From Candidatus Sungiibacteriota bacterium (GTDB taxonomy: Bacteria > Patescibacteriota > Minisyncoccia > Sungbacterales > HO2-52-23): 64,000 bases of DNA. Below the pieces are notes generated by a model that saw only the letters and a list, made by a program, of their open reading frames with translations, had not been told where the DNA came from and ran no database searches. Below, piece by piece: positions 1 to 64,000 of this stretch. The stretch lies in assembly GCA_016180435.1 (NCBI GenBank), contig JACPBG010000003.1, forward strand, positions 77,791 through 141,790, given 5' to 3'. The translations under genes and the position numbers were made by a program. Each line of letters starts with the position of its first letter. The stretch's first letter is position 1.

Positions 1-114
1 CCCAATATTGTGGCGCGTGCCGAGGAATTTATCCCCCGGATTGCCAAGACCAACGATAAGAATCATGGTTTTATTCTACGAAATTACCTGCCCGCCATAT
101 GCCTGTCTAATTAG
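1..114 (+). CDS. 3' end of an unidentified upstream gene (partial)
   Basis: Frame 1 is open from the window edge to TAG at 112-114; family A repeat follows. No recognisable motifs. Confidence 0.25.
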   Translation, partial: PNIVARAEEFIPRIAKTNDKNHGFILRNYLPAICLSN

Positions 115-194
115 TAAAGATGCTGTTCCAATCCCCACAGAGTATGGAGCTTTATCCTTACTTCCGGCACAGGCGTATGGCAGGCGGGCGAACA

Positions 195-279
195 AATACG
201 AAAATACGAAAAACTATTACACTTGTTTAAAACTCATCTTAACTGTTCGTATTTTCGTACACTTTCGTACTTTCGTAGG
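195..279. repeat. Family A ('tacgaa' iteron) palindromic element
   Basis: aatacgaaaatacgaaaaac ... gttcgtattttcgtacactttcgtactttcgtagg; inverted arrays of TACGAA iterons. Confidence 0.7.
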
Positions 280-328
280 AAATATTTAGTATTTGCCTAT
301 CGCTTTTTTTTCAAGTATAATCCAAATT

Positions 329-934
329 ATGGTTGAAAGCAATGAAGAAGAGAAGTTTGGCGAATTTACGCCAGATGCGCATGGCGTGGGCGGGGGGCTT
401 TGGGATGTTACCAAGGTTATTATAACCTCGATTTTAATTGTCCTTCCTATTCGATATTTCATAATCCAGCCTTTTATTGTGCGCGGAGCGTCTATGGATC
501 CAAATTTTGAGGATCGGCAATACCTGATTGTAGACGAGGTGTCATATTATTTTCGCGAACCCGAGCGGGGAGAAGTTATTATTTTTCATTATCCCCGCGA
601 CCCCCGACAATATTTCATTAAGCGAATTGTCGGCCTGCCCGGAGACACTCTGGAATTTACCGGCGGCCGGGTTAAGATTACTAATAAGGCGTATCAAGAG
701 GGATTTACGTTTGAAGAACCGTATCTTATGCCCCCCGATCGCCCCACCGGACCATATATGCGTATAACTCTTGGCGAAGATGAATATTTCGTGTTAGGCG
801 ATAACCGGGACGCAAGTTCTGATTCAAGAGTCTGGGGAGTTTTGCGGCGTGAGCTTATTGTCGGACGCGCCTTTTTCCGGGCACTGCCCCCCAAGAAGTT
901 CGGATTTGTGCCGGACTATTCCGTGGCGTATTAA
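329..934 (+). CDS. lepB: Signal peptidase I (S26 family)
   Basis: GASMDPNF (catalytic Ser box) and GDNRDASSDSRVWG (box E); N-terminal TM segment. ATG at 329; the ORF track alternative is 293. Confidence 0.85.
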   Translation: MVESNEEEKFGEFTPDAHGVGGGLWDVTKVIITSILIVLPIRYFIIQPFIVRGASMDPNFEDRQYLIVDEVSYYFREPERGEVIIFHYPRDPRQYFIKRIVGLPGDTLEFTGGRVKITNKAYQEGFTFEEPYLMPPDRPTGPYMRITLGEDEYFVLGDNRDASSDSRVWGVLRRELIVGRAFFRALPPKKFGFVPDYSVAY

Positions 935-1098
935 GCAATGATGCCAATCCCATGCGAATTTAATGCTAATCTACAAATTGCTAATAATTATTCTTCGAGT
1001 TAAATCGAGAAGATACCTTAAATGTATATTCTCGACAAGCTCGAATAGTAACGATTCGCAATTCGCCAGATTGGCATTAGATTTGTAGATTGGCATCG
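935..1098. repeat. Family B ('gccaatc') palindromic element, long variant
   Basis: gcaatgatgccaatcccatgcgaatttaatgc...ttcttcgagttaaatcgaga...gattggcatc; terminal inverted repeats tgatgccaatc/gattggcatca. Confidence 0.8.
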
Positions 1099-1104
1099 CT
1101 GCAC

Positions 1105-2472
1105 ATGTCTAAACAAAAATCATCGGAAAAAGATATCATCGCTTCTTTGGACCGTTTGCCGGCGCGTGAGGAGATTTATGAAAATCTGCAAAAAAAATTC
1201 GGATCTTTGGCGGAATATTACGGGTTTGAATTGATTTTTACTCCGCCCATCGAGCATTATCGTCAGTATCTGCCTTTGATAAGGGGAGGGTATATGGATG
1301 AGCGAATTCCGGTACAGTGCCGTTGCCGTCCCGGTAGTGATTATGTGCTTCGTGTGTCCGGCATTCTTTCGGCTCTTCGCGCCTATATTTCCCATAAGAT
1401 GAGTGATGGGCCGCAGCCGGTTAAGCTTGTTTTTGAGGGAGATGTTTTTTTTGCCGAATCCAAGCGCGAGGACGCTATCAAGTCGCGCTACGAATGCGGT
1501 TTGCTGATAGCGGGCGAGGAGGGGCCGGTTGCCGCCGCCGAGATAGTGCAGATTTTCTGGAAGATTTTAGACGGTATCGGTGTTGATCTGCGAGAGCTTG
1601 AACTTCGGGTAAATGCCATTGGCTGCGCATCTTGTTATCCGTCTTTTCGTTCCTCGCTGGCATCTTATTTCCGTTCGCGCGCTTCGCGTCTTTGCCGCAG
1701 TTGCCGCAAAGCCGCCAAATCGCATCCGGTGAGGGCCTTGTCGTGTGCGGATGAAAAATGCAAGATGTTTGCAAAACATGCCCCGCAAGTTCTTGATTTT
1801 TTGTGCGACCAGTGCAAAAAACAGTTGCGCGGATTCCTTGAATTTTTGGATGAGCTGAAAGTCCCTTATTATCTGGATCCGCGTTTTTTCCGGGATGGAC
1901 TTTGGTTCAATACCTTGATTTTTGAATTTTCCGGAAAGGCCAAGGAAAAACCGGTTAGTGCCGTTGCGGTCGAAGGCGGCGGCGCCGAAGATGTGGCGGG
2001 CGGTGATAATAATGATGTATCTGCCGAGGAGCACGAAGGCGCGATTGTAATTGGCGAGGGCGGAGGATGCACCAAAGCCGCCGAACTTCTTTCCGGCAAA
2101 CGGGTTGAGGCAGTCGGGTTTGAACTGTATATTGATCGTTTAATAATGTTTTTATCGCGCCGCCGGCTGGTTGATTCCAAAAAACCCATGGTGTTTCTTA
2201 CGCATCTTGGTGATTTGGCCAAGCGTAAAAGCCTGGCTTTAATGGAGACCTTGCGCGGCGGAGGGATAGAAGTAAAGGAATCGTTGGGCCGCGATTCTAT
2301 CAAATCACAGCTTAAACTTGCGGAAAAAGCCGAGGCGAAATTCGCGCTTATTATGGGACAGAAAGAGGCGCTGGACGATACGATTATTGTGCGGGAAGTC
2401 GGGTCCGGTATTCAGGAAACGATTCCGCAGGAAAAATTGATAGAATTTTTGAAAGCCAAGTTAAAAAAGTAA
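1105..2472 (+). CDS. Histidyl-tRNA synthetase-like class II aaRS (divergent, with Cys-rich insertion)
   Basis: Class II core; GGG...AVGFELYIDRL (HisRS motif-3-like); C-terminal HisRS-type anticodon-binding domain (MVFLTHLGD...ALIMGQKE). Four CxxC pairs inserted at aa 180-245. Confidence 0.6.
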   Translation: MSKQKSSEKDIIASLDRLPAREEIYENLQKKFGSLAEYYGFELIFTPPIEHYRQYLPLIRGGYMDERIPVQCRCRPGSDYVLRVSGILSALRAYISHKMSDGPQPVKLVFEGDVFFAESKREDAIKSRYECGLLIAGEEGPVAAAEIVQIFWKILDGIGVDLRELELRVNAIGCASCYPSFRSSLASYFRSRASRLCRSCRKAAKSHPVRALSCADEKCKMFAKHAPQVLDFLCDQCKKQLRGFLEFLDELKVPYYLDPRFFRDGLWFNTLIFEFSGKAKEKPVSAVAVEGGGAEDVAGGDNNDVSAEEHEGAIVIGEGGGCTKAAELLSGKRVEAVGFELYIDRLIMFLSRRRLVDSKKPMVFLTHLGDLAKRKSLALMETLRGGGIEVKESLGRDSIKSQLKLAEKAEAKFALIMGQKEALDDTIIVREVGSGIQETIPQEKLIEFLKAKLKK

Positions 2473-2562
2473 AACACACGAATCCACAAATGTTTACACT
2501 AATCCACGAATCACGAATAGTTTATTCGTGGATTCGTATGAGTCGTTTGTGGATTAGTGTGA
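2473..2562. repeat. Family C ('atccacaaat/cgtggatt') palindromic element
   Basis: aacacacgaatccacaaatg...cacgaatcacgaat...attcgtggattcgt...ggattagtgtgac. Confidence 0.75.
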
Positions 2563-2568
2563 CGGCGC

Positions 2569-2916
2569 ATGCCTAATTGTCTTTTCTGTAAAATCGCATC
2601 CGGTGAAATTCCGTCCGAAACATTCTATGAAGACAAGGATGTCCGTGTTTTTAAAGATATAAACCCCAAGGCCCCGGTGCATTTACTGGTGGTTCCCAAA
2701 GTGCATATTCAGTCAATCGCCCATCTGGAAACAAACCATAGCGATGTTATTACCAAAATAATTTATATTGCCAAACGTACGGCCGCAGATAGGGGCTTGA
2801 CCGGATATAAATTAGTGTTTAATGTCGGTAAAGAAGGAGGGCAGGTGATTGACCATTTGCATCTGCATCTGCTTGGCGGGTGGGGAAGTAAGGAGGAGAA
2901 AAAAGTTGACGTATAG
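2569..2916 (+). CDS. HIT-family (histidine triad) hydrolase
   Basis: HLHLHLLGG histidine triad motif. Confidence 0.85.
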   Translation: MPNCLFCKIASGEIPSETFYEDKDVRVFKDINPKAPVHLLVVPKVHIQSIAHLETNHSDVITKIIYIAKRTAADRGLTGYKLVFNVGKEGGQVIDHLHLHLLGGWGSKEEKKVDV

Positions 2917-2984
2917 TTTTACGAAATACGGATCAGTACGAATGTACGAATTCGTAAATTCGTAAAAATTCGTATTTCGTAAAG
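2917..2984. repeat. Family A element
   Basis: ttttacgaaatacggatcagtacgaatgtacgaattcgtaaattcgtaaaaattcgtatttcgtaaag, followed by tc + ATG of rpsU. Confidence 0.8.
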
Positions 2985-2986
2985 TC

Positions 2987-3211
2987 ATGGTGGAGATCCG
3001 TAAAAAAGAAGGAGAAACTCAAGGCGCATTTTTGCGCAGGTTTTCGCGTTCCATGCAGCGCTCCGGGGTTTTGATCCGCGCGCGGGGAAATCAGTTTTAT
3101 GAAGCCAAGCCCACGAAGCGCGTGATGAAAGAGAGGGCTTTAAGGAGAATTGCGGCTGGTAAGGAAAGAGAACGGCTGGATAAATTGGGAAAGTTGACGA
3201 AGGAGGAATAA
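2987..3211 (+). CDS. rpsU: 30S ribosomal protein S21
   Basis: GAFLRRFSRSMQRSGVLIRARGNQFYEAKPTKRVMKERA matches the S21 family signature. Confidence 0.85.
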   Translation: MVEIRKKEGETQGAFLRRFSRSMQRSGVLIRARGNQFYEAKPTKRVMKERALRRIAAGKERERLDKLGKLTKEE

Positions 3212-3645
3212 TTTGTCGGGGCGGTTTTCGTCCCGACTTTAAAAAAGACGCTCAGCGGAATAATCCTTAAATTTTTAAACCCTCGCTTCGCTAAGCGTAC
3301 GGGCCGCAACAAATTTTAGAATATTACATACTTCGTATTATCAGCGGCCCTCCCGATTCTTTTTAAAAGTCGGGACTCAACCGCGCATTCATGATGGGTG
3401 AGTATGGGGTTTGCTCATTGTATACGCTTTACTCCGCACCAAATTTTGACTGCCGTTTTAGTTTCAATCAAAGCAAGATGAACATCCATTCATGATATGA
3501 AATATTTACCGGTGGTTAAGCTTTAAGTACAGAAACTGTCAAAATTTTAGTGACGGGGCTTGCGGCGTTTTTTGTTTGTTTGACTTTTAGGGCCGTGACT
3601 ATATACTTAAAATAGTTTTTTTATTTTTCAAACAGAGGTGTTTTT

Positions 3646-4206
3646 ATGAATAGGAAAGTTCTTGGAATGCTTTGCGCTGTAATGGTTTTGGCCTTTGCAC
3701 CGTTGGCATACAGCCAGAATGTAGTGGAGATGAAGGGCGAGCAAGATTTCATGACCTGGGTAAGCGGTTTAAAGCTTGAGGCCGGGGGAGATGTGTATAA
3801 CCCAGCACTTAAAGAAACTAAACTAATTTATCCTGTTAAAATGAAAGTTATTATCGTACCCCAATTGATACGTGCCTCATTCAGTACCCAGGTATCATTT
3901 CAGAGTCATTCGGAACGATATACAGTAATTCTTACTGGTTTCGGCATGAACATCCCTTTTGAGGGGTCAGAACTAAGGGGACAAATAAACCCGCTTTTTT
4001 TCTTAGAGCTTGAAACATCACTTTTGAAATCCGAACATTTTGACTCATTACTTGAATCAAGTCGGAAGTTTATACCCATAGAAATTCAAGGGTATGTGGG
4101 TTTACAAGATCAGTTGAAGTTGGAAAAAAGCAAGGACTATCCGGGGAGTTTTGAGATACGAGTAAAGCTTCGTCCTACATTAATAAACGGCAAACCGTTG
4201 CCGTAA
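3646..4206 (+). CDS. Hypothetical secreted protein
   Basis: N-terminal signal peptide MNRKVLGMLCAVMVLAFAPLAYSQ; GAGGTG 8 nt upstream. Confidence 0.5.
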   Translation: MNRKVLGMLCAVMVLAFAPLAYSQNVVEMKGEQDFMTWVSGLKLEAGGDVYNPALKETKLIYPVKMKVIIVPQLIRASFSTQVSFQSHSERYTVILTGFGMNIPFEGSELRGQINPLFFLELETSLLKSEHFDSLLESSRKFIPIEIQGYVGLQDQLKLEKSKDYPGSFEIRVKLRPTLINGKPLP

Positions 4207-4247
4207 TCATAATCTCGGAGGAATTACGCATTCCTTCGTTTTTTTGT

Positions 4248-4829
4248 TTGACAAAAATAAACGGATTTGATATAAGGTTATCAGGTCTTAATAAAGGAAT
4301 ACCGATGAATTTGACCGATATGACAATGAATTGGCTTATCTGGCTGGTAGCACAGTGGTGGTTTTATCCCGCAGCGTTTTATTATCTGTTTTTCGGCGCT
4401 TTGTTTGGGTCGTTGAATTACTGGGTCGCGCAGGAAACAGACCAATATCCTTACTGGCTGCGATTCCTTTTGTATCCCGTGGCAACTGTTTTACGCGAGG
4501 GTTGGTGGGATGGCGCGGTAGCTCCTTCCCATAAGCCAATTGTCAGAACATACGTTAATTTTGCCTCGGCGACTACGGTGAGTTATACTAATCATTCAGA
4601 GGCCATATGCATAGTCGTGTATAGTCTTTTCTGGACGCTAAAGGTTCTGTTTAATTTATCTGTTTTGGTAGTCATATTCACGGTGGGTATACTGGTATGT
4701 GTGTATGCGTTCATCGCGATTGGTGTTTGTAAAGCTTTGGACGGCATTGCAGATATTATGATGACTGGCATATCAGTCGCATTTCGGGCTGTCCGCCCGA
4801 CCTCTGAAGTTGATAAAAACGCGCCATAA
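4248..4829 (+). CDS. Hypothetical integral membrane protein
   Basis: Several hydrophobic helices; followed by a rho-independent terminator. Confidence 0.4.
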   Translation: MTKINGFDIRLSGLNKGIPMNLTDMTMNWLIWLVAQWWFYPAAFYYLFFGALFGSLNYWVAQETDQYPYWLRFLLYPVATVLREGWWDGAVAPSHKPIVRTYVNFASATTVSYTNHSEAICIVVYSLFWTLKVLFNLSVLVVIFTVGILVCVYAFIAIGVCKALDGIADIMMTGISVAFRAVRPTSEVDKNAP

Positions 4830-4843
4830 CGTCGGTTCCATTT

Positions 4844-4869
4844 GCCGGAATTTTCTTCCGGCTTTTTTA
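4844..4869 (+). terminator. Rho-independent terminator
   Basis: gccggaattttcttccggc followed by tttttt. Confidence 0.7.
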
Positions 4870-4895
4870 ATCCAAAGCTGTTTATTATTTGTATA

Positions 4896-4929
4896 CTGTA
4901 GAGCAATTTTCACTAATTCGCGATCGCGA
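4896..4929. repeat. Perfect 34-bp palindrome
   Basis: ttttcactaattcgcgatcgcgaattagtgaaaa. Confidence 0.6.
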
Positions 4930-4972
4930 ATTAGTGAAAATTGATGGAAATCAAAATAGTGTTCGGCGCAAA

Positions 4973-4999
4973 TAAAAAAAATCCGAGGAAAGGTCCTCG
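4973..4999 (-). terminator. Rho-independent terminator for the minus-strand gene 5006..5611
   Basis: Minus strand reads caccgaggacctttcctcgg followed by tttttttt. Confidence 0.7.
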
Positions 5000-5005
5000 G
5001 TGTGA

Positions 5006-5611
5006 TTATGATTTGGTTTTTCGCGGTTTGTGAGTGCGAAATACTACCGTGGGGCGCAGTGCCAAGTAAAGCTCTTTTGCTTTTTTGCCGCGCGGGTTCA
5101 GGCGGTAATATTTATGGAATGCCGTGGCTGACAAAAATACTCGCCAGAGAAGGAATGCCTGTAAGAGCTTGTCTTTGGATTTATCTTCAGTAAAGATTTT
5201 CAGGTCTTTATACGCCCACTCCGCATATTGGCAGAGTTTGAGATAGGAGCGCACGAATTTTTGCACCGCTCGGCGAGTTTCTGGAGGATACGTCTCGCCC
5301 AGAATAAGATTTTTCGTATCCCGCGTAGTTTTTGAATCAGCGAGACGTTTTTTTGCTTCGTCTAGCCATTTTCCGGTCTCGAGTGAATAATCGACTCCAT
5401 CCCGTTTCGCCTGCCGAAGGATTCTTTTCTCGAATTCTTCGATCTTCATACGGACGGGTGTGGTTTTCATTTCGTTCCACGCTTCCTCAATATTGCGGAG
5501 TGCTTTTTGAATCACTGTCAGTTTCGTCGCATATACAACCTGCCCCTCGCCACTTCCTATTCCCATGATTCCCCCCCTTATTTTTTGGATGTTATCAGGA
5601 TCTATGTGCAT
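5006..5611 (-). CDS. Hypothetical protein
   Basis: 201-aa ORF bracketed by terminators; no recognised motif. Confidence 0.5.
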   Translation of the reverse strand: MHIDPDNIQKIRGGIMGIGSGEGQVVYATKLTVIQKALRNIEEAWNEMKTTPVRMKIEEFEKRILRQAKRDGVDYSLETGKWLDEAKKRLADSKTTRDTKNLILGETYPPETRRAVQKFVRSYLKLCQYAEWAYKDLKIFTEDKSKDKLLQAFLLWRVFLSATAFHKYYRLNPRGKKAKELYLALRPTVVFRTHKPRKTKS

Positions 5612-5692
5612 AGTATATAATCACCGGAAATAAGTCAATTGTTTGTTGGGGTTTGTTTTGACTTTTTGGTATTTATTATGTATCAAGAAGAT

Positions 5693-6172
5693 ATGTTGGA
5701 AAAAATTCAAAATGATATTAAAGATGCGATGCGGGCGCATGATGAACTTAAATTATCGGTTCTGCGGATGTTATCGGCTGCGATTCATAACCGCGAAATT
5801 GAGAAGAAATCCAGGGGCGGGGAGGCAGTTTTAACTGATGACGAAATTATCGCGGTTATCCGTTCTGAAGTGAAAAAACGGCGCGACGCGGTTGAGGGTT
5901 TTACTAAAGGCGGGAGAATGAATATGGCGGAGAAAGAGCAGATGGAGTCAAAAATTTTGGAAAGTTATATGCCGCAGGAATCGGCGGATGAGGAAATAGA
6001 AAAAATAGTGAAAGAGGTTATCGCATCAATGAGTGAGGATATAATAAAGCCCTTCGACCAGGCTCAGGGTAAAAATTTTGGTAAAATAATGGGTGCGGTG
6101 ATGAAAAAAATCGGGGGATTGGCATCGGGAGACAAGGTCAAGGCGGTGGTAGAAAAATTTTTGGTAAAATAG
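5693..6172 (+). CDS. GatB/YqeY-domain protein
   Basis: MLEKIQNDIKDAMRAHD...SVLRML; C-terminal GatB_Yqey-like region. Confidence 0.7.
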   Translation: MLEKIQNDIKDAMRAHDELKLSVLRMLSAAIHNREIEKKSRGGEAVLTDDEIIAVIRSEVKKRRDAVEGFTKGGRMNMAEKEQMESKILESYMPQESADEEIEKIVKEVIASMSEDIIKPFDQAQGKNFGKIMGAVMKKIGGLASGDKVKAVVEKFLVK

Positions 6173-6177
6173 AATTT

Positions 6178-6549
6178 ATGTCGAATAAACTGTTGCAAAG
6201 GATAAAAAAAAATCTTCCGGCCGCTGTTCGCATTAAGCTACCCCGTAAGGTAGCTATTATTAGCATCGAAGAAAAAGAATCCAGGGAATTAAACCTGGCT
6301 TATCGTGATAAAAATAAACCCGCCAATGTTTTATCCTTCCTTTATAGCCCTGAATATGGTGAAATAATTGTATGTCCGGCGGTTATCCGAAAAGAGGCAA
6401 AAGAGCAAAGAAATACGTATAGATACCAGATGACATGGATGATTGTGCATGGTATTATACATCTTGCGGGGATTCACCATGAGAAATCAGAAATTATGCG
6501 TAAAAAATTTGAGCGTATCGAAAGAAGTGCTCTCGGCAAATTATTCTAA
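6178..6549 (+). CDS. ybeY: rRNA maturation endoribonuclease YbeY
   Basis: HGIIHLAGIHHE zinc-binding H..H.....H motif. Confidence 0.8.
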   Translation: MSNKLLQRIKKNLPAAVRIKLPRKVAIISIEEKESRELNLAYRDKNKPANVLSFLYSPEYGEIIVCPAVIRKEAKEQRNTYRYQMTWMIVHGIIHLAGIHHEKSEIMRKKFERIERSALGKLF

Positions 6550-6667
6550 TTGTTCTAATTATTCTAATTGATCCAAATAAATCTACAATTTTCAATGTCC
6601 AAATTAGACATTAGTCATTGAGTATTGATTAGAATAATTAGGTCAATTAGGTTAATTAGAATAATTT
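6550..6667. repeat. Family D ('ctaatt/aattag') palindromic element
   Basis: ttgttctaattattctaattgatcc...attagaataattaggtcaattaggttaattagaataatt. Confidence 0.75.
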
Positions 6668-6672
6668 TGAAC

Positions 6673-7914
6673 GTGTCTCGTAACATCATCACAGCTTTAG
6701 ATGTCGGTACATCCACGGTGCAGGCCGTGATTGCCGAGAAACGCCGCGGCGAAGACAGCCCGCGTATTTTGGGCATTGGTATTTCTCCATCGCACGGGGT
6801 AAGGCGCGGAGTGGTGGTGGATTGCGATGATGCAAGTGCCGCAATCCAGGCCGCCATGGAAGATGCCCGAAAGGCAGCCGGAGTCCAAACGCGCTCGGTT
6901 TGGGTGACTGTGGGCGGCGCGCATGTTTCCGTTTCTTCTTCCCGTGGAATTATTGCGGTGTCGCGCGCGGACGGCGAAATTTCGCCCGAGGATGTGGGAC
7001 GCGCCATTGCCGCGGCCGAGACCTTTATCCCTAAAAATCCGAACCGTGAAATTTTGCATATGATTCCACGCGATTTCAGGGTGGATGCGGAGGCGGGTAT
7101 TAAAGATCCTATTGGAATGCATGGCGTGCGGCTGGAGGTGGATACCCTGATTATTGATTGTTCTCGGCCGTTTTTAAAAAATCTATTCAAATGTGTGGAG
7201 GGCGCCGGACTTAAAATCGTAGATTATGTGTTTTCGCCATTGGCCGCCGCTGAAGTTGTGCTTACCAAAAGGCAGAAAGAACTTGGATCAATGGTGCTGG
7301 ATATCGGAGGAGGTACCGCAAGCTTTATGGTGTTTGAGGAGGGGGTGCCGATACATGCCGGCGTTTTGCCGATTGGAGGCGGGCATATTACCAATGATGT
7401 TGCGATTGGGTTTCGTACAGATGTGGATGTGGCCGAAAAAATAAAGTTGGTATACGGGTCATGCCTTTCGGTGGAACTTCCCAAGCGCGAGAATATACGG
7501 CTGGCCGAATTTGTGGAGGGGGAATCGGCGCTTTATTCGCGTCGGGAACTTGCCGAGATTATAGAAGCCCGGCTCCGGGACATTTTTGAACTTCTGCAAA
7601 AGGAGCTTCGTAAAATTAATCGTGCAGCGCTTCTTCCGGGAGGAGTGGTGGTGGTGGGCGGATCAGCCGCCACCCGGGGCTTGATTGATTTGACCAAGCG
7701 CGAGATGAAACTGCCGGTTGCTATTGGTGTTCCGCAGGGATTTGAGATATCGGATGAAGAAAAGGCGTCCGCATTTTCCGCGGCTTTGGGTGTTGTGCGC
7801 TGGGCATATGCTAAAGGAGGCGGGGGCGATGGAGGGATTTGGTTGCGGGGCCGTAAATTAGGCGATTTTTCCGGAGACAAAATAATGAGCTGGTTTAAAT
7901 CGTTTTTACCATAG
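6673..7914 (+). CDS. ftsA: Cell division protein FtsA
   Basis: Actin-like ATPase: ITALDVGTS, LDIGGGTASF, GGGHITNDVA; C-terminal amphipathic helix. Start probably GTG/TTG at 6667-6673; the track ATG at 6625 lies inside the family D repeat. Confidence 0.8.
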   Translation: MSRNIITALDVGTSTVQAVIAEKRRGEDSPRILGIGISPSHGVRRGVVVDCDDASAAIQAAMEDARKAAGVQTRSVWVTVGGAHVSVSSSRGIIAVSRADGEISPEDVGRAIAAAETFIPKNPNREILHMIPRDFRVDAEAGIKDPIGMHGVRLEVDTLIIDCSRPFLKNLFKCVEGAGLKIVDYVFSPLAAAEVVLTKRQKELGSMVLDIGGGTASFMVFEEGVPIHAGVLPIGGGHITNDVAIGFRTDVDVAEKIKLVYGSCLSVELPKRENIRLAEFVEGESALYSRRELAEIIEARLRDIFELLQKELRKINRAALLPGGVVVVGGSAATRGLIDLTKREMKLPVAIGVPQGFEISDEEKASAFSAALGVVRWAYAKGGGGDGGIWLRGRKLGDFSGDKIMSWFKSFLP

Positions 7915-8083
7915 ATCATGAACAGAACGTCTTAGCAATTTTTGTCAGCTGCCTGGTTTTTCTGGGCGGTTTTGAATTATCTCGGACTCTTGTTGTTTAA
8001 ACTATGTGGATAAGGGGTGGAATATATGTGTTTTTGTCAACTTGCCAGAGAAATAAGTGTGTGCTACCTTGAGGGCGGAAATG

Positions 8084-8196
8084 CAATGATGCCAATCCAC
8101 AAATTTTATGCCAATTTAGCGAATTGCGAATAAATTTTAACAGATGTATATTCGCAATTTGTAGATTAGCATTAAATTCGCATCGGATTGGCATCA
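8084..8196. repeat. Family B element
   Basis: caatgatgccaatccacaaattttatgccaatttagcgaattgcgaat...gcattaaattcgcatcggattggcatca. Confidence 0.8.
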
Positions 8197-8201
8197 CATT
8201 T

Positions 8202-9305
8202 ATGCCTCAATTAAAACCCGACATAGAGTCATACGCGCGTATCAAGGTGGTTGGAGTCGGAGGCGGTGGAGGAAAAGCCATAACGCGCATGATTGACCAT
8301 AAAACCAATGGGGTTGATTTTATTAGCATAAATACCGACGCGCAGGATCTTCATTTCACTAAAGCCAAAACCAAAATTCATATCGGAAAAAATCTCACCA
8401 AAGGACTTGGCGCGGGCATGAATCCGGAAATCGGCAGGCAGGCGGCCGAGGAAAATCGCGATGAGATCCATGAGATATTGAAAGGCGCGGACATGGTGTT
8501 TTTAACCTGCGGTCTGGGAGGAGGAACCGGAACCGGAGCATCTCCCATTGTGGCTGAAGTTGCGCAGGATGCCGGTGCGCTGGTGATAGGAGTTGTAACC
8601 AGGCCCTTTAGTTTTGAGGGCGCGCAGCGCGGAAAAATAGCGGAAGAGGGATGGCATAAATTAAAAGATCGCGTGGATGCGCTGATCACAATACAAAATG
8701 ATCGCCTGCTTAATGTAATTACCAAAGACACCTCGCTTTTGAATGCGTTTGTGATTTGTGATGATGTATTGCGCCAGGCCGTGCAGGGAATTGCGGATTT
8801 GATCATTACTCCCGGAGTGATTAATGTGGATTTTGCGGATGTCCGAGCCATTATGCAGGATGCCGGATCCGCGCTTATGGGCGTGGGATTCGGAACTGGA
8901 GAGGACCGAGCGGTTACTGCGGCTAAATCCGCAGTCGGATCGCCTTTGCTTGAACTTTCCATAAACGGCGCGCGCGGGGTATTATTCAATATTTCGGGCG
9001 GATCGGATCTTACTATGTGGGAGATCAATGAGGCAGCCAAAGTGATTACCGAATCCATTGATCGCGAGGCCAAAGTTATTTTCGGGGCGGTGGAGGACGA
9101 GCGCCTGAAAAAAGGGGAAATTAAAATTACCGTGATTGCCACCGGATTTAATCCGAACAACGGAAACAATAATAATTTGCGCCTGCCTTTGCATCGGGAT
9201 GAAAAACAAGAGCCAAAAAAAACAGGGCAGGCGGAGAAACAACCGCAGTTGGAGGATAATGAATGGGATGCCGTGCCGGCCTTTTTGCGGAGAAAAGGGA
9301 AGTGA
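8202..9305 (+). CDS. ftsZ: Cell division GTPase FtsZ
   Basis: GVGGGGGKA and the tubulin signature GGGTGTGASP; ATG at 8202 immediately after the B element. Confidence 0.9.
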   Translation: MPQLKPDIESYARIKVVGVGGGGGKAITRMIDHKTNGVDFISINTDAQDLHFTKAKTKIHIGKNLTKGLGAGMNPEIGRQAAEENRDEIHEILKGADMVFLTCGLGGGTGTGASPIVAEVAQDAGALVIGVVTRPFSFEGAQRGKIAEEGWHKLKDRVDALITIQNDRLLNVITKDTSLLNAFVICDDVLRQAVQGIADLIITPGVINVDFADVRAIMQDAGSALMGVGFGTGEDRAVTAAKSAVGSPLLELSINGARGVLFNISGGSDLTMWEINEAAKVITESIDREAKVIFGAVEDERLKKGEIKITVIATGFNPNNGNNNNLRLPLHRDEKQEPKKTGQAEKQPQLEDNEWDAVPAFLRRKGK

Positions 9306-9317
9306 TACTCGGTACTA

Positions 9318-17661: not shown

Positions 17662-18894
17662 TCATCGGACACCGAGCGTTGTGCCGGAATACTCGAGACC
17701 TTTCGGTTTGATGACGACTTTCTTTTCGTCGCTTCGTTCGATATGTCCAGCGCGGAGCGCACCGATGTTGTGCGAGGTGGCGACTTCGAGAACCGCATCT
17801 GCGTCGGCTTCCGAAATATAGAGCGCGAAGCCCGCGCCCATATTGAAGTTGCCGTACGCCTCTGTGTCGTCCACTGGCCCGTGCTTCTGCAGAAAATCGA
17901 AGATCGGGAGTTGCTTCGGTAGATGCTCGACGATGTAGGCGAACGATTGCGTTGCCCGCATAAGCTTGCGCCAGCCATGACCCGTGATGTTCACGGCGTA
18001 GTGAATGCTCACGCCGCGATTGAGGCAGTCTTCGACGAGACCGACGTAGATGTGCGTAGGGTCGAGAAGCGTCTCGCCGTATGTTCGCCCATCGCCGAGC
18101 CTAGTTAGGTAGCCGTCAGACAGCGCGCGTAACGGAAATTGTTCTGGAATAAAAAGATGCGCCAGCCGCCGCCAGAATCCATCCTTCCTGTCGGCGATTT
18201 TCCGCGCCATCGTGAGACCGTTCGCGTGAATACCGGAGCTCTCGATGAGAACGATTACGTCGCCATGTTGGATGTTGTCCGCGGTGATGAGTCGCTCCTT
18301 CGGCTTCACGAGGCCCATCGCCGAACCGGAAAGCACGATTGCCTCTGGCACAACAACACCTTTGAGTGTCGGGGTTTCTCCGCCACCCCAAACGCATCGC
18401 GCGAGGTTACATGCATTCTTCCAACCCTCGACGAGATCGCGGCATCGCTTCTCATCGTTGAACCAGCTCGAGTCGCCGACGGCGAGGTGCATTGCCACCG
18501 AAAGCGGCAGCGCGCCGAGCGTAATCATGTCGTTCACGATCATCGCCACAGTATCCTGCGCGATGTGGTTGTAATACGATTTGCCGCTAAGGCGATACAT
18601 CGCGTCGGCGACGAGGTTCTTCGTGCCGAGTCCTTCCTCGACATGCGCGAAATAGCTCTTGGCCGCTTCGATGAGGTAGGCGCTTTCACCACGGCTCATC
18701 TCGACTTCTTGAAATTCGCCGTTGTTGAGTCGTCTGATGTTACTTGCGGTTTCGCGACCTGTGAGTTGCGCCATCCGCTTGAACGGATCCATTGCGTCGT
18801 CGTAGTTCACGCCGACGCCAGCGTAGGTCATCTTTATTTGTTGCATTCGCATGCGAATGAAGAGCGGGTAATCGTCCCGCGAAATGATTAGCAA
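17662..18894 (-). CDS. PurM-like (AIR synthase-related) protein, GC-rich
   Basis: VNITGHGWRKL and NFNMGAGFALYISEADADAV resemble PurM N- and C-terminal domains. Local GC is clearly above the window average. Confidence 0.55.
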   Translation of the reverse strand: MLIISRDDYPLFIRMRMQQIKMTYAGVGVNYDDAMDPFKRMAQLTGRETASNIRRLNNGEFQEVEMSRGESAYLIEAAKSYFAHVEEGLGTKNLVADAMYRLSGKSYYNHIAQDTVAMIVNDMITLGALPLSVAMHLAVGDSSWFNDEKRCRDLVEGWKNACNLARCVWGGGETPTLKGVVVPEAIVLSGSAMGLVKPKERLITADNIQHGDVIVLIESSGIHANGLTMARKIADRKDGFWRRLAHLFIPEQFPLRALSDGYLTRLGDGRTYGETLLDPTHIYVGLVEDCLNRGVSIHYAVNITGHGWRKLMRATQSFAYIVEHLPKQLPIFDFLQKHGPVDDTEAYGNFNMGAGFALYISEADADAVLEVATSHNIGALRAGHIERSDEKKVVIKPKGLEYSGTTLGVR

Positions 18895-19037
18895 TCATTT
18901 CGCCCCCGGCTACCCTGCTACATAACTTTAGTTATGATACGGGGCGGGCAAGACCTTTACCCCGCATTAAATTTTCGGCAGTCGGGCCATCCGGAATCGG
19001 ACCGGAGACATACCCACCCCAAGGGTACGTATTACCA

Positions 19038-19898
19038 CTATACTATGGCCCGTTTTATCCAGTTTATTATTTCGCGTGCAAGTTCTTTTTCTTTTCCGCG
19101 GAAACTATGATTCGTGCCTTTTATGACTATGCCCGAAAATGATTTTGCGTTAGGCGCATTTTTGTGGAAGACCTCTATGAGTTTTTTAGCGGGACGATCT
19201 AGGTGTTCGTCACGCGATCCAAAAATTACCGCAAGCGACGTGCGAATTGAATTCAGGGCGCGCCACGGAGCATTCGGATGATAATAAGGAAAAGTGTCTT
19301 CGGCTCTTCCTGGCGTAAATAAGCTCAAATTTCGTCCGGCGGAGAATAGATAACCATTGGATGTAAATATGGCTGAAGGATCTTTTTTGCATAATCTTTT
19401 GGCGAGTTGGAAATTTTTTTCAAATTTTCGTCTTCCAATACGTTTTATCTCGGCAACAATATCGCTTACTGCCCCAAGAAGCATTAATCCTTTTATGCGC
19501 TTATCCCCGGTTTTATGCATATAATATACGATTTTGTTTGCGCCGGTAGAGTGTCCGGCAAGAATGATATTTTTATAGCCCATCCGCTCGGCCTCATTTA
19601 TCATGGCGCGGACATCTAAAATGCAGTCCTCGAATTTTTCAAATACCGTTCCAAGAAATCTTTTGGGTCCTCGGGCGACAATATCGTGGCCTCTGTTGTT
19701 GAATTTAAAGTATCCGATGCCCAGTTTTTGGCAGCGGGAAGATAATCCCGAGATTAATTTTTGCGAAGAATAAAAAGAGGATGTTAGTCCGTGAACCCAT
19801 ATAAGCGCGGTCCTGCTTTTTCGTTTAGGCGGAACATAAATCCCGTCCAGCGTTACGCCGTCCGAGGTTTTGATTTGGGTTAAGAGAACGGGAATCAT
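19038..19898 (-). CDS. Alpha/beta hydrolase (esterase/lipase-like)
   Basis: GHSTG nucleophile elbow (ILAGHSTGANKIV). Confidence 0.7.
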   Translation of the reverse strand: MIPVLLTQIKTSDGVTLDGIYVPPKRKSRTALIWVHGLTSSFYSSQKLISGLSSRCQKLGIGYFKFNNRGHDIVARGPKRFLGTVFEKFEDCILDVRAMINEAERMGYKNIILAGHSTGANKIVYYMHKTGDKRIKGLMLLGAVSDIVAEIKRIGRRKFEKNFQLAKRLCKKDPSAIFTSNGYLFSAGRNLSLFTPGRAEDTFPYYHPNAPWRALNSIRTSLAVIFGSRDEHLDRPAKKLIEVFHKNAPNAKSFSGIVIKGTNHSFRGKEKELAREIINWIKRAIV

Positions 19899-19906
19899 GT
19901 AACCAA

Positions 19907-19985
19907 ATCAACGAATAACGAATCTTATTCGAATTTACGAATAAACAAGTTCGTATATTCGTAAGCCATTCGTTATTCGCTGATG
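19907..19985. repeat. Family A' ('cgaataacgaat' subfamily) element
   Basis: atcaacgaataacgaatcttattcgaatttacgaataaacaagttcgtatattcgtaagccattcgttattcgctgatg; it includes the pepA stop TAA. Confidence 0.7.
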
Positions 19986-21526
19986 AAATGCGGATATTCT
20001 TTCGCCAGTTCCACAATATATCGTACTCCTGTTCCCGCTGCGCCTTTGCCTAAGTAGTCCGCCTCAACCGCAGTCATGCGCGGCGCAATATCTATGTGGG
20101 CAAAGTGAGTTTCGCCGGCAAATTGTTCCAGAAATTTTGCTCCATGTGTTGCTCCGCCGTATTTGTCTTTGGCGCCGATATTGGCAAGATCGCCGAATGT
20201 GCCTTTGATTTCCGGAAGAAATTCATCCCATAAGGGCAGAGGCCAGACATAGTCCCCGGATTTTTTTCCAACATCAATCATTGCGCGTTCGAGTGATTCA
20301 TCCCCGTCTTTGGTGAAAAGCGCGGAGCAGTGGCTTCCGAGCGCCACATGCGCGGCTCCGGTAAGCGTGGCAAAATTCACCATAAGCCCTGGTTTATACT
20401 TTGTTGCTCCGTAATAAAGCGCATCCGCCAAAATTACGCGTCCCTCGGCGTCAGTATTCAAGACCTCAATGGTTTTTCCGGACATGGTTTTAAGAAGATC
20501 TCCCGGATGATAACTCGAACCCGACGGCATATTTTCTACGGCGGGAATAAGGCCCACGACATTTATTGGGAGTTTGAGCCGTGCGACTGCAGCCATTCCG
20601 TGAATCACTGCCGCACCTCCGGACATATCCATGTGCATTTCATATATATAGTCGGATGGTTTCAAGTTAAGCCCCCCGGTGTCAAAGGTGACACCTTTTC
20701 CGGTAAGAACCAGGGGTTTTTGCTCTTGGGGACCATGAAAATATTCTAAAATTATAAATTGCGGCTTTTCTGAAGATCCGCGCGCAACTCCAAGCACTCC
20801 GCCCATGTTAAGCCGTTGCATGTCTTTTTCATTGAGAATTTTTACGAGAATCCCGTATTTTTTAGCGGTTTGCACCGCTTCATCGGCAAGGCGTTTTGGC
20901 GTCATATCGCCACCCGGAGTATTGGCAAGCGCGCGGCAGGAATTTACCTCCTCTCCGATAATCATGCCATCCCGAATTCCGTCTCTCGCTGATTTAAATG
21001 CGTCTTTCGGCGCCGTCCACTCCGATTGCGATCGGAGCGAGGCTCGCCCCTCGTGGGCGGCAAGATTTACTGTTCTTATTTCCGGCCAGCCGGTTTTGGG
21101 CCTTTCTTTATATTTATTGAATTCAAAATCAGCCATTAGCGCATTGGTCGTGAATAACGAAGCGTCTCTTCGAGCATCGTCGGAAGAAGACGGAAGTTCT
21201 GCGGCAAACTCTTTTATGCGCTCTGATTTTGCGTATCGTGTAAACATGCGTGCAAGCAAGTGTTCTTTGCGGTAGTTCCATTTGGATTTATCGCCAAGTC
21301 CGAAAAGCCGGACGCGTTTTATATTGCCCTTGGGAAACCAAATTGATTTTGTTTCTCCGGCCTCGCCCATGAATTCTTCTTTGGCAAGTTTCCGTACGGC
21401 TGTTTGCACTGATTTTGGCAAATACGAAAAAAGCTCGGCACTTTCGATCCTTTGTTTTTCAAACAGGGCAAAGAAGATATTCGGGGAGCGCGCCGCGGAT
21501 TTATATGTGACAGGAATTATTTTCAC
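19973..21526 (-). CDS. pepA: Leucyl aminopeptidase (M17)
   Basis: NTDAEGRVILADAL M17 signature; GTG start directly abutting a family B end. Confidence 0.85.
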   Translation of the reverse strand: MKIIPVTYKSAARSPNIFFALFEKQRIESAELFSYLPKSVQTAVRKLAKEEFMGEAGETKSIWFPKGNIKRVRLFGLGDKSKWNYRKEHLLARMFTRYAKSERIKEFAAELPSSSDDARRDASLFTTNALMADFEFNKYKERPKTGWPEIRTVNLAAHEGRASLRSQSEWTAPKDAFKSARDGIRDGMIIGEEVNSCRALANTPGGDMTPKRLADEAVQTAKKYGILVKILNEKDMQRLNMGGVLGVARGSSEKPQFIILEYFHGPQEQKPLVLTGKGVTFDTGGLNLKPSDYIYEMHMDMSGGAAVIHGMAAVARLKLPINVVGLIPAVENMPSGSSYHPGDLLKTMSGKTIEVLNTDAEGRVILADALYYGATKYKPGLMVNFATLTGAAHVALGSHCSALFTKDGDESLERAMIDVGKKSGDYVWPLPLWDEFLPEIKGTFGDLANIGAKDKYGGATHGAKFLEQFAGETHFAHIDIAPRMTAVEADYLGKGAAGTGVRYIVELAKEYPHFISE

Positions 21527-21530
21527 GGGT

Positions 21531-21639
21531 GTGATGCCAATCTACAAATCTAATGCCAATATAGCGAATTGCGAATCGATTTATGTATAAGCATTCGCAA
21601 TTTGTAGATTAGCATTAAATTCGCATCGGATTGGCATCA
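21531..21639. repeat. Family B element
   Basis: gtgatgccaatctacaaatctaatgccaatatagcgaattgcgaat...gcattaaattcgcatcggattggcatca. One end gives the TGA of rpmB; the other abuts the GTG of pepA. Confidence 0.8.
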
Positions 21640-21852
21640 TTGCTGGTGTAGTTTTTTTAAACACTTCACGCAAATTTTTGCGCGTTTCCCGGCCACCTGT
21701 GGCGAGTCTCGCCCTGCGGTGCGGGATTCTAATCTAGCCCATTGTAAATTGGGGTATTTTCTTATGGTTTTTGCTGGGTTATAATGGCTGCGGAGGAAAG
21801 CGCGTTTACCGGCAATAGAGGATCCTTTGTGGCAAAGAAAACAAGTTTTCAT
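21637..21852 (-). CDS. rpmB: 50S ribosomal protein L28
   Basis: CFLCHKGSSIAGKRAFLRSHYNPAKTIRKYPNLQ resembles L28 (C.vtGKR...SHa.NaTKRrf.PNLq). Confidence 0.7.
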   Translation of the reverse strand: MKTCFLCHKGSSIAGKRAFLRSHYNPAKTIRKYPNLQWARLESRTAGRDSPQVAGKRAKICVKCLKKLHQQ

Positions 21853-22383
21853 GTCTTTACGAAATACGAATAGTTACGAATTTACGAATAATGTGCTATT
21901 TTATGTTTACTATACGTTTGAAATGGACATTTCGTGGCGCAAAATACGCAAGTATGCCCAATTTTAGTCCGCCCACCACGAGATATTGATATACTTGCTC
22001 GATGTGATTTTTCACGAATCTATCACCTTTTTTGATCTCTAATATTATCTTATCTTCAATTAGAAAATCCAGGAAGTTACTGCCGATTCGTTCATTCTGA
22101 TACTTGATGGGAAAATACGCTTGTTCTCGAAATTTTAATCCCGCATTTTTTAATGCAATCGCTACTGCGCGTTGATATACTTTTTCGCTGTTGCCAAATC
22201 CCAATTTATTGTATACGTCAAACAATATGCCTATTATTTGATAACTTAACTCCGGGTATACGAGATCTTCTCGTTTAAGCATGTGTCCCGCGTCCATTTT
22301 ATGAGATTATCATGGTTCGGAGATTTTTACAATAGTTAAGCGAGGATTCGTACATTCGTATTTAATTCGTATTTCGTAAAGAA
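21853..22383 (-). mobile_element. Putative autonomous family A element: TIR + GxxExxY/PD-(D/E)xK nuclease gene + TIR
   Basis: Left TIR tttacgaaatacgaatagttacgaatttacgaataat; right TIR (reverse complement) ctttacgaaatacgaattaaatacgaatgtacgaat; 133-aa nuclease ORF 21896..22297 in between. Confidence 0.6.
21896..22297 (-). CDS. GxxExxY-type PD-(D/E)xK nuclease-like protein
   Basis: GNSEKVY (G-x-x-E-x-x-Y) and ...FLDFLIEDKIILEIKKGD (D ... E-x-K). Paralog of 26509..26907. Confidence 0.7.
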   Translation of the reverse strand: MDAGHMLKREDLVYPELSYQIIGILFDVYNKLGFGNSEKVYQRAVAIALKNAGLKFREQAYFPIKYQNERIGSNFLDFLIEDKIILEIKKGDRFVKNHIEQVYQYLVVGGLKLGILAYFAPRNVHFKRIVNIK

Positions 22384-22384
22384 C

Positions 22385-23029
22385 ATGGAAAACGTGATAG
22401 AACCATTTTTTTATATCGCGGTTTTGATTTTTTCCGTAGTGATACACGAGGTATCGCACGGTTTTGTGGCGCTGGCTTTGGGGGACAGAACCGCCAAATA
22501 CGCCGGGAGATTAACTTTAAATCCAATTCCGCATCTTGATCTTTTTGGATCAATTCTTCTGCCCGCCCTGCTCATTATTACGCAAAGTCCGTTTTTGATA
22601 GGTTGGGCCAAGCCGGTTCCGTATAACCCGTATAATTTGCGGAATAAGCGGTGGGGTCCGGCCTGGGTTGGCGCGGCGGGACCCTTGGCGAATCTTTCGC
22701 TTTCTTTGGTTTTCGGGCTGGCAATCCGATTTTTACCGTCAACTCTTGGTATTTTCCCCGGCGCATTTCTTATGAATTTTATGTCCATCGCAAGCTCTAT
22801 TGTATTCATCAACGTTATGCTCGCTGTTTTTAATTTGGTGCCGATTCCGCCGCTGGACGGATCAAAAGTCCTCTTCTCTGTATTACCGTATCAATGGCGC
22901 GGGGTGGAGGCATTTCTGGAGCAATACGGATTTATGATCCTGCTATTTTTTATATTTTTCTTTTCGCACTGGCTATTACCCATTGTTCTATTACTCTTTC
23001 GTTTGATTACCGGAGGATATCCGTTTTAA
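22385..23029 (+). CDS. M50-family (site-2 protease-like) zinc metallopeptidase
   Basis: HEVSHG (HExxH) in a TM helix; GWAKPVPYNP motif; polytopic membrane protein. Confidence 0.75.
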   Translation: MENVIEPFFYIAVLIFSVVIHEVSHGFVALALGDRTAKYAGRLTLNPIPHLDLFGSILLPALLIITQSPFLIGWAKPVPYNPYNLRNKRWGPAWVGAAGPLANLSLSLVFGLAIRFLPSTLGIFPGAFLMNFMSIASSIVFINVMLAVFNLVPIPPLDGSKVLFSVLPYQWRGVEAFLEQYGFMILLFFIFFFSHWLLPIVLLLFRLITGGYPF

Positions 23030-23040
23030 CCGTAAATCAC

Positions 23041-23517
23041 ATGAAATATATAAATTATCAAGAATTGAGCGAATTGCAGAAAAAAGCGTTGGATGAAGCA
23101 GCGAATGTTTTGGAGAACTCCTATGCGCCGTATTCAAAATTTCATGTTGGGGCGGCTCTTATTTCTGCGGATGGAACGATAATCACCGGAACTAATTTTG
23201 AAAATGCGGCATATAGCTTGACGGTTTGTGCGGAACGCGCCGCGGTGGTTCGGGCTAATGCGATGGGGATCAAAAAAATTCGAAGTATAGCAGTTATCGC
23301 CCGGGGCGATACTTTTGATACGGTTGAGGTAACTGGTCCTTGTGGCGATTGCCGACAGGTATTATATGAAACCTCGCAAATTTCCAATTGCGATACAGAA
23401 GTTATTCTCTCCACTACAAAAAAAGATAAGATTATCGTTACGTCAATCAAGGAATTGTTACCGCTCGGATTAGGACCCGATGATATTGGGATGGATATTT
23501 CCCGATATCGGCAATAA
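23041..23517 (+). CDS. cdd: Cytidine deaminase
   Basis: CAERAA and PCGDCRQVL zinc-binding motifs; ATG at 23041. The track ORF 22894 overlaps the previous gene. Confidence 0.8.
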   Translation: MKYINYQELSELQKKALDEAANVLENSYAPYSKFHVGAALISADGTIITGTNFENAAYSLTVCAERAAVVRANAMGIKKIRSIAVIARGDTFDTVEVTGPCGDCRQVLYETSQISNCDTEVILSTTKKDKIIVTSIKELLPLGLGPDDIGMDISRYRQ

Positions 23518-23593
23518 GGCGAATTTTGTTTTGACAATTTTATGAGGAGGAGTTATTCTTGTTCCAGATCACACTATCTATCAGGATCTGAAA

Positions 23594-24259
23594 ATGGATC
23601 ATAAGGAAATGCATCTATATGATGCTTTCGCGCTCATGCGAGATCTTCTCGATACCCATGATGCGCTTGATCTTCTTATAAAAACAGGCCATGCGCGGTT
23701 TGTGGATAAAAGCCAACTTTTTTGGGTCGTGGGATCACCATCACTATTTGAGATAAACGGTAGTCGCATACGGAATGAAGATATTCTGGAATTGGTGCAA
23801 AAAGCTCGAGAGGGGCAAGAAAACTCATATGCTCCGCATTCTCATTTTAATGTGGGGGCGGCAATTCTTGCTGAGAATCGGCTCCGGGATCAAAAAATAT
23901 TTTCCGGCTGCAATATCGAGAATGCGGCTTACAGTCCTACACTCTGCGGTGAAATTACTGCTGCAGCGAAGGCGGTGAGTGCGGGATATCGAAGGTTTCT
24001 GGCATACGCCACGGTCGGCGGTTTTGATGATTCGATGAGTGATGAGCTCCGTGCGAAAACCGTCGGTACTTATGTGACGCCGTGTGGCCGTTGCCGGCAG
24101 TTTACCAAAGAATTCGACGCAGATCCTTGCATGGTGATTGTCGCTCCCGATGAAGGACCGTTTCTTATCTCCACGCTTGAATTTTTACTTCCCGCAGGAT
24201 TCGGTCCGAAAAATCTTGGTGTTGATCCATCTTTATATGACAGACATGCAGTGAAGTAA
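23594..24259 (+). CDS. Cytidine-deaminase-family paralog with N-terminal extension
   Basis: HSHFNVGAA...CGEITA...PCGRCRQF; CGE replaces the usual CAE. Confidence 0.6.
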   Translation: MDHKEMHLYDAFALMRDLLDTHDALDLLIKTGHARFVDKSQLFWVVGSPSLFEINGSRIRNEDILELVQKAREGQENSYAPHSHFNVGAAILAENRLRDQKIFSGCNIENAAYSPTLCGEITAAAKAVSAGYRRFLAYATVGGFDDSMSDELRAKTVGTYVTPCGRCRQFTKEFDADPCMVIVAPDEGPFLISTLEFLLPAGFGPKNLGVDPSLYDRHAVK

Positions 24260-24376
24260 TATAAATTCGCTCCGGTTTACCGCGAGCGGTTTTTTATTTG
24301 TCTGAAATTTTATCTTTAACGGGGTTGACATTGGAAATATCCGTTATATGCTTAACACGAGTCCTTTGCTTTATTC

Positions 24377-24826
24377 GTGCCGGAGGATTTTATGTGGGAA
24401 TTTTTCCTGGAACATTGGGTTGCATTTGTATTGTCGTGGGTCGCGATCGGATACTTCATTGGTGTTTTCTCGCTCGAGGTTTACGAAAAGTGGGACCTGC
24501 CGGACGGCTCTAAATTCGATAATTTTTTTGGAAACCGGCTTTTTCTTTTTCCGGTTAATTATTTAGATGGTGATGAAAGGAAGTGTGGCATTTGGCCCAT
24601 GGTTCAAACGTCCTTTGAAAAAAATATGAAAGGCCGATACGTCTTGAGTATGATCGTGGGCGGGCCGTTGCGTATTTTGTGGCTTTTGTTTGTCATGGCG
24701 GTGATGATATTAGTGGCAACTTCGTTTTTTTTATTGAGCGCTGTGTCAAGAATGATATCGGCGGGAATGCATCTTTTCCGATTCCCGGCGGACACTGCCG
24801 AAGAAAAATCAGAGCATATTTCTTAA
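24377..24826 (+). CDS. Hypothetical membrane protein
   Basis: Two or three TM helices; terminator immediately downstream. Confidence 0.4.
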   Translation: MPEDFMWEFFLEHWVAFVLSWVAIGYFIGVFSLEVYEKWDLPDGSKFDNFFGNRLFLFPVNYLDGDERKCGIWPMVQTSFEKNMKGRYVLSMIVGGPLRILWLLFVMAVMILVATSFFLLSAVSRMISAGMHLFRFPADTAEEKSEHIS

Positions 24827-24848
24827 CCCCTCGGGGTTATTTTTTGTG
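24827..24848 (+). terminator. Rho-independent terminator
   Basis: aacccctcggggtt followed by atttttt. Confidence 0.7.
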
Positions 24849-24852
24849 CCAT

Positions 24853-24957
24853 TGACCCCGTTAGAGATGCGGAACGAAATCACGTCAAAGTTTATATATG
24901 ATTAAAGAATACTCTCAGTATGTGTTTAGATGTAACCCAAATCTCTAACGCGGGGTT
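24853..24957. repeat. Family G ('ccccgttaga') element, copy 1 of a tandem pair
   Basis: tgaccccgttagagatgcgg ... atctctaacgcgggg. Confidence 0.7.
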
Positions 24958-25070
24958 GACCCCGTTAGAAAGAAACAGAGAATGCTTTTAATGCGGGAAT
25001 TGTTTGTTTTTACGAATAAAAATGGATTGCTGTTGCTACTATATTTGTTTCTCTCTAACGGGGTTGACCG
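24953..25070. repeat. Family G element, copy 2 of the tandem pair
   Basis: ggttgaccccgttagaaagaaacag ... tttctctctaacggggttgac. Confidence 0.75.
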
Positions 25071-25079
25071 TTTAAACCG

Positions 25080-25430
25080 GGCTTGGTATACTTTTTTTAT
25101 TCGGAATTTAGTATTTTGCTTTTGAGGCAATGAGAGGCGCGAAGCGCTACAATAAGCAACCCCCCCAAAGTGAGCACTGGCCGACAAAATTTTCCATTAC
25201 GGAGCTTGAAAATAAGCCGCAGAGCGGCTTCATTCAGAAAATAAAAGAGTGAGTATATAGGCGGTTGAGACCGTTACAATTTGAGATAATGGGAGGCGCG
25301 AAGCGCTACAATAAGAAAATACTAAAGTGAGTATACACGCGGTTTTGGCAATATGATTTTGAAACAATCAGGAGGCGCGATAGCATGGTTTCTCCGCCCG
25401 GGGCGGAGAATATCGCGCCGGATGCTTAGT
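25080..25430 (+). repeat. Tandem degenerate 'aaagtgag...aatgggagg-cgcgaagcgc-aataag' units (L1), leader of the str operon
   Basis: ttttgcttttgaggcaatgagaggcgcgaagcgctacaataag; gataatgggaggcgcgaagcgctacaataagaaaat; aaagtgagtatacacgcggttttggcaatatgattttgaaa. Related to the region at 45342-45557. Confidence 0.55.
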
Positions 25431-25500
25431 GAGGTTTGTCGCTGGACAAACCGAACGTGTTTCGAAATTATGTTGCCGAAACCGCTATAGCGAGCAAATC

Positions 25501-25911
25501 ATGCCTACAATTCAACAACTAATCAAACACGGCCGGCACGCCAAAATATATAAAACCCGATCCCCGGCGCTCGGGCGGGGATTTAATGTGCTCAAAAATA
25601 GGCCCGTGTATTATTCTTCGCCTTTCAAGCGCGGCGTTTGCATCAAGGTAACCACCATGACTCCTAAGAAACCAAACTCGGCTTTGCGTAAAGTAGCAAG
25701 GGTGCGCTTGACCAATGGCATGGAGATTACGGCCTATATTCCGGGAGAGGGACATAATTTGCAGGAGCACTCGGTGGTGGTAGTAAGAGGAGGGCGCGTA
25801 AAAGATCTGCCCGGAGTGCAATATCATATTGTAAGGGGGGTGTTGGATACTACGGGGGTGGAGGGCCGCAAACAGCAAAGGTCAAAATATGGAGCAAAGC
25901 GTCCTAAATAG
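25501..25911 (+). CDS. rpsL: 30S ribosomal protein S12
   Basis: [19 protein letters not shown]...[12 protein letters not shown]...KYGAKRPK. Confidence 0.92.
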
Positions 25912-25994
25912 TTTTACGAAATACTAATCATTACGAATATACGGATTATTTGAAGACGTATTCGTAAATTCGTACTCATTCGTATTTCGTAAAG
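25912..25994. repeat. Family A element
   Basis: ttttacgaaatactaatcattacgaatatacgg...attcgtaaattcgtactcattcgtatttcgtaaag, then atc + ATG of rpsG. Confidence 0.8.
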
Positions 25995-25997
25995 ATC

Positions 25998-26465
25998 ATG
26001 CGTAGAAAAAGGAAATTCACCAGAGAAATAATTCCGGATGCAAAATACAGCAATGTCGCGATTGCCAAATTTATCAACTATGTAATGCGCAAAGGGAAAA
26101 AGTCCACGGCGCAAAAAGTGGTGTATCGCGCCTTTGATGTGATTGAGAAAAAACATCAGCAGGATCCGCTGGCGGTTTTTGATCTGGCTATGAAAAATGC
26201 ATCTCCTTTGATGGAAGTGCGGCCGCGCCGGATTGGCGGAGCTACATATCAGGTGCCGCGTGAAGTCCGGCCCGGGCGTAAAATGGCCCTTACCTATCGC
26301 TGGATTATCGCGGCGGCGCGTTCCAAGAAAGGCAAACCCATGCATGTAAAATTGGCGGAGGAATTGATCGCGGCTTCCAAAAACGAGGGGATGGCGATTA
26401 AAAAGCGGATGGATATGCATAGGATGGCCGAGGCCAATAAAGCGTTTGCGCATTTCGCCTGGTAA
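25998..26465 (+). CDS. rpsG: 30S ribosomal protein S7
   Basis: MRRKRKFTREIIPDAKY...KKSTAQKVVYRAFD... Confidence 0.9.
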   Translation: MRRKRKFTREIIPDAKYSNVAIAKFINYVMRKGKKSTAQKVVYRAFDVIEKKHQQDPLAVFDLAMKNASPLMEVRPRRIGGATYQVPREVRPGRKMALTYRWIIAAARSKKGKPMHVKLAEELIAASKNEGMAIKKRMDMHRMAEANKAFAHFAW

Positions 26466-26938
26466 AATTACTACGAAGGTACGAATTTTTACGAACGTAC
26501 GAATAATTATGCGGGAAATAAAAAAGAAAGATTTATTATATCCTGATTTAAGCTATCAAGTGGTTGGTATTTTATTTGAAGTATTTAATGAACTCGGTTA
26601 TCAGTATCAGGAAAAATATTACCAAAGAGCGATCAGCAAAAGTTTGCATCTGGTAGGCATTCCTTTTCAGGAACAAATTATTTTTCCAATAGAATTTAAG
26701 GGTCAGAAGATTGGCCGGTATATCTTTGATTTTTTAGTTGATAATAAAATTGTTTTAGAAATAAAACGTGGTGACACTTTTTCACCTCAAGATATCCGAC
26801 AAACGATCGCCTACTTAAAAAGATCAAATTTACGACTAGGAATCCTTGCTCGTTTTTCAAGCAAGGGTCTTAAGTTCAAAAGAATAGTAAATATAATTGA
26901 TTCGTAATTTTCGTATTTATTCGTAACTTCGTAGTAAA
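26466..26938 (+). mobile_element. Putative autonomous family A-type element (TIR-nuclease-TIR) inserted between rpsG and fusA
   Basis: Left attactacgaaggtacgaatttttacgaacgtacgaataatt; right (reverse complement) tttactacgaagttacgaataaatacgaaaattacgaatc. The nuclease ORF stop lies inside the right TIR; the fusA ATG follows immediately. Confidence 0.6.
26509..26907 (+). CDS. GxxExxY-type PD-(D/E)xK nuclease-like protein
   Basis: YQYQEKYYQRA (GxxExxY region) and IFDFLVDNKIVLEIKRGD (D ... E-x-K). Paralog of 21896..22297. Confidence 0.7.
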   Translation: MREIKKKDLLYPDLSYQVVGILFEVFNELGYQYQEKYYQRAISKSLHLVGIPFQEQIIFPIEFKGQKIGRYIFDFLVDNKIVLEIKRGDTFSPQDIRQTIAYLKRSNLRLGILARFSSKGLKFKRIVNIIDS

Positions 26939-29071
26939 ATGCCAAGAGAATATCCTTTAGAGAGTACCAGAGATATCGGCATTATTGCCCATATTGATGC
27001 CGGAAAAACGACCGTAACCGAGCGGGTGCTTTTTTATACCGGCGTATCGCATAAAATCGGCGAGGTGCATGAGGGCGATACGGTGATGGATTGGATGGAG
27101 CAAGAGCGCGAAAGGGGAATTACTATTACGGCGGCCGCAACGAATGTGTTTTGGGTGCCGACGCATGTCGGAGAACTTAGAACTGAGAACTTAGAACTTA
27201 GAAAAAAGAACGAATACAGAATAAATATCATAGATACTCCGGGACATATTGATTTTACCGTGGAGGTTCAGCGCTCACTTCGGGTATTGGATGGCGCGGT
27301 GGTGGTTTTTGACGGAGTGGCCGGAGTTGAGCCGCAATCCGAAACCGTCTGGCGCCAAGCCGATAAATTTAAAGTTCCGCGCATGTGTTTTATAAATAAG
27401 CTTGACCGCATGGGCGCGTCATTTGAGCGCTCGCTCAATTCCATTTATGAGCGACTAACCCCGAATGCGGTTTCGGTGGCAATACCCATAGGACACGAAC
27501 AGGAACACGAAGGCGTGATTGACCTTATGCGCATGAAGTCCGTGAAGTTTCTGGGAGATAAAGGAGAAAAACTTGAATTTGTTGAGATACCCGAGAATTT
27601 GAAATCCTATGCCGAGGAATGGCGCCATAAAATGGTTGAAAAAATTTCGGAAACGGATGACGCGCTTACGGATAAATATCTGGAAGGCAAAGAGATGACT
27701 GTCGAGGAACTGCGTGGCGCTTTACGCCGCGCGACCATTGGATATCGGCTGGTTCCGGTATTTTGCGGATCGGCGCTTAAAAATAAAGGCGTGCAGTTGA
27801 TGCTGGACGGTGTGGTTGATTATCTGCCCTCTCCTTTGGATATGCCGCCGGTAAAAGGAACTCATCCCAAAACCGGTGCGGAAGAAATTCGCGAAGCGAA
27901 AGATGATGCGCCATTTGCCGCGCTTGCTTTTAAATTGCAAACCGATCCTTATGTGGGACAACTTACATATTTTAGGGTTTATTCGGGCATGCTTAAAGCC
28001 GGATCTTATGTTTTAAATTCGGTAAATGGAGATCAGGAGAGGGTGGGGCGGATTTTGCGCATGCATGCCAATACCCGCGAGGAACTGAAAGAAATCGGCG
28101 CCGGAAATATCGGTGCGATTGTCGGTCTTAAAAATACCCGTACCGGAGATACGCTTTGCGATCCGGAGCATCCGGTTGTGCTTGAAAAAATCGTATTTCC
28201 CGAGCCGGTGGTATCTTTGAAAATTGAGCCCAAGACCAAGGCTGACCAGGAAAAAATGGGACTGGCCCTGCGGCGTCTGGGCGAGGAGGACCCGACATTT
28301 CGCATTAAAGGCGACATTGAGACCGGTGATACCATTATTTCGGGTATGGGTGAACTTCATTTGGAAATTATTGTGGATCGCATGAAGCGCGAATTTTCCG
28401 TGGAGGCCAATGTGGGCCGGCCGCAGGTGGCTTATAAAGAAACCATTAAAAAAACCGCGGAAGCGGAAGGAAAATATATTCGTCAATCAGGCGGACGCGG
28501 ACAGTACGGACATGCGTGGCTTCGGGTTGAGCCGCGCGAGCGCGGAAAGGGATTTGAATTTCTTGACGAGATCAAAGGCGGTATAATTCCGCAAGAATAC
28601 ATTCCGGCGATTGAAAAAGGGATTAAGGAGGCCATGGAAAAAGGTGTTTTGGCGGGGTACCCACTGGTTGATATGGCGGTCGCGGTTTATGACGGATCAT
28701 ATCATGAAGTGGATTCGTCCGAGGCCGCATTCAAAATCGCGGGTTCCATGGCTTTGCAGGAGTGCGTTAAGCGCGCGGGACTTGTGCTGCTTGAGCCGAT
28801 TATGAAAGTGGAGGTTGTGACTCCGGAGCAGTTTCTGGGCGAGGTTACCGGGGATTTGAATTCCAAGCGTGCGCGGATTGAAGAAATGTCCGAGCGCGGC
28901 CTGGGAATTAAGGTGATTGACTGCAAAGTTCCGCTTTCGGAAATGTTCGGATATGTTACGACTCTTCGTTCCTTGACGCAAGGCAGAGCCAGTTTTACTA
29001 TGGAATTTGATCACTACGAGGAAGTCCCGAATAATATTGCGCAGCTTATAATTGAAGGGAAGCGGCAGTGA
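26939..29071 (+). CDS. fusA: Elongation factor G
   Basis: [23 protein letters not shown] and all five EF-G domains. Contains a family F-encoded insertion ([15 protein letters not shown]) between G2 and G3. Confidence 0.95.
27172..27212. repeat. Family F heptad-repeat half-element, in-frame inside fusA
   Basis: gagaacttagaactgagaacttagaacttagaaaaaagaac. Confidence 0.7.
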
Positions 29072-29278
29072 TGCCAATCCAATGCGAATTTAATGTTTAC
29101 CCCGTTAGATAATAACCTTTTTTAAAAAGATGTGCTGTTGTTGTAAAAACCCTTTTAAAAATTTTATTGGTTGTCAAGAGATATCTAACGGGGCGAGTCT
29201 GGCGAATTGCGAATACTAAACACAAGATTTTATTAGCAATTTGTAGATTAGCATTTCATTTGTAGATTTGCATCATTG
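29066..29278. repeat. Family B element interrupted by a nested family G element
   Basis: cagtgatgccaatccaatgcgaatttaatg | G insert | tctggcgaattgcgaat...gcatttcatttgtagatttgcatca. Confidence 0.75.
29098..29193. repeat. Family G element nested in the B element
   Basis: tttaccccgttagataataacc ... agatatctaacggggcg. Confidence 0.7.
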
Positions 29279-29566
29279 CGTGCGAAGCACAAATAAAAAA
29301 TAGCGGCGTGGGACCGCATTAAGGCAAAAAGAGCGAGTCAATTTTAAACTTTAGTATATACACCCAACCGGCGCCTGCCACAATAATTGCAATAAAAATA
29401 AGAAAAGCGCCCCAGTCGAATTCGTAGATAAAACGTACGAGCGAAAATAAAATTTCAGAGATAGGACCTCGATCCGGCAGGGTGGGTAAAGAATATTCGT
29501 GCATAGCATTCTTTGTAATATATTATAGAGATCTATATTATGGACATATCAAAACTAAAAAATCTT

Positions 29567-29679
29567 GTCAACCCCGTTAGAGAGAAACAAACACATCAGT
29601 TATTGGGGAAAAGGTTATGTGTTAAAATAAAGGCGCTGTTTGCATGATTATCATTCCCTGTTTCTTTCTAACGGGGTCA
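29567..29679. repeat. Family G element (inserted after a promoter-like ttgtcaa)
   Basis: gtcaaccccgttagagagaaacaaac ... ctgtttctttctaacggggtcaa. Confidence 0.75.
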
Positions 29680-29723
29680 AGGCGAATCTTGACTTTATAT
29701 CAAAGATGGGATAAGTTTTTAAT

Positions 29724-29942
29724 ATGTCAATGGTCATAGAAAAAAAATATCACAAAAGTATTAGTGAGGTTTCGCGAAAGATGGGAATTAGAGAAAATGA
29801 TCTAGTGGGTCGTGCACTCGCTCTTTATTTAGATAGCGCAAAAAAAATTCTTGATGTAGAAAAAGAATTTAAGGCATGGGACGTTTTGAGCGATGAGTCG
29901 TTGGTTGGACTCGCTAAGCGTGTTCCAAGGCGGTCAATATGA
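29724..29942 (+). CDS. Putative antitoxin (partner of the MazF/PemK-like toxin)
   Basis: 72-aa ORF overlapping the toxin start by 4 nt (ATGA). Confidence 0.45.
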   Translation: MSMVIEKKYHKSISEVSRKMGIRENDLVGRALALYLDSAKKILDVEKEFKAWDVLSDESLVGLAKRVPRRSI

Positions 29943-30265
29943 AAAAGGGTGAAATTTGGTTGGTAGAAATTCCGGGCATTGACGGCCATGAACAGCGGGG
30001 ATTCCGCCCCGCGATTTTTATTGCGGACACCAAGACGGGCGTGGCCATAATTATTCCATGCACTTCTAATTTGCAAGCGCTTCGTTTCCCATTTACTATT
30101 CGTATTGAATCATCTCGCAGTAATGGATTAAATGAATTATCGGTTGCCCTGGTTCTTCAGCTTCGTGCTATTGATAAAAAGAGATTATTGAGAAAAATAG
30201 GACAACTTGATAATTCAGTTCTTAAAGAACTTGACGTGGTGATACGTAATCTTTTAGATTTATAG
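29939..30265 (+). CDS. MazF/PemK-family toxin endoribonuclease
   Basis: MKKGEIWLVEIPGIDGHEQRGFRPAIFIA has the typical PemK/MazF N-terminal signature. Confidence 0.75.
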   Translation: MKKGEIWLVEIPGIDGHEQRGFRPAIFIADTKTGVAIIIPCTSNLQALRFPFTIRIESSRSNGLNELSVALVLQLRAIDKKRLLRKIGQLDNSVLKELDVVIRNLLDL

Positions 30266-30382
30266 AGGACCAGTTTCGCGTACCCAAATAAAAATAGCGG
30301 CACGAGTCGAGGTAACCCATCGTGCATTCATTCTCGCTCTCCAATAAATAAGAACTACTATGGATATATCAAAATTAAAAAA

Positions 30383-30412
30383 TCTTGTCAAATATATATA
30401 GGAGATGGTATA
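30383..30412 (+). promoter_or_regulatory. Sigma70-like promoter for the hicBA cassette
   Basis: TTGTCA-N18-TATATT (cttgtcaaatatatataggagatggtatatt). The same ttgtcaa motif precedes the mazEF cassette. Confidence 0.4.
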
Positions 30413-30420
30413 TTGAAGAT

Positions 30421-30675
30421 ATGAAAAAACGACAAAAAATTAAAAAAGAAATCGCCACTTTTAATGCGGTATTTTTGGAAGAAAGCGATGGAGGATACAG
30501 CGTAAGTGTGCCTGCTTTGCCGGGCTGTTTTTCACAGGGTGATACCTTTGAAGCGGCCGTGGAAAATATAAAAGAGGCCATAGAACTTTATCTTGAAGAT
30601 GAATCTAAAGAGATTGATTTTTTGAAAGTTCGCCCTAAAAAAGAATTCATGGTACCAGTTGAACTTTATGCCTAA
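30421..30675 (+). CDS. hicB: HicB-family antitoxin
   Basis: FLEESDGGYSVSVPALPGCFSQGDTFEAAVENIKEAIELYLE matches the HicB/UPF0150 signature. Confidence 0.7.
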   Translation: MKKRQKIKKEIATFNAVFLEESDGGYSVSVPALPGCFSQGDTFEAAVENIKEAIELYLEDESKEIDFLKVRPKKEFMVPVELYA

Positions 30676-30895
30676 ATTGCCGCAGATTTCGGGAAAAGAG
30701 ATGGGGCGGGTTTTGGCTCGCCTCGGTTTTATATTCAAAAGCCAGAAAGGAAGTCATATGAAATTCATTCGCTTGCATGACGGCGCAAAAGAAATTATAG
30801 TAGTACCAAATCATAAAACGCTTCGTAAAGGAACATTTAGCGGCATATTAAAGCAGCTTAACATCACCTTTGAAAAATTACGCGAGCTGATGTAA
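30668..30895 (+). CDS. hicA: HicA-family toxin
   Basis: MPKLPQISGKEMGRVLARLGFIFKSQKGSHMKF matches the HicA/YcfA signature. Confidence 0.7.
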   Translation: MPKLPQISGKEMGRVLARLGFIFKSQKGSHMKFIRLHDGAKEIIVVPNHKTLRKGTFSGILKQLNITFEKLRELM

Positions 30896-30927
30896 TAAAA
30901 AATAGCGGTGCGGGTTCGTACACACAT

Positions 30928-31230
30928 ATGAGTGAAAAAATGGAAAAATTGAAAAGCGAAATATCTCCCGAAGAATATAAAAAAAAGCTTCTCACTGTTG
31001 CCGGCGAACTTTTCAAAGGGAAAGTCCCAAATTATTTCCTTGAATATCTTGATAATGATGAAATTGAAAGTGCCAGAGTATCACTTTTAGGCGCGATTGA
31101 TGCGTTCGTTTTTGGAAAAAATATATCAGATGAAGAAGCAAAAACAAAATATGAAATTCTGGGTTTTGATCCGGAGGAAGCAAGTAGGATCAGAAACTTA
31201 AGCAAAGCCAATAAAAGAAGATCTCAATAA
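30928..31230 (+). CDS. Hypothetical protein
   Basis: 100-aa ORF preceded by the same aaataaaaaatagcgg leader repeat. Confidence 0.4.
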   Translation: MSEKMEKLKSEISPEEYKKKLLTVAGELFKGKVPNYFLEYLDNDEIESARVSLLGAIDAFVFGKNISDEEAKTKYEILGFDPEEASRIRNLSKANKRRSQ

Positions 31231-31293
31231 TCAAATTTATTTTGCATTTTATTTTTTACGTTTTGTAGCAGAACAGCGATAAATTTTAAAAAT

Positions 31294-31593
31294 ATGGAGT
31301 GGGTAAAACTCAAAAATTTGGTAAAACAAAATGGAGATAAGTTTGTGTTGGTTGAAAATGGGGAGCCGGAAATTGTGATGATGTCTTTTCATGAATATCA
31401 GAAACTCGCTAATCATAATGCGAATACGGCGAATTTGCGTACGAATGTCACGAATCGCGAAGACGACAACTATTATATGGATGTATCCGCGGGCCGTTTG
31501 CCGGAAACCGAATTTGTATCACCCCACGAGTTAGAAGCGCCCGGACTTCCGGTGCGGCTTGAGGATATCCGGCTGGATGATCTGCCCATTTGA
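31294..31593 (+). CDS. Phd/YefM-like antitoxin-domain protein
   Basis: NGEPEIVMMSFHEYQKL resembles the Phd/YefM N-terminus; C-terminal extension; no toxin partner found. Confidence 0.45.
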   Translation: MEWVKLKNLVKQNGDKFVLVENGEPEIVMMSFHEYQKLANHNANTANLRTNVTNREDDNYYMDVSAGRLPETEFVSPHELEAPGLPVRLEDIRLDDLPI

Positions 31594-31605
31594 GGCATTT
31601 TTTTC

Positions 31606-31635
31606 GGCATTTGACAATGAACCGGCTATTTTGCT
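31606..31635 (+). promoter_or_regulatory. Sigma70-like promoter upstream of tuf
   Basis: TTGACAatgaaccggctattttgcTAAACT (-35 TTGACA, 18-nt spacer, -10 TAAACT). Confidence 0.45.
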
Positions 31636-31791
31636 AAACTTAATTTTGTATTGTGAATTTTATCAATAGACCTACTGCACAAAGATTTTCGTCACGAAAT
31701 TTAAGAATTTCGAGGCAAAATCGCTGAACAAACTTTGCGGCCTATCGCTTAGATAAGCCAAAAAGTAATGTGCGGGTATATAAAAGAAAAT

Positions 31792-32991
31792 ATGGCAGAA
31801 GCCAAAAAATTCGAGCGGACCAAGCCGCATTTAAACGTGGGTACCATAGGGCATGTGGACCATGGTAAAACCACCCTAACCGCGGCCATAACCAAAGTAT
31901 TGAGTTTAAAAGGACTTCCTTCGCGCGTGGAGTCGGTGGATCAGATTGATAATGCTCCCGAAGAAAAAGCGCGTGGAATCACGATCGCGCTTCATCATTC
32001 CGAATACGAATCGGAAAAGCGGCATTACGCCCATATTGATGCCCCCGGACACGCCGACTATATTAAAAACATGATTACCGGCGCTGCCCAGATGGACGGC
32101 GCTATTCTGGTCGTGTCCGCAACTGACGGCCCCATGCCGCAAACCCGCGAGCACATACTTCTTGCTCGCCAAGTAGGAGTGCCGGCTGTTGTGGTGTTTT
32201 TGAACAAATGCGATGCCGTGGAAGATAAAGAACTGATTGATTTGGTTGAAGCCGAAGTTCGCGAACTTTTAAAAAAATATGAATTCCCAGGAGATCAGAC
32301 TCCCATTATACGCGGCTCGGCATTAAAAGCCCTGGACGCAAAATCAGCCGATGATGAATGGGCCAAACCGATAATAGAACTGGTTAGTGTGCTTGATTCT
32401 TATGTTCCGGAGCCTGTGCGCGAAGTTGACAGGCCGTTCCTCATGCCGGCCGAAGACGTTTTTTCAATCGAGGGCCGCGGTACGGTGGTTACCGGCAGGA
32501 TTGAGCGCGGCAAAGTTAAATTGAATGAAGAAGTAGAAATTATCGGTATGCGCGATACGCAAAAGACGATTGTTACCGGAATTGAAATGTTTAATAAATC
32601 GCTGGATGAAGGTATTGCGGGAGATAATGCCGGCATACTTTTGCGCGGACTCAAAAAAGAAGATGTGGAGCGCGGACAAGTGCTTGCCAAGCCGGGATCC
32701 GTAACGCCGCACACGGATTTTGAATCAGAGGTCTATATTTTGACCAAAGAAGAAGGAGGACGCCATACCCCGTTTTTCTCGGGATATAAGCCGCAATTTT
32801 ATATCCGCACCACCGATGTTACGGGGGAGGTTACGCTTGCCCAGGGAACCGAAATGGTAATGCCCGGAGATACTGTTAAATTCATAGTAAAACTCATTGT
32901 GCCGGTGGCTTTAGAGGAAAAACAGCGTTTCGCCATCCGGGAGGGAGGGAAAACAGTTGGAGCCGGAGTGGTTACGAAAATAGTGAAGTAA
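31792..32991 (+). CDS. tuf: Elongation factor Tu
   Basis: [22 protein letters not shown]; ATG at 31792. Confidence 0.95.
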
Positions 32992-32993
32992 TA

Positions 32994-33098
32994 AGCAGTG
33001 ATGCTAATCCGATGCGAATTTAATGCCAATTTAGCGAATTGCGAATGCGTTATCATTAGCAATTTGTAGATTGGCATAAGATTTGTAGATTGGCATCA
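32994..33098. repeat. Family B element
   Basis: agcagtgatgctaatccgatgcgaatttaatgccaatttagcgaattgcgaat...attagcaatttgtagattggcataagatttgtagattggcatca. Confidence 0.8.
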
Positions 33099-33109
33099 TA
33101 TGTGGTTCC

Positions 33110-33442
33110 TTGGCATCTAAAAAAACAGAAGAAATTAAAACCCGTTTGCGCATCAGAGTTCGGGCTTATGACGCGAAGATTATTGATAATTCCGTAAAGC
33201 AAATTGTGGAGACCGCGATCCGGAATGGCGCGGAGATCGTGGGTCCGGTGCCGCTGCCTACCGAGACCCATAAATATACCGTAAACCGTTCAAGTTTCGT
33301 GCATAAAAACGCGCGCGAGCAGTTTGAGATGCGGGTGCACAAGCGCATGATAGATATTATGAATCCCACACCGCGGACGATTAATGCGCTTACGAATCTG
33401 AATTTGCCGGCGGGAGTGGATATTGAAATAAAAATGATGTGA
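33110..33442 (+). CDS. rpsJ: 30S ribosomal protein S10
   Basis: [22 protein letters not shown]...GPVPLPT...[18 protein letters not shown]...; TTG start. Confidence 0.85.
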
Positions 33443-33466
33443 TTTCCGCTCGCTGATGCGGTTTCT

Positions 33467-33588
33467 GCCATTTCATTTTTTCCAAGGCTTCGGCCGCTCC
33501 TGCGGCGGCCTGCAGGGTCGGCGAGACACTCGCGCGTTTCGCGCGAGACCAAGCTGTCTCGCCTCCCATTGCAAAAAATGAAATGCAA
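33467..33588 (+). repeat. Family E structured element (copy E2)
   Basis: Outer stem atttcatttttt/aaaaaatgaaat; ggccgctcctgcggcggcc; tgcagggtcgg; stem cgagaca/tgtctcg; inner hairpin ctcgcgcgtttcgcgcgag; accaagc; cctcccattg. Confidence 0.75.
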
Positions 33589-33681
33589 AAACCGTTTTGG
33601 CTCGCTTAGGGGTTTTTAGCGTAGCGCTTCGTCGAGCCAAGTTCGATTTCGCGCCGTTTACGTTAATAAGATGTAATAAAC

Positions 33682-33852
33682 ATGAATTTAGCCAAATGTG
33701 ATAGATGTAAAAAAGTAATCCGAAAGCCTTTGGAAAAAGGAAACATTTCAGTGCGGACTTACGGTATTCAGTGGGAAGGTGTAGATCTGTGTTCTCGCTG
33801 TTCTCCCGCATTTTTGCGATTTTTTAATAAATATGCTAAGGTAAAAAAATAG
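33682..33852 (+). CDS. Small zinc-ribbon protein (56 aa, below track threshold)
   Basis: MNLAKCDRCKKVIRKPLEKGNISVRTYGIQWEGVDLCSRCSPAFLRFFNKYAKVKK; CxxC...CxxC. Confidence 0.3.
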   Translation: MNLAKCDRCKKVIRKPLEKGNISVRTYGIQWEGVDLCSRCSPAFLRFFNKYAKVKK

Positions 33853-33889
33853 AAGCAAAGGTCGCAAGAAAATATAATTTTTCAAAAAT

Positions 33890-34135
33890 ATGCCAGGAGA
33901 AGGAGCACCGAAAAAATCAAAACAGGATTTACTTGATGAATATCGTATATTGATGGAGGTGTTATTAAAAGATCAGCCTGGAGCAGATTATCATCCTCTC
34001 GATGTTTATGAATTGACGGCTCGACAAGCTGAGTTGCAGAAAGAATTAGGAGAGGAGGCGCGTCCTATAGATGAGGAGTTTGCTGCCAAGAGAAGTGCGT
34101 TTATTGAAACTCTTTCTAAAGAAGGTGAGAAATGA
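33890..34135 (+). CDS. Hypothetical protein
   Basis: 81-aa acidic ORF in the gap between rpsJ and rplC. Confidence 0.35.
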   Translation: MPGEGAPKKSKQDLLDEYRILMEVLLKDQPGADYHPLDVYELTARQAELQKELGEEARPIDEEFAAKRSAFIETLSKEGEK

Positions 34136-34365
34136 TTTTGTTGAAGATCTGAATCTTTCAAGCCGTGTCCATTTAGAAGTGGGCATCCTTGAGCGATTCA
34201 CTCCACATATAACTTTCGTTGAATCTTGCGTACGAAAAATCGGCAATAACGAAAATTATGTGTGGGGTTCAAATCGTTCACTCCCAAGTTGTCAGGGATA
34301 GCTTTAGTTGTAAAGCATGGAATTAAATACTTTTTAGTCCTTTCGTTAAAAAATTTAATCCCATT

Positions 34366-34392
34366 TCGGTGCAGACCGGGGGATCCGGTTTT
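34366..34392 (+). terminator. Hairpin + T-run
   Basis: gaccgggggatccggtttttgttt. Confidence 0.5.
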
Positions 34393-34402
34393 TGTTTACC
34401 TT

Positions 34403-34543
34403 TACCCCGTTAGAACGCCGCCGACTCCTGCTCGCCTCGCTAAAGCTACGGCGAAGCGGGTCGGTGGTAACGAACGATAGAGATAGCCAATGGGAGTGTA
34501 ATGCTCCCATTGGCGGATCGTGAAGCGCCCGTTCTAACGGGGT
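34403..34543. repeat. Family G element with GC-rich interior
   Basis: tttaccccgttagaacgccgccgactcctgctcgcc...gcgcccgttctaacggggt. Confidence 0.7.
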
Positions 34544-34624
34544 TTACGAAATACTAATTGTTACGAATATACGAATCCAAATCGGTTTTATTAGTAAATT
34601 CGTACTGATTCGTATTTCGTAAAG
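34543..34624. repeat. Family A element
   Basis: tttacgaaatactaattgttacgaatatacgaatcc...attagtaaattcgtactgattcgtatttcgtaaag, then ttt + ATG of rplC. Confidence 0.8.
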
Positions 34625-34627
34625 TTT

Positions 34628-35251
34628 ATGAAGTTTATCTTAGGTGAAAAAATAGAAATGTCGCAGATTTTTGATAAAGACGGCAATGTGGTACCGGTAA
34701 CTTTGGTGCGGGCAACTCCTAATGTGGTTTTGCGGGTAAAAACCAAAGAAAAAGACGGATATGAAGCGATGCAGGTTGGGTTTGGAATTAGAAAAGCGAA
34801 GAATATAAAAAAATCACAGCTCGGGCATTTCAAAGATTTAGGAAATTTCAGATATGTTCGTGAATTTCGAAAGCTACCAGCTACAAGCTACCAGCTGCCA
34901 GCTCGCGGGGAAAAGATTGATATCTCTATATTTCAAGAGGGAGATAGCGTAAAGGTGAGTGGTATTTCCAAGGGCAAAGGATTCCAGGGCGTGATGAAAC
35001 GGCACGGATTTCATGGGGCTCCGGCGTCGCACGGAACCAAGCATGCGCATCGCGAGCCGGGGTCCATTGGTGGTGCCGGGCGCGCCGGAGGAAGGGTTGC
35101 TAAAGGAATGCGAATGGCGGGACGTATGGGAAGCGATAGGGTTACGGTGAGAAATTTGAAAATCGCGAAAATTGATTTAGAGAATAATATGTTGGCGATA
35201 AAAGGGGCAATTCCCGGAAGAAGAGGAACATTGTTGGAAATTAGAGGGTAA
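34628..35251 (+). CDS. rplC: 50S ribosomal protein L3
   Basis: MKFILGEKIEMSQIFDKDGNVVPVTLV ... GKGFQGVMKRHGF. Confidence 0.9.
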   Translation: MKFILGEKIEMSQIFDKDGNVVPVTLVRATPNVVLRVKTKEKDGYEAMQVGFGIRKAKNIKKSQLGHFKDLGNFRYVREFRKLPATSYQLPARGEKIDISIFQEGDSVKVSGISKGKGFQGVMKRHGFHGAPASHGTKHAHREPGSIGGAGRAGGRVAKGMRMAGRMGSDRVTVRNLKIAKIDLENNMLAIKGAIPGRRGTLLEIRG

Positions 35252-35257
35252 AACAAT

Positions 35258-35372
35258 AGATTACCACAGATTAATATACAGATTATCACAGATCACAGAT
35301 TTACGTCGTAACGTATTTTTTATCATCTGTGATCGGTGTATATCTGTGAGATATCTGTGAAAATCTGTTGGT
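35258..35372. repeat. Family H ('cacagat/atctgtg') palindromic element
   Basis: gattaccacagattaatatacagattatcacagatcacagat ... catctgtgatcggtgtatatctgtgagatatctgtgaaaatctgttgg. Confidence 0.8.
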
Positions 35373-35376
35373 AAGG

Positions 35377-36015
35377 ATGAAAATCAAAGTTTACAACCAA
35401 GAAGGAAAAGAAGCAGGAACTGCGGATTTGCCGGACGGTGTGTTTGGGTTGAAGTGGAACGCGGATTTGGTGCATCAGGTGGTAACTGGCCAGGCCGCGA
35501 ATTTGCGTAGAGGCACGGCGCATGCTAAAGGCAGAAGTGAAGTTCGCGGAGGCGGGAGAAAACCCTGGCGGCAAAAAGGCACCGGTCGCGCGCGCCATGG
35601 CTCTATCCGTTCTCCCATTTGGATCGGAGGAGGGGTTACGCATGGCCCCTTGAAAGAAAAAAGTTATCATAAAAAAATCAACAAAAAGATGGCAAAAAAA
35701 GCCCTTTTTACGGCACTTTCCGCCAAAGCGCGGGACAATGAAATTGTTATTTTGGAGGACTTGAAATTCTCGGAAGCTAAAACCAGGTATGCCGCAGAAA
35801 TTTTCAGGAATTTATCGCAAGTTGACGCGCTCAAAGACATTGTAAAAGCCAAAACTCTGCTTGCGTTTCCGGAAAAAAGCCATGATTTAAAGCGCGCATT
35901 TCGTAATTTGCCGCGAGTCGGCATGGACGAGGCCAGGAATTTGAATGCGCATGAAGTATTGCAGTACCGTTATATTCTTATGTCCAAAGCTGTGTTAGGA
36001 ATATTTAAGCAGTGA
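35377..36015 (+). CDS. rplD: 50S ribosomal protein L4
   Basis: GGGRKPWRQKGTGRARHGSIRSPIWIGGGV. Stop TGA is contributed by the family B element. Confidence 0.9.
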   Translation: MKIKVYNQEGKEAGTADLPDGVFGLKWNADLVHQVVTGQAANLRRGTAHAKGRSEVRGGGRKPWRQKGTGRARHGSIRSPIWIGGGVTHGPLKEKSYHKKINKKMAKKALFTALSAKARDNEIVILEDLKFSEAKTRYAAEIFRNLSQVDALKDIVKAKTLLAFPEKSHDLKRAFRNLPRVGMDEARNLNAHEVLQYRYILMSKAVLGIFKQ

Positions 36016-36172
36016 TGCCAATCCTATGCGAATTTAATGCCAATCTGGCGAATTGCCAATAAATATTCTTCGAGTGAAATCGAGATGATACCTTAATGTA
36101 TATTCTCGACAAGCTCGAATAGTAACGATTCGTAATTTGTAGATTAGCACTTCATTTGTAGATTCGCATCAT
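36009..36172. repeat. Family B element, long variant
   Basis: agcagtgatgccaatcctatgcgaatttaatgcc...ttcttcgagtgaaatcgagatgatacc...gattcgcatca. Confidence 0.8.
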
Positions 36173-36176
36173 ATTG

Positions 36177-36587
36177 ATGTCTTTACTCAATTTATTAAAA
36201 AGAAAAAAGGAGCCCGTAGTTAAAGAGAAAGAAGATAAATCTTTCGCTAAGCCAGTTTTAGTTGAACCAAAAGATTCTGTTCAGGATGAAACGGTAGAAA
36301 AAAAATCCGGGAAAGCGGTTTGGGGAGTTATAATCCGCCCGCATGTGACTGAGAAATCTTCCGATGCCGGAGGAGAAAATAAATATATGTTTATTGTGTC
36401 GCAAGGATCAAATAAGCGCTCAATTAAACAGGCGGTAGAGGGGCGTTATGGCGTCTCTGTTAAAAAGGTCGGGGTTCTAACCATGCCGGAAAAGAAACGC
36501 ATGCGTGGACGGCAAACCGGGTGGAGGCAGGGATTCAAGAAAGCAGTGGTAACGCTGAAAGAAGGGCAAGCCATAGAATTGCAGTGA
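36177..36587 (+). CDS. rplW: 50S ribosomal protein L23 (N-terminal extension)
   Basis: VIIRPHVTEKSSDAGGENKYMFIVSQGSNKRSIKQAVEGRYGVSVKKV. Confidence 0.8.
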   Translation: MSLLNLLKRKKEPVVKEKEDKSFAKPVLVEPKDSVQDETVEKKSGKAVWGVIIRPHVTEKSSDAGGENKYMFIVSQGSNKRSIKQAVEGRYGVSVKKVGVLTMPEKKRMRGRQTGWRQGFKKAVVTLKEGQAIELQ

Positions 36588-36684
36588 TGCCAATCCAATG
36601 CGAATTTAATGCCAATCTGGCGAATTGCGAATACGTTATCATTAGCAATTTGTAGATTAGCATAAGATTTGTAGATTGGCATCA
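36581..36684. repeat. Family B element
   Basis: gcagtgatgccaatccaatgcgaatttaatgccaatctggcgaattgcgaat...gcataagatttgtagattggcatca. Confidence 0.8.
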
Positions 36685-36702
36685 TGTTGTGCGAAGCACG
36701 AT

Positions 36703-37533
36703 ATGAAAAAGTACAATCCCACATCATCCGCGCGGCGGCAAATGGAGACAGCGGAATATAAATCCGTACTTACCCGTACGGAGCCGTTGAAATCGCTTGC
36801 ATACGGAAGGAAGCGGGATGTGGGCAGGAATTCGTTTGGCCGCATAACCACGCGCCATAAAGGCGGCGGCGAGAAGCGTCTTTGGCGCGAAGTAGATTTT
36901 TTATATGATAAGCGCGATGTCCCGGCGAATGTAGAATCAATTGAATACGATCCGAATCGCTCGGCTTTTATTGCACTGCTTTCGTATCGCGACGGTGAAA
37001 AGCGTTATATTCTTGCTCCGCAGAATTTGCGTGTCGGAAATAAAGTCATAACATCCGAGCGCGCGCCGGTTGAAGTCGGGAATCGCATGCCTTTGAAGAA
37101 TATACCCGTAGGAACATTCGTATATAATGTTGAACTTGCTGAAGGTCGCGGAGCGCAATTAGTTCGTTCGGCCGGCGCGTATGCAACCGTTCTTGCCCAA
37201 GAGGGAGAATATACCCACCTTTCATTTCCGTCCAAGGAAATTAGAATGGTGCGAAGCGGCAATTGGGCTTCTGTCGGCGCGCTTTCCAATGAAGAGCATG
37301 GCAAAGTGATCTGGGGCAAAGCCGGAAGAATGCGCCATAAGGGGGTGCGGCCAACCGTACGGGGATCGGCCATGAATCCGGTGGATCATCCGCATGGCGG
37401 AGGCGAGGGCCGGACGCTGATCGGGCGCAGGCGAGGCCCGGCAACTCCGTGGGGAAAACCGGCTAGGGGTGTGAAAACCCGTAAGAGAAACAAGAAGTCG
37501 AGTAAATTTATTTTACATAAAAGAAGGAAGTAG
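36703..37533 (+). CDS. rplB: 50S ribosomal protein L2
   Basis: RNIPVGTFVYNVEL...GRGAQLVRSAG...VRGSAMNPVDHPHGGGEGR. Confidence 0.92.
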   Translation: MKKYNPTSSARRQMETAEYKSVLTRTEPLKSLAYGRKRDVGRNSFGRITTRHKGGGEKRLWREVDFLYDKRDVPANVESIEYDPNRSAFIALLSYRDGEKRYILAPQNLRVGNKVITSERAPVEVGNRMPLKNIPVGTFVYNVELAEGRGAQLVRSAGAYATVLAQEGEYTHLSFPSKEIRMVRSGNWASVGALSNEEHGKVIWGKAGRMRHKGVRPTVRGSAMNPVDHPHGGGEGRTLIGRRRGPATPWGKPARGVKTRKRNKKSSKFILHKRRK

Positions 37534-37652
37534 CCACAGATTATCACAGATTTCACTACAGATTGCCACAGATCACAGATAAGATTTCATTCTTCCGTTC
37601 CATCATCTGTGATCTGTGGACATCTGTGTAGCATCTGTGCGCATCTGTTGGA
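37534..37652. repeat. Family H element
   Basis: ccacagattatcacagatttcactacagattgccacagatcacagat ... catctgtgatctgtggacatctgtgtagcatctgtgcgcatctgttgg. Confidence 0.8.
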
Positions 37653-37655
37653 ATT

Positions 37656-37985
37656 ATGTCAAGATCATTAAAGAAGGGTCCATACGTTCATCCGTCTATA
37701 TTAAAACATATGTCCCGCATCCGAGCGGGTTCTAAAACCGTAATTAAAACCTGGGCTCGTGATTCTACGATTACCCCCGATATGGTGGGATATCTTTTTG
37801 GAGTACATAATGGTAGAAATTTTGTGGAATTTTACGTGTCCGAAGATATGGTCGGACATCACCTTGGAGAATTTTCTCCCACCCGGAAATTTGTCCGCCA
37901 TGGCGGAAGGATGCAAAAAGAGATGGAACAAAAAGCCGCAACGGCCGAAGCGGAAAAGGCTAAAGCAGCCACCGAGAAGAAATAG
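37656..37985 (+). CDS. rpsS: 30S ribosomal protein S19 (C-terminal extension)
   Basis: MSRSLKKGPYVHPSILK...GHHLGEFSPTRKF. Confidence 0.9.
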   Translation: MSRSLKKGPYVHPSILKHMSRIRAGSKTVIKTWARDSTITPDMVGYLFGVHNGRNFVEFYVSEDMVGHHLGEFSPTRKFVRHGGRMQKEMEQKAATAEAEKAKAATEKK

Positions 37986-38091
37986 AGCAGTGATGCCAAT
38001 CCCATGCGAATTTAATGCCAATCTACCAATTGCGAATATTCACATAATTCGCAATTCGCCAGATTAGCATTTCATTTGTAGATTTGCATCA
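37986..38091. repeat. Family B element
   Basis: agcagtgatgccaatcccatgcgaatttaatgccaatctaccaattgcgaat...agcatttcatttgtagatttgcatca. Confidence 0.8.
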
Positions 38092-38110
38092 TTGCAGTGC
38101 GAAGCACGAT

Positions 38111-38641
38111 ATGGAGATAAAAGCCAGTTTAAAAAATTTACATATTGCTCCGCGGAAAGTCCGGCTGGTTGCGGGACTGATAAAAGGCAAGGATATCGGA
38201 CGCGCCGAAGTGGAACTTGTTAATCTTGTGAAGCGATCTTCCAATCCGATTTTAAAACTTTTACGGTCCGCCGCTGCGAACGCCGCGCACAATTTTGGAT
38301 TACCCCGAGAATCATTGTATATCAAAGAAATAAAAGTAGATGCCGGACAAGTGTTTAAACGCTTTCGTGCTCGAGCTTTCGGCCGCGCCGCCCCTATACG
38401 AAAGCGAACAAGTCATGTATCATTAATTCTTGAATCTCGCGAGCACAACACTGCTCGTAAGCCAGGGCCCCGGTCAAATAGCGGGGCTGAGTTCCAAGGA
38501 GGCGTGGCAGAGCGGGAAATTTCGGCGGCACCTGAAAAAGAACGTAAATATGAGCGGGATTTAGGCGCAAGAAGGGGCCGGCCTTGGAAAACCAAACCGT
38601 TGAATTTTGTGAGAAGAGTGTTTAATAGAAAAGCAATTTAA
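38111..38641 (+). CDS. rplV: 50S ribosomal protein L22 (long C-terminal extension)
   Basis: MEIKASLKNLHIAPRKVRLVAGLIKGKDIGRAEVEL... Confidence 0.85.
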   Translation: MEIKASLKNLHIAPRKVRLVAGLIKGKDIGRAEVELVNLVKRSSNPILKLLRSAAANAAHNFGLPRESLYIKEIKVDAGQVFKRFRARAFGRAAPIRKRTSHVSLILESREHNTARKPGPRSNSGAEFQGGVAEREISAAPEKERKYERDLGARRGRPWKTKPLNFVRRVFNRKAI

Positions 38642-38725
<84 letters not shown>

Positions 38726-39463
38726 GTGACTCATCGAGTTCATCCATACATATTTCGGATTGGGCATACGACGAATTGGAAGTCGCGTTGGTTTAGGGCG
38801 CATAAATTTTCTGAATATTTGCGTGAAGATGCCATATTGCGCGAGTTGCTGGAGAAAAAATTGCGCAAGAATCATATTGAGGCGATTGAAATTGAACGAG
38901 CTCCCAATGTTGTGCGGATATTTGTAAGAACTGCGCGCCCCGGAATGATTATAGGACGCGGAGGAGAGGGATCCGAAAAATTAAAAAATGAGATTACCGC
39001 ATATCTTGCCAAAATACGTAAGAGATTCAATAGCCCCGTGGTTCAAAAAGAGGATCTGAAGCTTACCATTGAAGAGGTGCGCGCTCCGGAGACCCATGCC
39101 CTAATCGCAGGGCAGATGATCGCAGATGAGATTGAAAAGCGTATTCCATTTCGCCGCGTGTTAAAACAGGCCGTTGAGAGGATTTTTGGATCAAAGGGCG
39201 TTGAGGGCGTTAAAATAATGATAAAAGGGCGTCTGGACGGCAATGAAATTGCGCGCACCGAATGGCTGAAAAGAGGACGGATTCCGCTGCAAACCATTCG
39301 TGCCAACATAGATTTTGCGCATCGTACTGCCTATACCACATATGGGACGATTGGGATAAAAGTATGGATTTATAAAGGAGATATATTTGATAAGAACTTA
39401 GATCTTAGAACTAAGAACTTAGACAAGCATTTAGAACTTAGAACCAAGAACTTAGAAAATTAA
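38726..39463 (+). CDS. rpsC: 30S ribosomal protein S3 with repeat-encoded C-terminal tail
   Basis: KH and S3_C domains (IGRGGEGSEKLKNE...). The last 24 aa (DKNLDLRTKNLDKHLELRTKNLEN) are encoded by the family F element. Confidence 0.9.
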   Translation: MTHRVHPYIFRIGHTTNWKSRWFRAHKFSEYLREDAILRELLEKKLRKNHIEAIEIERAPNVVRIFVRTARPGMIIGRGGEGSEKLKNEITAYLAKIRKRFNSPVVQKEDLKLTIEEVRAPETHALIAGQMIADEIEKRIPFRRVLKQAVERIFGSKGVEGVKIMIKGRLDGNEIARTEWLKRGRIPLQTIRANIDFAHRTAYTTYGTIGIKVWIYKGDIFDKNLDLRTKNLDKHLELRTKNLEN

Positions 39464-39515
39464 ACTATTTACTAAGTTCTAAACGCTAAGTTCTGAGATC
39501 TTTTGCGAAGCAAAC
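39392..39515. repeat. Family F element overlapping the rpsC 3' end and the intergenic gap
   Basis: taagaacttagatcttagaactaagaacttagacaagcatttagaacttagaaccaagaacttagaaaattaaactatttactaagttctaaacgctaagttctgagatcttttgcgaagcaaac, then ATG of rplP. Confidence 0.8.
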
Positions 39516-39920
39516 ATGTTTCAGCCCAAAAAAGTAAAACATAGGAAGTGGCATAAAGGCAGGACCAAAGGCCTTGAATATAGATCCAATAATATAGCGT
39601 TTGGATCTTACGGTCTAAAAGGGCTTGAGGCCCGTTGGATTACTGCGCGTCAGATTGAGGCGGCGCGCCGCGCCATGACGCGATATGTCGAGCGCGGGGG
39701 AAAAATTTGGATCCGTATTTTTCCGGATAAGCCGGTTACTAAAAAACCCCCCGAGGTGACGCTGGGAGGAGGAAAAGGCGCGGTGGATCATTATGTGGTT
39801 CCGGTGCGGCCCGGCAAAATACTTTTTGAAATAGACGGCGTGTTACCGGATATTGCGGAGGAGGCATTGCGTTTGGCTGCTCATAAGATGCCGATAAAGA
39901 CAAAGATTATAAGGAAATAA
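39516..39920 (+). CDS. rplP: 50S ribosomal protein L16
   Basis: [19 protein letters not shown]...[28 protein letters not shown]. Confidence 0.9.
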
Positions 39921-40020
39921 ACCCTGTACACAAATCCACAAATGAGCACACAAATCCACAAATGGAATAAGTATTCGTGATTCGTGGATTGGTGTAAACA
40001 TTCGTTGATTAGTGTGTTTT
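39921..40020. repeat. Family C element
   Basis: accctgtacacaaatccacaaatgagcacacaaatccacaaatgg...cgtgattcgtggattggtgtaaacattcgttgattagtgtgtttt, then ATG. Confidence 0.8.
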
Positions 40021-40200
40021 ATGAAAATTGCAGAACTGCGTCAAAAAACAAAGGAGGAGTTACAGGAGCTGTTGCACGAGAAGTGCGCCCGGATTGATGA
40101 ATTAAGGCCGCTTTTGCATCAAAAAAAGGTGAAAAATGTTAAAGAATTATCCAGAGTTAAAAAAGATATAGCGAGAATAATGACATTATTACATTTGTGA
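40021..40200 (+). CDS. rpmC: 50S ribosomal protein L29
   Basis: MKIAELRQKTKEELQELLHEKCARIDELR. Confidence 0.85.
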   Translation: MKIAELRQKTKEELQELLHEKCARIDELRPLLHQKKVKNVKELSRVKKDIARIMTLLHL

Positions 40201-40202
40201 TA

Positions 40203-40303
40203 TCAACGAATAACGAATCTTGCGCGAATTTACGAATAAACGAATTTATGGTGAGTAGAGTCGAACCATTCGTATATTCGTAATAAATTCGTTATTCGAT
40301 GAT
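40203..40303. repeat. Family A' element
   Basis: atcaacgaataacgaatcttgcgcgaatttacgaataaacgaattt...ccattcgtatattcgtaataaattcgttattcgatgat. Confidence 0.75.
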
Positions 40304-40317
40304 AGAGCGAAGCGATC

Positions 40318-40608
40318 ATGAGGAAACTTAAAGGTATTGTCACATCCGATAAGATGCAAAAGACCGTCGGAGTGCGAGTAGATCGGTTAAAAAAACACCC
40401 AAAATACGGGAAATATTTTCGTACAACGCAAAAGTTTAAAGCACATGACGAAAAAGGGGAATATAAAATTGGCGATCTGGTTATTATTCAGGAAACAAGG
40501 CCGCTGTCCAAAGATAAAAGATGGCGTGCAGTTTCTTTAGTAAAACGCGGGATTGTGGAAACAGATGAGAAGGAAGAAAGCAGTGATGCCAATCCGATGC
40601 GAATTTAA
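40318..40608 (+). CDS. rpsQ: 30S ribosomal protein S17, C-terminus extended into the B element
   Basis: KGIVTSDKMQKTVGVRVDRLKKHPKYGK. The final SSDANPMRI* is encoded by family B sequence. Confidence 0.85.
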   Translation: MRKLKGIVTSDKMQKTVGVRVDRLKKHPKYGKYFRTTQKFKAHDEKGEYKIGDLVIIQETRPLSKDKRWRAVSLVKRGIVETDEKEESSDANPMRI

Positions 40609-40743
40609 TGCCAATCTGGCGAATTGCCAATAATTATTCTTCGAGTGTAATCGAGAAGTACCTTAGGGTATTATTCTCGACAAGCTCGAATGATAACCGA
40701 TTCGCAATTTGTAGATTAGCATAAGATTTGTAGATTGGCATCA
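40579..40743. repeat. Family B element, long variant
   Basis: agcagtgatgccaatccgatgcgaatttaatgccaatctggcgaattgccaat...ttcttcgagtgtaatcgagaag...gattggcatca. Confidence 0.8.
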
Positions 40744-40750
40744 TATTAAA

Positions 40751-41116
40751 ATGATCCAGCTTCGTTCTATGGTAAAAGTGGCAGATAATTCTGGGGCTGT
40801 TTTGCTCCAAGTTTTTCAGGTATCGCGCGGATCCCGCCATCGTTATGCGCGTATTGGCGATATGGTTGTTGCTTCGGTAAAAATTGCCGAACCTGGCAAG
40901 GCGGTTAAGAAAAAAGACGTTGTACACGCAGTGATTGTGCGAACGCGATCCCCGTATCGTCGCAAGGATGGGACCTATGTGCGTTTTGATGATAATGCCG
41001 CAGTAATACTTGACGGGACAGAACCCAAAGGAGGAAGGATTTTTGGTCCGGTAGCCCGGGAATTGCGCGATAGAGGATTTACAAAAATTGTTTCATTGGC
41101 GTCAGAAGTCGTATAA
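40751..41116 (+). CDS. rplN: 50S ribosomal protein L14
   Basis: [16 protein letters not shown]...[11 protein letters not shown]. Confidence 0.9.
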
Positions 41117-41280
41117 AGCAGTGATGCCAATCCTATGCGAATTTAATGCCAATCCGGCGAATTGCCAATAATTATTCTTCGAGTGAAATCGAGATGATAC
41201 CTTAATGTATATTCTCGACAAGCTCGAATAGTAACGATTCGTAATTTGTAGATTAGCATAAGATTTGTAGATTGGCATCA
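41117..41280. repeat. Family B element, long variant
   Basis: agcagtgatgccaatcctatgcgaatttaatgccaatccggcgaattgccaat...gattggcatca. Confidence 0.8.
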
Positions 41281-41287
41281 TATTAGA

Positions 41288-41596
41288 ATGAAAATAAAAA
41301 AAGGCGACACCGTAAAAATAACTTCGGGTAATGATAAAGGGAAGACCGGCAAGGTCATCCGGGCTTTCGGGAATGCAGGAAAAATCGTAGTGGAGGGTGT
41401 GAATATCCGCAAGAAACACGTCCGTCCGAAGCGCCAGGGACAGAAAGGAGAAATAGTCCGAATCCCGGCGCCATTTTTAGTATCAAGGGCCATGTTGCTT
41501 TGTCCCAAATGTGGGAAGCTCATTCGTCCGGGGATGATATTGCATGAAGACTCCGTAAAGGTCCGTATATGCAAAAAATGCAGTGCGGAGATTTAA
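41288..41596 (+). CDS. rplX: 50S ribosomal protein L24 with C-terminal zinc-ribbon extension
   Basis: MKIKKGDTVKITSGNDKGKTGKV (KOW motif); CPKCG...CKKC tail. Confidence 0.85.
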   Translation: MKIKKGDTVKITSGNDKGKTGKVIRAFGNAGKIVVEGVNIRKKHVRPKRQGQKGEIVRIPAPFLVSRAMLLCPKCGKLIRPGMILHEDSVKVRICKKCSAEI

Positions 41597-41606
41597 ATTT
41601 TAAATT

Positions 41607-42149
41607 ATGCCGATCCAATCTTTACAAGAGCGATATAATAAAGACATTGTGCCGGCAATGGTGAAGCGATTCGGATATAAAAATATAATGGCCGTTCCAC
41701 GGATCCAAAAGGTTGTTTTGAATTGCGGAGTTGGGAAATTGCGCGACGAGAAACAGCGGGAAGAAGTGATCAAGTTTTTGACTTTAATTGCCGGTCAAAA
41801 GCCTTCGCCGCGCTCTGCGAAAAAAGCCATAGCGTCATTTAAAACGCGTAAAGGTCTTGTTATAGGATATCAAGTGACATTACGGGGAAGGCGCATGTAT
41901 GATTTCATTTCCAGGTTCACAGATATAGCGCTCCCGCGCACCCGTGATTTTAGGGGAATTGATGCAAAATCGTTTGATAGCGGCGGGAATTTGACAATTG
42001 GAATTAAAGAGCATATAGTATTTCCTGAAATGATCGGAGAGGATTACCATTTTTTGTTCGGCCTTGAAGTTACGATAGTGACCACGGCTCCAAGGCGAGA
42101 AGAGGGGGTTGAATTATTAAAGTTGATGGGATTCCCAATAAAGCAGTGA
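41607..42149 (+). CDS. rplE: 50S ribosomal protein L5
   Basis: NIMAVPRIQKVVLNCGVG...GMDITIVTTA-like core. Stop TGA is contributed by the B element. Confidence 0.9.
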   Translation: MPIQSLQERYNKDIVPAMVKRFGYKNIMAVPRIQKVVLNCGVGKLRDEKQREEVIKFLTLIAGQKPSPRSAKKAIASFKTRKGLVIGYQVTLRGRRMYDFISRFTDIALPRTRDFRGIDAKSFDSGGNLTIGIKEHIVFPEMIGEDYHFLFGLEVTIVTTAPRREEGVELLKLMGFPIKQ

Positions 42150-42256
42150 TGCCAATCCGATGCGAATTTAATGCCAATCTGGCGAATTGCGAATACCAAA
42201 TAAAGGAGTTTATTAGCAATTTGTAGATTAGCATAAGATTTGTAGATTGGCATCAT
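42141..42256. repeat. Family B element
   Basis: agcagtgatgccaatccgatgcgaatttaatgccaatctggcgaattgcgaat...gcataagatttgtagattggcatca. Confidence 0.8.
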
Positions 42257-42257
42257 A

Positions 42258-42446
42258 TTGATGGCTAAACAATCTGTCATAGCAAGGGCCCTAAAAAAAC
42301 CCAAATACAAATCCCGCTTAGTGCGCCGGTGTTTCCGTTGTGGCCGTAAACGCGGATATATGAGGGCGTTTGACGCGTGCCGGATTTGTTTCAGAGAAAT
42401 GGCAAACAGAGGGGAAATACCCGGAATAAAGAAAAGCAGCTGGTAA
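42258..42446 (+). CDS. rpsZ: 30S ribosomal protein S14 type Z (zinc-binding)
   Basis: 62 aa; [20 protein letters not shown]. Confidence 0.85.
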
Positions 42447-42453
42447 CTGATAA

Positions 42454-42538
42454 CTTTACGAAATACGAATCATTACGAATGTACGAATACATTTTATCAG
42501 ATTATTCGTAAATTCGTATATATTAGTATTTCGTAAAG
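42454..42538. repeat. Family A element
   Basis: ctttacgaaatacgaatcattacgaatgtacgaatac...attcgtaaattcgtatatattagtatttcgtaaag. Confidence 0.8.
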
Positions 42539-42547
42539 ATAAAGATT

Positions 42548-42934
42548 ATGGATCCTATTTCAGATATGTTCATCCGCATAAAAAATGCGCAAAAAGCGGG
42601 GCATGAAACTGCCTCCGTTCCTTATTCTAAATTCAAGTTTGAATTGATTAAAGTTCTTGAGCGAAGCGGATATATAAATAGTGCGGAACGTCGCGGGAAA
42701 CGTATAAAACGTTTTATAGAAGTTGGTTTAAAGTACCATAACGGATCTCCTGCTGTTTCCGGAATCCGTCTGCTTTCACGCCCGAGCAGGCGCGTATATG
42801 CAAGCGCCAAAGAACTGTTGGGAATTGCGCGTCACGGCGGGGTTGTAGCGGTGAGTACTTCTAAGGGCGTTATGTCCCATAAAGATGCGTTGAAGGGAAA
42901 GGTCGGAGGACAGCTGATAGCGGAAATATGGTGA
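42548..42934 (+). CDS. rpsH: 30S ribosomal protein S8
   Basis: MDPISDMFIRIKNAQKAGHETASVPYSK. Confidence 0.9.
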   Translation: MDPISDMFIRIKNAQKAGHETASVPYSKFKFELIKVLERSGYINSAERRGKRIKRFIEVGLKYHNGSPAVSGIRLLSRPSRRVYASAKELLGIARHGGVVAVSTSKGVMSHKDALKGKVGGQLIAEIW

Positions 42935-42943
42935 GATCTCTCG

Positions 42944-43170
42944 TTGCAGCGTTTTTAGATATTTTGCTTTCTCGACAAGTCCTCGGCCGCTCCTGCGGCG
43001 GCCTGCGGGGTCGGGCAAACACCGAGCACTGAATTTGTTCTAAAAATAGTTCCAGAGTTTGTCGAGGGACTACCTTGAAAGAAATCGGCATTGTATTGTG
43101 GGTTGAGTGCTCGGACCAAGCTGTTTGTCCTCCCATTGTCTCGAAAGTAAAATATCCAAAACGCATATAT
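42944..43170 (+). repeat. Family E structured element (copy E3, long variant)
   Basis: ~30-bp outer stem gcgtttttagatattttgctttctcgacaa / ttgtctcgaaagtaaaatatccaaaacgc; ggccgctcctgcggcggcc; stem gggcaaaca/tgtttgtcc; internal aaatagttccagagtttgtcgagggactacc insert shared with E1. Confidence 0.75.
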
Positions 43171-43197
43171 ACTCAATTAATAAGTTTAATATAATGT

Positions 43198-43740
43198 ATG
43201 AGTAGAATCGGTAAAAAACCAATTTTAATACCGCCTGGCGTTGAGGTGTCAATTCGTGATAATGTAGTTACGGTTAAGGGGCCCAAAGGAGAACTTTCAC
43301 GGATATTACATTCGGAAATTTCAGCCGATATAAATGATAAAACTATAGTTGTTTCTACGGCTGGAGTTAGTAAAAAATCATCTGCACTTTGGGGTCTTTC
43401 TCGATCGCTGATAGCCAATATGGTTGAAGGAGTAACTAACGCCTTTCGAAAAAAACTGGATTTTGAGGGTATTGGATTCAGGGCGAGTATTGATGGCGGC
43501 GCTTTGCAGATGCAACTTGGTTTCTCGCATCCGGTGCGAATCGAACCGCCTGAAGGCATTGCGTTTTTAGTTGAAAAAAACGTGATTACTATTTTAGGAA
43601 TTGATAAGGAGGCGGTAGGTAATACGGCGGCGCGCATTAGGCGGCTGAAGCCAGTAGAGCCGTATAAAGGGAAGGGCATTAAGTATCAAGGGGAGATAGT
43701 GAAAAGAAAAGCCGGAAAAAAAGCGGTCGCGTCTGCATAA
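43198..43740 (+). CDS. rplF: 50S ribosomal protein L6
   Basis: MSRIGKKPILIPPGVEVSIRDNVVTVKGPKGEL. Confidence 0.9.
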   Translation: MSRIGKKPILIPPGVEVSIRDNVVTVKGPKGELSRILHSEISADINDKTIVVSTAGVSKKSSALWGLSRSLIANMVEGVTNAFRKKLDFEGIGFRASIDGGALQMQLGFSHPVRIEPPEGIAFLVEKNVITILGIDKEAVGNTAARIRRLKPVEPYKGKGIKYQGEIVKRKAGKKAVASA

Positions 43741-43862
43741 TGCGAGATTTTAGAACTTAGAACCAAGAACTTAGACAAGCATTTAGAACTTAGAACCAAG
43801 AACTTAGAAAATTAAACTATTTACTAAGTTCTAAGATCTAAGATCTAAGTTCTCGTGCGAGA
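43741..43862. repeat. Family F palindromic element
   Basis: tgcgagattttagaacttagaaccaagaacttagacaagcatttagaacttagaaccaagaacttagaaaattaaactatttactaagttctaagatctaagatctaagttctcgtgcgagatc. Confidence 0.8.
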
Positions 43863-43870
43863 TCAAATTT

Positions 43871-44236
43871 ATGGGATTGAAACAGGAAAAAAGAGATCGT
43901 CGACACAAGCGTGTACGAAGTCGAATCCGAGGAACGAGCACGCGGCCGCGCCTTTCGGTCTTTCGCTCTAACCGCCATATTGCGGCCCAGCTTATTGATG
44001 ATGAAGCCGGCAGGACGCTTTTATCCGTTAGCGATATGGATATCGGTACGGGCAAGAAAAAAAATTCCCAATCCGGATCATTATACGTCCGCGCCGAAAA
44101 AGTCGGTACTCTGCTGGCAGAAAAAGCTCAGAAACTTTCTATGGCGTCGGTTGTGTTTGACCGCGGGGGATATGCGTATCATGGCGCCGTTAAAGCCTTG
44201 GCGGATGGAGCAAGGAAAGGAGGATTACAATTTTAA
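43871..44236 (+). CDS. rplR: 50S ribosomal protein L18
   Basis: RPRLSVFRSNRHIAAQLIDDEAGRTL...VFDRGGYAYHGAVKALADGARKGGL. Confidence 0.85.
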   Translation: MGLKQEKRDRRHKRVRSRIRGTSTRPRLSVFRSNRHIAAQLIDDEAGRTLLSVSDMDIGTGKKKNSQSGSLYVRAEKVGTLLAEKAQKLSMASVVFDRGGYAYHGAVKALADGARKGGLQF

Positions 44237-44239
44237 TTG

Positions 44240-44326
44240 ATTTTACGAAATACGAATCATTACAAATATACGAATACGTTTTGGTAAGTTGATTCGTAAA
44301 TTCGTACCTATTCGTATTTCGTAAAG
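44240..44326. repeat. Family A element
   Basis: ttttacgaaatacgaatcattacaaatatacgaatacgttttggtaagttgattcgtaaattcgtacctattcgtatttcgtaaag. Confidence 0.85.
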
Positions 44327-44328
44327 GC

Positions 44329-44826
44329 ATGGCAAGACCCCGAGAGCGAAAATTGAATTCGGAGTTTGAACGTGAGCGGTCGGAATTCGACCAGCGCGTT
44401 TTAGATATCAGGCGGACGGCCCGTGTGGTTGCGGGCGGCCGGCGTTTTAGTTTTCGGGCAGCCGTCATTGTGGGTAATCGCAAGGGCCGAATCGGGTTTG
44501 GGATGGGAAAGGGAATTGATGTATCCGCTGCCGTGGAAAAAGCCGTTCATCGGGCCAAAAAAGAATTGATAAATATTCCGCTCACCAAGAGCTTTTCAAT
44601 ACCTCACGGAGTCAGCGGCAAGGCGGCCGCCGCTCGGGTAATTTTGAAGCCGGCGGTTGAAGGCCGGGGACTTGTGGCTGGCGGCCCGGTACGGGCGATC
44701 GCGGACCTCGCAGGGATTAAGAATCTTACCGCCAAAATTCTTGGCCGTACTCCGAATAAATTGAACAATGCTAAAGCGGTGATAGAAGCGTTAAAACACT
44801 TGAAGAATTTAGAACAGAGAACTTAA
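44329..44826 (+). CDS. rpsE: 30S ribosomal protein S5
   Basis: RTARVVAGGRRFSFRAAVIVGNRKGRIGFGMGKG. Confidence 0.9.
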   Translation: MARPRERKLNSEFERERSEFDQRVLDIRRTARVVAGGRRFSFRAAVIVGNRKGRIGFGMGKGIDVSAAVEKAVHRAKKELINIPLTKSFSIPHGVSGKAAAARVILKPAVEGRGLVAGGPVRAIADLAGIKNLTAKILGRTPNKLNNAKAVIEALKHLKNLEQRT

Positions 44827-44829
44827 TTG

Positions 44830-44916
44830 ATTTTACGAAATACGAATCATTACAAATATACGAATACGTTTTGGTAAGTTGATTCGTAAATTCGTACCTA
44901 TTCGTATTTCGTAAAG
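44830..44916. repeat. Family A element; near-identical duplicate of 44240-44326 including the left flank ttaattgat
   Basis: Same sequence as the previous copy. Confidence 0.85.
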
Positions 44917-44918
44917 GT

Positions 44919-45341
44919 ATGCAACTTCACCAACTTTCATCCAAAACAAAATCACATCGCGAACGGCGCATTGGCCGGGGCGGTAAGCGCGGCACCTATT
45001 CGGGTCGCGGCATTAAAGGCCAGGGCGCGCGAGCGGGCGCCAAATTTCGTCCGGCCGAACGCGAAATTTTAAAAAAGATACCCAAACTCCGCGGTCGCGG
45101 GAAGCACTCTTTTAAATCCTTTCGTTTGAAACCGGTCGTTGTCAATCTGGGTCATATTGAAAAAAGATTTAAGAGCGGAGATACAGTAACCCCGGAAAGT
45201 TTGTTAAAATCCGGATTAATTACTAAAATAAAGGGGAGAATGCCTAAAGTGAAGATTTTGGGACAGGGAGAATTAAAAAAGAATTTGATATTTAAAGACG
45301 TGCAGTTTTCGAAATCCGCAGCGGTCAAGTTAAAACACTAA
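44919..45341 (+). CDS. rplO: 50S ribosomal protein L15
   Basis: MQLHQLSSKTKSHRERRIGRGGKRGTYSGRGIKGQ. No L30 gene precedes it. Confidence 0.85.
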   Translation: MQLHQLSSKTKSHRERRIGRGGKRGTYSGRGIKGQGARAGAKFRPAEREILKKIPKLRGRGKHSFKSFRLKPVVVNLGHIEKRFKSGDTVTPESLLKSGLITKIKGRMPKVKILGQGELKKNLIFKDVQFSKSAAVKLKH

Positions 45342-45557
45342 CAATCCGAACAGTATTTATAGATTTGTGCCGAAGGCACACACCTTAAAAAATTGCTAAA
45401 GTGAGTATACACGCGGTTTCGGCAATATGGTTTTGAAAAAGCTACCAAGTGAGTGACTGCGTTTTCGTATATTGTAATTTCAGATAATGGGAGGACGCGA
45501 AATAAGATATTCGCCGCAGGCGGATTCAATAAGAAAATTCTCCAAGCGAGTCACAGG
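45342..45557 (+). repeat. Tandem degenerate 'aaagtgag...aatgggagg' units (L2), leader of secY
   Basis: aaagtgagtatacacgcggtttcggcaatatggttttgaaa; gataatgggaggacgcgaaataag; aagcgagtcacaggcgg. Shares blocks with 25080-25430. Confidence 0.5.
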
Positions 45558-45693
45558 CGGAATTTAGCATTTTGCTTTTGAGGCAATGGGAGGATAAACA
45601 GCTTGGTCTTCCGCGAGGCGGAAGTGTTTATCCGACCCCGCAGGCCGCCGCCGGAGCGGCCGAGGACTTGCCGAAAAAGTAAAATACTAAAGT
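45558..45693 (-). repeat. Family E structured element (copy E4, reverse orientation, E3 subfamily)
   Basis: Reverse complement: gtcctcggccgctccggcggcggcctgcggggtcgg-ataaaca-cttccgcctcgcggaag-accaagc-tgtttatcc-tcccattgcctcaaaagcaaaat. Confidence 0.7.
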
Positions 45694-45711
45694 CCGCTAT
45701 GATGAGTAATC

Positions 45712-46983
45712 ATGTTTAATAAATTATCATTATTATTCACTATCCCCGATCTTCGCAAGAAGGTGATTTTTGTATTGGCGATGCTGGTGGTGTTTCGTCT
45801 GGCGTCTTCCATACCCGTGCCCGGCGTGGACGCGGAACGTCTGCGCGCATTTATCGGCGGAAATCAGTTTTTCGGCCTTTTGAATATCTTCTCGGGTGGC
45901 GCGCTTGATAATCTTTCGGTTGTAATGCTGGGTGTCGGTCCTTATATTACGGCAACAATTATAATGCAGCTTTTAACCATGATTTTTCCGCGCCTTAAAG
46001 AGATGTATCAGGAGGAGGGTGAAGCCGGCCGAACGAGGTTTAACCAATATGCGCGTATTCTTACGATTCCCCTGGCGCTTTTGCAGTCATATGGCCTTTT
46101 GGTGTTGCTGGCGCGGCAACAAGTGCTTCCCGAACTTACCGCATTTGGATTTACGGTGAATATGATAGTGGCCACAGCCGGATCTTTGCTTTTAATGTGG
46201 ATCGGTGAGCTTATTACTGAAAAAGGCATAGGAAATGGCGTATCTTTAATGATTTTTGCCGGAATTGTGGCTGGTTTGCCAACCTCCATACGCCAGGAGT
46301 TTTTTACGTTTAGCGTGGACAAATTGCCCAATTATTTGTTGTTTATCGCGGTGGGTATTTTGGTTATCGCCGGAGTAATTATCATATCCGAGGGCCAGCG
46401 CAATGTTCCGGTATCATATGCCAAACGCATACGAGGCGGCAGAGTTTATGGCGGAGTATCCACGCATCTTCCTTTGCGGGTAAATCAAGCCGGGGTGATT
46501 CCGATTATTTTTGCCATATCCATAATTCTTTTCCCCGGCCTTATCGGAAGTTTTCTGGCAGGTGTTCCCAATACTTACGTTCAGTATCTCTCACAATTTC
46601 TTATCTCGCTTTTTAATAACCAGCTTATATACGGCATCATTTATTTTCTTTTGGTATTTATTTTTACTTATTTTTACACCGCAGTTACTTTTGATCCGCA
46701 GGCGATTGCCGATAATATCCAGAAACAGGGTGGATTTATTTTGGGGATAAGGCCCGGACGCCCTACCTCCGAGTTTTTATACAAAATCCTAAATAGGATT
46801 ACGCTGGCGGGAGGATTGTTTTTGGGAGCGGTTGCGGTTTTGCCGCTTATTGTGCAGGGCGCGTTGGGGGTGCAAGCGCTCACTATCGGAGGAACTGCGC
46901 TTTTGATCGCGGTGTCGGTGGTGCTTGAGACCATGAAGCAGATAGAGGCGCAGTTGGTGATGCGGGAATATGAGAATATTTGA
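45712..46983 (+). CDS. secY: Preprotein translocase subunit SecY
   Basis: 10-TM topology; GIMPYITA-like GVGPYITATIIMQLL. Confidence 0.9.
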   Translation: MFNKLSLLFTIPDLRKKVIFVLAMLVVFRLASSIPVPGVDAERLRAFIGGNQFFGLLNIFSGGALDNLSVVMLGVGPYITATIIMQLLTMIFPRLKEMYQEEGEAGRTRFNQYARILTIPLALLQSYGLLVLLARQQVLPELTAFGFTVNMIVATAGSLLLMWIGELITEKGIGNGVSLMIFAGIVAGLPTSIRQEFFTFSVDKLPNYLLFIAVGILVIAGVIIISEGQRNVPVSYAKRIRGGRVYGGVSTHLPLRVNQAGVIPIIFAISIILFPGLIGSFLAGVPNTYVQYLSQFLISLFNNQLIYGIIYFLLVFIFTYFYTAVTFDPQAIADNIQKQGGFILGIRPGRPTSEFLYKILNRITLAGGLFLGAVAVLPLIVQGALGVQALTIGGTALLIAVSVVLETMKQIEAQLVMREYENI

Positions 46984-47280
46984 CTCATTGATGCGCCTTT
47001 TGCTCAAGAGTTACGGCGCGGAAAAAATAGAGCCAAAAATGCCATAGGATTCCTCCGCGTTCTCCGCTATCATTCTTTACCAACCCCTTATTATCCCTTT
47101 AAAAAAGTCATTCTGAACTCTGTGAAGAATCCCGTTATGTATGGGGCGGAGCCGCGGTTTCCTTTATGGCATTTTTTCACCATTTTTTATCCGCGCCTCC
47201 ACAATTTCGCAAATAGGCGCATCAACTCGTCTTTAAAAGAGAAAGTGCATCACATGTTTTAAGGGAAGAGTTTTAAATGT

Positions 47281-47306
47281 ATCCGCCATCGGCGGCTTTT
47301 GTTTTA
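47281..47306 (+). terminator. Hairpin + T-run
   Basis: atccgccatcggcggcttttgtttta. Confidence 0.5.
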
Positions 47307-47334
47307 TAAAAAAGTGTAGTATTATAATAAAATA

Positions 47335-48051
47335 ATGAACGAACCTATTTCATCAAAAAATAAATTTGCTATTAGTGTAATGGGTCCGCCGGGCTCCGGA
47401 AAAGGAACACAGGCGCAGATACTTGCCGGCGGACTTGAGGCCTTTCATTTTGTCACGAGTGTCGAGGGCAAAAAATATATTGCCGCCCATGACGATCCCG
47501 AAACAAAACGTCAAGAAGTCAGATATAAAAAAGGACTGCTTTTTGAATCTCCCTGGACACTCCGCGTGGTACAAGAAAAAACGCAGCGTGTTTTTGAGGA
47601 CGGGCTGAGTATTGTTTATGACGGTTCACCGCGTACCCCGCTTGAAGCAGAAAAACTGATCCCGTTTCTCATTAAACTTTTCGGCAAAGAGTGTGTCGTG
47701 GCCGTGGAACTTAAAGTCGGTGAAGCCGAATTGAGATCGCGTCTTTCCAAAAGGCGGGTATGCAGTCTTGATCATTCCCACGCTTTTATTGACTCGGAAA
47801 ATCATCATATTGGAGATTTATGTCCCAAGATGGATGGGGGAGTGTTGCAAAAAAGGGAGATTGACGAATCGGCGCTTTTTGAAACACGCATGGGAGAATT
47901 TAGAAATTTGACTATACCGGCCATTGAATTTTTTCATAAGGAGGACGTGCTTATTGTTATCAATGGCGAGCAGTCGATTGAAAATGTGCGGCGCGATATT
48001 GATGAGGCGTTTGCCAAAAGATTCGGTAAGCGGTGGCCCCGTGGAGTATGA
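47335..48051 (+). CDS. adk: Adenylate kinase
   Basis: MGPPGSGKGTQAQIL P-loop. Classic secY-adk-map order; stop overlaps the map start (ATGA). Confidence 0.8.
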   Translation: MNEPISSKNKFAISVMGPPGSGKGTQAQILAGGLEAFHFVTSVEGKKYIAAHDDPETKRQEVRYKKGLLFESPWTLRVVQEKTQRVFEDGLSIVYDGSPRTPLEAEKLIPFLIKLFGKECVVAVELKVGEAELRSRLSKRRVCSLDHSHAFIDSENHHIGDLCPKMDGGVLQKREIDESALFETRMGEFRNLTIPAIEFFHKEDVLIVINGEQSIENVRRDIDEAFAKRFGKRWPRGV

Positions 48052-48857
48052 TTACGATTAAAACTACAGAAGAAATTGCTATATTGCGAGAAGGAGGCAG
48101 ACGGCTCGCAGAAATTTTGCAAAAGCTGGTTGAGGCGTCTTGTCCCGGCGTATCGGATTTTGAGCTTGATGTTCTGGCGGAGGAACTTATTTTAGCATGC
48201 GGAGGAAAACCGGCATTTAAGGGATACAGGATCAAGGAAACGCGCGTTGCGTTTCCCGCTTCCATTTGCGTGTCGATTAATGACGAGGTGGTGCACGGGA
48301 TCCCGCGCAAAAACCGGATCTTAAAAGATGGTGATATTGTCGGGATTGATATAGGAATGCAGTGGCCGAATCAAGAACTTAGAACTAAGAACTTAGAACT
48401 TAGAAATATAAGAGGAATGTATACGGATATGGCGGTAACTATCGGGGTGGGTAAAATTTCGGCAGAAGCCGAACGGCTGATTCAAACAACCCGATCTGCA
48501 TTAGATGTCGGTATTCGGACGGTACGTCCGGGTGCGCATGTCGGAGATATAGGATGCGCCGTGGAGGAGGTTCTAAAACGCGAAAAACTCGGGATTATAA
48601 GGGATCTTGCCGGACACGGCGTGGGGCATGATCTTCATGAAGAGCCGCTTATTCCGAATTACGGAATGCGCGGCGCCGGAGTAGAATTAAAAGAGGGCAT
48701 GGTTATTGCTATTGAACCCATGGCAACTTTGGGGGGATGGCGGATTAAGCTTGATCGAGATGAGTGGACGATCCGTACCGCTGATCGGAGTTTGGCGGCG
48801 CATTTTGAGCATACTTTAGTTGTTACAAAAAGCGGAGCGGAGATATTGACGAAATAG
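48048..48857 (+). CDS. map: Methionine aminopeptidase type I with repeat-encoded insertion
   Basis: Pita-bread fold with metal ligands (DIGMQ ... HGVGHDLHEEP ... AIEPM). Family F insert QELRTKNLELRN lies after DIG. Confidence 0.85.
   Translation: MITIKTTEEIAILREGGRRLAEILQKLVEASCPGVSDFELDVLAEELILACGGKPAFKGYRIKETRVAFPASICVSINDEVVHGIPRKNRILKDGDIVGIDIGMQWPNQELRTKNLELRNIRGMYTDMAVTIGVGKISAEAERLIQTTRSALDVGIRTVRPGAHVGDIGCAVEEVLKREKLGIIRDLAGHGVGHDLHEEPLIPNYGMRGAGVELKEGMVIAIEPMATLGGWRIKLDRDEWTIRTADRSLAAHFEHTLVVTKSGAEILTK
48373..48406. repeat. Family F heptad-repeat half-element, in-frame inside map
   Basis: caagaacttagaactaagaacttagaacttagaaat. Confidence 0.7.
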
Positions 48858-48889
48858 TTGTTTGGTGAATTGTGTGTTATTATTATGAG

Positions 48890-48985
48890 GTAGATGCAAT
48901 ATTAAACGCCACTGTTACGCAAAATTAGACGCAAATTGCGTTTAGATATTGCGTAAATTAGTTTGCGTTTGAAGTTGCTTCTAAA
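48890..48985. repeat. Family K ('acgcaaa/ttgcgt') iteron element
   Basis: ttacgcaaaattagacgcaaattgcgtttagatattgcgtaaattagtttgcgtttgaag. Confidence 0.5.
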
Positions 48986-48987
48986 AT

Positions 48988-49377
48988 ATGAAATACATGG
49001 GTCTTGATTATGGAGAAAGGCGGATCGGGGTTGCGGTTTCTGACGCCCAAGGCCGGGTGGCTTTTCCAAAGAAATTGGTTTTTAACCGGGGCAATTCCCA
49101 GATGATGGAGCAATTGCAGGCCGTGGTTAAGGATGAGCATATTTCCCGGATCGTAGTGGGTCTTCCGGTAGGATTGGATGGCAATGAAACGGCGCAAACA
49201 TCAGCCACGCGTGAATTTGCCGATGCGCTCCGTAATGTTACTGGAGTTGCGGTAGAGTTTGAAAATGAGATGCTGACAACGCACATGGTGCAGGGCCTGG
49301 GAGTTCCCCGCGAGCATACGGACGAGGCCGCGGCAGCCGTGATTTTACAATCATACCTTGATAAAATAAATCACTAA
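48988..49377 (+). CDS. ruvX: Putative Holliday-junction resolvase/pre-16S rRNA nuclease YqgF (RuvX)
   Basis: MGLDYGERRIGVAVSD...RIVVGLPVGLDGNE. Confidence 0.75.
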   Translation: MKYMGLDYGERRIGVAVSDAQGRVAFPKKLVFNRGNSQMMEQLQAVVKDEHISRIVVGLPVGLDGNETAQTSATREFADALRNVTGVAVEFENEMLTTHMVQGLGVPREHTDEAAAAVILQSYLDKINH

Positions 49378-49461
49378 TTTACACGAATTTGGTCACGAAT
49401 TTCACGAATTACGTAAATTTATTCGTGATATCTGTGTTCAAATTTGTGAATATTCGCGAAA
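49378..49461. repeat. Family J ('cacgaatt/attcgtg') iteron element
   Basis: ttacacgaatttggtcacgaatttcacgaattacgtaaatttattcgtgatatctgtgttcaaatttgtgaatattcgcg. Confidence 0.5.
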
Positions 49462-50202
49462 ATGTTTTTAAGTTGGATCATCCCCGCCTATAACGAAGAA
49501 AAGCGTATCGAAAAAACTCTTTTTGAAGTGGATGCTTATTTGATGTCCAAAAATTTTCCCGGCGGATATGAAATTATAGTGGTTGATTCGTCCTCAACTG
49601 ATAACACGGCGGATTTGGTGAGGAAACTTTCATCGCGCATACCCCGGTTATCGCTTAGGATAGTAGATAATAAAGGCAAGGGCTGGGCTGTGCATGAGGG
49701 AATGTTAAATTCCTCCGGGGATATGCGTATTTTTTCCGATGCGGATAACTCCGTATCGCCGGATCAGCTTAATGGCTTCATTCCGTTTTTGTGTGCCGGC
49801 GCCAAGAAAGACACGTGTTTTGACGTGGTCATCGGTTCTATCGAGGCGGGTGGAGCGACTATTGAAGAAAATGCCCAATGGTATCGGCGGGCTCTCGGCA
49901 GGATATCAAAACTAATTATACGCATTGTTTCCGGTCTTTGGGAAATTCGCGATACCCAGCGCGGATTCAAGTTATTTTCAAAACGAGCGGCTGAGGCGGT
50001 TTTTACGCGCCAAACCATTTTTGCCTGGGGCTTTGATATTGAGGTACTGCTCGTTGCCAAGCGGCGCAATTTTGCCATAAAAGAAGTGCCGGTAAAATGG
50101 ATAAATGCCGGTGATTCCAAAGTGAGTATTGGCGCTTATGTCAGCACATTCAAGGAATTATTGCAGATAAAATGGAACGATACCCGTGGAAAATATAAAT
50201 AA
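49462..50202 (+). CDS. Family 2 glycosyltransferase (dolichyl-phosphate sugar transferase-like)
   Basis: IIPAYNEE...EIIVVDSSSTDNT...DAD motif. Confidence 0.7.
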   Translation: MFLSWIIPAYNEEKRIEKTLFEVDAYLMSKNFPGGYEIIVVDSSSTDNTADLVRKLSSRIPRLSLRIVDNKGKGWAVHEGMLNSSGDMRIFSDADNSVSPDQLNGFIPFLCAGAKKDTCFDVVIGSIEAGGATIEENAQWYRRALGRISKLIIRIVSGLWEIRDTQRGFKLFSKRAAEAVFTRQTIFAWGFDIEVLLVAKRRNFAIKEVPVKWINAGDSKVSIGAYVSTFKELLQIKWNDTRGKYK

Positions 50203-50255
50203 ATTGTTAAAAAACTCATAAAACCCAGATATGCACAAAACCCAAACAGCGGCCT

Positions 50256-50493
50256 CAATTCCTAATTGCCTAATTGTCTAATTTCTAATAAAATGCCCAA
50301 TAAAGAAATTAAGAATTAAGGCCTTAGAAATTTTATTAGGTTCACCCCGTTAGAAAGAAACAGAAGGTATTTTTAGTGCAGAAATTATCTATTTTTATGA
50401 ATAAAAACGAGTTGCAGTTGCTACTATATTTGTTTATTTCTAACGGGGTAAATTAGGAATTAGGTGAATTTGGAATTTTAGTTCTTGCTCGCG
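50256..50493. repeat. Family D element containing a nested family G element
   Basis: caattcctaattgcctaattgtctaatttctaataaaatgcc...ttttattaggt | G insert | aaattaggaattaggtgaatttggaattttag. Compare the intact D copy at 55030-55145. Confidence 0.8.
50343..50458. repeat. Family G element nested in the D element
   Basis: caccccgttagaaagaaacag ... tttatttctaacggggt. Confidence 0.75.
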
Positions 50494-50551
50494 TTTGGTT
50501 CCTGTGTTTTGTGTGTTTATATGGCGATTATAGTACTGGTTTACTAGGGAT

Positions 50552-51589
50552 ATGTTTTACGAAGCATCTGACAATGATCATAAGCATGGTTCTTTTTCCG
50601 AGGTCCGGCAGGATCTGGTATCCGGCGACTGGGTGGTTATTGCAACCGGGCGCGCCAAGCGTCCGCACGATTTTTTGCAGGAGGGGAAAAAGGCATTCCG
50701 TCAGCCGAAACGCACTTGTCCTTTTGAGAATCTGCATGAAAATGCGTTACTCTCTTTATCACTTGGCGCAGAGCGCGGGAAAAATATCAAACCATGGGTA
50801 AAAGTTGTTGTGAATAAATTTCCGGCTTTTCAACGCGGGGTTTGCAGTATATTTCACAAAACCGGGCCATATCAGTGGACTGATGGCGTTGGACAGCATG
50901 AGGTTGTTATAACACGCGACCACGAACGCTCTCTTGGTCAGATGGCGGATTTGGAGGCGGAATTGGCGGTGCGGGCGTATCAAGAACGGTATCGCGCCAT
51001 TAAACAGGATGAATGCGTGCGCTATATTTCAATTTTTCATAATCACGGTCGGGGATCCGGCGCTACGCTTTCTCATCCGCACTCGCAAATTATCGGGATT
51101 CCCGTAATACCGTCTGATATTGCCCGCAGCATCCGCGGATCAGCCGTTTATTATGAGGAACACAAGGAATGCGTTCATTGCGTGATGCTGAAATTCGAGA
51201 AAAATGATAAAAAGCGTTTGATTTACGAAAATGACCATTTTTTGGTTTTTGCGCCGTTTGCTTCTCGCCTGGCGTTTGAGATAAGAATTTATCCCAAAAA
51301 TCACGTTTCACATTTTGAAGATGCGTCCGAGGCAGAAATTGTTTCTGTGGCCAATGCCCTGCGCGTTTCCCTCGGCAAGATTTTTAAGGGCCTGAATAAT
51401 CCCGATTACAACTTTTTTTTGCATACGTCCCCAATTGATAAATTAAACAGTTTCCGGCATTATCACTGGCATTTTGAAATTCTGCCTAAGACCTCTATTT
51501 GGGCCGGGTTTGAAATCGGAACGGGTATTGAGATTTCCACCATCACGCCCGAGAATGCGGCAGAGTTTTTGAGAAATATAAAAGTATAG
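50552..51589 (+). CDS. galT: Galactose-1-phosphate uridylyltransferase (HIT superfamily)
   Basis: HPHSQIIGIP (H-x-H-x-Q) and CPFENLHE zinc site. Confidence 0.75.
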   Translation: MFYEASDNDHKHGSFSEVRQDLVSGDWVVIATGRAKRPHDFLQEGKKAFRQPKRTCPFENLHENALLSLSLGAERGKNIKPWVKVVVNKFPAFQRGVCSIFHKTGPYQWTDGVGQHEVVITRDHERSLGQMADLEAELAVRAYQERYRAIKQDECVRYISIFHNHGRGSGATLSHPHSQIIGIPVIPSDIARSIRGSAVYYEEHKECVHCVMLKFEKNDKKRLIYENDHFLVFAPFASRLAFEIRIYPKNHVSHFEDASEAEIVSVANALRVSLGKIFKGLNNPDYNFFLHTSPIDKLNSFRHYHWHFEILPKTSIWAGFEIGTGIEISTITPENAAEFLRNIKV

Positions 51590-51595
51590 GTTGAT

Positions 51596-51680
51596 TTTAC
51601 GAAATACGAATCATTACGAATGTACGAATATGGCATGGCAAATTAATTCGTAAATTCGTATATATTCGTATTTCGTAAAG
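51596..51680. repeat. Family A element
   Basis: ttttacgaaatacgaatcattacgaatgtacgaatatggc...attaattcgtaaattcgtatatattcgtatttcgtaaag, then at + ATG of tpiA. Confidence 0.8.
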
Positions 51681-51682
51681 AT

Positions 51683-52441
51683 ATGCATAGGCCCTTAATT
51701 ATCGCTAATTGGAAATCAAATCCTTTAACGCTGAAAGAGGCGCTGGATTTGGCGCGCGGAGCCGAAGAAGCCGCGCGGCGTTTTCGCGGTGCGGAAATTG
51801 TTGTGGCGCCACCGTTTCTTTTTGCGATAGAGGTTTCTAAATTATTGAAATATGCAAAACTCGGAGCGCAAGACGCATTCTGGTCCGATGGCCCTTATAC
51901 CGGCGAGGTTTCATGGCGGCAGCTTAAAAAAATTGGCGTGTGTTATGTAATTCTGGGACATTCTTCGCGGCGCGCGGAGTTGGGAGAAACGGATGACGTG
52001 GTGAATAAAAAATTAAAGGCGGTTCTGGGCGGCGGATTGTTGCCGGTTTTATGCATCGGAGAGTTCAGGCGTAAAGGGAATACTGTTCCGCCGATAGTAG
52101 GTCTGCAATTAAAAAAAGCCCTTAAAGGCATTAAAAAATCGCAATTGAAAAATCTGGTTATTGCTTATGAGCCGGTTTGGGCAATTTCCACCATGCCGGG
52201 CGCCCGGGCCGATACGCCCCAGAGCGCGGAACGCGCCATAAAATATCTAAGGGATGCGATTTCTCGCATCTATGGACGTAAAGCGGCGCATGAGATACGG
52301 ATGTTATACGGAGGGTCGGTGAGTTCAAAAAACGCCCGCGATTTTTTATCGCATCCTGGAATAGACGGCGCGTTGGTCGGCGGCGCCAGTTTGCGTCCGC
52401 AAGAATTCGGAGAAATTATTTCGCGGGCGTTTAAGGGCTAG
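51683..52441 (+). CDS. tpiA: Triosephosphate isomerase
   Basis: IAYEPVWAIST and GGASL motifs. Confidence 0.85.
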   Translation: MHRPLIIANWKSNPLTLKEALDLARGAEEAARRFRGAEIVVAPPFLFAIEVSKLLKYAKLGAQDAFWSDGPYTGEVSWRQLKKIGVCYVILGHSSRRAELGETDDVVNKKLKAVLGGGLLPVLCIGEFRRKGNTVPPIVGLQLKKALKGIKKSQLKNLVIAYEPVWAISTMPGARADTPQSAERAIKYLRDAISRIYGRKAAHEIRMLYGGSVSSKNARDFLSHPGIDGALVGGASLRPQEFGEIISRAFKG

Positions 52442-52564
52442 CAAAATTCGCAGGTATTATCTTTTTTGTCTTGATGTTCTCCGGTTCTCGGATCGCCACA
52501 ACACTCTTTACAGCAAAAAGTAGTTCCTTCAAGAACGTAGACCCCGTCTTTGTGCCTTTTTTCT

Positions 52565-53818
52565 TTACCGCATTTTGTGCATTTGAATAATTTTTATACT
52601 ATTATACCATGTGCGCAACGCTTTATGAATCGGCAGGATAAAAAGAAAATAGCGAAGTTCTATAAGCTCCTTGGCAATCCAACCGAATATTCCGGAGAAG
52701 TGTATGATAATAAGATCGGCAATCGCGTATTTTTTACCCACTGCCAGAATAAAAGGATAGTGCGCGAGGGGAGTAAATTTTTTGGGCGGTTTTCCCTCTA
52801 TGGCGCGGATTATATTTCGGGCCGCAAGCCTGCCTTCAGTTTTGGCTATTGGAACACTCCCGGGGAGCGCTTTCCCCGTTTTTGGATTTATAAACATAGC
52901 ATTATCGCCTACGGCAAAGATATTTTCAAAATCTATTGTTTGCAGGCATTGGTTTACTTCAGCCGAGTTTTTTTCGGATAGCGTTAGCCCCGATTTTTTA
53001 AGTATAGTGGGTCCGACAACGCCACCGGTCCAGATTAGGACGTCAAATTTTTCTTTATGTCCGTTTTGAAGCGTCGCCTCATTTTTTTGTACACCAATGA
53101 TTGGCGATCCGGTTAAAATTTGTACGCCGAGAGCCCGCAGTCTAATCCCGGATTTTTTAATTATGGAGGCGGAAAATCCAGGGAGAATTTGCGGCGACGC
53201 TTCGATCAGAACCAGTTCCATTTCGCAGACGCGCTTTTTTGTGAATTTTTCCGCTATATGGCAGATGAACCCCACAAATTCGGCGGCAAGTTCCACTCCG
53301 CTTGCTCCGCCGCCTCCAATCGTAATTTTAATTGAGGACTTGGTTTTGAAGTTTTCCTCAATTACATTGCGCAGGCGCAGGGCGTCATCAAAGGTCTTTA
53401 AGGGAAAACTGTATTCTTTCAGTCCGGGTATATCATAGTAGGCGGTTTCGGCGCCAAGCGCCAGTACGAGAAATTCATATGGGAGTTGTCCGAATGAGCG
53501 TAGCGCCAGTTTTTTATTATGAAACTCAAATCCTATTATTTCGTCGGTTATGAGGAGCACCGGTTTGTTTTTGAATATGTCGGCCAGGGGAATAAGTATG
53601 GATGATTTAAGGGAGGAGGTAGTGGCATCTTCTAAGGCGATTGCGGCGATCTGATATAGAGACGGGGTATAGAGCTGGTGATGATGACGGTCAATCAGGA
53701 TGATTTCGTGCGTGTCGCGATGCGGCCCGATGCGTTTGGCAAGTGTTAAGGCGGCGGTTATGCCGCCAAATCCCGCGCCCGAAATAACTATATTTTTTTT
53801 CGAATTAGACATAGCCAT
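52565..53818 (-). CDS. FAD-dependent pyridine nucleotide-disulfide oxidoreductase (NDH-2-like)
   Basis: NIVISGAGFGGITAAL GxGxxG and a second dinucleotide fold GGGGASGVELAAE. Confidence 0.7.
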   Translation of the reverse strand: MAMSNSKKNIVISGAGFGGITAALTLAKRIGPHRDTHEIILIDRHHHQLYTPSLYQIAAIALEDATTSSLKSSILIPLADIFKNKPVLLITDEIIGFEFHNKKLALRSFGQLPYEFLVLALGAETAYYDIPGLKEYSFPLKTFDDALRLRNVIEENFKTKSSIKITIGGGGASGVELAAEFVGFICHIAEKFTKKRVCEMELVLIEASPQILPGFSASIIKKSGIRLRALGVQILTGSPIIGVQKNEATLQNGHKEKFDVLIWTGGVVGPTILKKSGLTLSEKNSAEVNQCLQTIDFENIFAVGDNAMFINPKTGKALPGSVPIAKTEGRLAARNIIRAIEGKPPKKFTPLAHYPFILAVGKKYAIADLIIIHFSGIFGWIAKELIELRYFLFILPIHKALRTWYNSIKIIQMHKMR

Positions 53819-53840
53819 CTCTACATTATACTATAGAATA

Positions 53841-54965
53841 ATGCGGATAAAAACATTATCAGATGTGCGGATTTCTCGCGGCACGCGAGTTCTTCTGCGG
53901 GGTGATTTTGACGTTGCGGTACGCGCTGGGAAAATTAAGGATGATTTTCGTCTGCGGGCGATTATTCCCACCATTGAATTTATCATCGGGCACGGAGGAT
54001 GCCCGCGCCTAATGGGGCATATGGGACGACCGCACGGAAAAAAAACGGCACAGGCCTCTCTTAAGCCGGTGGCTGAATATATTTCTCGGGCGTTGAGGCG
54101 CAGGGTCCTTTTTGTCGGCGATCCCCGGATATTTGATAAAAATATGGATGGCCGGCAGGAAATTCTTTTTTTTGAAAATCTTAGATTTTTCAAGGGCGAA
54201 GAAGAAAACAGCTCTTTGTTTGCGCGGCGTTTGTCCCGGTGGGGGGATTTATATATTGATGATGCGTTTGCCAATGCGCATCGCGCGCATGCTTCGGTAG
54301 ATAAGATTGCGCGTTTGTTGCCATCCGCCGCCGGTCTAAGATTTATCGAGGAAGTAAAAGCCCTGGGGCGCCTGCTTCAAGGTCCGCGCCGTCCCGCGGT
54401 TGCGGTTTTGGGCGGAGCCAAACTTGAAACCAAGCTGCCGCTGATTGAAAGGTTTTTAAAAATAGGATATGAGGTGTTGGTGGGCGGGGCTTTGGTTAAT
54501 CCTGCCCTTCCATTTATTATTAACAAGCGTAATCTTTCTCCGTTACGCCGAATTATTTCAAGCCCGCGTTTGCATCTCCCGGTTGATCTTCGGGTCGCAC
54601 GCAGTGTCAGGTCTCGTACGCGGATATCCGGAATAGGTGCGGTTAGAGCAGGTGAAATTAATTATGATATTGGACCGGAAACCATCCAAAGTTTTTGCGC
54701 ATCAATCCGCCGCGCCAAAACAATTGTATGGAACGGGCCGCTTGGGTTTGCCGAATATCGTAAATTCGCAAAAGGCACGGTTGCTATTGCGCGCGCGATT
54801 GCCGGTAGCGGCACATTTAGCGTTATGGGGGGAGGGGATACGATTGCCCTTCTTTCGCAATACGGAGTACTTAAAGGATTTTCGCATATATCCATAGGCG
54901 GAGGAGCAATGTTGGAATTTTTGGCGGGGAAGAAACTGCCCGGAGTGGAGGTGTTGAGAAAATGA
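53841..54965 (+). CDS. pgk: Phosphoglycerate kinase
   Basis: RVLLRGDFDVAV...; C-terminal GGGDT and GGGAMLEFL. Confidence 0.85.
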   Translation: MRIKTLSDVRISRGTRVLLRGDFDVAVRAGKIKDDFRLRAIIPTIEFIIGHGGCPRLMGHMGRPHGKKTAQASLKPVAEYISRALRRRVLFVGDPRIFDKNMDGRQEILFFENLRFFKGEEENSSLFARRLSRWGDLYIDDAFANAHRAHASVDKIARLLPSAAGLRFIEEVKALGRLLQGPRRPAVAVLGGAKLETKLPLIERFLKIGYEVLVGGALVNPALPFIINKRNLSPLRRIISSPRLHLPVDLRVARSVRSRTRISGIGAVRAGEINYDIGPETIQSFCASIRRAKTIVWNGPLGFAEYRKFAKGTVAIARAIAGSGTFSVMGGGDTIALLSQYGVLKGFSHISIGGGAMLEFLAGKKLPGVEVLRK

Positions 54966-55029
54966 CGTATGATGAATTTAAATAACTGAAAGTATAAAAC
55001 TCAAACATGTACAAAACCCATTAAGATAA

Positions 55030-55145
55030 ATTTCTAATTACCTAATTGCCTAATTTCTAATAAAATGTCCAATAAAGAAATTAAGAATTTAGGCCTTAGA
55101 AATTTTATTAGGTGAATTAGAAATTAGGTGAATTTGGAATTTTAG
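55030..55145. repeat. Family D element (intact)
   Basis: ttctaattacctaattgcctaatttctaataaaatgtcc...aattttattaggtgaattagaaattaggtgaatttggaattttag. Confidence 0.8.
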
Positions 55146-55152
55146 TGCTTGT

Positions 55153-55983
55153 TTGTGCTCTGGTTTATGTGCTTTGCATTTTTTACTTATGCGTTATAAA
55201 GATATTAATCATTTCAAATCTGAATGCGGTTATGAAGTCAACGGAGCATGGCTGCCGCGAGTTACCAAGATTCTGGATATAAAGGCTAAACCCGGCCTGG
55301 ATATTTTTTTTAAAGAAGTCGGGGATTATTCGTCTGCCGAAGACATTAAAAATAAGTCAGCGGAAGAAGGAACCAAACTTCATCGGGCGATCCAGGGCCT
55401 TTTTACCGGCAATACCGATCCTATTCCAGGGGAGGTGCGGCCGGCTGTAGATGCTTTTCAAGAGTTTAATGAAGCAAGAAAAATAGAATTGCATCCGGAA
55501 TTTGTGGAGCGGCTTATTTGGTCCGGGCGGTATAAATATGCCGGAACCGTGGATGCGCTGGCCGTGGTTGATGGGAAATTCGGCGTGCTGGATATAAAAA
55601 CCTCAACCGGATTTTGGCCGGAATATAATTTGCAAACCGCGGCTTACATTTCGGCTTTGCAGGAGTTTGAGATTAAAAAAACATTAGCTCTTCCGCAGGA
55701 TGTCCAGACGCGTTGGATTTTAAGAATAGATCAGAATAAAATATGTAAACGCTGTAAAGCCGTGCTTCGTGAAAAAGGAGGAAGGGCAAAGGTCCGTAAT
55801 GGTAAGTCGGGCGGCGTCGCGCCTTGTCCCGCAGATCTGCATGAATGGGGAGAATTACGGGGCGAGGTAGAAATTCGGGAATTCCCGTATTTTTATAACG
55901 ACACCCGGGCCTTTATAGCTGCCAAGATATTGTGGGAATGGGAAAATGGATATTGGTTAAGGCAAATCGGATATTTGAAATAA
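55153..55983 (+). CDS. Cas4/RecB-like PD-(D/E)xK nuclease family protein (stand-alone)
   Basis: GTVDAL (motif II), LDIKT (motif III), QTAAY (QxxxY); one N-terminal Cys plus C-terminal CKRC...C suggests Fe-S. No CRISPR array nearby. Confidence 0.55.
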   Translation: MCSGLCALHFLLMRYKDINHFKSECGYEVNGAWLPRVTKILDIKAKPGLDIFFKEVGDYSSAEDIKNKSAEEGTKLHRAIQGLFTGNTDPIPGEVRPAVDAFQEFNEARKIELHPEFVERLIWSGRYKYAGTVDALAVVDGKFGVLDIKTSTGFWPEYNLQTAAYISALQEFEIKKTLALPQDVQTRWILRIDQNKICKRCKAVLREKGGRAKVRNGKSGGVAPCPADLHEWGELRGEVEIREFPYFYNDTRAFIAAKILWEWENGYWLRQIGYLK

Positions 55984-56107
55984 ATCCTGTACACAAATCC
56001 ACTAATGAGCACACAAATCCACAAATGGGATAAGTAGTCGTGATTCGTGGATTGGTGTATCAATTCGTGGATTGGTGTATCAATTCGTGGATTGGTGTGT
56101 TTGTTTT
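55984..56107. repeat. Family C element with triplicated right-arm iteron
   Basis: atcctgtacacaaatccactaatgagcacacaaatccacaaatggg...cgtgattcgtggattggtgtatcaattcgtggattggtgtatcaattcgtggattggtgtgtttg. Confidence 0.8.
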
Positions 56108-56108
56108 T

Positions 56109-56543
56109 ATGGAAAAAATAATTGTCTATACCGATGGCGGCGCCCGGGGAAATCCTGGTCCGGCGGCTATCGGGGTTGTTATTAAGGATTTAAATGGCCA
56201 TACTATTAAAAGTTATGGCGAAGCAATTGGGAATACGACTAATAATGAAGCGGAATACCGGGCGGTGGTTTTGGCATTGCAGAAACTTAAACTTATTTTT
56301 GGCGGAAAGAAAACAGAAAAACTATCGGTAGAGTTTCGAATGGACAGCGAACTGGTGGCGTGCCAGCTTAAGGGAGAATATAAGATTGAAGAAGAGCGCC
56401 TGTTTCCGCACTTCATAAAAATATGGAATCTAAAGATGGATTTTCGCGAAATTGTATTTAATCACATCCCCCGGGAAAAAAATAAAGAGGCAGACCGGTT
56501 AGTGAATGAGGCGCTGGATAAAGAGCAGGAAAAATTATTTTAA
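56109..56543 (+). CDS. rnhA: Ribonuclease HI
   Basis: IVYTDGGARGNPGPAAIGVV...NNEAEYRAVVLAL...NHIPREKNKEADRL. Confidence 0.8.
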   Translation: MEKIIVYTDGGARGNPGPAAIGVVIKDLNGHTIKSYGEAIGNTTNNEAEYRAVVLALQKLKLIFGGKKTEKLSVEFRMDSELVACQLKGEYKIEEERLFPHFIKIWNLKMDFREIVFNHIPREKNKEADRLVNEALDKEQEKLF

Positions 56544-56576
56544 CAAAAACCCGCGTAGGCGGATTTTTGTTATCCT

Positions 56577-56600
56577 TGATGCATCTATAAGCCGAATTCT
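56577..56600. terminator. Bidirectional hairpin terminator (rnhA on plus, rnpB on minus)
   Basis: aaaaacccgcgtaggcggatttttg. Confidence 0.6.
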
Positions 56601-56603
56601 GTT

Positions 56604-57093
56604 CCGCATTTTTTTATATTTTTGCGGAGATGATCATTTATCTAGGCCAAAGATTTCTCATTTGGCTCAAGCGGATTTTCCGCAATTGCGGATTACCTTG
56701 CACCGGATAGGAGTTTTTCACCGCGTATTGTTGCCAGTACGCGCTGTGAGCTTTTACTTTTACCTCGCCGAAGCGAAGCTTATCCCGCGCGAAGGCGGGC
56801 TCACTCTTTTCACCCTTACCTCCTCCACCATAAAAACCTTTAGAGTTTTTTTGATGACGATCGGCGGTATTGTTTCTGTGACACTTTCCCGGTCATGGCG
56901 GCCGTTAGCCGCTATCTCTAACGCTGCATAGCAGCGTAGAACTTAGAACCAAGATCTTAGAACTTAGAAAAACGACTAAGATCTAAGTTCTAATACTCTA
57001 AGTTCTGCGTTGCTATGCAACGCTGGTGTTCGGACTTTCCTCCCCCCAGTAATGTTTTGCATTAATGGGAGCGATCATCCAATGCATCAAGGT
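56604..57093 (-). ncRNA. rnpB: RNase P RNA (bacterial type), interrupted by a family F palindromic insertion
   Basis: Minus strand shows ggaggaaagtccgaacacc (P4 5' strand), gtcacagaaac, ggtaagggtgaaaagagtgagcc, ggtgcaaggtaatccgc, gcttgagccaaatgag...ggcctagataaatgatc...gcggaacagaattcggcttatagatg (E. coli M1-like 3' third). P1 pairs ccttgatgcat/atgcatcaagg. Confidence 0.75.
56935..57004. repeat. Family F palindromic element inserted inside rnpB
   Basis: tagaacttagaaccaagatcttagaacttagaaaaacgactaagatctaagttctaatactctaagttct, flanked by hairpins acgctgcatagcagcgt and gcgttgctatgcaacgc. Confidence 0.75.
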
Positions 57094-57126
57094 ACGTTTA
57101 TAATAATACTCCTAAAAAATTAAAAT

Positions 57127-57238
57127 GTCAACCCCGTTAGAGAGAAACAGGGATTCTCATTTATTTTCAAATATCTCTGTGTTTATAAAAACCTTTTGTG
57201 TGCAAATCACCGTGTTTGTTTCTTTCTAACGGGGTCAA
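57127..57238. repeat. Family G element
   Basis: gtcaaccccgttagagagaaacaggg ... gtttgtttctttctaacggggtcaa. Confidence 0.75.
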
Positions 57239-57340
57239 ATAAAAATCGTCCTGATTAGTTCGGGACGATTTCAGTATAAAATCTCCATCAAGCGAGCCCG
57301 ATATGCGTTTCTACGAAATTAGTGGAGGCGAAAATTCCAA

Positions 57341-57476
57341 GGGCGAGGTAATGCTGTTTTGAGACAATGGGAGGCGAGATTTGCTTGGTTCCGACGTCAG
57401 TCGGAAAATTTCGTCGACCCTTAGCGAGCGCGCCGCCGGAGCGCGCGAGTCGTGTCTCAAAACAGCATTGCCGAGT
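57341..57476 (-). repeat. Family E-like structured element (copy E5, reverse orientation)
   Basis: Outer stem gctgttttgagaca/tgtctcaaaacagc; reverse complement holds gcgcgctccggcggcgcgc hairpin, ccgactgacgtcgg hairpin, accaagc, cctcccattg. Confidence 0.6.
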
Positions 57477-57533
57477 AAGTATTATTTGTCTCTGCCGTAA
57501 CTTTTGAGTGGAGCGTGTATCGGGCAAGCGATT

Positions 57534-57758
57534 TTATACCACCATTGATATATCTATTTTTTTTCCGCTACGGCGGTTTTTTGAATTTTCTATTTTACGC
57601 AAGAAAAGTTCAATTTGATCCAGGCGATAAACCCGGTAATTATTTACCGGATTGCGATATGCGGAAAGCGTCCCTTTCTTGTCCCAATTGCGGAGTGTCA
57701 AGGGGGTGACACTTAAAATTTCGGCGGCTTGCTGTATGGTAAGGTATTTTTTCTCCAT
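57534..57758 (-). CDS. MerR/excisionase-type HTH DNA-binding protein
   Basis: YLTIQQAAEILSVTPLTLRNWDKKGTLSAYRNPVNNYRVYRLDQI has the HTH_17/excisionase-like signature. Confidence 0.6.
   Translation of the reverse strand: MEKKYLTIQQAAEILSVTPLTLRNWDKKGTLSAYRNPVNNYRVYRLDQIELFLRKIENSKNRRSGKKIDISMVV
57560..57586. terminator. Hairpin with T-runs on both sides
   Basis: ttttttttccgctacggcggttttttg. Confidence 0.5.
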
Positions 57759-58172
57759 ATTATAACATATATAAACCTTAATAATTTATCGCATAGTACT
57801 ATTAAAGTTTATCAAATGATACATATCATTATCAATGCGTTTTTTATCCTGTATTTATTTTGTTCTATCGCGGTTGTATCGTCAACGCGGGGTTATCCAC
57901 ATTTATCTCAATAAATATCAACATGTCATGCTAAACTTAATAATAGGTTATCCCCAGCATCCGATATGCTATTGGATGCATCCGATACCGCACAAGTATT
58001 AAAAAAATCGGGCGAAAATTTTTACAAGACCGTTGATTGGTTATCAAAAATATTTTGTTTTAGCGGAGCAAAATGTAATCGAGAACAAATTCGGGCGGAT
58101 AAAAAAATTTTCCTGTCGGTCGGCAAGTAGATCGACTTCGCCCAGCCGAGTGCGGTTTTACCCGGAGAATAA

Positions 58173-59513
<1,341 letters not shown>

Positions 59514-59665
59514 GCAGTGATGCCAATCCGATGCGAATTTAATGCCAATCTGGCGAATTGCGAATAATTATTCTTCGAGTGAAATCGAGAAGATACCTTA
59601 AATGTATATTCTCGACCCGCTTCGCTCTCGCTACAGCGAGGCGAGCAGGCTTGTAGATTGGCATC
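59514..59665. repeat. Family B element, long variant with rearranged right arm
   Basis: gcagtgatgccaatccgatgcgaatttaatgccaatctggcgaattgcgaat...ttcttcgagtgaaatcgagaag...gattggcatcacacc, then tATG. Confidence 0.75.
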
Positions 59666-59671
59666 ACACCT

Positions 59672-60397
59672 ATGTTTTTCGAAACCCCATCATTCATCGT
59701 TTCCCCCTATCTTTTTATTTTAGTAATTTTGGTAAACATTGGTTTGCTTTCGTTTTTGATTTTATGGGGAACCAGATTTTTCAGGCGGACTTTCCAGTCC
59801 CGGGATCAGGCGCGTTTGCGCCTGGAGCGCGCGGAGCGCGAGGCGGAGGAAATTGTAAACCGGGCCCGCCAAGAGTCGCTTGCCATAATCGGAAAGGCCC
59901 ATGAGTCATCTGCCGAAATTATGAAGGAGGCCGCCGTGTCGCGTGGGGATTTTCAAAAAGAATTTGAAAAAGTCATGAGGGAATTTTCGAGGGGAGAAAC
60001 CGAGCGGCTTTTGAAAATATCCGAAGGATTTTTGAAATCGTATCAGGCCTACACCGAGGAGGCGCGCAAGACCTATCTGAAAAATCTGGACGCGCTTTAT
60101 CAGCATTTAACTGATCGCGCGCGGGAAGGCGCGGGGCGATTTGAAAAATTCATGCAGGATGAAGTCGGGCAGTTTGAGGGCATTGCCAAATCCCAGTTTG
60201 AGCGCCTGCAATCCAGCGTGGTCCTGGAGGTAGAAGCATATAAACAGGATTTGATAAAACGCGTGGAGCGCTCCATATTTCGCATTATTTATCTTGTTTC
60301 AACCAATGTTTTGGGTAAAACCATTGATTTGGAGGGTCATCGGGAGCTGGTTTTGAAAGCGTTGGAAGAAGCCAAGCGGGAAGGATTCTTTGATTAA
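59672..60397 (+). CDS. atpF: F-type ATP synthase subunit b
   Basis: N-terminal TM helix followed by a long charged coiled coil (RLRLERAEREAEEIVNRARQES). Confidence 0.7.
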   Translation: MFFETPSFIVSPYLFILVILVNIGLLSFLILWGTRFFRRTFQSRDQARLRLERAEREAEEIVNRARQESLAIIGKAHESSAEIMKEAAVSRGDFQKEFEKVMREFSRGETERLLKISEGFLKSYQAYTEEARKTYLKNLDALYQHLTDRAREGAGRFEKFMQDEVGQFEGIAKSQFERLQSSVVLEVEAYKQDLIKRVERSIFRIIYLVSTNVLGKTIDLEGHRELVLKALEEAKREGFFD

Positions 60398-60503
60398 ATC
60401 CTGTACACGAATCCACTAATGAGCACACTAATCCACAAATAACTAAAAAGTATTCATGATTCGTGGATTAGGGTAAACATTCGTTGATTAGTGTGTTTAA
60501 TTG
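60398..60503. repeat. Family C element
   Basis: atcctgtacacgaatccactaatgagcacactaatccacaaat...catgattcgtggattagggtaaacattcgttgattagtgtgtttaattgtt. Confidence 0.8.
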
Positions 60504-60505
60504 TT

Positions 60506-61030
60506 ATGCAAGAAAAAAATTCTATCAATGAAATAATCAAACAGATTCGGACGCAGGAAGACGCAGGTGCGTTTAGCGAAGGCGCGGATATTTTGGAGGA
60601 AGGGATATATTATCGTGATCCTTCGGCGTTGCGCGATAAATTGCGAAGCCGCCTGCCGCAAAGGATTGATCTTGCGTTAGGGGGCGAGGCGGACAAATTT
60701 TTGTCTAAAAAGGATGCGGACGGCTTAAGATCGTTCATAGCGTCTCTCCGCGGGGCCATCAAGAATTTGCGGATTTTGCGTCTTGAGCTTGCGTTTGATC
60801 CGACCGGAGAAACAATCGATTACATAAGTTCATGGGTAAAACGCGAGATAGGGCCGGATATGATTTTGGACTTAGGGCGCGACCTCTCGATTCGCGGCGG
60901 CGCGCGCATCATATTTCACGGAAAATTGGTGGAAAAAAGCCTGGGAACGATGATCGCATCCTGGATTGAGCGCGACAGAGAAAAAATAAAAGAGTCGTTG
61001 CGGCACGCCGTAACCGTGAGAAACCAGTAA
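60506..61030 (+). CDS. atpH: F-type ATP synthase subunit delta (OSCP)
   Basis: Position between atpF and atpA; OSCP-like helical N-domain. Start ATG at 60506; the track GTG at 60491 lies in the repeat. Confidence 0.65.
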   Translation: MQEKNSINEIIKQIRTQEDAGAFSEGADILEEGIYYRDPSALRDKLRSRLPQRIDLALGGEADKFLSKKDADGLRSFIASLRGAIKNLRILRLELAFDPTGETIDYISSWVKREIGPDMILDLGRDLSIRGGARIIFHGKLVEKSLGTMIASWIERDREKIKESLRHAVTVRNQ

Positions 61031-61123
61031 ACGAGAACTTAGAACCAAGAACTAAGAACTTAGAAAATTAAACTACTCGCTAAGTTCTAAGATCTATATG
61101 CTAAGTTCTTTTGCGAAGCAAAC
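61031..61123. repeat. Family F palindromic element with start-proximal tail
   Basis: cgagaacttagaaccaagaactaagaacttagaaaattaaactactcgctaagttctaagatctatatgctaagttcttttgcgaagcaaac, then GTG of atpA. Confidence 0.8.
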
Positions 61124-62602
61124 GTGGAGGATTTCAATTTCTATCTCAATCGTATCGGTGAAATCGGCTTTGTAAAAAAAGTCGTGCCGCCGATCATATA
61201 TGCCGAGGGTTTGCCGGGCGCCACGCCGGAAGAGGTTGTTTTAACCGAATCCGGCGAGATCTCCACCGTTACCGCCATACGTGAGGATGCGGTGGAGCTT
61301 TTAAGTTTTTCACGAACGCCTTTACGGGTGGGCACGCGCTTGGCGCGAAGCGCTGCGCGCTTTGAAATTCCCCTGGGTCCCGAACTTCTGGGGTCAATTA
61401 TTGACCCCCTGGGGCATTCGCTTGATCCATCGCATCCCCTGCCGCTTCGCGGCGAGCGCCGTCCGGTGGATATTGTTCCATCCGGAATCCAGTCGCGGGC
61501 GCGCATACGCCGGCCGTGCGAAACCGGCAGCACCGCCATTGATCTTATGATCCCTTTGGGAAAGGGCCAGCGGGAACTTGTGATCGGCGATCAAAAAACC
61601 GGGAAATCAAGATTTCTTTTGCGCTCGTTACTCACGCAGGTTCGTCAGGGCGCGATTGGAGTATATGCGGCTATTGGGAAACCGCAAATCACGGTCAAAC
61701 AAGTTGAGGGGTTTTTGCGGGAGAATAAGATATTTGAAAAAGCAGTTATGGTTGTTTCCGAATCGGACGATCCGGCAAGTTTGGCGTACCTGACGCCTTA
61801 TGTCGCCATGACCATTGCGGAGTATTTTCGGGATGCGGGGAATGATGTTTTTCTTGTGCTGGACGATTTGTCTCTTCACGCCAAGGCCTATCGCGAGATT
61901 TCTCTTCTGGGGCGCAGATATCCCGGCAGAAATTCATATCCGGGCGATATATTTTACGCGCATGCGCGTTTGCTTGAGCGTGCCGGAAATTTTAAGCACG
62001 CGCGCGGTGAGCGGGCGATAACCTGCCTTCCGGTGATTGAAACCGTGGAGGGGGATTTGACCGGGTACATTCAAACTAACCTCATGTCTATGACCGATGG
62101 CCATCTTTTTTTCGATCACCGCCTATTTGTGGAAGGGCGGCGGCCAGCCGTGGATCCATTTTTATCGGTAACCCGCGTGGGGCATCAGGTACAATCCGCA
62201 TTGAAACTTGAAATCGGCCGGGCGCTTATATCATTTTTGCGCGAGGCCAATGCGCTGCATAATTTTGCGAGTTTCGGCGCAGAGCTCGGGGAGCATGTCA
62301 GAAAAATTTTTGCCAAAGAAGAACGCGTTATGCAGTTTCTCGATCAGACCGTATACGATTCTCTCGCATCCAATTTGCAGCTTCTGTTATTCGGCATGGC
62401 TTGGGGCGATATGTGGGAAAATATGTCTTCCCTGGAGATGCGTTCCACAATTCAGAAAAACGTTTTTTTACATGAGACCAACCGGGATTTTCGTAATCGC
62501 GTTGAGCAGGTAATCGGCGGCGCAAATAGCCTGCCGGCGCTCTTGGAAAGAGTAAGGGATTTTGGCGTATCGGTCTCGCCAGTAGAGGCTAAACCTCGAT
62601 AG
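61124..62602 (+). CDS. atpA: F-type ATP synthase subunit alpha
   Basis: P-loop GDQKTGKS, DDLS... (Walker B), ~500 aa; GTG start. Confidence 0.85.
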   Translation: MEDFNFYLNRIGEIGFVKKVVPPIIYAEGLPGATPEEVVLTESGEISTVTAIREDAVELLSFSRTPLRVGTRLARSAARFEIPLGPELLGSIIDPLGHSLDPSHPLPLRGERRPVDIVPSGIQSRARIRRPCETGSTAIDLMIPLGKGQRELVIGDQKTGKSRFLLRSLLTQVRQGAIGVYAAIGKPQITVKQVEGFLRENKIFEKAVMVVSESDDPASLAYLTPYVAMTIAEYFRDAGNDVFLVLDDLSLHAKAYREISLLGRRYPGRNSYPGDIFYAHARLLERAGNFKHARGERAITCLPVIETVEGDLTGYIQTNLMSMTDGHLFFDHRLFVEGRRPAVDPFLSVTRVGHQVQSALKLEIGRALISFLREANALHNFASFGAELGEHVRKIFAKEERVMQFLDQTVYDSLASNLQLLLFGMAWGDMWENMSSLEMRSTIQKNVFLHETNRDFRNRVEQVIGGANSLPALLERVRDFGVSVSPVEAKPR

Positions 62603-62639
62603 TTTACTATCGAGGTTTAGCCTCAATGGCACAAACCGC

Positions 62640-63527
62640 ATGATTCGAAGAAACATTTTTGAAGAAACAGAGCGTCTTTCAGTACTTCGTATTCTTATCG
62701 AAACGTATGAGGGCATTGCCGCCATGACCATACGCCGAATTCGAAATTCAGTTCTGCAAAACCGCGAATTTTATGCCGGCCTGTCTGATCTTTTTGCCGA
62801 AATAAAATCAGCTTACGCAAAAGATCTGCGCTCCCTTATGGTCAAGCGGGGAATAAAACAGGCGTTGGCCGACGGAGCTAAAGCCAAATCTTTATCGCTG
62901 ATCCGGAGAAACGGCAAAACCGTTTATGTCCTGCTTTCGTCTAACACCGGACTTTACGGGGAAATTATCGGCAAGACATTCGCTTTATTTGTTAAGAACA
63001 TCCGCTGGAGCGATGCGGATTGCGTGATAGTCGGCAGGGTGGGCAGGATGTTATTTGAATCCGCCATGCCGCAAAAGAAATTTTCGTATTTTGATTTTCC
63101 CGACACCCATGTTTCGCGCGCCGATTTGGAGGAAATTACAAAATTTCTCCATCAGTATGAGAATGTCGTGGTATTTCACGGAGCATTTCGCAGTTTTATT
63201 GATCAGCATCCGGCATTATCGCGTGTTTCGGGGGACGAGCGTCTGTTGGGGGAAGAGGCTTCGGGGTCGGTGTCCTACATCTTTGAGCCATCGCTTGAGG
63301 ATATAATGGTTTTTTTCGAAAGTGAGATTTTTGCATCGCTTCTGGGGCAGGTTTTTTATGAGTCGCGTCTTGCTAAAGTGGCAAGCCGTTTAATGGTACT
63401 TGATCGCGCATCCACAAATGTTGATGATGCCTTGCGCCGCTCGTTTTTTAAGCAGCGTCAAGCCGGACATCAGCTTTCCAATAAAAAGCAGATAAATGCC
63501 ATGAGCGGCGTAGCTCTTTGGGGGTAA
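62640..63527 (+). CDS. atpG: F-type ATP synthase subunit gamma
   Basis: Position and size; N- and C-terminal coiled-coil helices. Confidence 0.75.
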   Translation: MIRRNIFEETERLSVLRILIETYEGIAAMTIRRIRNSVLQNREFYAGLSDLFAEIKSAYAKDLRSLMVKRGIKQALADGAKAKSLSLIRRNGKTVYVLLSSNTGLYGEIIGKTFALFVKNIRWSDADCVIVGRVGRMLFESAMPQKKFSYFDFPDTHVSRADLEEITKFLHQYENVVVFHGAFRSFIDQHPALSRVSGDERLLGEEASGSVSYIFEPSLEDIMVFFESEIFASLLGQVFYESRLAKVASRLMVLDRASTNVDDALRRSFFKQRQAGHQLSNKKQINAMSGVALWG

Positions 63528-63615
63528 CATCAGCGAATAACGAATCCTTCGCGAATTTACGAATACTGGAATTCGTAATTCGTATATTCGTACGAGATTC
63601 GTTATTCGACGATGT
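63528..63615. repeat. Family A' element
   Basis: catcagcgaataacgaatccttcgcgaatttacgaatactggaattcgtaattcgtatattcgtacgagattcgttattcgacgatg. Confidence 0.75.
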
Positions 63616-63642
63616 TTTACCGTTATTCGTTGATAAATTTAA

Positions 63643-63757
63643 TCATGAATCCCGTTAGAAGTTTATGTCTAAATATTTCACGGGATTGGTTAATAGTCAA
63701 AGTTCTCAATTTCAAATTTGATTTTGGAGTTAAAGGACTTCTAACGGGATGAATACA
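63643..63757. repeat. Family G-variant element ('tcccgttagaag') whose right TIR contains the atpD start codon
   Basis: atgaatcccgttagaagtttatg ... ggacttctaacgggATGaat. Confidence 0.65.
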
Positions 63758-64000
63758 AATTACGGGACAATTATAGGCGTTGAGGGGCAGATCGCGGAAG
63801 TCGAATTTTTGACTGCCAAGCCGTCTTTGCATGACATTCTGGTTTTGGAGGACGATCCCTCGGTTCGTCTGGAAGTCCGCGTTTCATCCCGCGAAGATGC
63901 TTATTTTTGTTTTGTATTCGGATCTTCTTTAAAGTTGCGCCGCGGCGCGCGAGCCCTTAATTCCGGAGAGCAGTTGTCCATTCCGGTGGGGCGCGGCTTT
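63749..64000 (+). CDS. atpD: F-type ATP synthase subunit beta (5' part; runs off the window)
   Basis: MNTNYGTIIGVEGQIAEVEF... has the beta N-terminal beta-barrel signature. Confidence 0.8.
   Translation, partial: MNTNYGTIIGVEGQIAEVEFLTAKPSLHDILVLEDDPSVRLEVRVSSREDAYFCFVFGSSLKLRRGARALNSGEQLSIPVGRGF

Follow-up and report, generated by a model that had tools for sequence, protein, structure and literature searches.

A dispersed heptamer palindrome in the P5-P7 hairpin of a class A RNase P RNA gene from Candidatus Sungbacteria

Can a gene for RNase P RNA take up a long palindrome that recurs across its genome and still be a working rnpB? The question is raised by a 64,000-nt stretch of DNA (hereafter, the window) from an uncultured member of Candidatus Sungbacteria (Parcubacteria/CPR). 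An initial annotation of the window assigned minus-strand positions 56604-57093 to RNase P RNA and proposed that it had absorbed a mobile palindrome, family F, as an expansion segment. The explanation that we prefer, and consider likely to be correct, is that the locus holds a resident, probably functional class A rnpB in which the hairpin between P5 and P7 has been lengthened by a family F copy.

An Rfam scan of the 64 kb returned a sole RNase P RNA match within the window, to RF00010 (RNaseP_bact_a) at 56572-57090 on the minus strand. The match is full-length, covering model positions 1-367 of 367, and scores 131 bits against a gathering score of 100 (E = 6.8e-40). In clan competition bact_a stays the best family for this RNA, and P13, P14 and P18 align. 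The initial annotation, which a missing Rfam match would have refuted, was right about the gene and its strand; its 3' boundary fell 32 nt short, so that CR-V and the 3' strands of P4 and P1 were left out. The universal core motifs that it named, including a P4 strand, are all found (GGAAAGUCCG, ACAGAAAC and GGUAAGGGUGAAA). The conserved regions CR-I to CR-V are complete (GAGGAAAGUCCG, ACAGAAAC, GGUAAGGGUGAAA, AGAUAAAUGA and ACAGAAUUCGGCUUA, respectively), and the P4 strands AAGUCCG and CGGCUU are complementary, with the usual bulged U. The type A helices P8, P12, P13, P14 and P18 are there; P9 is deleted, a single small hairpin is all that is left of P15-P17, and there is no L15 GGU motif, a peripheral state that the rnpB of the sister species shares. 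The gene and its signals are laid out as follows.

57103..57131, minus strand: sigma-70-type promoter, TTGACA-17-TATTAT, predicted from an 11/12 consensus match only
56572..57090, minus strand: rnpB, class A RNase P RNA, 519 nt (Rfam RF00010 and synteny)
57031..57042, minus strand: CR-I and the P4 5' strand, GAGGAAAGUCCG (cmscan alignment)
57025..57028, minus strand: P5 5' strand CACC, which pairs with GGUG inside 56701-56719 (cmscan alignment)
56898..56917, minus strand: P7 5' strand (AGAUA; 56913-56917) and P8 (GCGGC-UAACG-GCCGC), with no P9 after P8 (cmscan alignment against L005)
56872..56890, minus strand: P10/P11 5' strands and CR-II, ACAGAAAC (cmscan alignment)
56808..56867, minus strand: P12 and CR-III, GGUAAGGGUGAAA (cmscan alignment)
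56701..56744, minus strand: P14 and the 3' strands of P11, P10, P7 and P5 (cmscan alignment)
56574..56697, minus strand: reduced P15-P17, L15 hairpin, CR-IV, P18, CR-V/P4 3' strand and P1 3' strand (cmscan alignment)
56588-56602, minus strand: P4 3' strand with CR-V
56574-56587, minus strand: P1 3' strand
56541..56572, minus strand: intrinsic-terminator-like hairpin, 14 bp and a T run, at the 3' end of rnpB; it faces RNase H, a convergent gene

The putative promoter ends some 13 nt before the 5' end of the RNA. An open reading frame on the plus strand at 56506-56931 (141 aa) is antisense to rnpB and spurious.

The gene order RNase H, rnpB, HTH(-membrane) protein, ATP synthase is common to the window, L005/L006 and L009. 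Comparators for the analysis of rnpB in the CPR were drawn from a genome-collection scan with the J11/12 motif GTGTCACAGAAACAATACCGC, which yielded 22 loci of mixed lineages, none of them closer than the L005/L019 species. Comparison with related genes, which the initial annotation had suggested, bears out its reading: the syntenic sister gene is insert-free, 387 nt long, and scores 178.7 bits, against 519 nt and 131 bits in the window. This natural sister gene served as the insert-free control for the covariance-model score. In a three-way alignment only two blocks differ by insertion. Outside them the two genes differ by about 23 substitutions over about 371 aligned positions (~94% identity), with none in CR-I, CR-II or CR-V, and at position 273, in CR-III, the window is nearer the consensus than the sister. 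One P14 pair (RNA positions 355/362) has changed cleanly on both sides, being U-A in the window and C-G in L005. The first P7 position beside the insert carries a G-to-A change that leaves P7 one pair weaker. An assembly artefact is ruled out by 100% identical sequence on independently assembled contigs from other sequencing runs. Intermediate forms of the insert were not found in one metagenome scan with a genus-specific rnpB motif, which gave the sister allele only, twice. Read together, the sequences indicate that this rnpB is a resident gene and probably a functional one.

The larger of the two insertions is a 105-nt rod, flanked by the 5' strands of P5 (57025-57028) and P7 (56913-56917); the sister gene has a 13-nt hairpin at this place. 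Its parts are these.

56920..57024, minus strand: 105-nt rod between P5 and P7, resembling P5.1 (folding and sister comparison)
57007..57023, minus strand: 5' outer arm, GCGUUGCAUAGCAACGC, whose last 4 nt, ACGC (57007-57010), are one copy of a direct repeat flanking the core
56938..57006, minus strand: heptamer palindrome core (AGAACTT/AGATCTT/AGAACCA), a family F copy of 69 nt
56921..56937, minus strand: 3' outer arm, ACGCUGCUAUGCAGCGU, whose first 4 nt, ACGC (56934-56937), are the second copy of that repeat

The rod has a minimum free energy (MFE) of -53.8 kcal/mol, whereas shuffled sequences reach -24.9 +/- 3.0 (z = -9.7; 0/200 as good). The palindrome that the initial annotation placed at 56935-57004 is therefore real, but its bounds shift to 56938-57006 for the core and 56920-57024 for the whole unit. 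The two small hairpins said to bracket it exist as sequences, and each can fold alone at about -9 to -10 kcal/mol; they are also mutually complementary, and in the MFE structure they form the basal 14 bp of a single long rod. These outer arms are best read as the two strands of an older helix. A partition function for the full-length RNA predicts 40.8 base pairs within the insert and only 0.01 that would join it to other parts of the molecule, in line with the earlier expectation of an extended helix that leaves the core unbroken. The folding models thus support a rod that forms independently and leaves the conserved blocks and core helices untouched.

The central 69 nt, by the sequence criteria applied here, are a true member of family F, as first proposed. 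The 16-mer AGAACTTAGATCTTAG has 42 matches at <=3 mismatches in the 64-kb window, against 0.37 expected. Aligned column for column to four intergenic copies, the rnpB core shares 48 invariant columns with them, and it is 91-96% identical to 8 other loci over stretches of 25-35 nt. It also conforms to the family layout, in which tandem AGAACTT/AGATCTT/AGAACCA units lead into an AGAAAA...ACTAAG centre followed by inverted units. Arrays with a period of 7 occur at 9 loci of the window, rnpB among them. Other copies lie in spacers and within genes.

38644..38711, plus strand: family F hairpin between rplV (L22) and rpsC (S3)
39393..39501, plus strand: family F hairpin between rpsC (S3) and rplP (L16), with a first arm that codes for the C-terminal tail of S3
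43745..43853, plus strand: family F hairpin between rplF (L6) and rplR (L18)
61034..61102, plus strand: family F hairpin upstream of atpA
27172..27211, plus strand: one-armed family F array, in frame inside EF-G
48374..48405, plus strand: one-armed family F array, in frame inside methionine aminopeptidase (QELRTKNLELRN)
12769..12799, minus strand: one-armed family F array, in reverse orientation, in an MBL-fold hydrolase open reading frame (SLSSKFFVLSS)

Within genes the copies have a single arm and do not make up a complete palindrome. In EF-G and methionine aminopeptidase (MetAP) the repeat is translated in the same frame (ELRTKNLELR), as it is in the S3 C-terminal tail, and the MetAP array sits in a 15-aa insertion relative to solved structures. 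No AGAACTT arrays were found in the syntenic contigs of the sister species, and in L005/L007 the hairpin at the orthologous atpA spacer belongs to another family. By these sequence comparisons, family F turns over between relatives. Family membership and absence from the sister support the view that the rod core is an absorbed repeat. That the element is mobile, as the initial annotation held, is something we infer rather than observe: no transposase or integrase was found among 40 larger open reading frames of the window, the weak 4-nt repeat ACGC is the only candidate target-site duplication at the rnpB core, and the other copies have no consistent flanking repeats. Two GxxExxY PD-(D/E)XK nuclease genes lie in the window, with no demonstrated link to the repeats.

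Why should the repeat lie at this position in the RNA? Ten distinct CPR-type rnpB sequences, that of the window among them, have a hairpin immediately after P5 (CACC), which ranges from 13 to ~105 nt; five ordinary class A rnpB genes have none. The insertion site is therefore not arbitrary. A variable, lineage-specific hairpin was already there, and the repeat lengthened an existing peripheral helix and opened no new one. In type B (Bacillus-type) RNase P RNA, the P5.1 hairpin also emerges between P5 and P7. The window RNA differs from type B, however, in having P13, P14 and P18, in lacking P10.1 and P15.1, and in its best Rfam family, bact_a. Because the remainder of the molecule is type A, there is no P15.1 for the hairpin to dock with, and its length (13-105 nt) is unconstrained.

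When the core and one ACGC are deleted in silico, the outer arms close into a hairpin of 14 bp around an ACGC loop (-21.4 kcal/mol, z = -5.4). The hairpin that preceded insertion in this lineage was thus probably about 32 nt long, to judge from the model. The sister hairpin, UCAGACAGUCUGA, has no sequence in common with the proposed 14-bp stem, so this ancestral state is a reconstruction, not an observation. For the P5-P7 extensions of other CPR lineages, no origin in a local repeat was found in their 4-13 kb of sequence, L023 excepted. The rnpB of L023 contains two copies of one palindrome.

We propose the following scenario. Many of the CPR rnpB genes examined have, between P5 and P7, an additional hairpin that varies in length, at the position of P5.1 in type B. 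A 69-nt family F copy may have landed in or beside the apical loop of a ~32-nt hairpin of this kind, giving a 105-nt coaxial rod of ~41 base pairs that would project from the junction of the catalytic and specificity domains. The rod is most likely a neutral, tolerated expansion segment, and it would be retained in the mature RNA. Family F appears to have settled in other tolerant places as well, namely the intercistronic spacers of the ribosomal-protein operon and variable surface loops or tails of EF-G, MetAP and S3.

The second insertion, which the initial annotation had missed, is a separate matter.

56758..56799, minus strand: 42-nt two-hairpin extension inside the P13 loop, absent from the sister

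Neither L005 nor L009 has this module, and it is lacking in 11 other rnpB genes as well; L021, which belongs to a distant CPR lineage, carries a homologue of it with compensatory changes. We considered whether the 42 nt might be another dispersed repeat and rejected the idea: there are no further copies in the window, and the segment is instead a structured module shared with L021.

The rod could also have arisen in place, if the native P5-P7 hairpin grew by replication slippage or hairpin-templated expansion; likeness to other loci would then reflect a recurrent, slippage-prone unit. Family F is made of tandem heptamers, and both copy number and unit variants differ between its copies. Short tandem arrays of several unit types number 4-6 per 10 kb in this genome and in the sister, versus 0 in Saprospiraceae controls, and the window has yielded neither a transposase nor a clear target duplication. 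Slippage, however, does not readily account for the order of unit variants (AGAACTT-AGAACCA-AGATCTT...), the AGAAAA...ACTAAG loop borders and the arm asymmetry that the rnpB core has in common with distant copies, nor for 94% identity over 34 nt to the copy at 61.0 kb. The sister rnpB, moreover, has no AGAACTT seed from which slippage could start. We regard local growth as unlikely.

A different possibility concerns the fate of the rod and is compatible with its origin as an absorbed family F copy. The rod may behave as an intervening sequence that RNase III cuts out, leaving a two-piece RNase P RNA held together by P5, P7 and tertiary contacts. Long, near-continuous duplexes are the kind of substrate that RNase III cleaves, and the rod is a nearly continuous duplex of ~41 bp. 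A break in this peripheral hairpin would spare all core helices, and a 23S_rRNA_IVP family gene on a relative's contig hints at biology of the intervening-sequence type in the clade. A search for an RNase III gene with an approximate E. coli query and a signature regex gave no match in the 64-kb window; with such a query and so small a sample, the result is uninformative. Excision has, in our estimate, a small chance of being right.

Much less probable is a gain of function, in which the rod would be a selected module: a binding site for a protein that recognizes all family F hairpins, for example, or a complement to the one-armed (AGAACUU)n of EF-G, MetAP and S3 mRNAs that would link RNase P to their processing. 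The same element does lie between cistrons of the ribosomal-protein operon and inside EF-G and MetAP mRNAs, and RNase P RNA bears both arms and is therefore complementary to the one-armed copies. Yet the insert is missing from a sister rnpB that is otherwise ~94% identical, and in relatives hairpins of unrelated families occupy the orthologous spacers; both argue against a conserved function.

That the gene is a decaying pseudogene, disused while a working RNase P (RNA or protein-only) is encoded elsewhere, is highly improbable: its Rfam score is 48 bits below the sister's, it lacks P9 and the L15 GGU motif, and the search for another rnpB covered 64 kb of the genome, but the drop follows from two clean insertions, both in hairpin loops, the loss of P9 is common to the sister, two-thirds of CPR genomes have been reported to lack the CCA-binding motif (PMC8172020), and the orthologous syntenic position, intact conserved blocks, compensatory P14 change and intact predicted promoter and terminator all speak for a gene in use.

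The reading of the rod as an absorbed family F repeat has precedents. A search of the literature brought up no relevant account of palindromic elements in RNase P RNA or of palindromic repeats in Patescibacteria, but related phenomena are on record. STRR sequences lie within rnpB of heterocystous cyanobacteria (Vioque 1997, NAR 25:3471, as cited in PMC2858038). STRRs are like family F in being tandem 7-nt repeats that are otherwise dispersed in the genome and also occur inside rnpB, where they make a peripheral helix of the class A RNA longer. Family F has a different unit, AGAACTT, from the one ascribed to STRRs, and its host is of a different phylum. The cyanobacterial insert is said to be located in P12, not between P5 and P7, and RNase P RNAs that contain it have reportedly not been described as fragmented. 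In the window, unlike in the STRR case, the repeats form a two-armed palindrome and the family is also translated in frame in essential proteins.

RNase P RNAs of the CPR are known to have large helix extensions, low Rfam scores and missing helices, and two-thirds of CPR genomes have lost the CCA-binding motif (Lui et al., 2021; PMC8172020). The window RNA belongs to the same superphylum and resembles these RNAs in being class A, with both extended and missing helices and without the CCA-binding motif. That study mentions no P5-P7 helix ('P5.1' occurs 0 times) and ties no extension to a dispersed genomic repeat. The Rickettsia palindromic elements (RPEs) of R. felis number 728, with 85 in open reading frames and 3 in RNA genes (PMC1166351). 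Like family F, they are a small palindromic family that has spread, in a reduced genome, through non-coding DNA, in frame into protein-coding genes, and into RNA genes. RPEs are not tandem heptamers, however; their sequences and host are unrelated, and family F copies in genes are one-armed rather than whole palindromes.

Expansion segments of rRNA and intervening sequences excised by RNase III likewise add a helix at the tips of peripheral hairpins and leave the core undisturbed, in a different RNA; for the rod, excision is conjecture. REP/BIME, Correia and MITE-like elements are short, abundant intergenic hairpins at gene ends whose occupancy varies between close relatives, as in family F. 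In contrast to them, family F in the window has a tandem heptamer interior and is without distinct terminal inverted repeats, a consistent target duplication, or a RAYT or transposase. Precedents thus exist in the STRR heptamers of cyanobacterial rnpB, the palindromic elements of Rickettsia and the extended RNase P helices of the CPR.

One could combine these observations into a broader reading, in which the heptamer family is actively colonising tolerant loops of RNase P RNA, EF-G and MetAP, the S3 tail and ribosomal-protein spacers, akin to STRRs and RPEs; the rnpB rod would be either retained or excised by RNase III, and the P13 module laterally exchanged or repeatedly lost. Common to a distant CPR lineage and not to the sister, that module would imply lateral exchange or repeated loss of a ribozyme sub-domain. 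Taken as a whole, this joint reading is tentative, and we consider it possible but doubtful.

The absorption of a family F copy by rnpB has practical consequences. Repeat inserts depress covariance-model scores (131 vs 179 bits), and rnpB can seem absent in checks of genome completeness. The 'extended helices' of CPR RNase P RNAs are now tied to a concrete source, hairpins of dispersed tandem repeats. With an insert-free sister allele that is ~94% identical, the pair amounts to a natural experiment on how much additional helix a class A RNA can bear at the hinge that joins its catalytic and specificity domains. If the rod is retained, the molecule would be a natural class A ribozyme with a ~41 bp rod at the P5/P7 hinge; if RNase III excises it, it would be a naturally split RNase P RNA. 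Family F is, in addition, tolerated in frame in EF-G, MetAP and S3. Together with these in-frame copies, the rnpB rod suggests that invasion of essential genes of the kind known for STRRs and RPEs also occurs in the reduced genomes of the CPR.

The best-supported reading of rnpB, the RNase P RNA gene of the window, is that it encodes a class A RNA in which a copy of a dispersed heptamer repeat has given rise to an expansion rod, self-contained and neutral. The RNA is probably an active ribozyme, and the rod is probably retained in the mature molecule. Excision of the rod by RNase III, which would yield a split ribozyme, is compatible with this reading. In the 64-kb window, the Rfam model of bacterial class A RNase P RNA (RF00010) has a single hit, 56572-57090 on the minus strand (519 nt). 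It spans model positions 1-367 of 367, and its 131 bits exceed the gathering score of 100 (E = 6.8e-40). The initial annotation had placed an RNase P RNA gene on this strand at 56604-57093; the locus was correct, but the 3' end was 32 nt too short and left CR-V and the 3' strands of P4 (56588-56602) and P1 (56574-56587) outside. Two candidate signals flank the gene:

57131-57103, minus strand: sigma-70-type promoter candidate, TTGACA-17-TATTAT, 11/12 consensus, ending ~13 nt upstream of the RNA
56572-56541, minus strand: 14-bp terminator-like hairpin directly 3' of rnpB

The cmscan alignment leaves a 119-nt unaligned block at the expected place of P8 and P9, and gives a P13 loop of 49 nt versus 7 nt in the model. 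P9 is missing (window 56891-56897, minus strand), as it is from rnpB of the sister species and of comparison sequences L013 and L033: P8 is followed at once by AUGACC and P10. P9 is kept in L009, L016, L020, L023 and L028. Also missing is the L15 GGU (CCA-binding) motif, which is reported to be lost in two-thirds of CPR genomes (PMC8172020). A 141-aa ORF wholly antisense to rnpB (56506-56931, plus strand), a possible gene miscall, is almost certainly spurious. Nearby, a perfect 20-nt x 2.8 tandem repeat (ATTCGTGGATTGGTGTATCA) at 56043-56098, immediately 5' of the likely RNase H start (~56109), inflates the RNase H ORF to 167 aa; the sister version has 146 aa.

The gene, inserts and all, is 100% identical in three independently assembled contigs from other sequencing runs (L001-L003), which rules out local misassembly. 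NCBI assigns the adjoining 441-aa protein to a MAG of a Candidatus Sungbacteria bacterium. Two relatives, the sister species (L005/L006) and L009, share the gene order RNase H, rnpB, HTH/membrane protein, ATP synthase; in them rnpB sits at the same place, and the adjoining protein is 83% and 47% identical, respectively. The sister gene (L005; 387 nt, 178.7 bits) is identical to rnpB of Parcubacteria GW2011_GWA2_45_30 (L019). In a three-way alignment, the window gene differs from it by two clean blocks, both missing from the sister at this syntenic position: ~105 nt separating P5 from P7, in place of a 13-nt hairpin (UCAGACAGUCUGA) in L005, and exactly 42 extra nt within the P13 loop. The rest of the alignment, ~371 positions, has ~23 substitutions, which spare CR-I, CR-II and CR-V. 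One P14 pair is U-A in the window and C-G in L005, and P1 and P2, where bases also differ, stay paired via G-U wobbles. The pattern is that of an RNA under structural selection, unlike a decaying copy, and a pseudogene is disfavoured. No intermediate rnpB forms were found in one JGI metagenome scan, which yielded the sister allele alone.

The first insert, 56920-57024, folds as one long hairpin of -53.8 kcal/mol (shuffles, -24.9 +/- 3.0; z = -9.7). In a partition function of the full 519-nt RNA, 40.8 expected base pairs are internal to the rod and 0.01 involve the remainder, in agreement with the earlier proposal of an extended helix that leaves the core unbroken. Its 69-nt center (56938-57006) consists of tandem heptamers (AGAACTT, AGATCTT, AGAACCA), an AGAAAA...ACTAAG midpoint and inverted units. 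It had been assigned to family F, the window's dispersed AGAACTT-heptamer hairpins, and it belongs there: it has the architecture of four intergenic hairpins (38.6, 39.4, 43.8 and 61.0 kb), with 48 invariant columns in common, and eight other loci match 25-35 nt of it with 91-96% identity. A 16-mer family F seed occurs 42 times versus 0.37 expected. In-situ slippage could be imagined to have built the rod, but is disfavoured because the unit order is common to distant family copies. The two 17-nt flanking arms, found in the rnpB copy only, had been described as small bracketing hairpins; each does fold alone (~ -9 to -10 kcal/mol), but they are mutually complementary and pair up as the basal 14 bp of the rod.

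In RNA sense, the family F segment lies between two copies of ACGC, a perfect direct repeat; once the segment and one of these copies are taken away, what remains is a 14-bp hairpin closed by an ACGC loop (-21.4 kcal/mol, z = -5.4). From these features we infer that a family F copy inserted into an older rnpB hairpin, in or next to its apical loop, a 4-nt repeat being weak evidence. Other family F copies have no consistent flanking repeat, and the 40 larger ORFs of the window include no transposase or integrase. Of the suggestion that a mobile palindrome had been absorbed, a family copy inside rnpB that is missing from the sister is borne out, and insertion would be its likely origin. A selected function for the rod has no support, and its absence from the sister species speaks against one.

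A hairpin lies directly after the P5 strand CACC and before P7/P8 (GGAUA...UAAC) in ten distinct CPR-type rnpB sequences (the window, L005/L019, L009, L013, L016, L020, L021, L023, L028 and L033), with lengths from 13 to ~105 nt. Five ordinary class A genes from the same scan (L012, L015, L024, L025, L029) have the usual unpaired J5/7. The site is thus a lineage-specific hairpin of variable length. Topologically it corresponds to P5.1 of the type B RNase P RNAs; the remainder of the window RNA is type A. Since the hairpin already varied in length, the repeat would have extended an existing peripheral helix of unconstrained length into a self-folding rod, leaving the core undisturbed. In L023, a Saccharibacteria-labelled MAG, a 25-nt palindrome of this hairpin (L023 554-593), GATATTTCGAAATATCGATATATCG, recurs with 96% identity at a second site inside the same rnpB (L023 881-905), which suggests repeat duplication inside another CPR RNase P RNA.

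The second insert (56758-56799, minus strand) places two small hairpins atop P13. These 42 nt have no second copy in the window, and neither the sister rnpB nor 12 others contain them. A distant Patescibacteria MAG (L021, ~1815-1860, minus strand) does have a module of clear homology, in which P13 (A-U to G-C) and both hairpins (CCCGC/GCGGG versus CCCAC/GUGGG) show compensatory changes. The homologue, its compensatory changes and the lack of window repeats point to a structured sub-domain rather than a repeat like family F. Such a patchy distribution implies that many lineages lost the module or that it was transferred laterally.

Elsewhere in the window, two-armed family F copies occupy short intercistronic spacers (L22/S3, S3/L16, L6/L18 and upstream of atpA), and one-armed arrays lie inside conserved genes, translated in frame as the same peptide; the common frame in EF-G, methionine aminopeptidase (MetAP) and S3 is ELRT(K/E)NL:

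27172-27211: array in EF-G, in frame, before the G3 motif
48374-48405: array in MetAP, in frame, peptide QELRTKNLELRN
39393-39463: array as the S3 C-terminal tail, in frame, ...LELRTKNLEN*
12769-12799: array in an MBL-fold hydrolase, reverse orientation

Compared with solved structures (PDB homologues for MetAP), the arrays amount to insertions of ~10 aa (EF-G) and exactly 15 aa (MetAP). The peptide is missing from the ten closest EF-G relatives, whose loop at the same spot varies in length; this insertion follows the same logic as that in the rnpB hairpin. AGAACTT arrays were not found in the sister species' syntenic contigs. In the orthologous atpA spacer, the window has a family F hairpin (61034-61102) and the sister a long hairpin (-53.9 kcal/mol; L005 5773-5890, L007 ~3548-3665) from the unrelated ATGCCAATCC...GCGAATTTA family, so that intergenic hairpin families swap at a fixed position.

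The window holds at least 25 long hairpins, which belong to several tandem-unit families, and short-period arrays number 4-6 per 10 kb in this clade versus 0 in Saprospiraceae controls. Its commonest palindrome family consists of ~85-nt hairpins of ACGAAT-type units (TTTACGAAATACGAATCATTACGAAT...), with at least ten copies, chiefly in spacers. Two GxxExxY PD-(D/E)XK nuclease genes (TIGR04256/PF13366) are also present, one inserted between rpsL (S12) and fusA (EF-G) of the str operon.

2918-2983, 19907-19984, 25913-25993, 34543-34623, 40201-40304: ACGAAT-type hairpins, first five
42451-42541, 44242-44325, 44832-44915, 51596-51679, 63526-63616: ACGAAT-type hairpins, next five
21896-22297, minus strand, and 26446-26907, plus strand: GxxExxY-type nuclease genes, both bordered by tandem-repeat hairpins

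Additional hairpin families are ATCTGTGA (35.3 and 37.6 kb) and ATTAGAATA (6.5 and 55.0 kb). Window 59511-59566 and L005 5771-5826 have a 56-nt stretch, GCAGTGATGCCAATCCGATGCGAATTTAATGCCAATCTGGCGAATTGCGAATA, in common with 100% identity, in non-orthologous spacers of genomes otherwise ~80% identical; related 22-nt units recur at 36015, 40586, 41124, 42149 and 59520.

Three precedents are already documented. According to Lui et al. (2021; PMC8172020), helices of CPR RNase P RNAs can be greatly extended or missing, and the CCA-binding motif is often absent; that study mentions neither a P5-P7 helix nor a repeat origin. STRR heptamers in rnpB of heterocystous cyanobacteria, as the title of Vioque (1997) indicates (cited in PMC2858038), are a direct precedent, and in Rickettsia, palindromic elements have invaded ORFs as well as RNA genes (PMC1166351). 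Host phylum, repeat family and ribozyme site are new here. To these is added the observation of one repeat family in an RNA gene, protein loops and operon spacers of a single genome.
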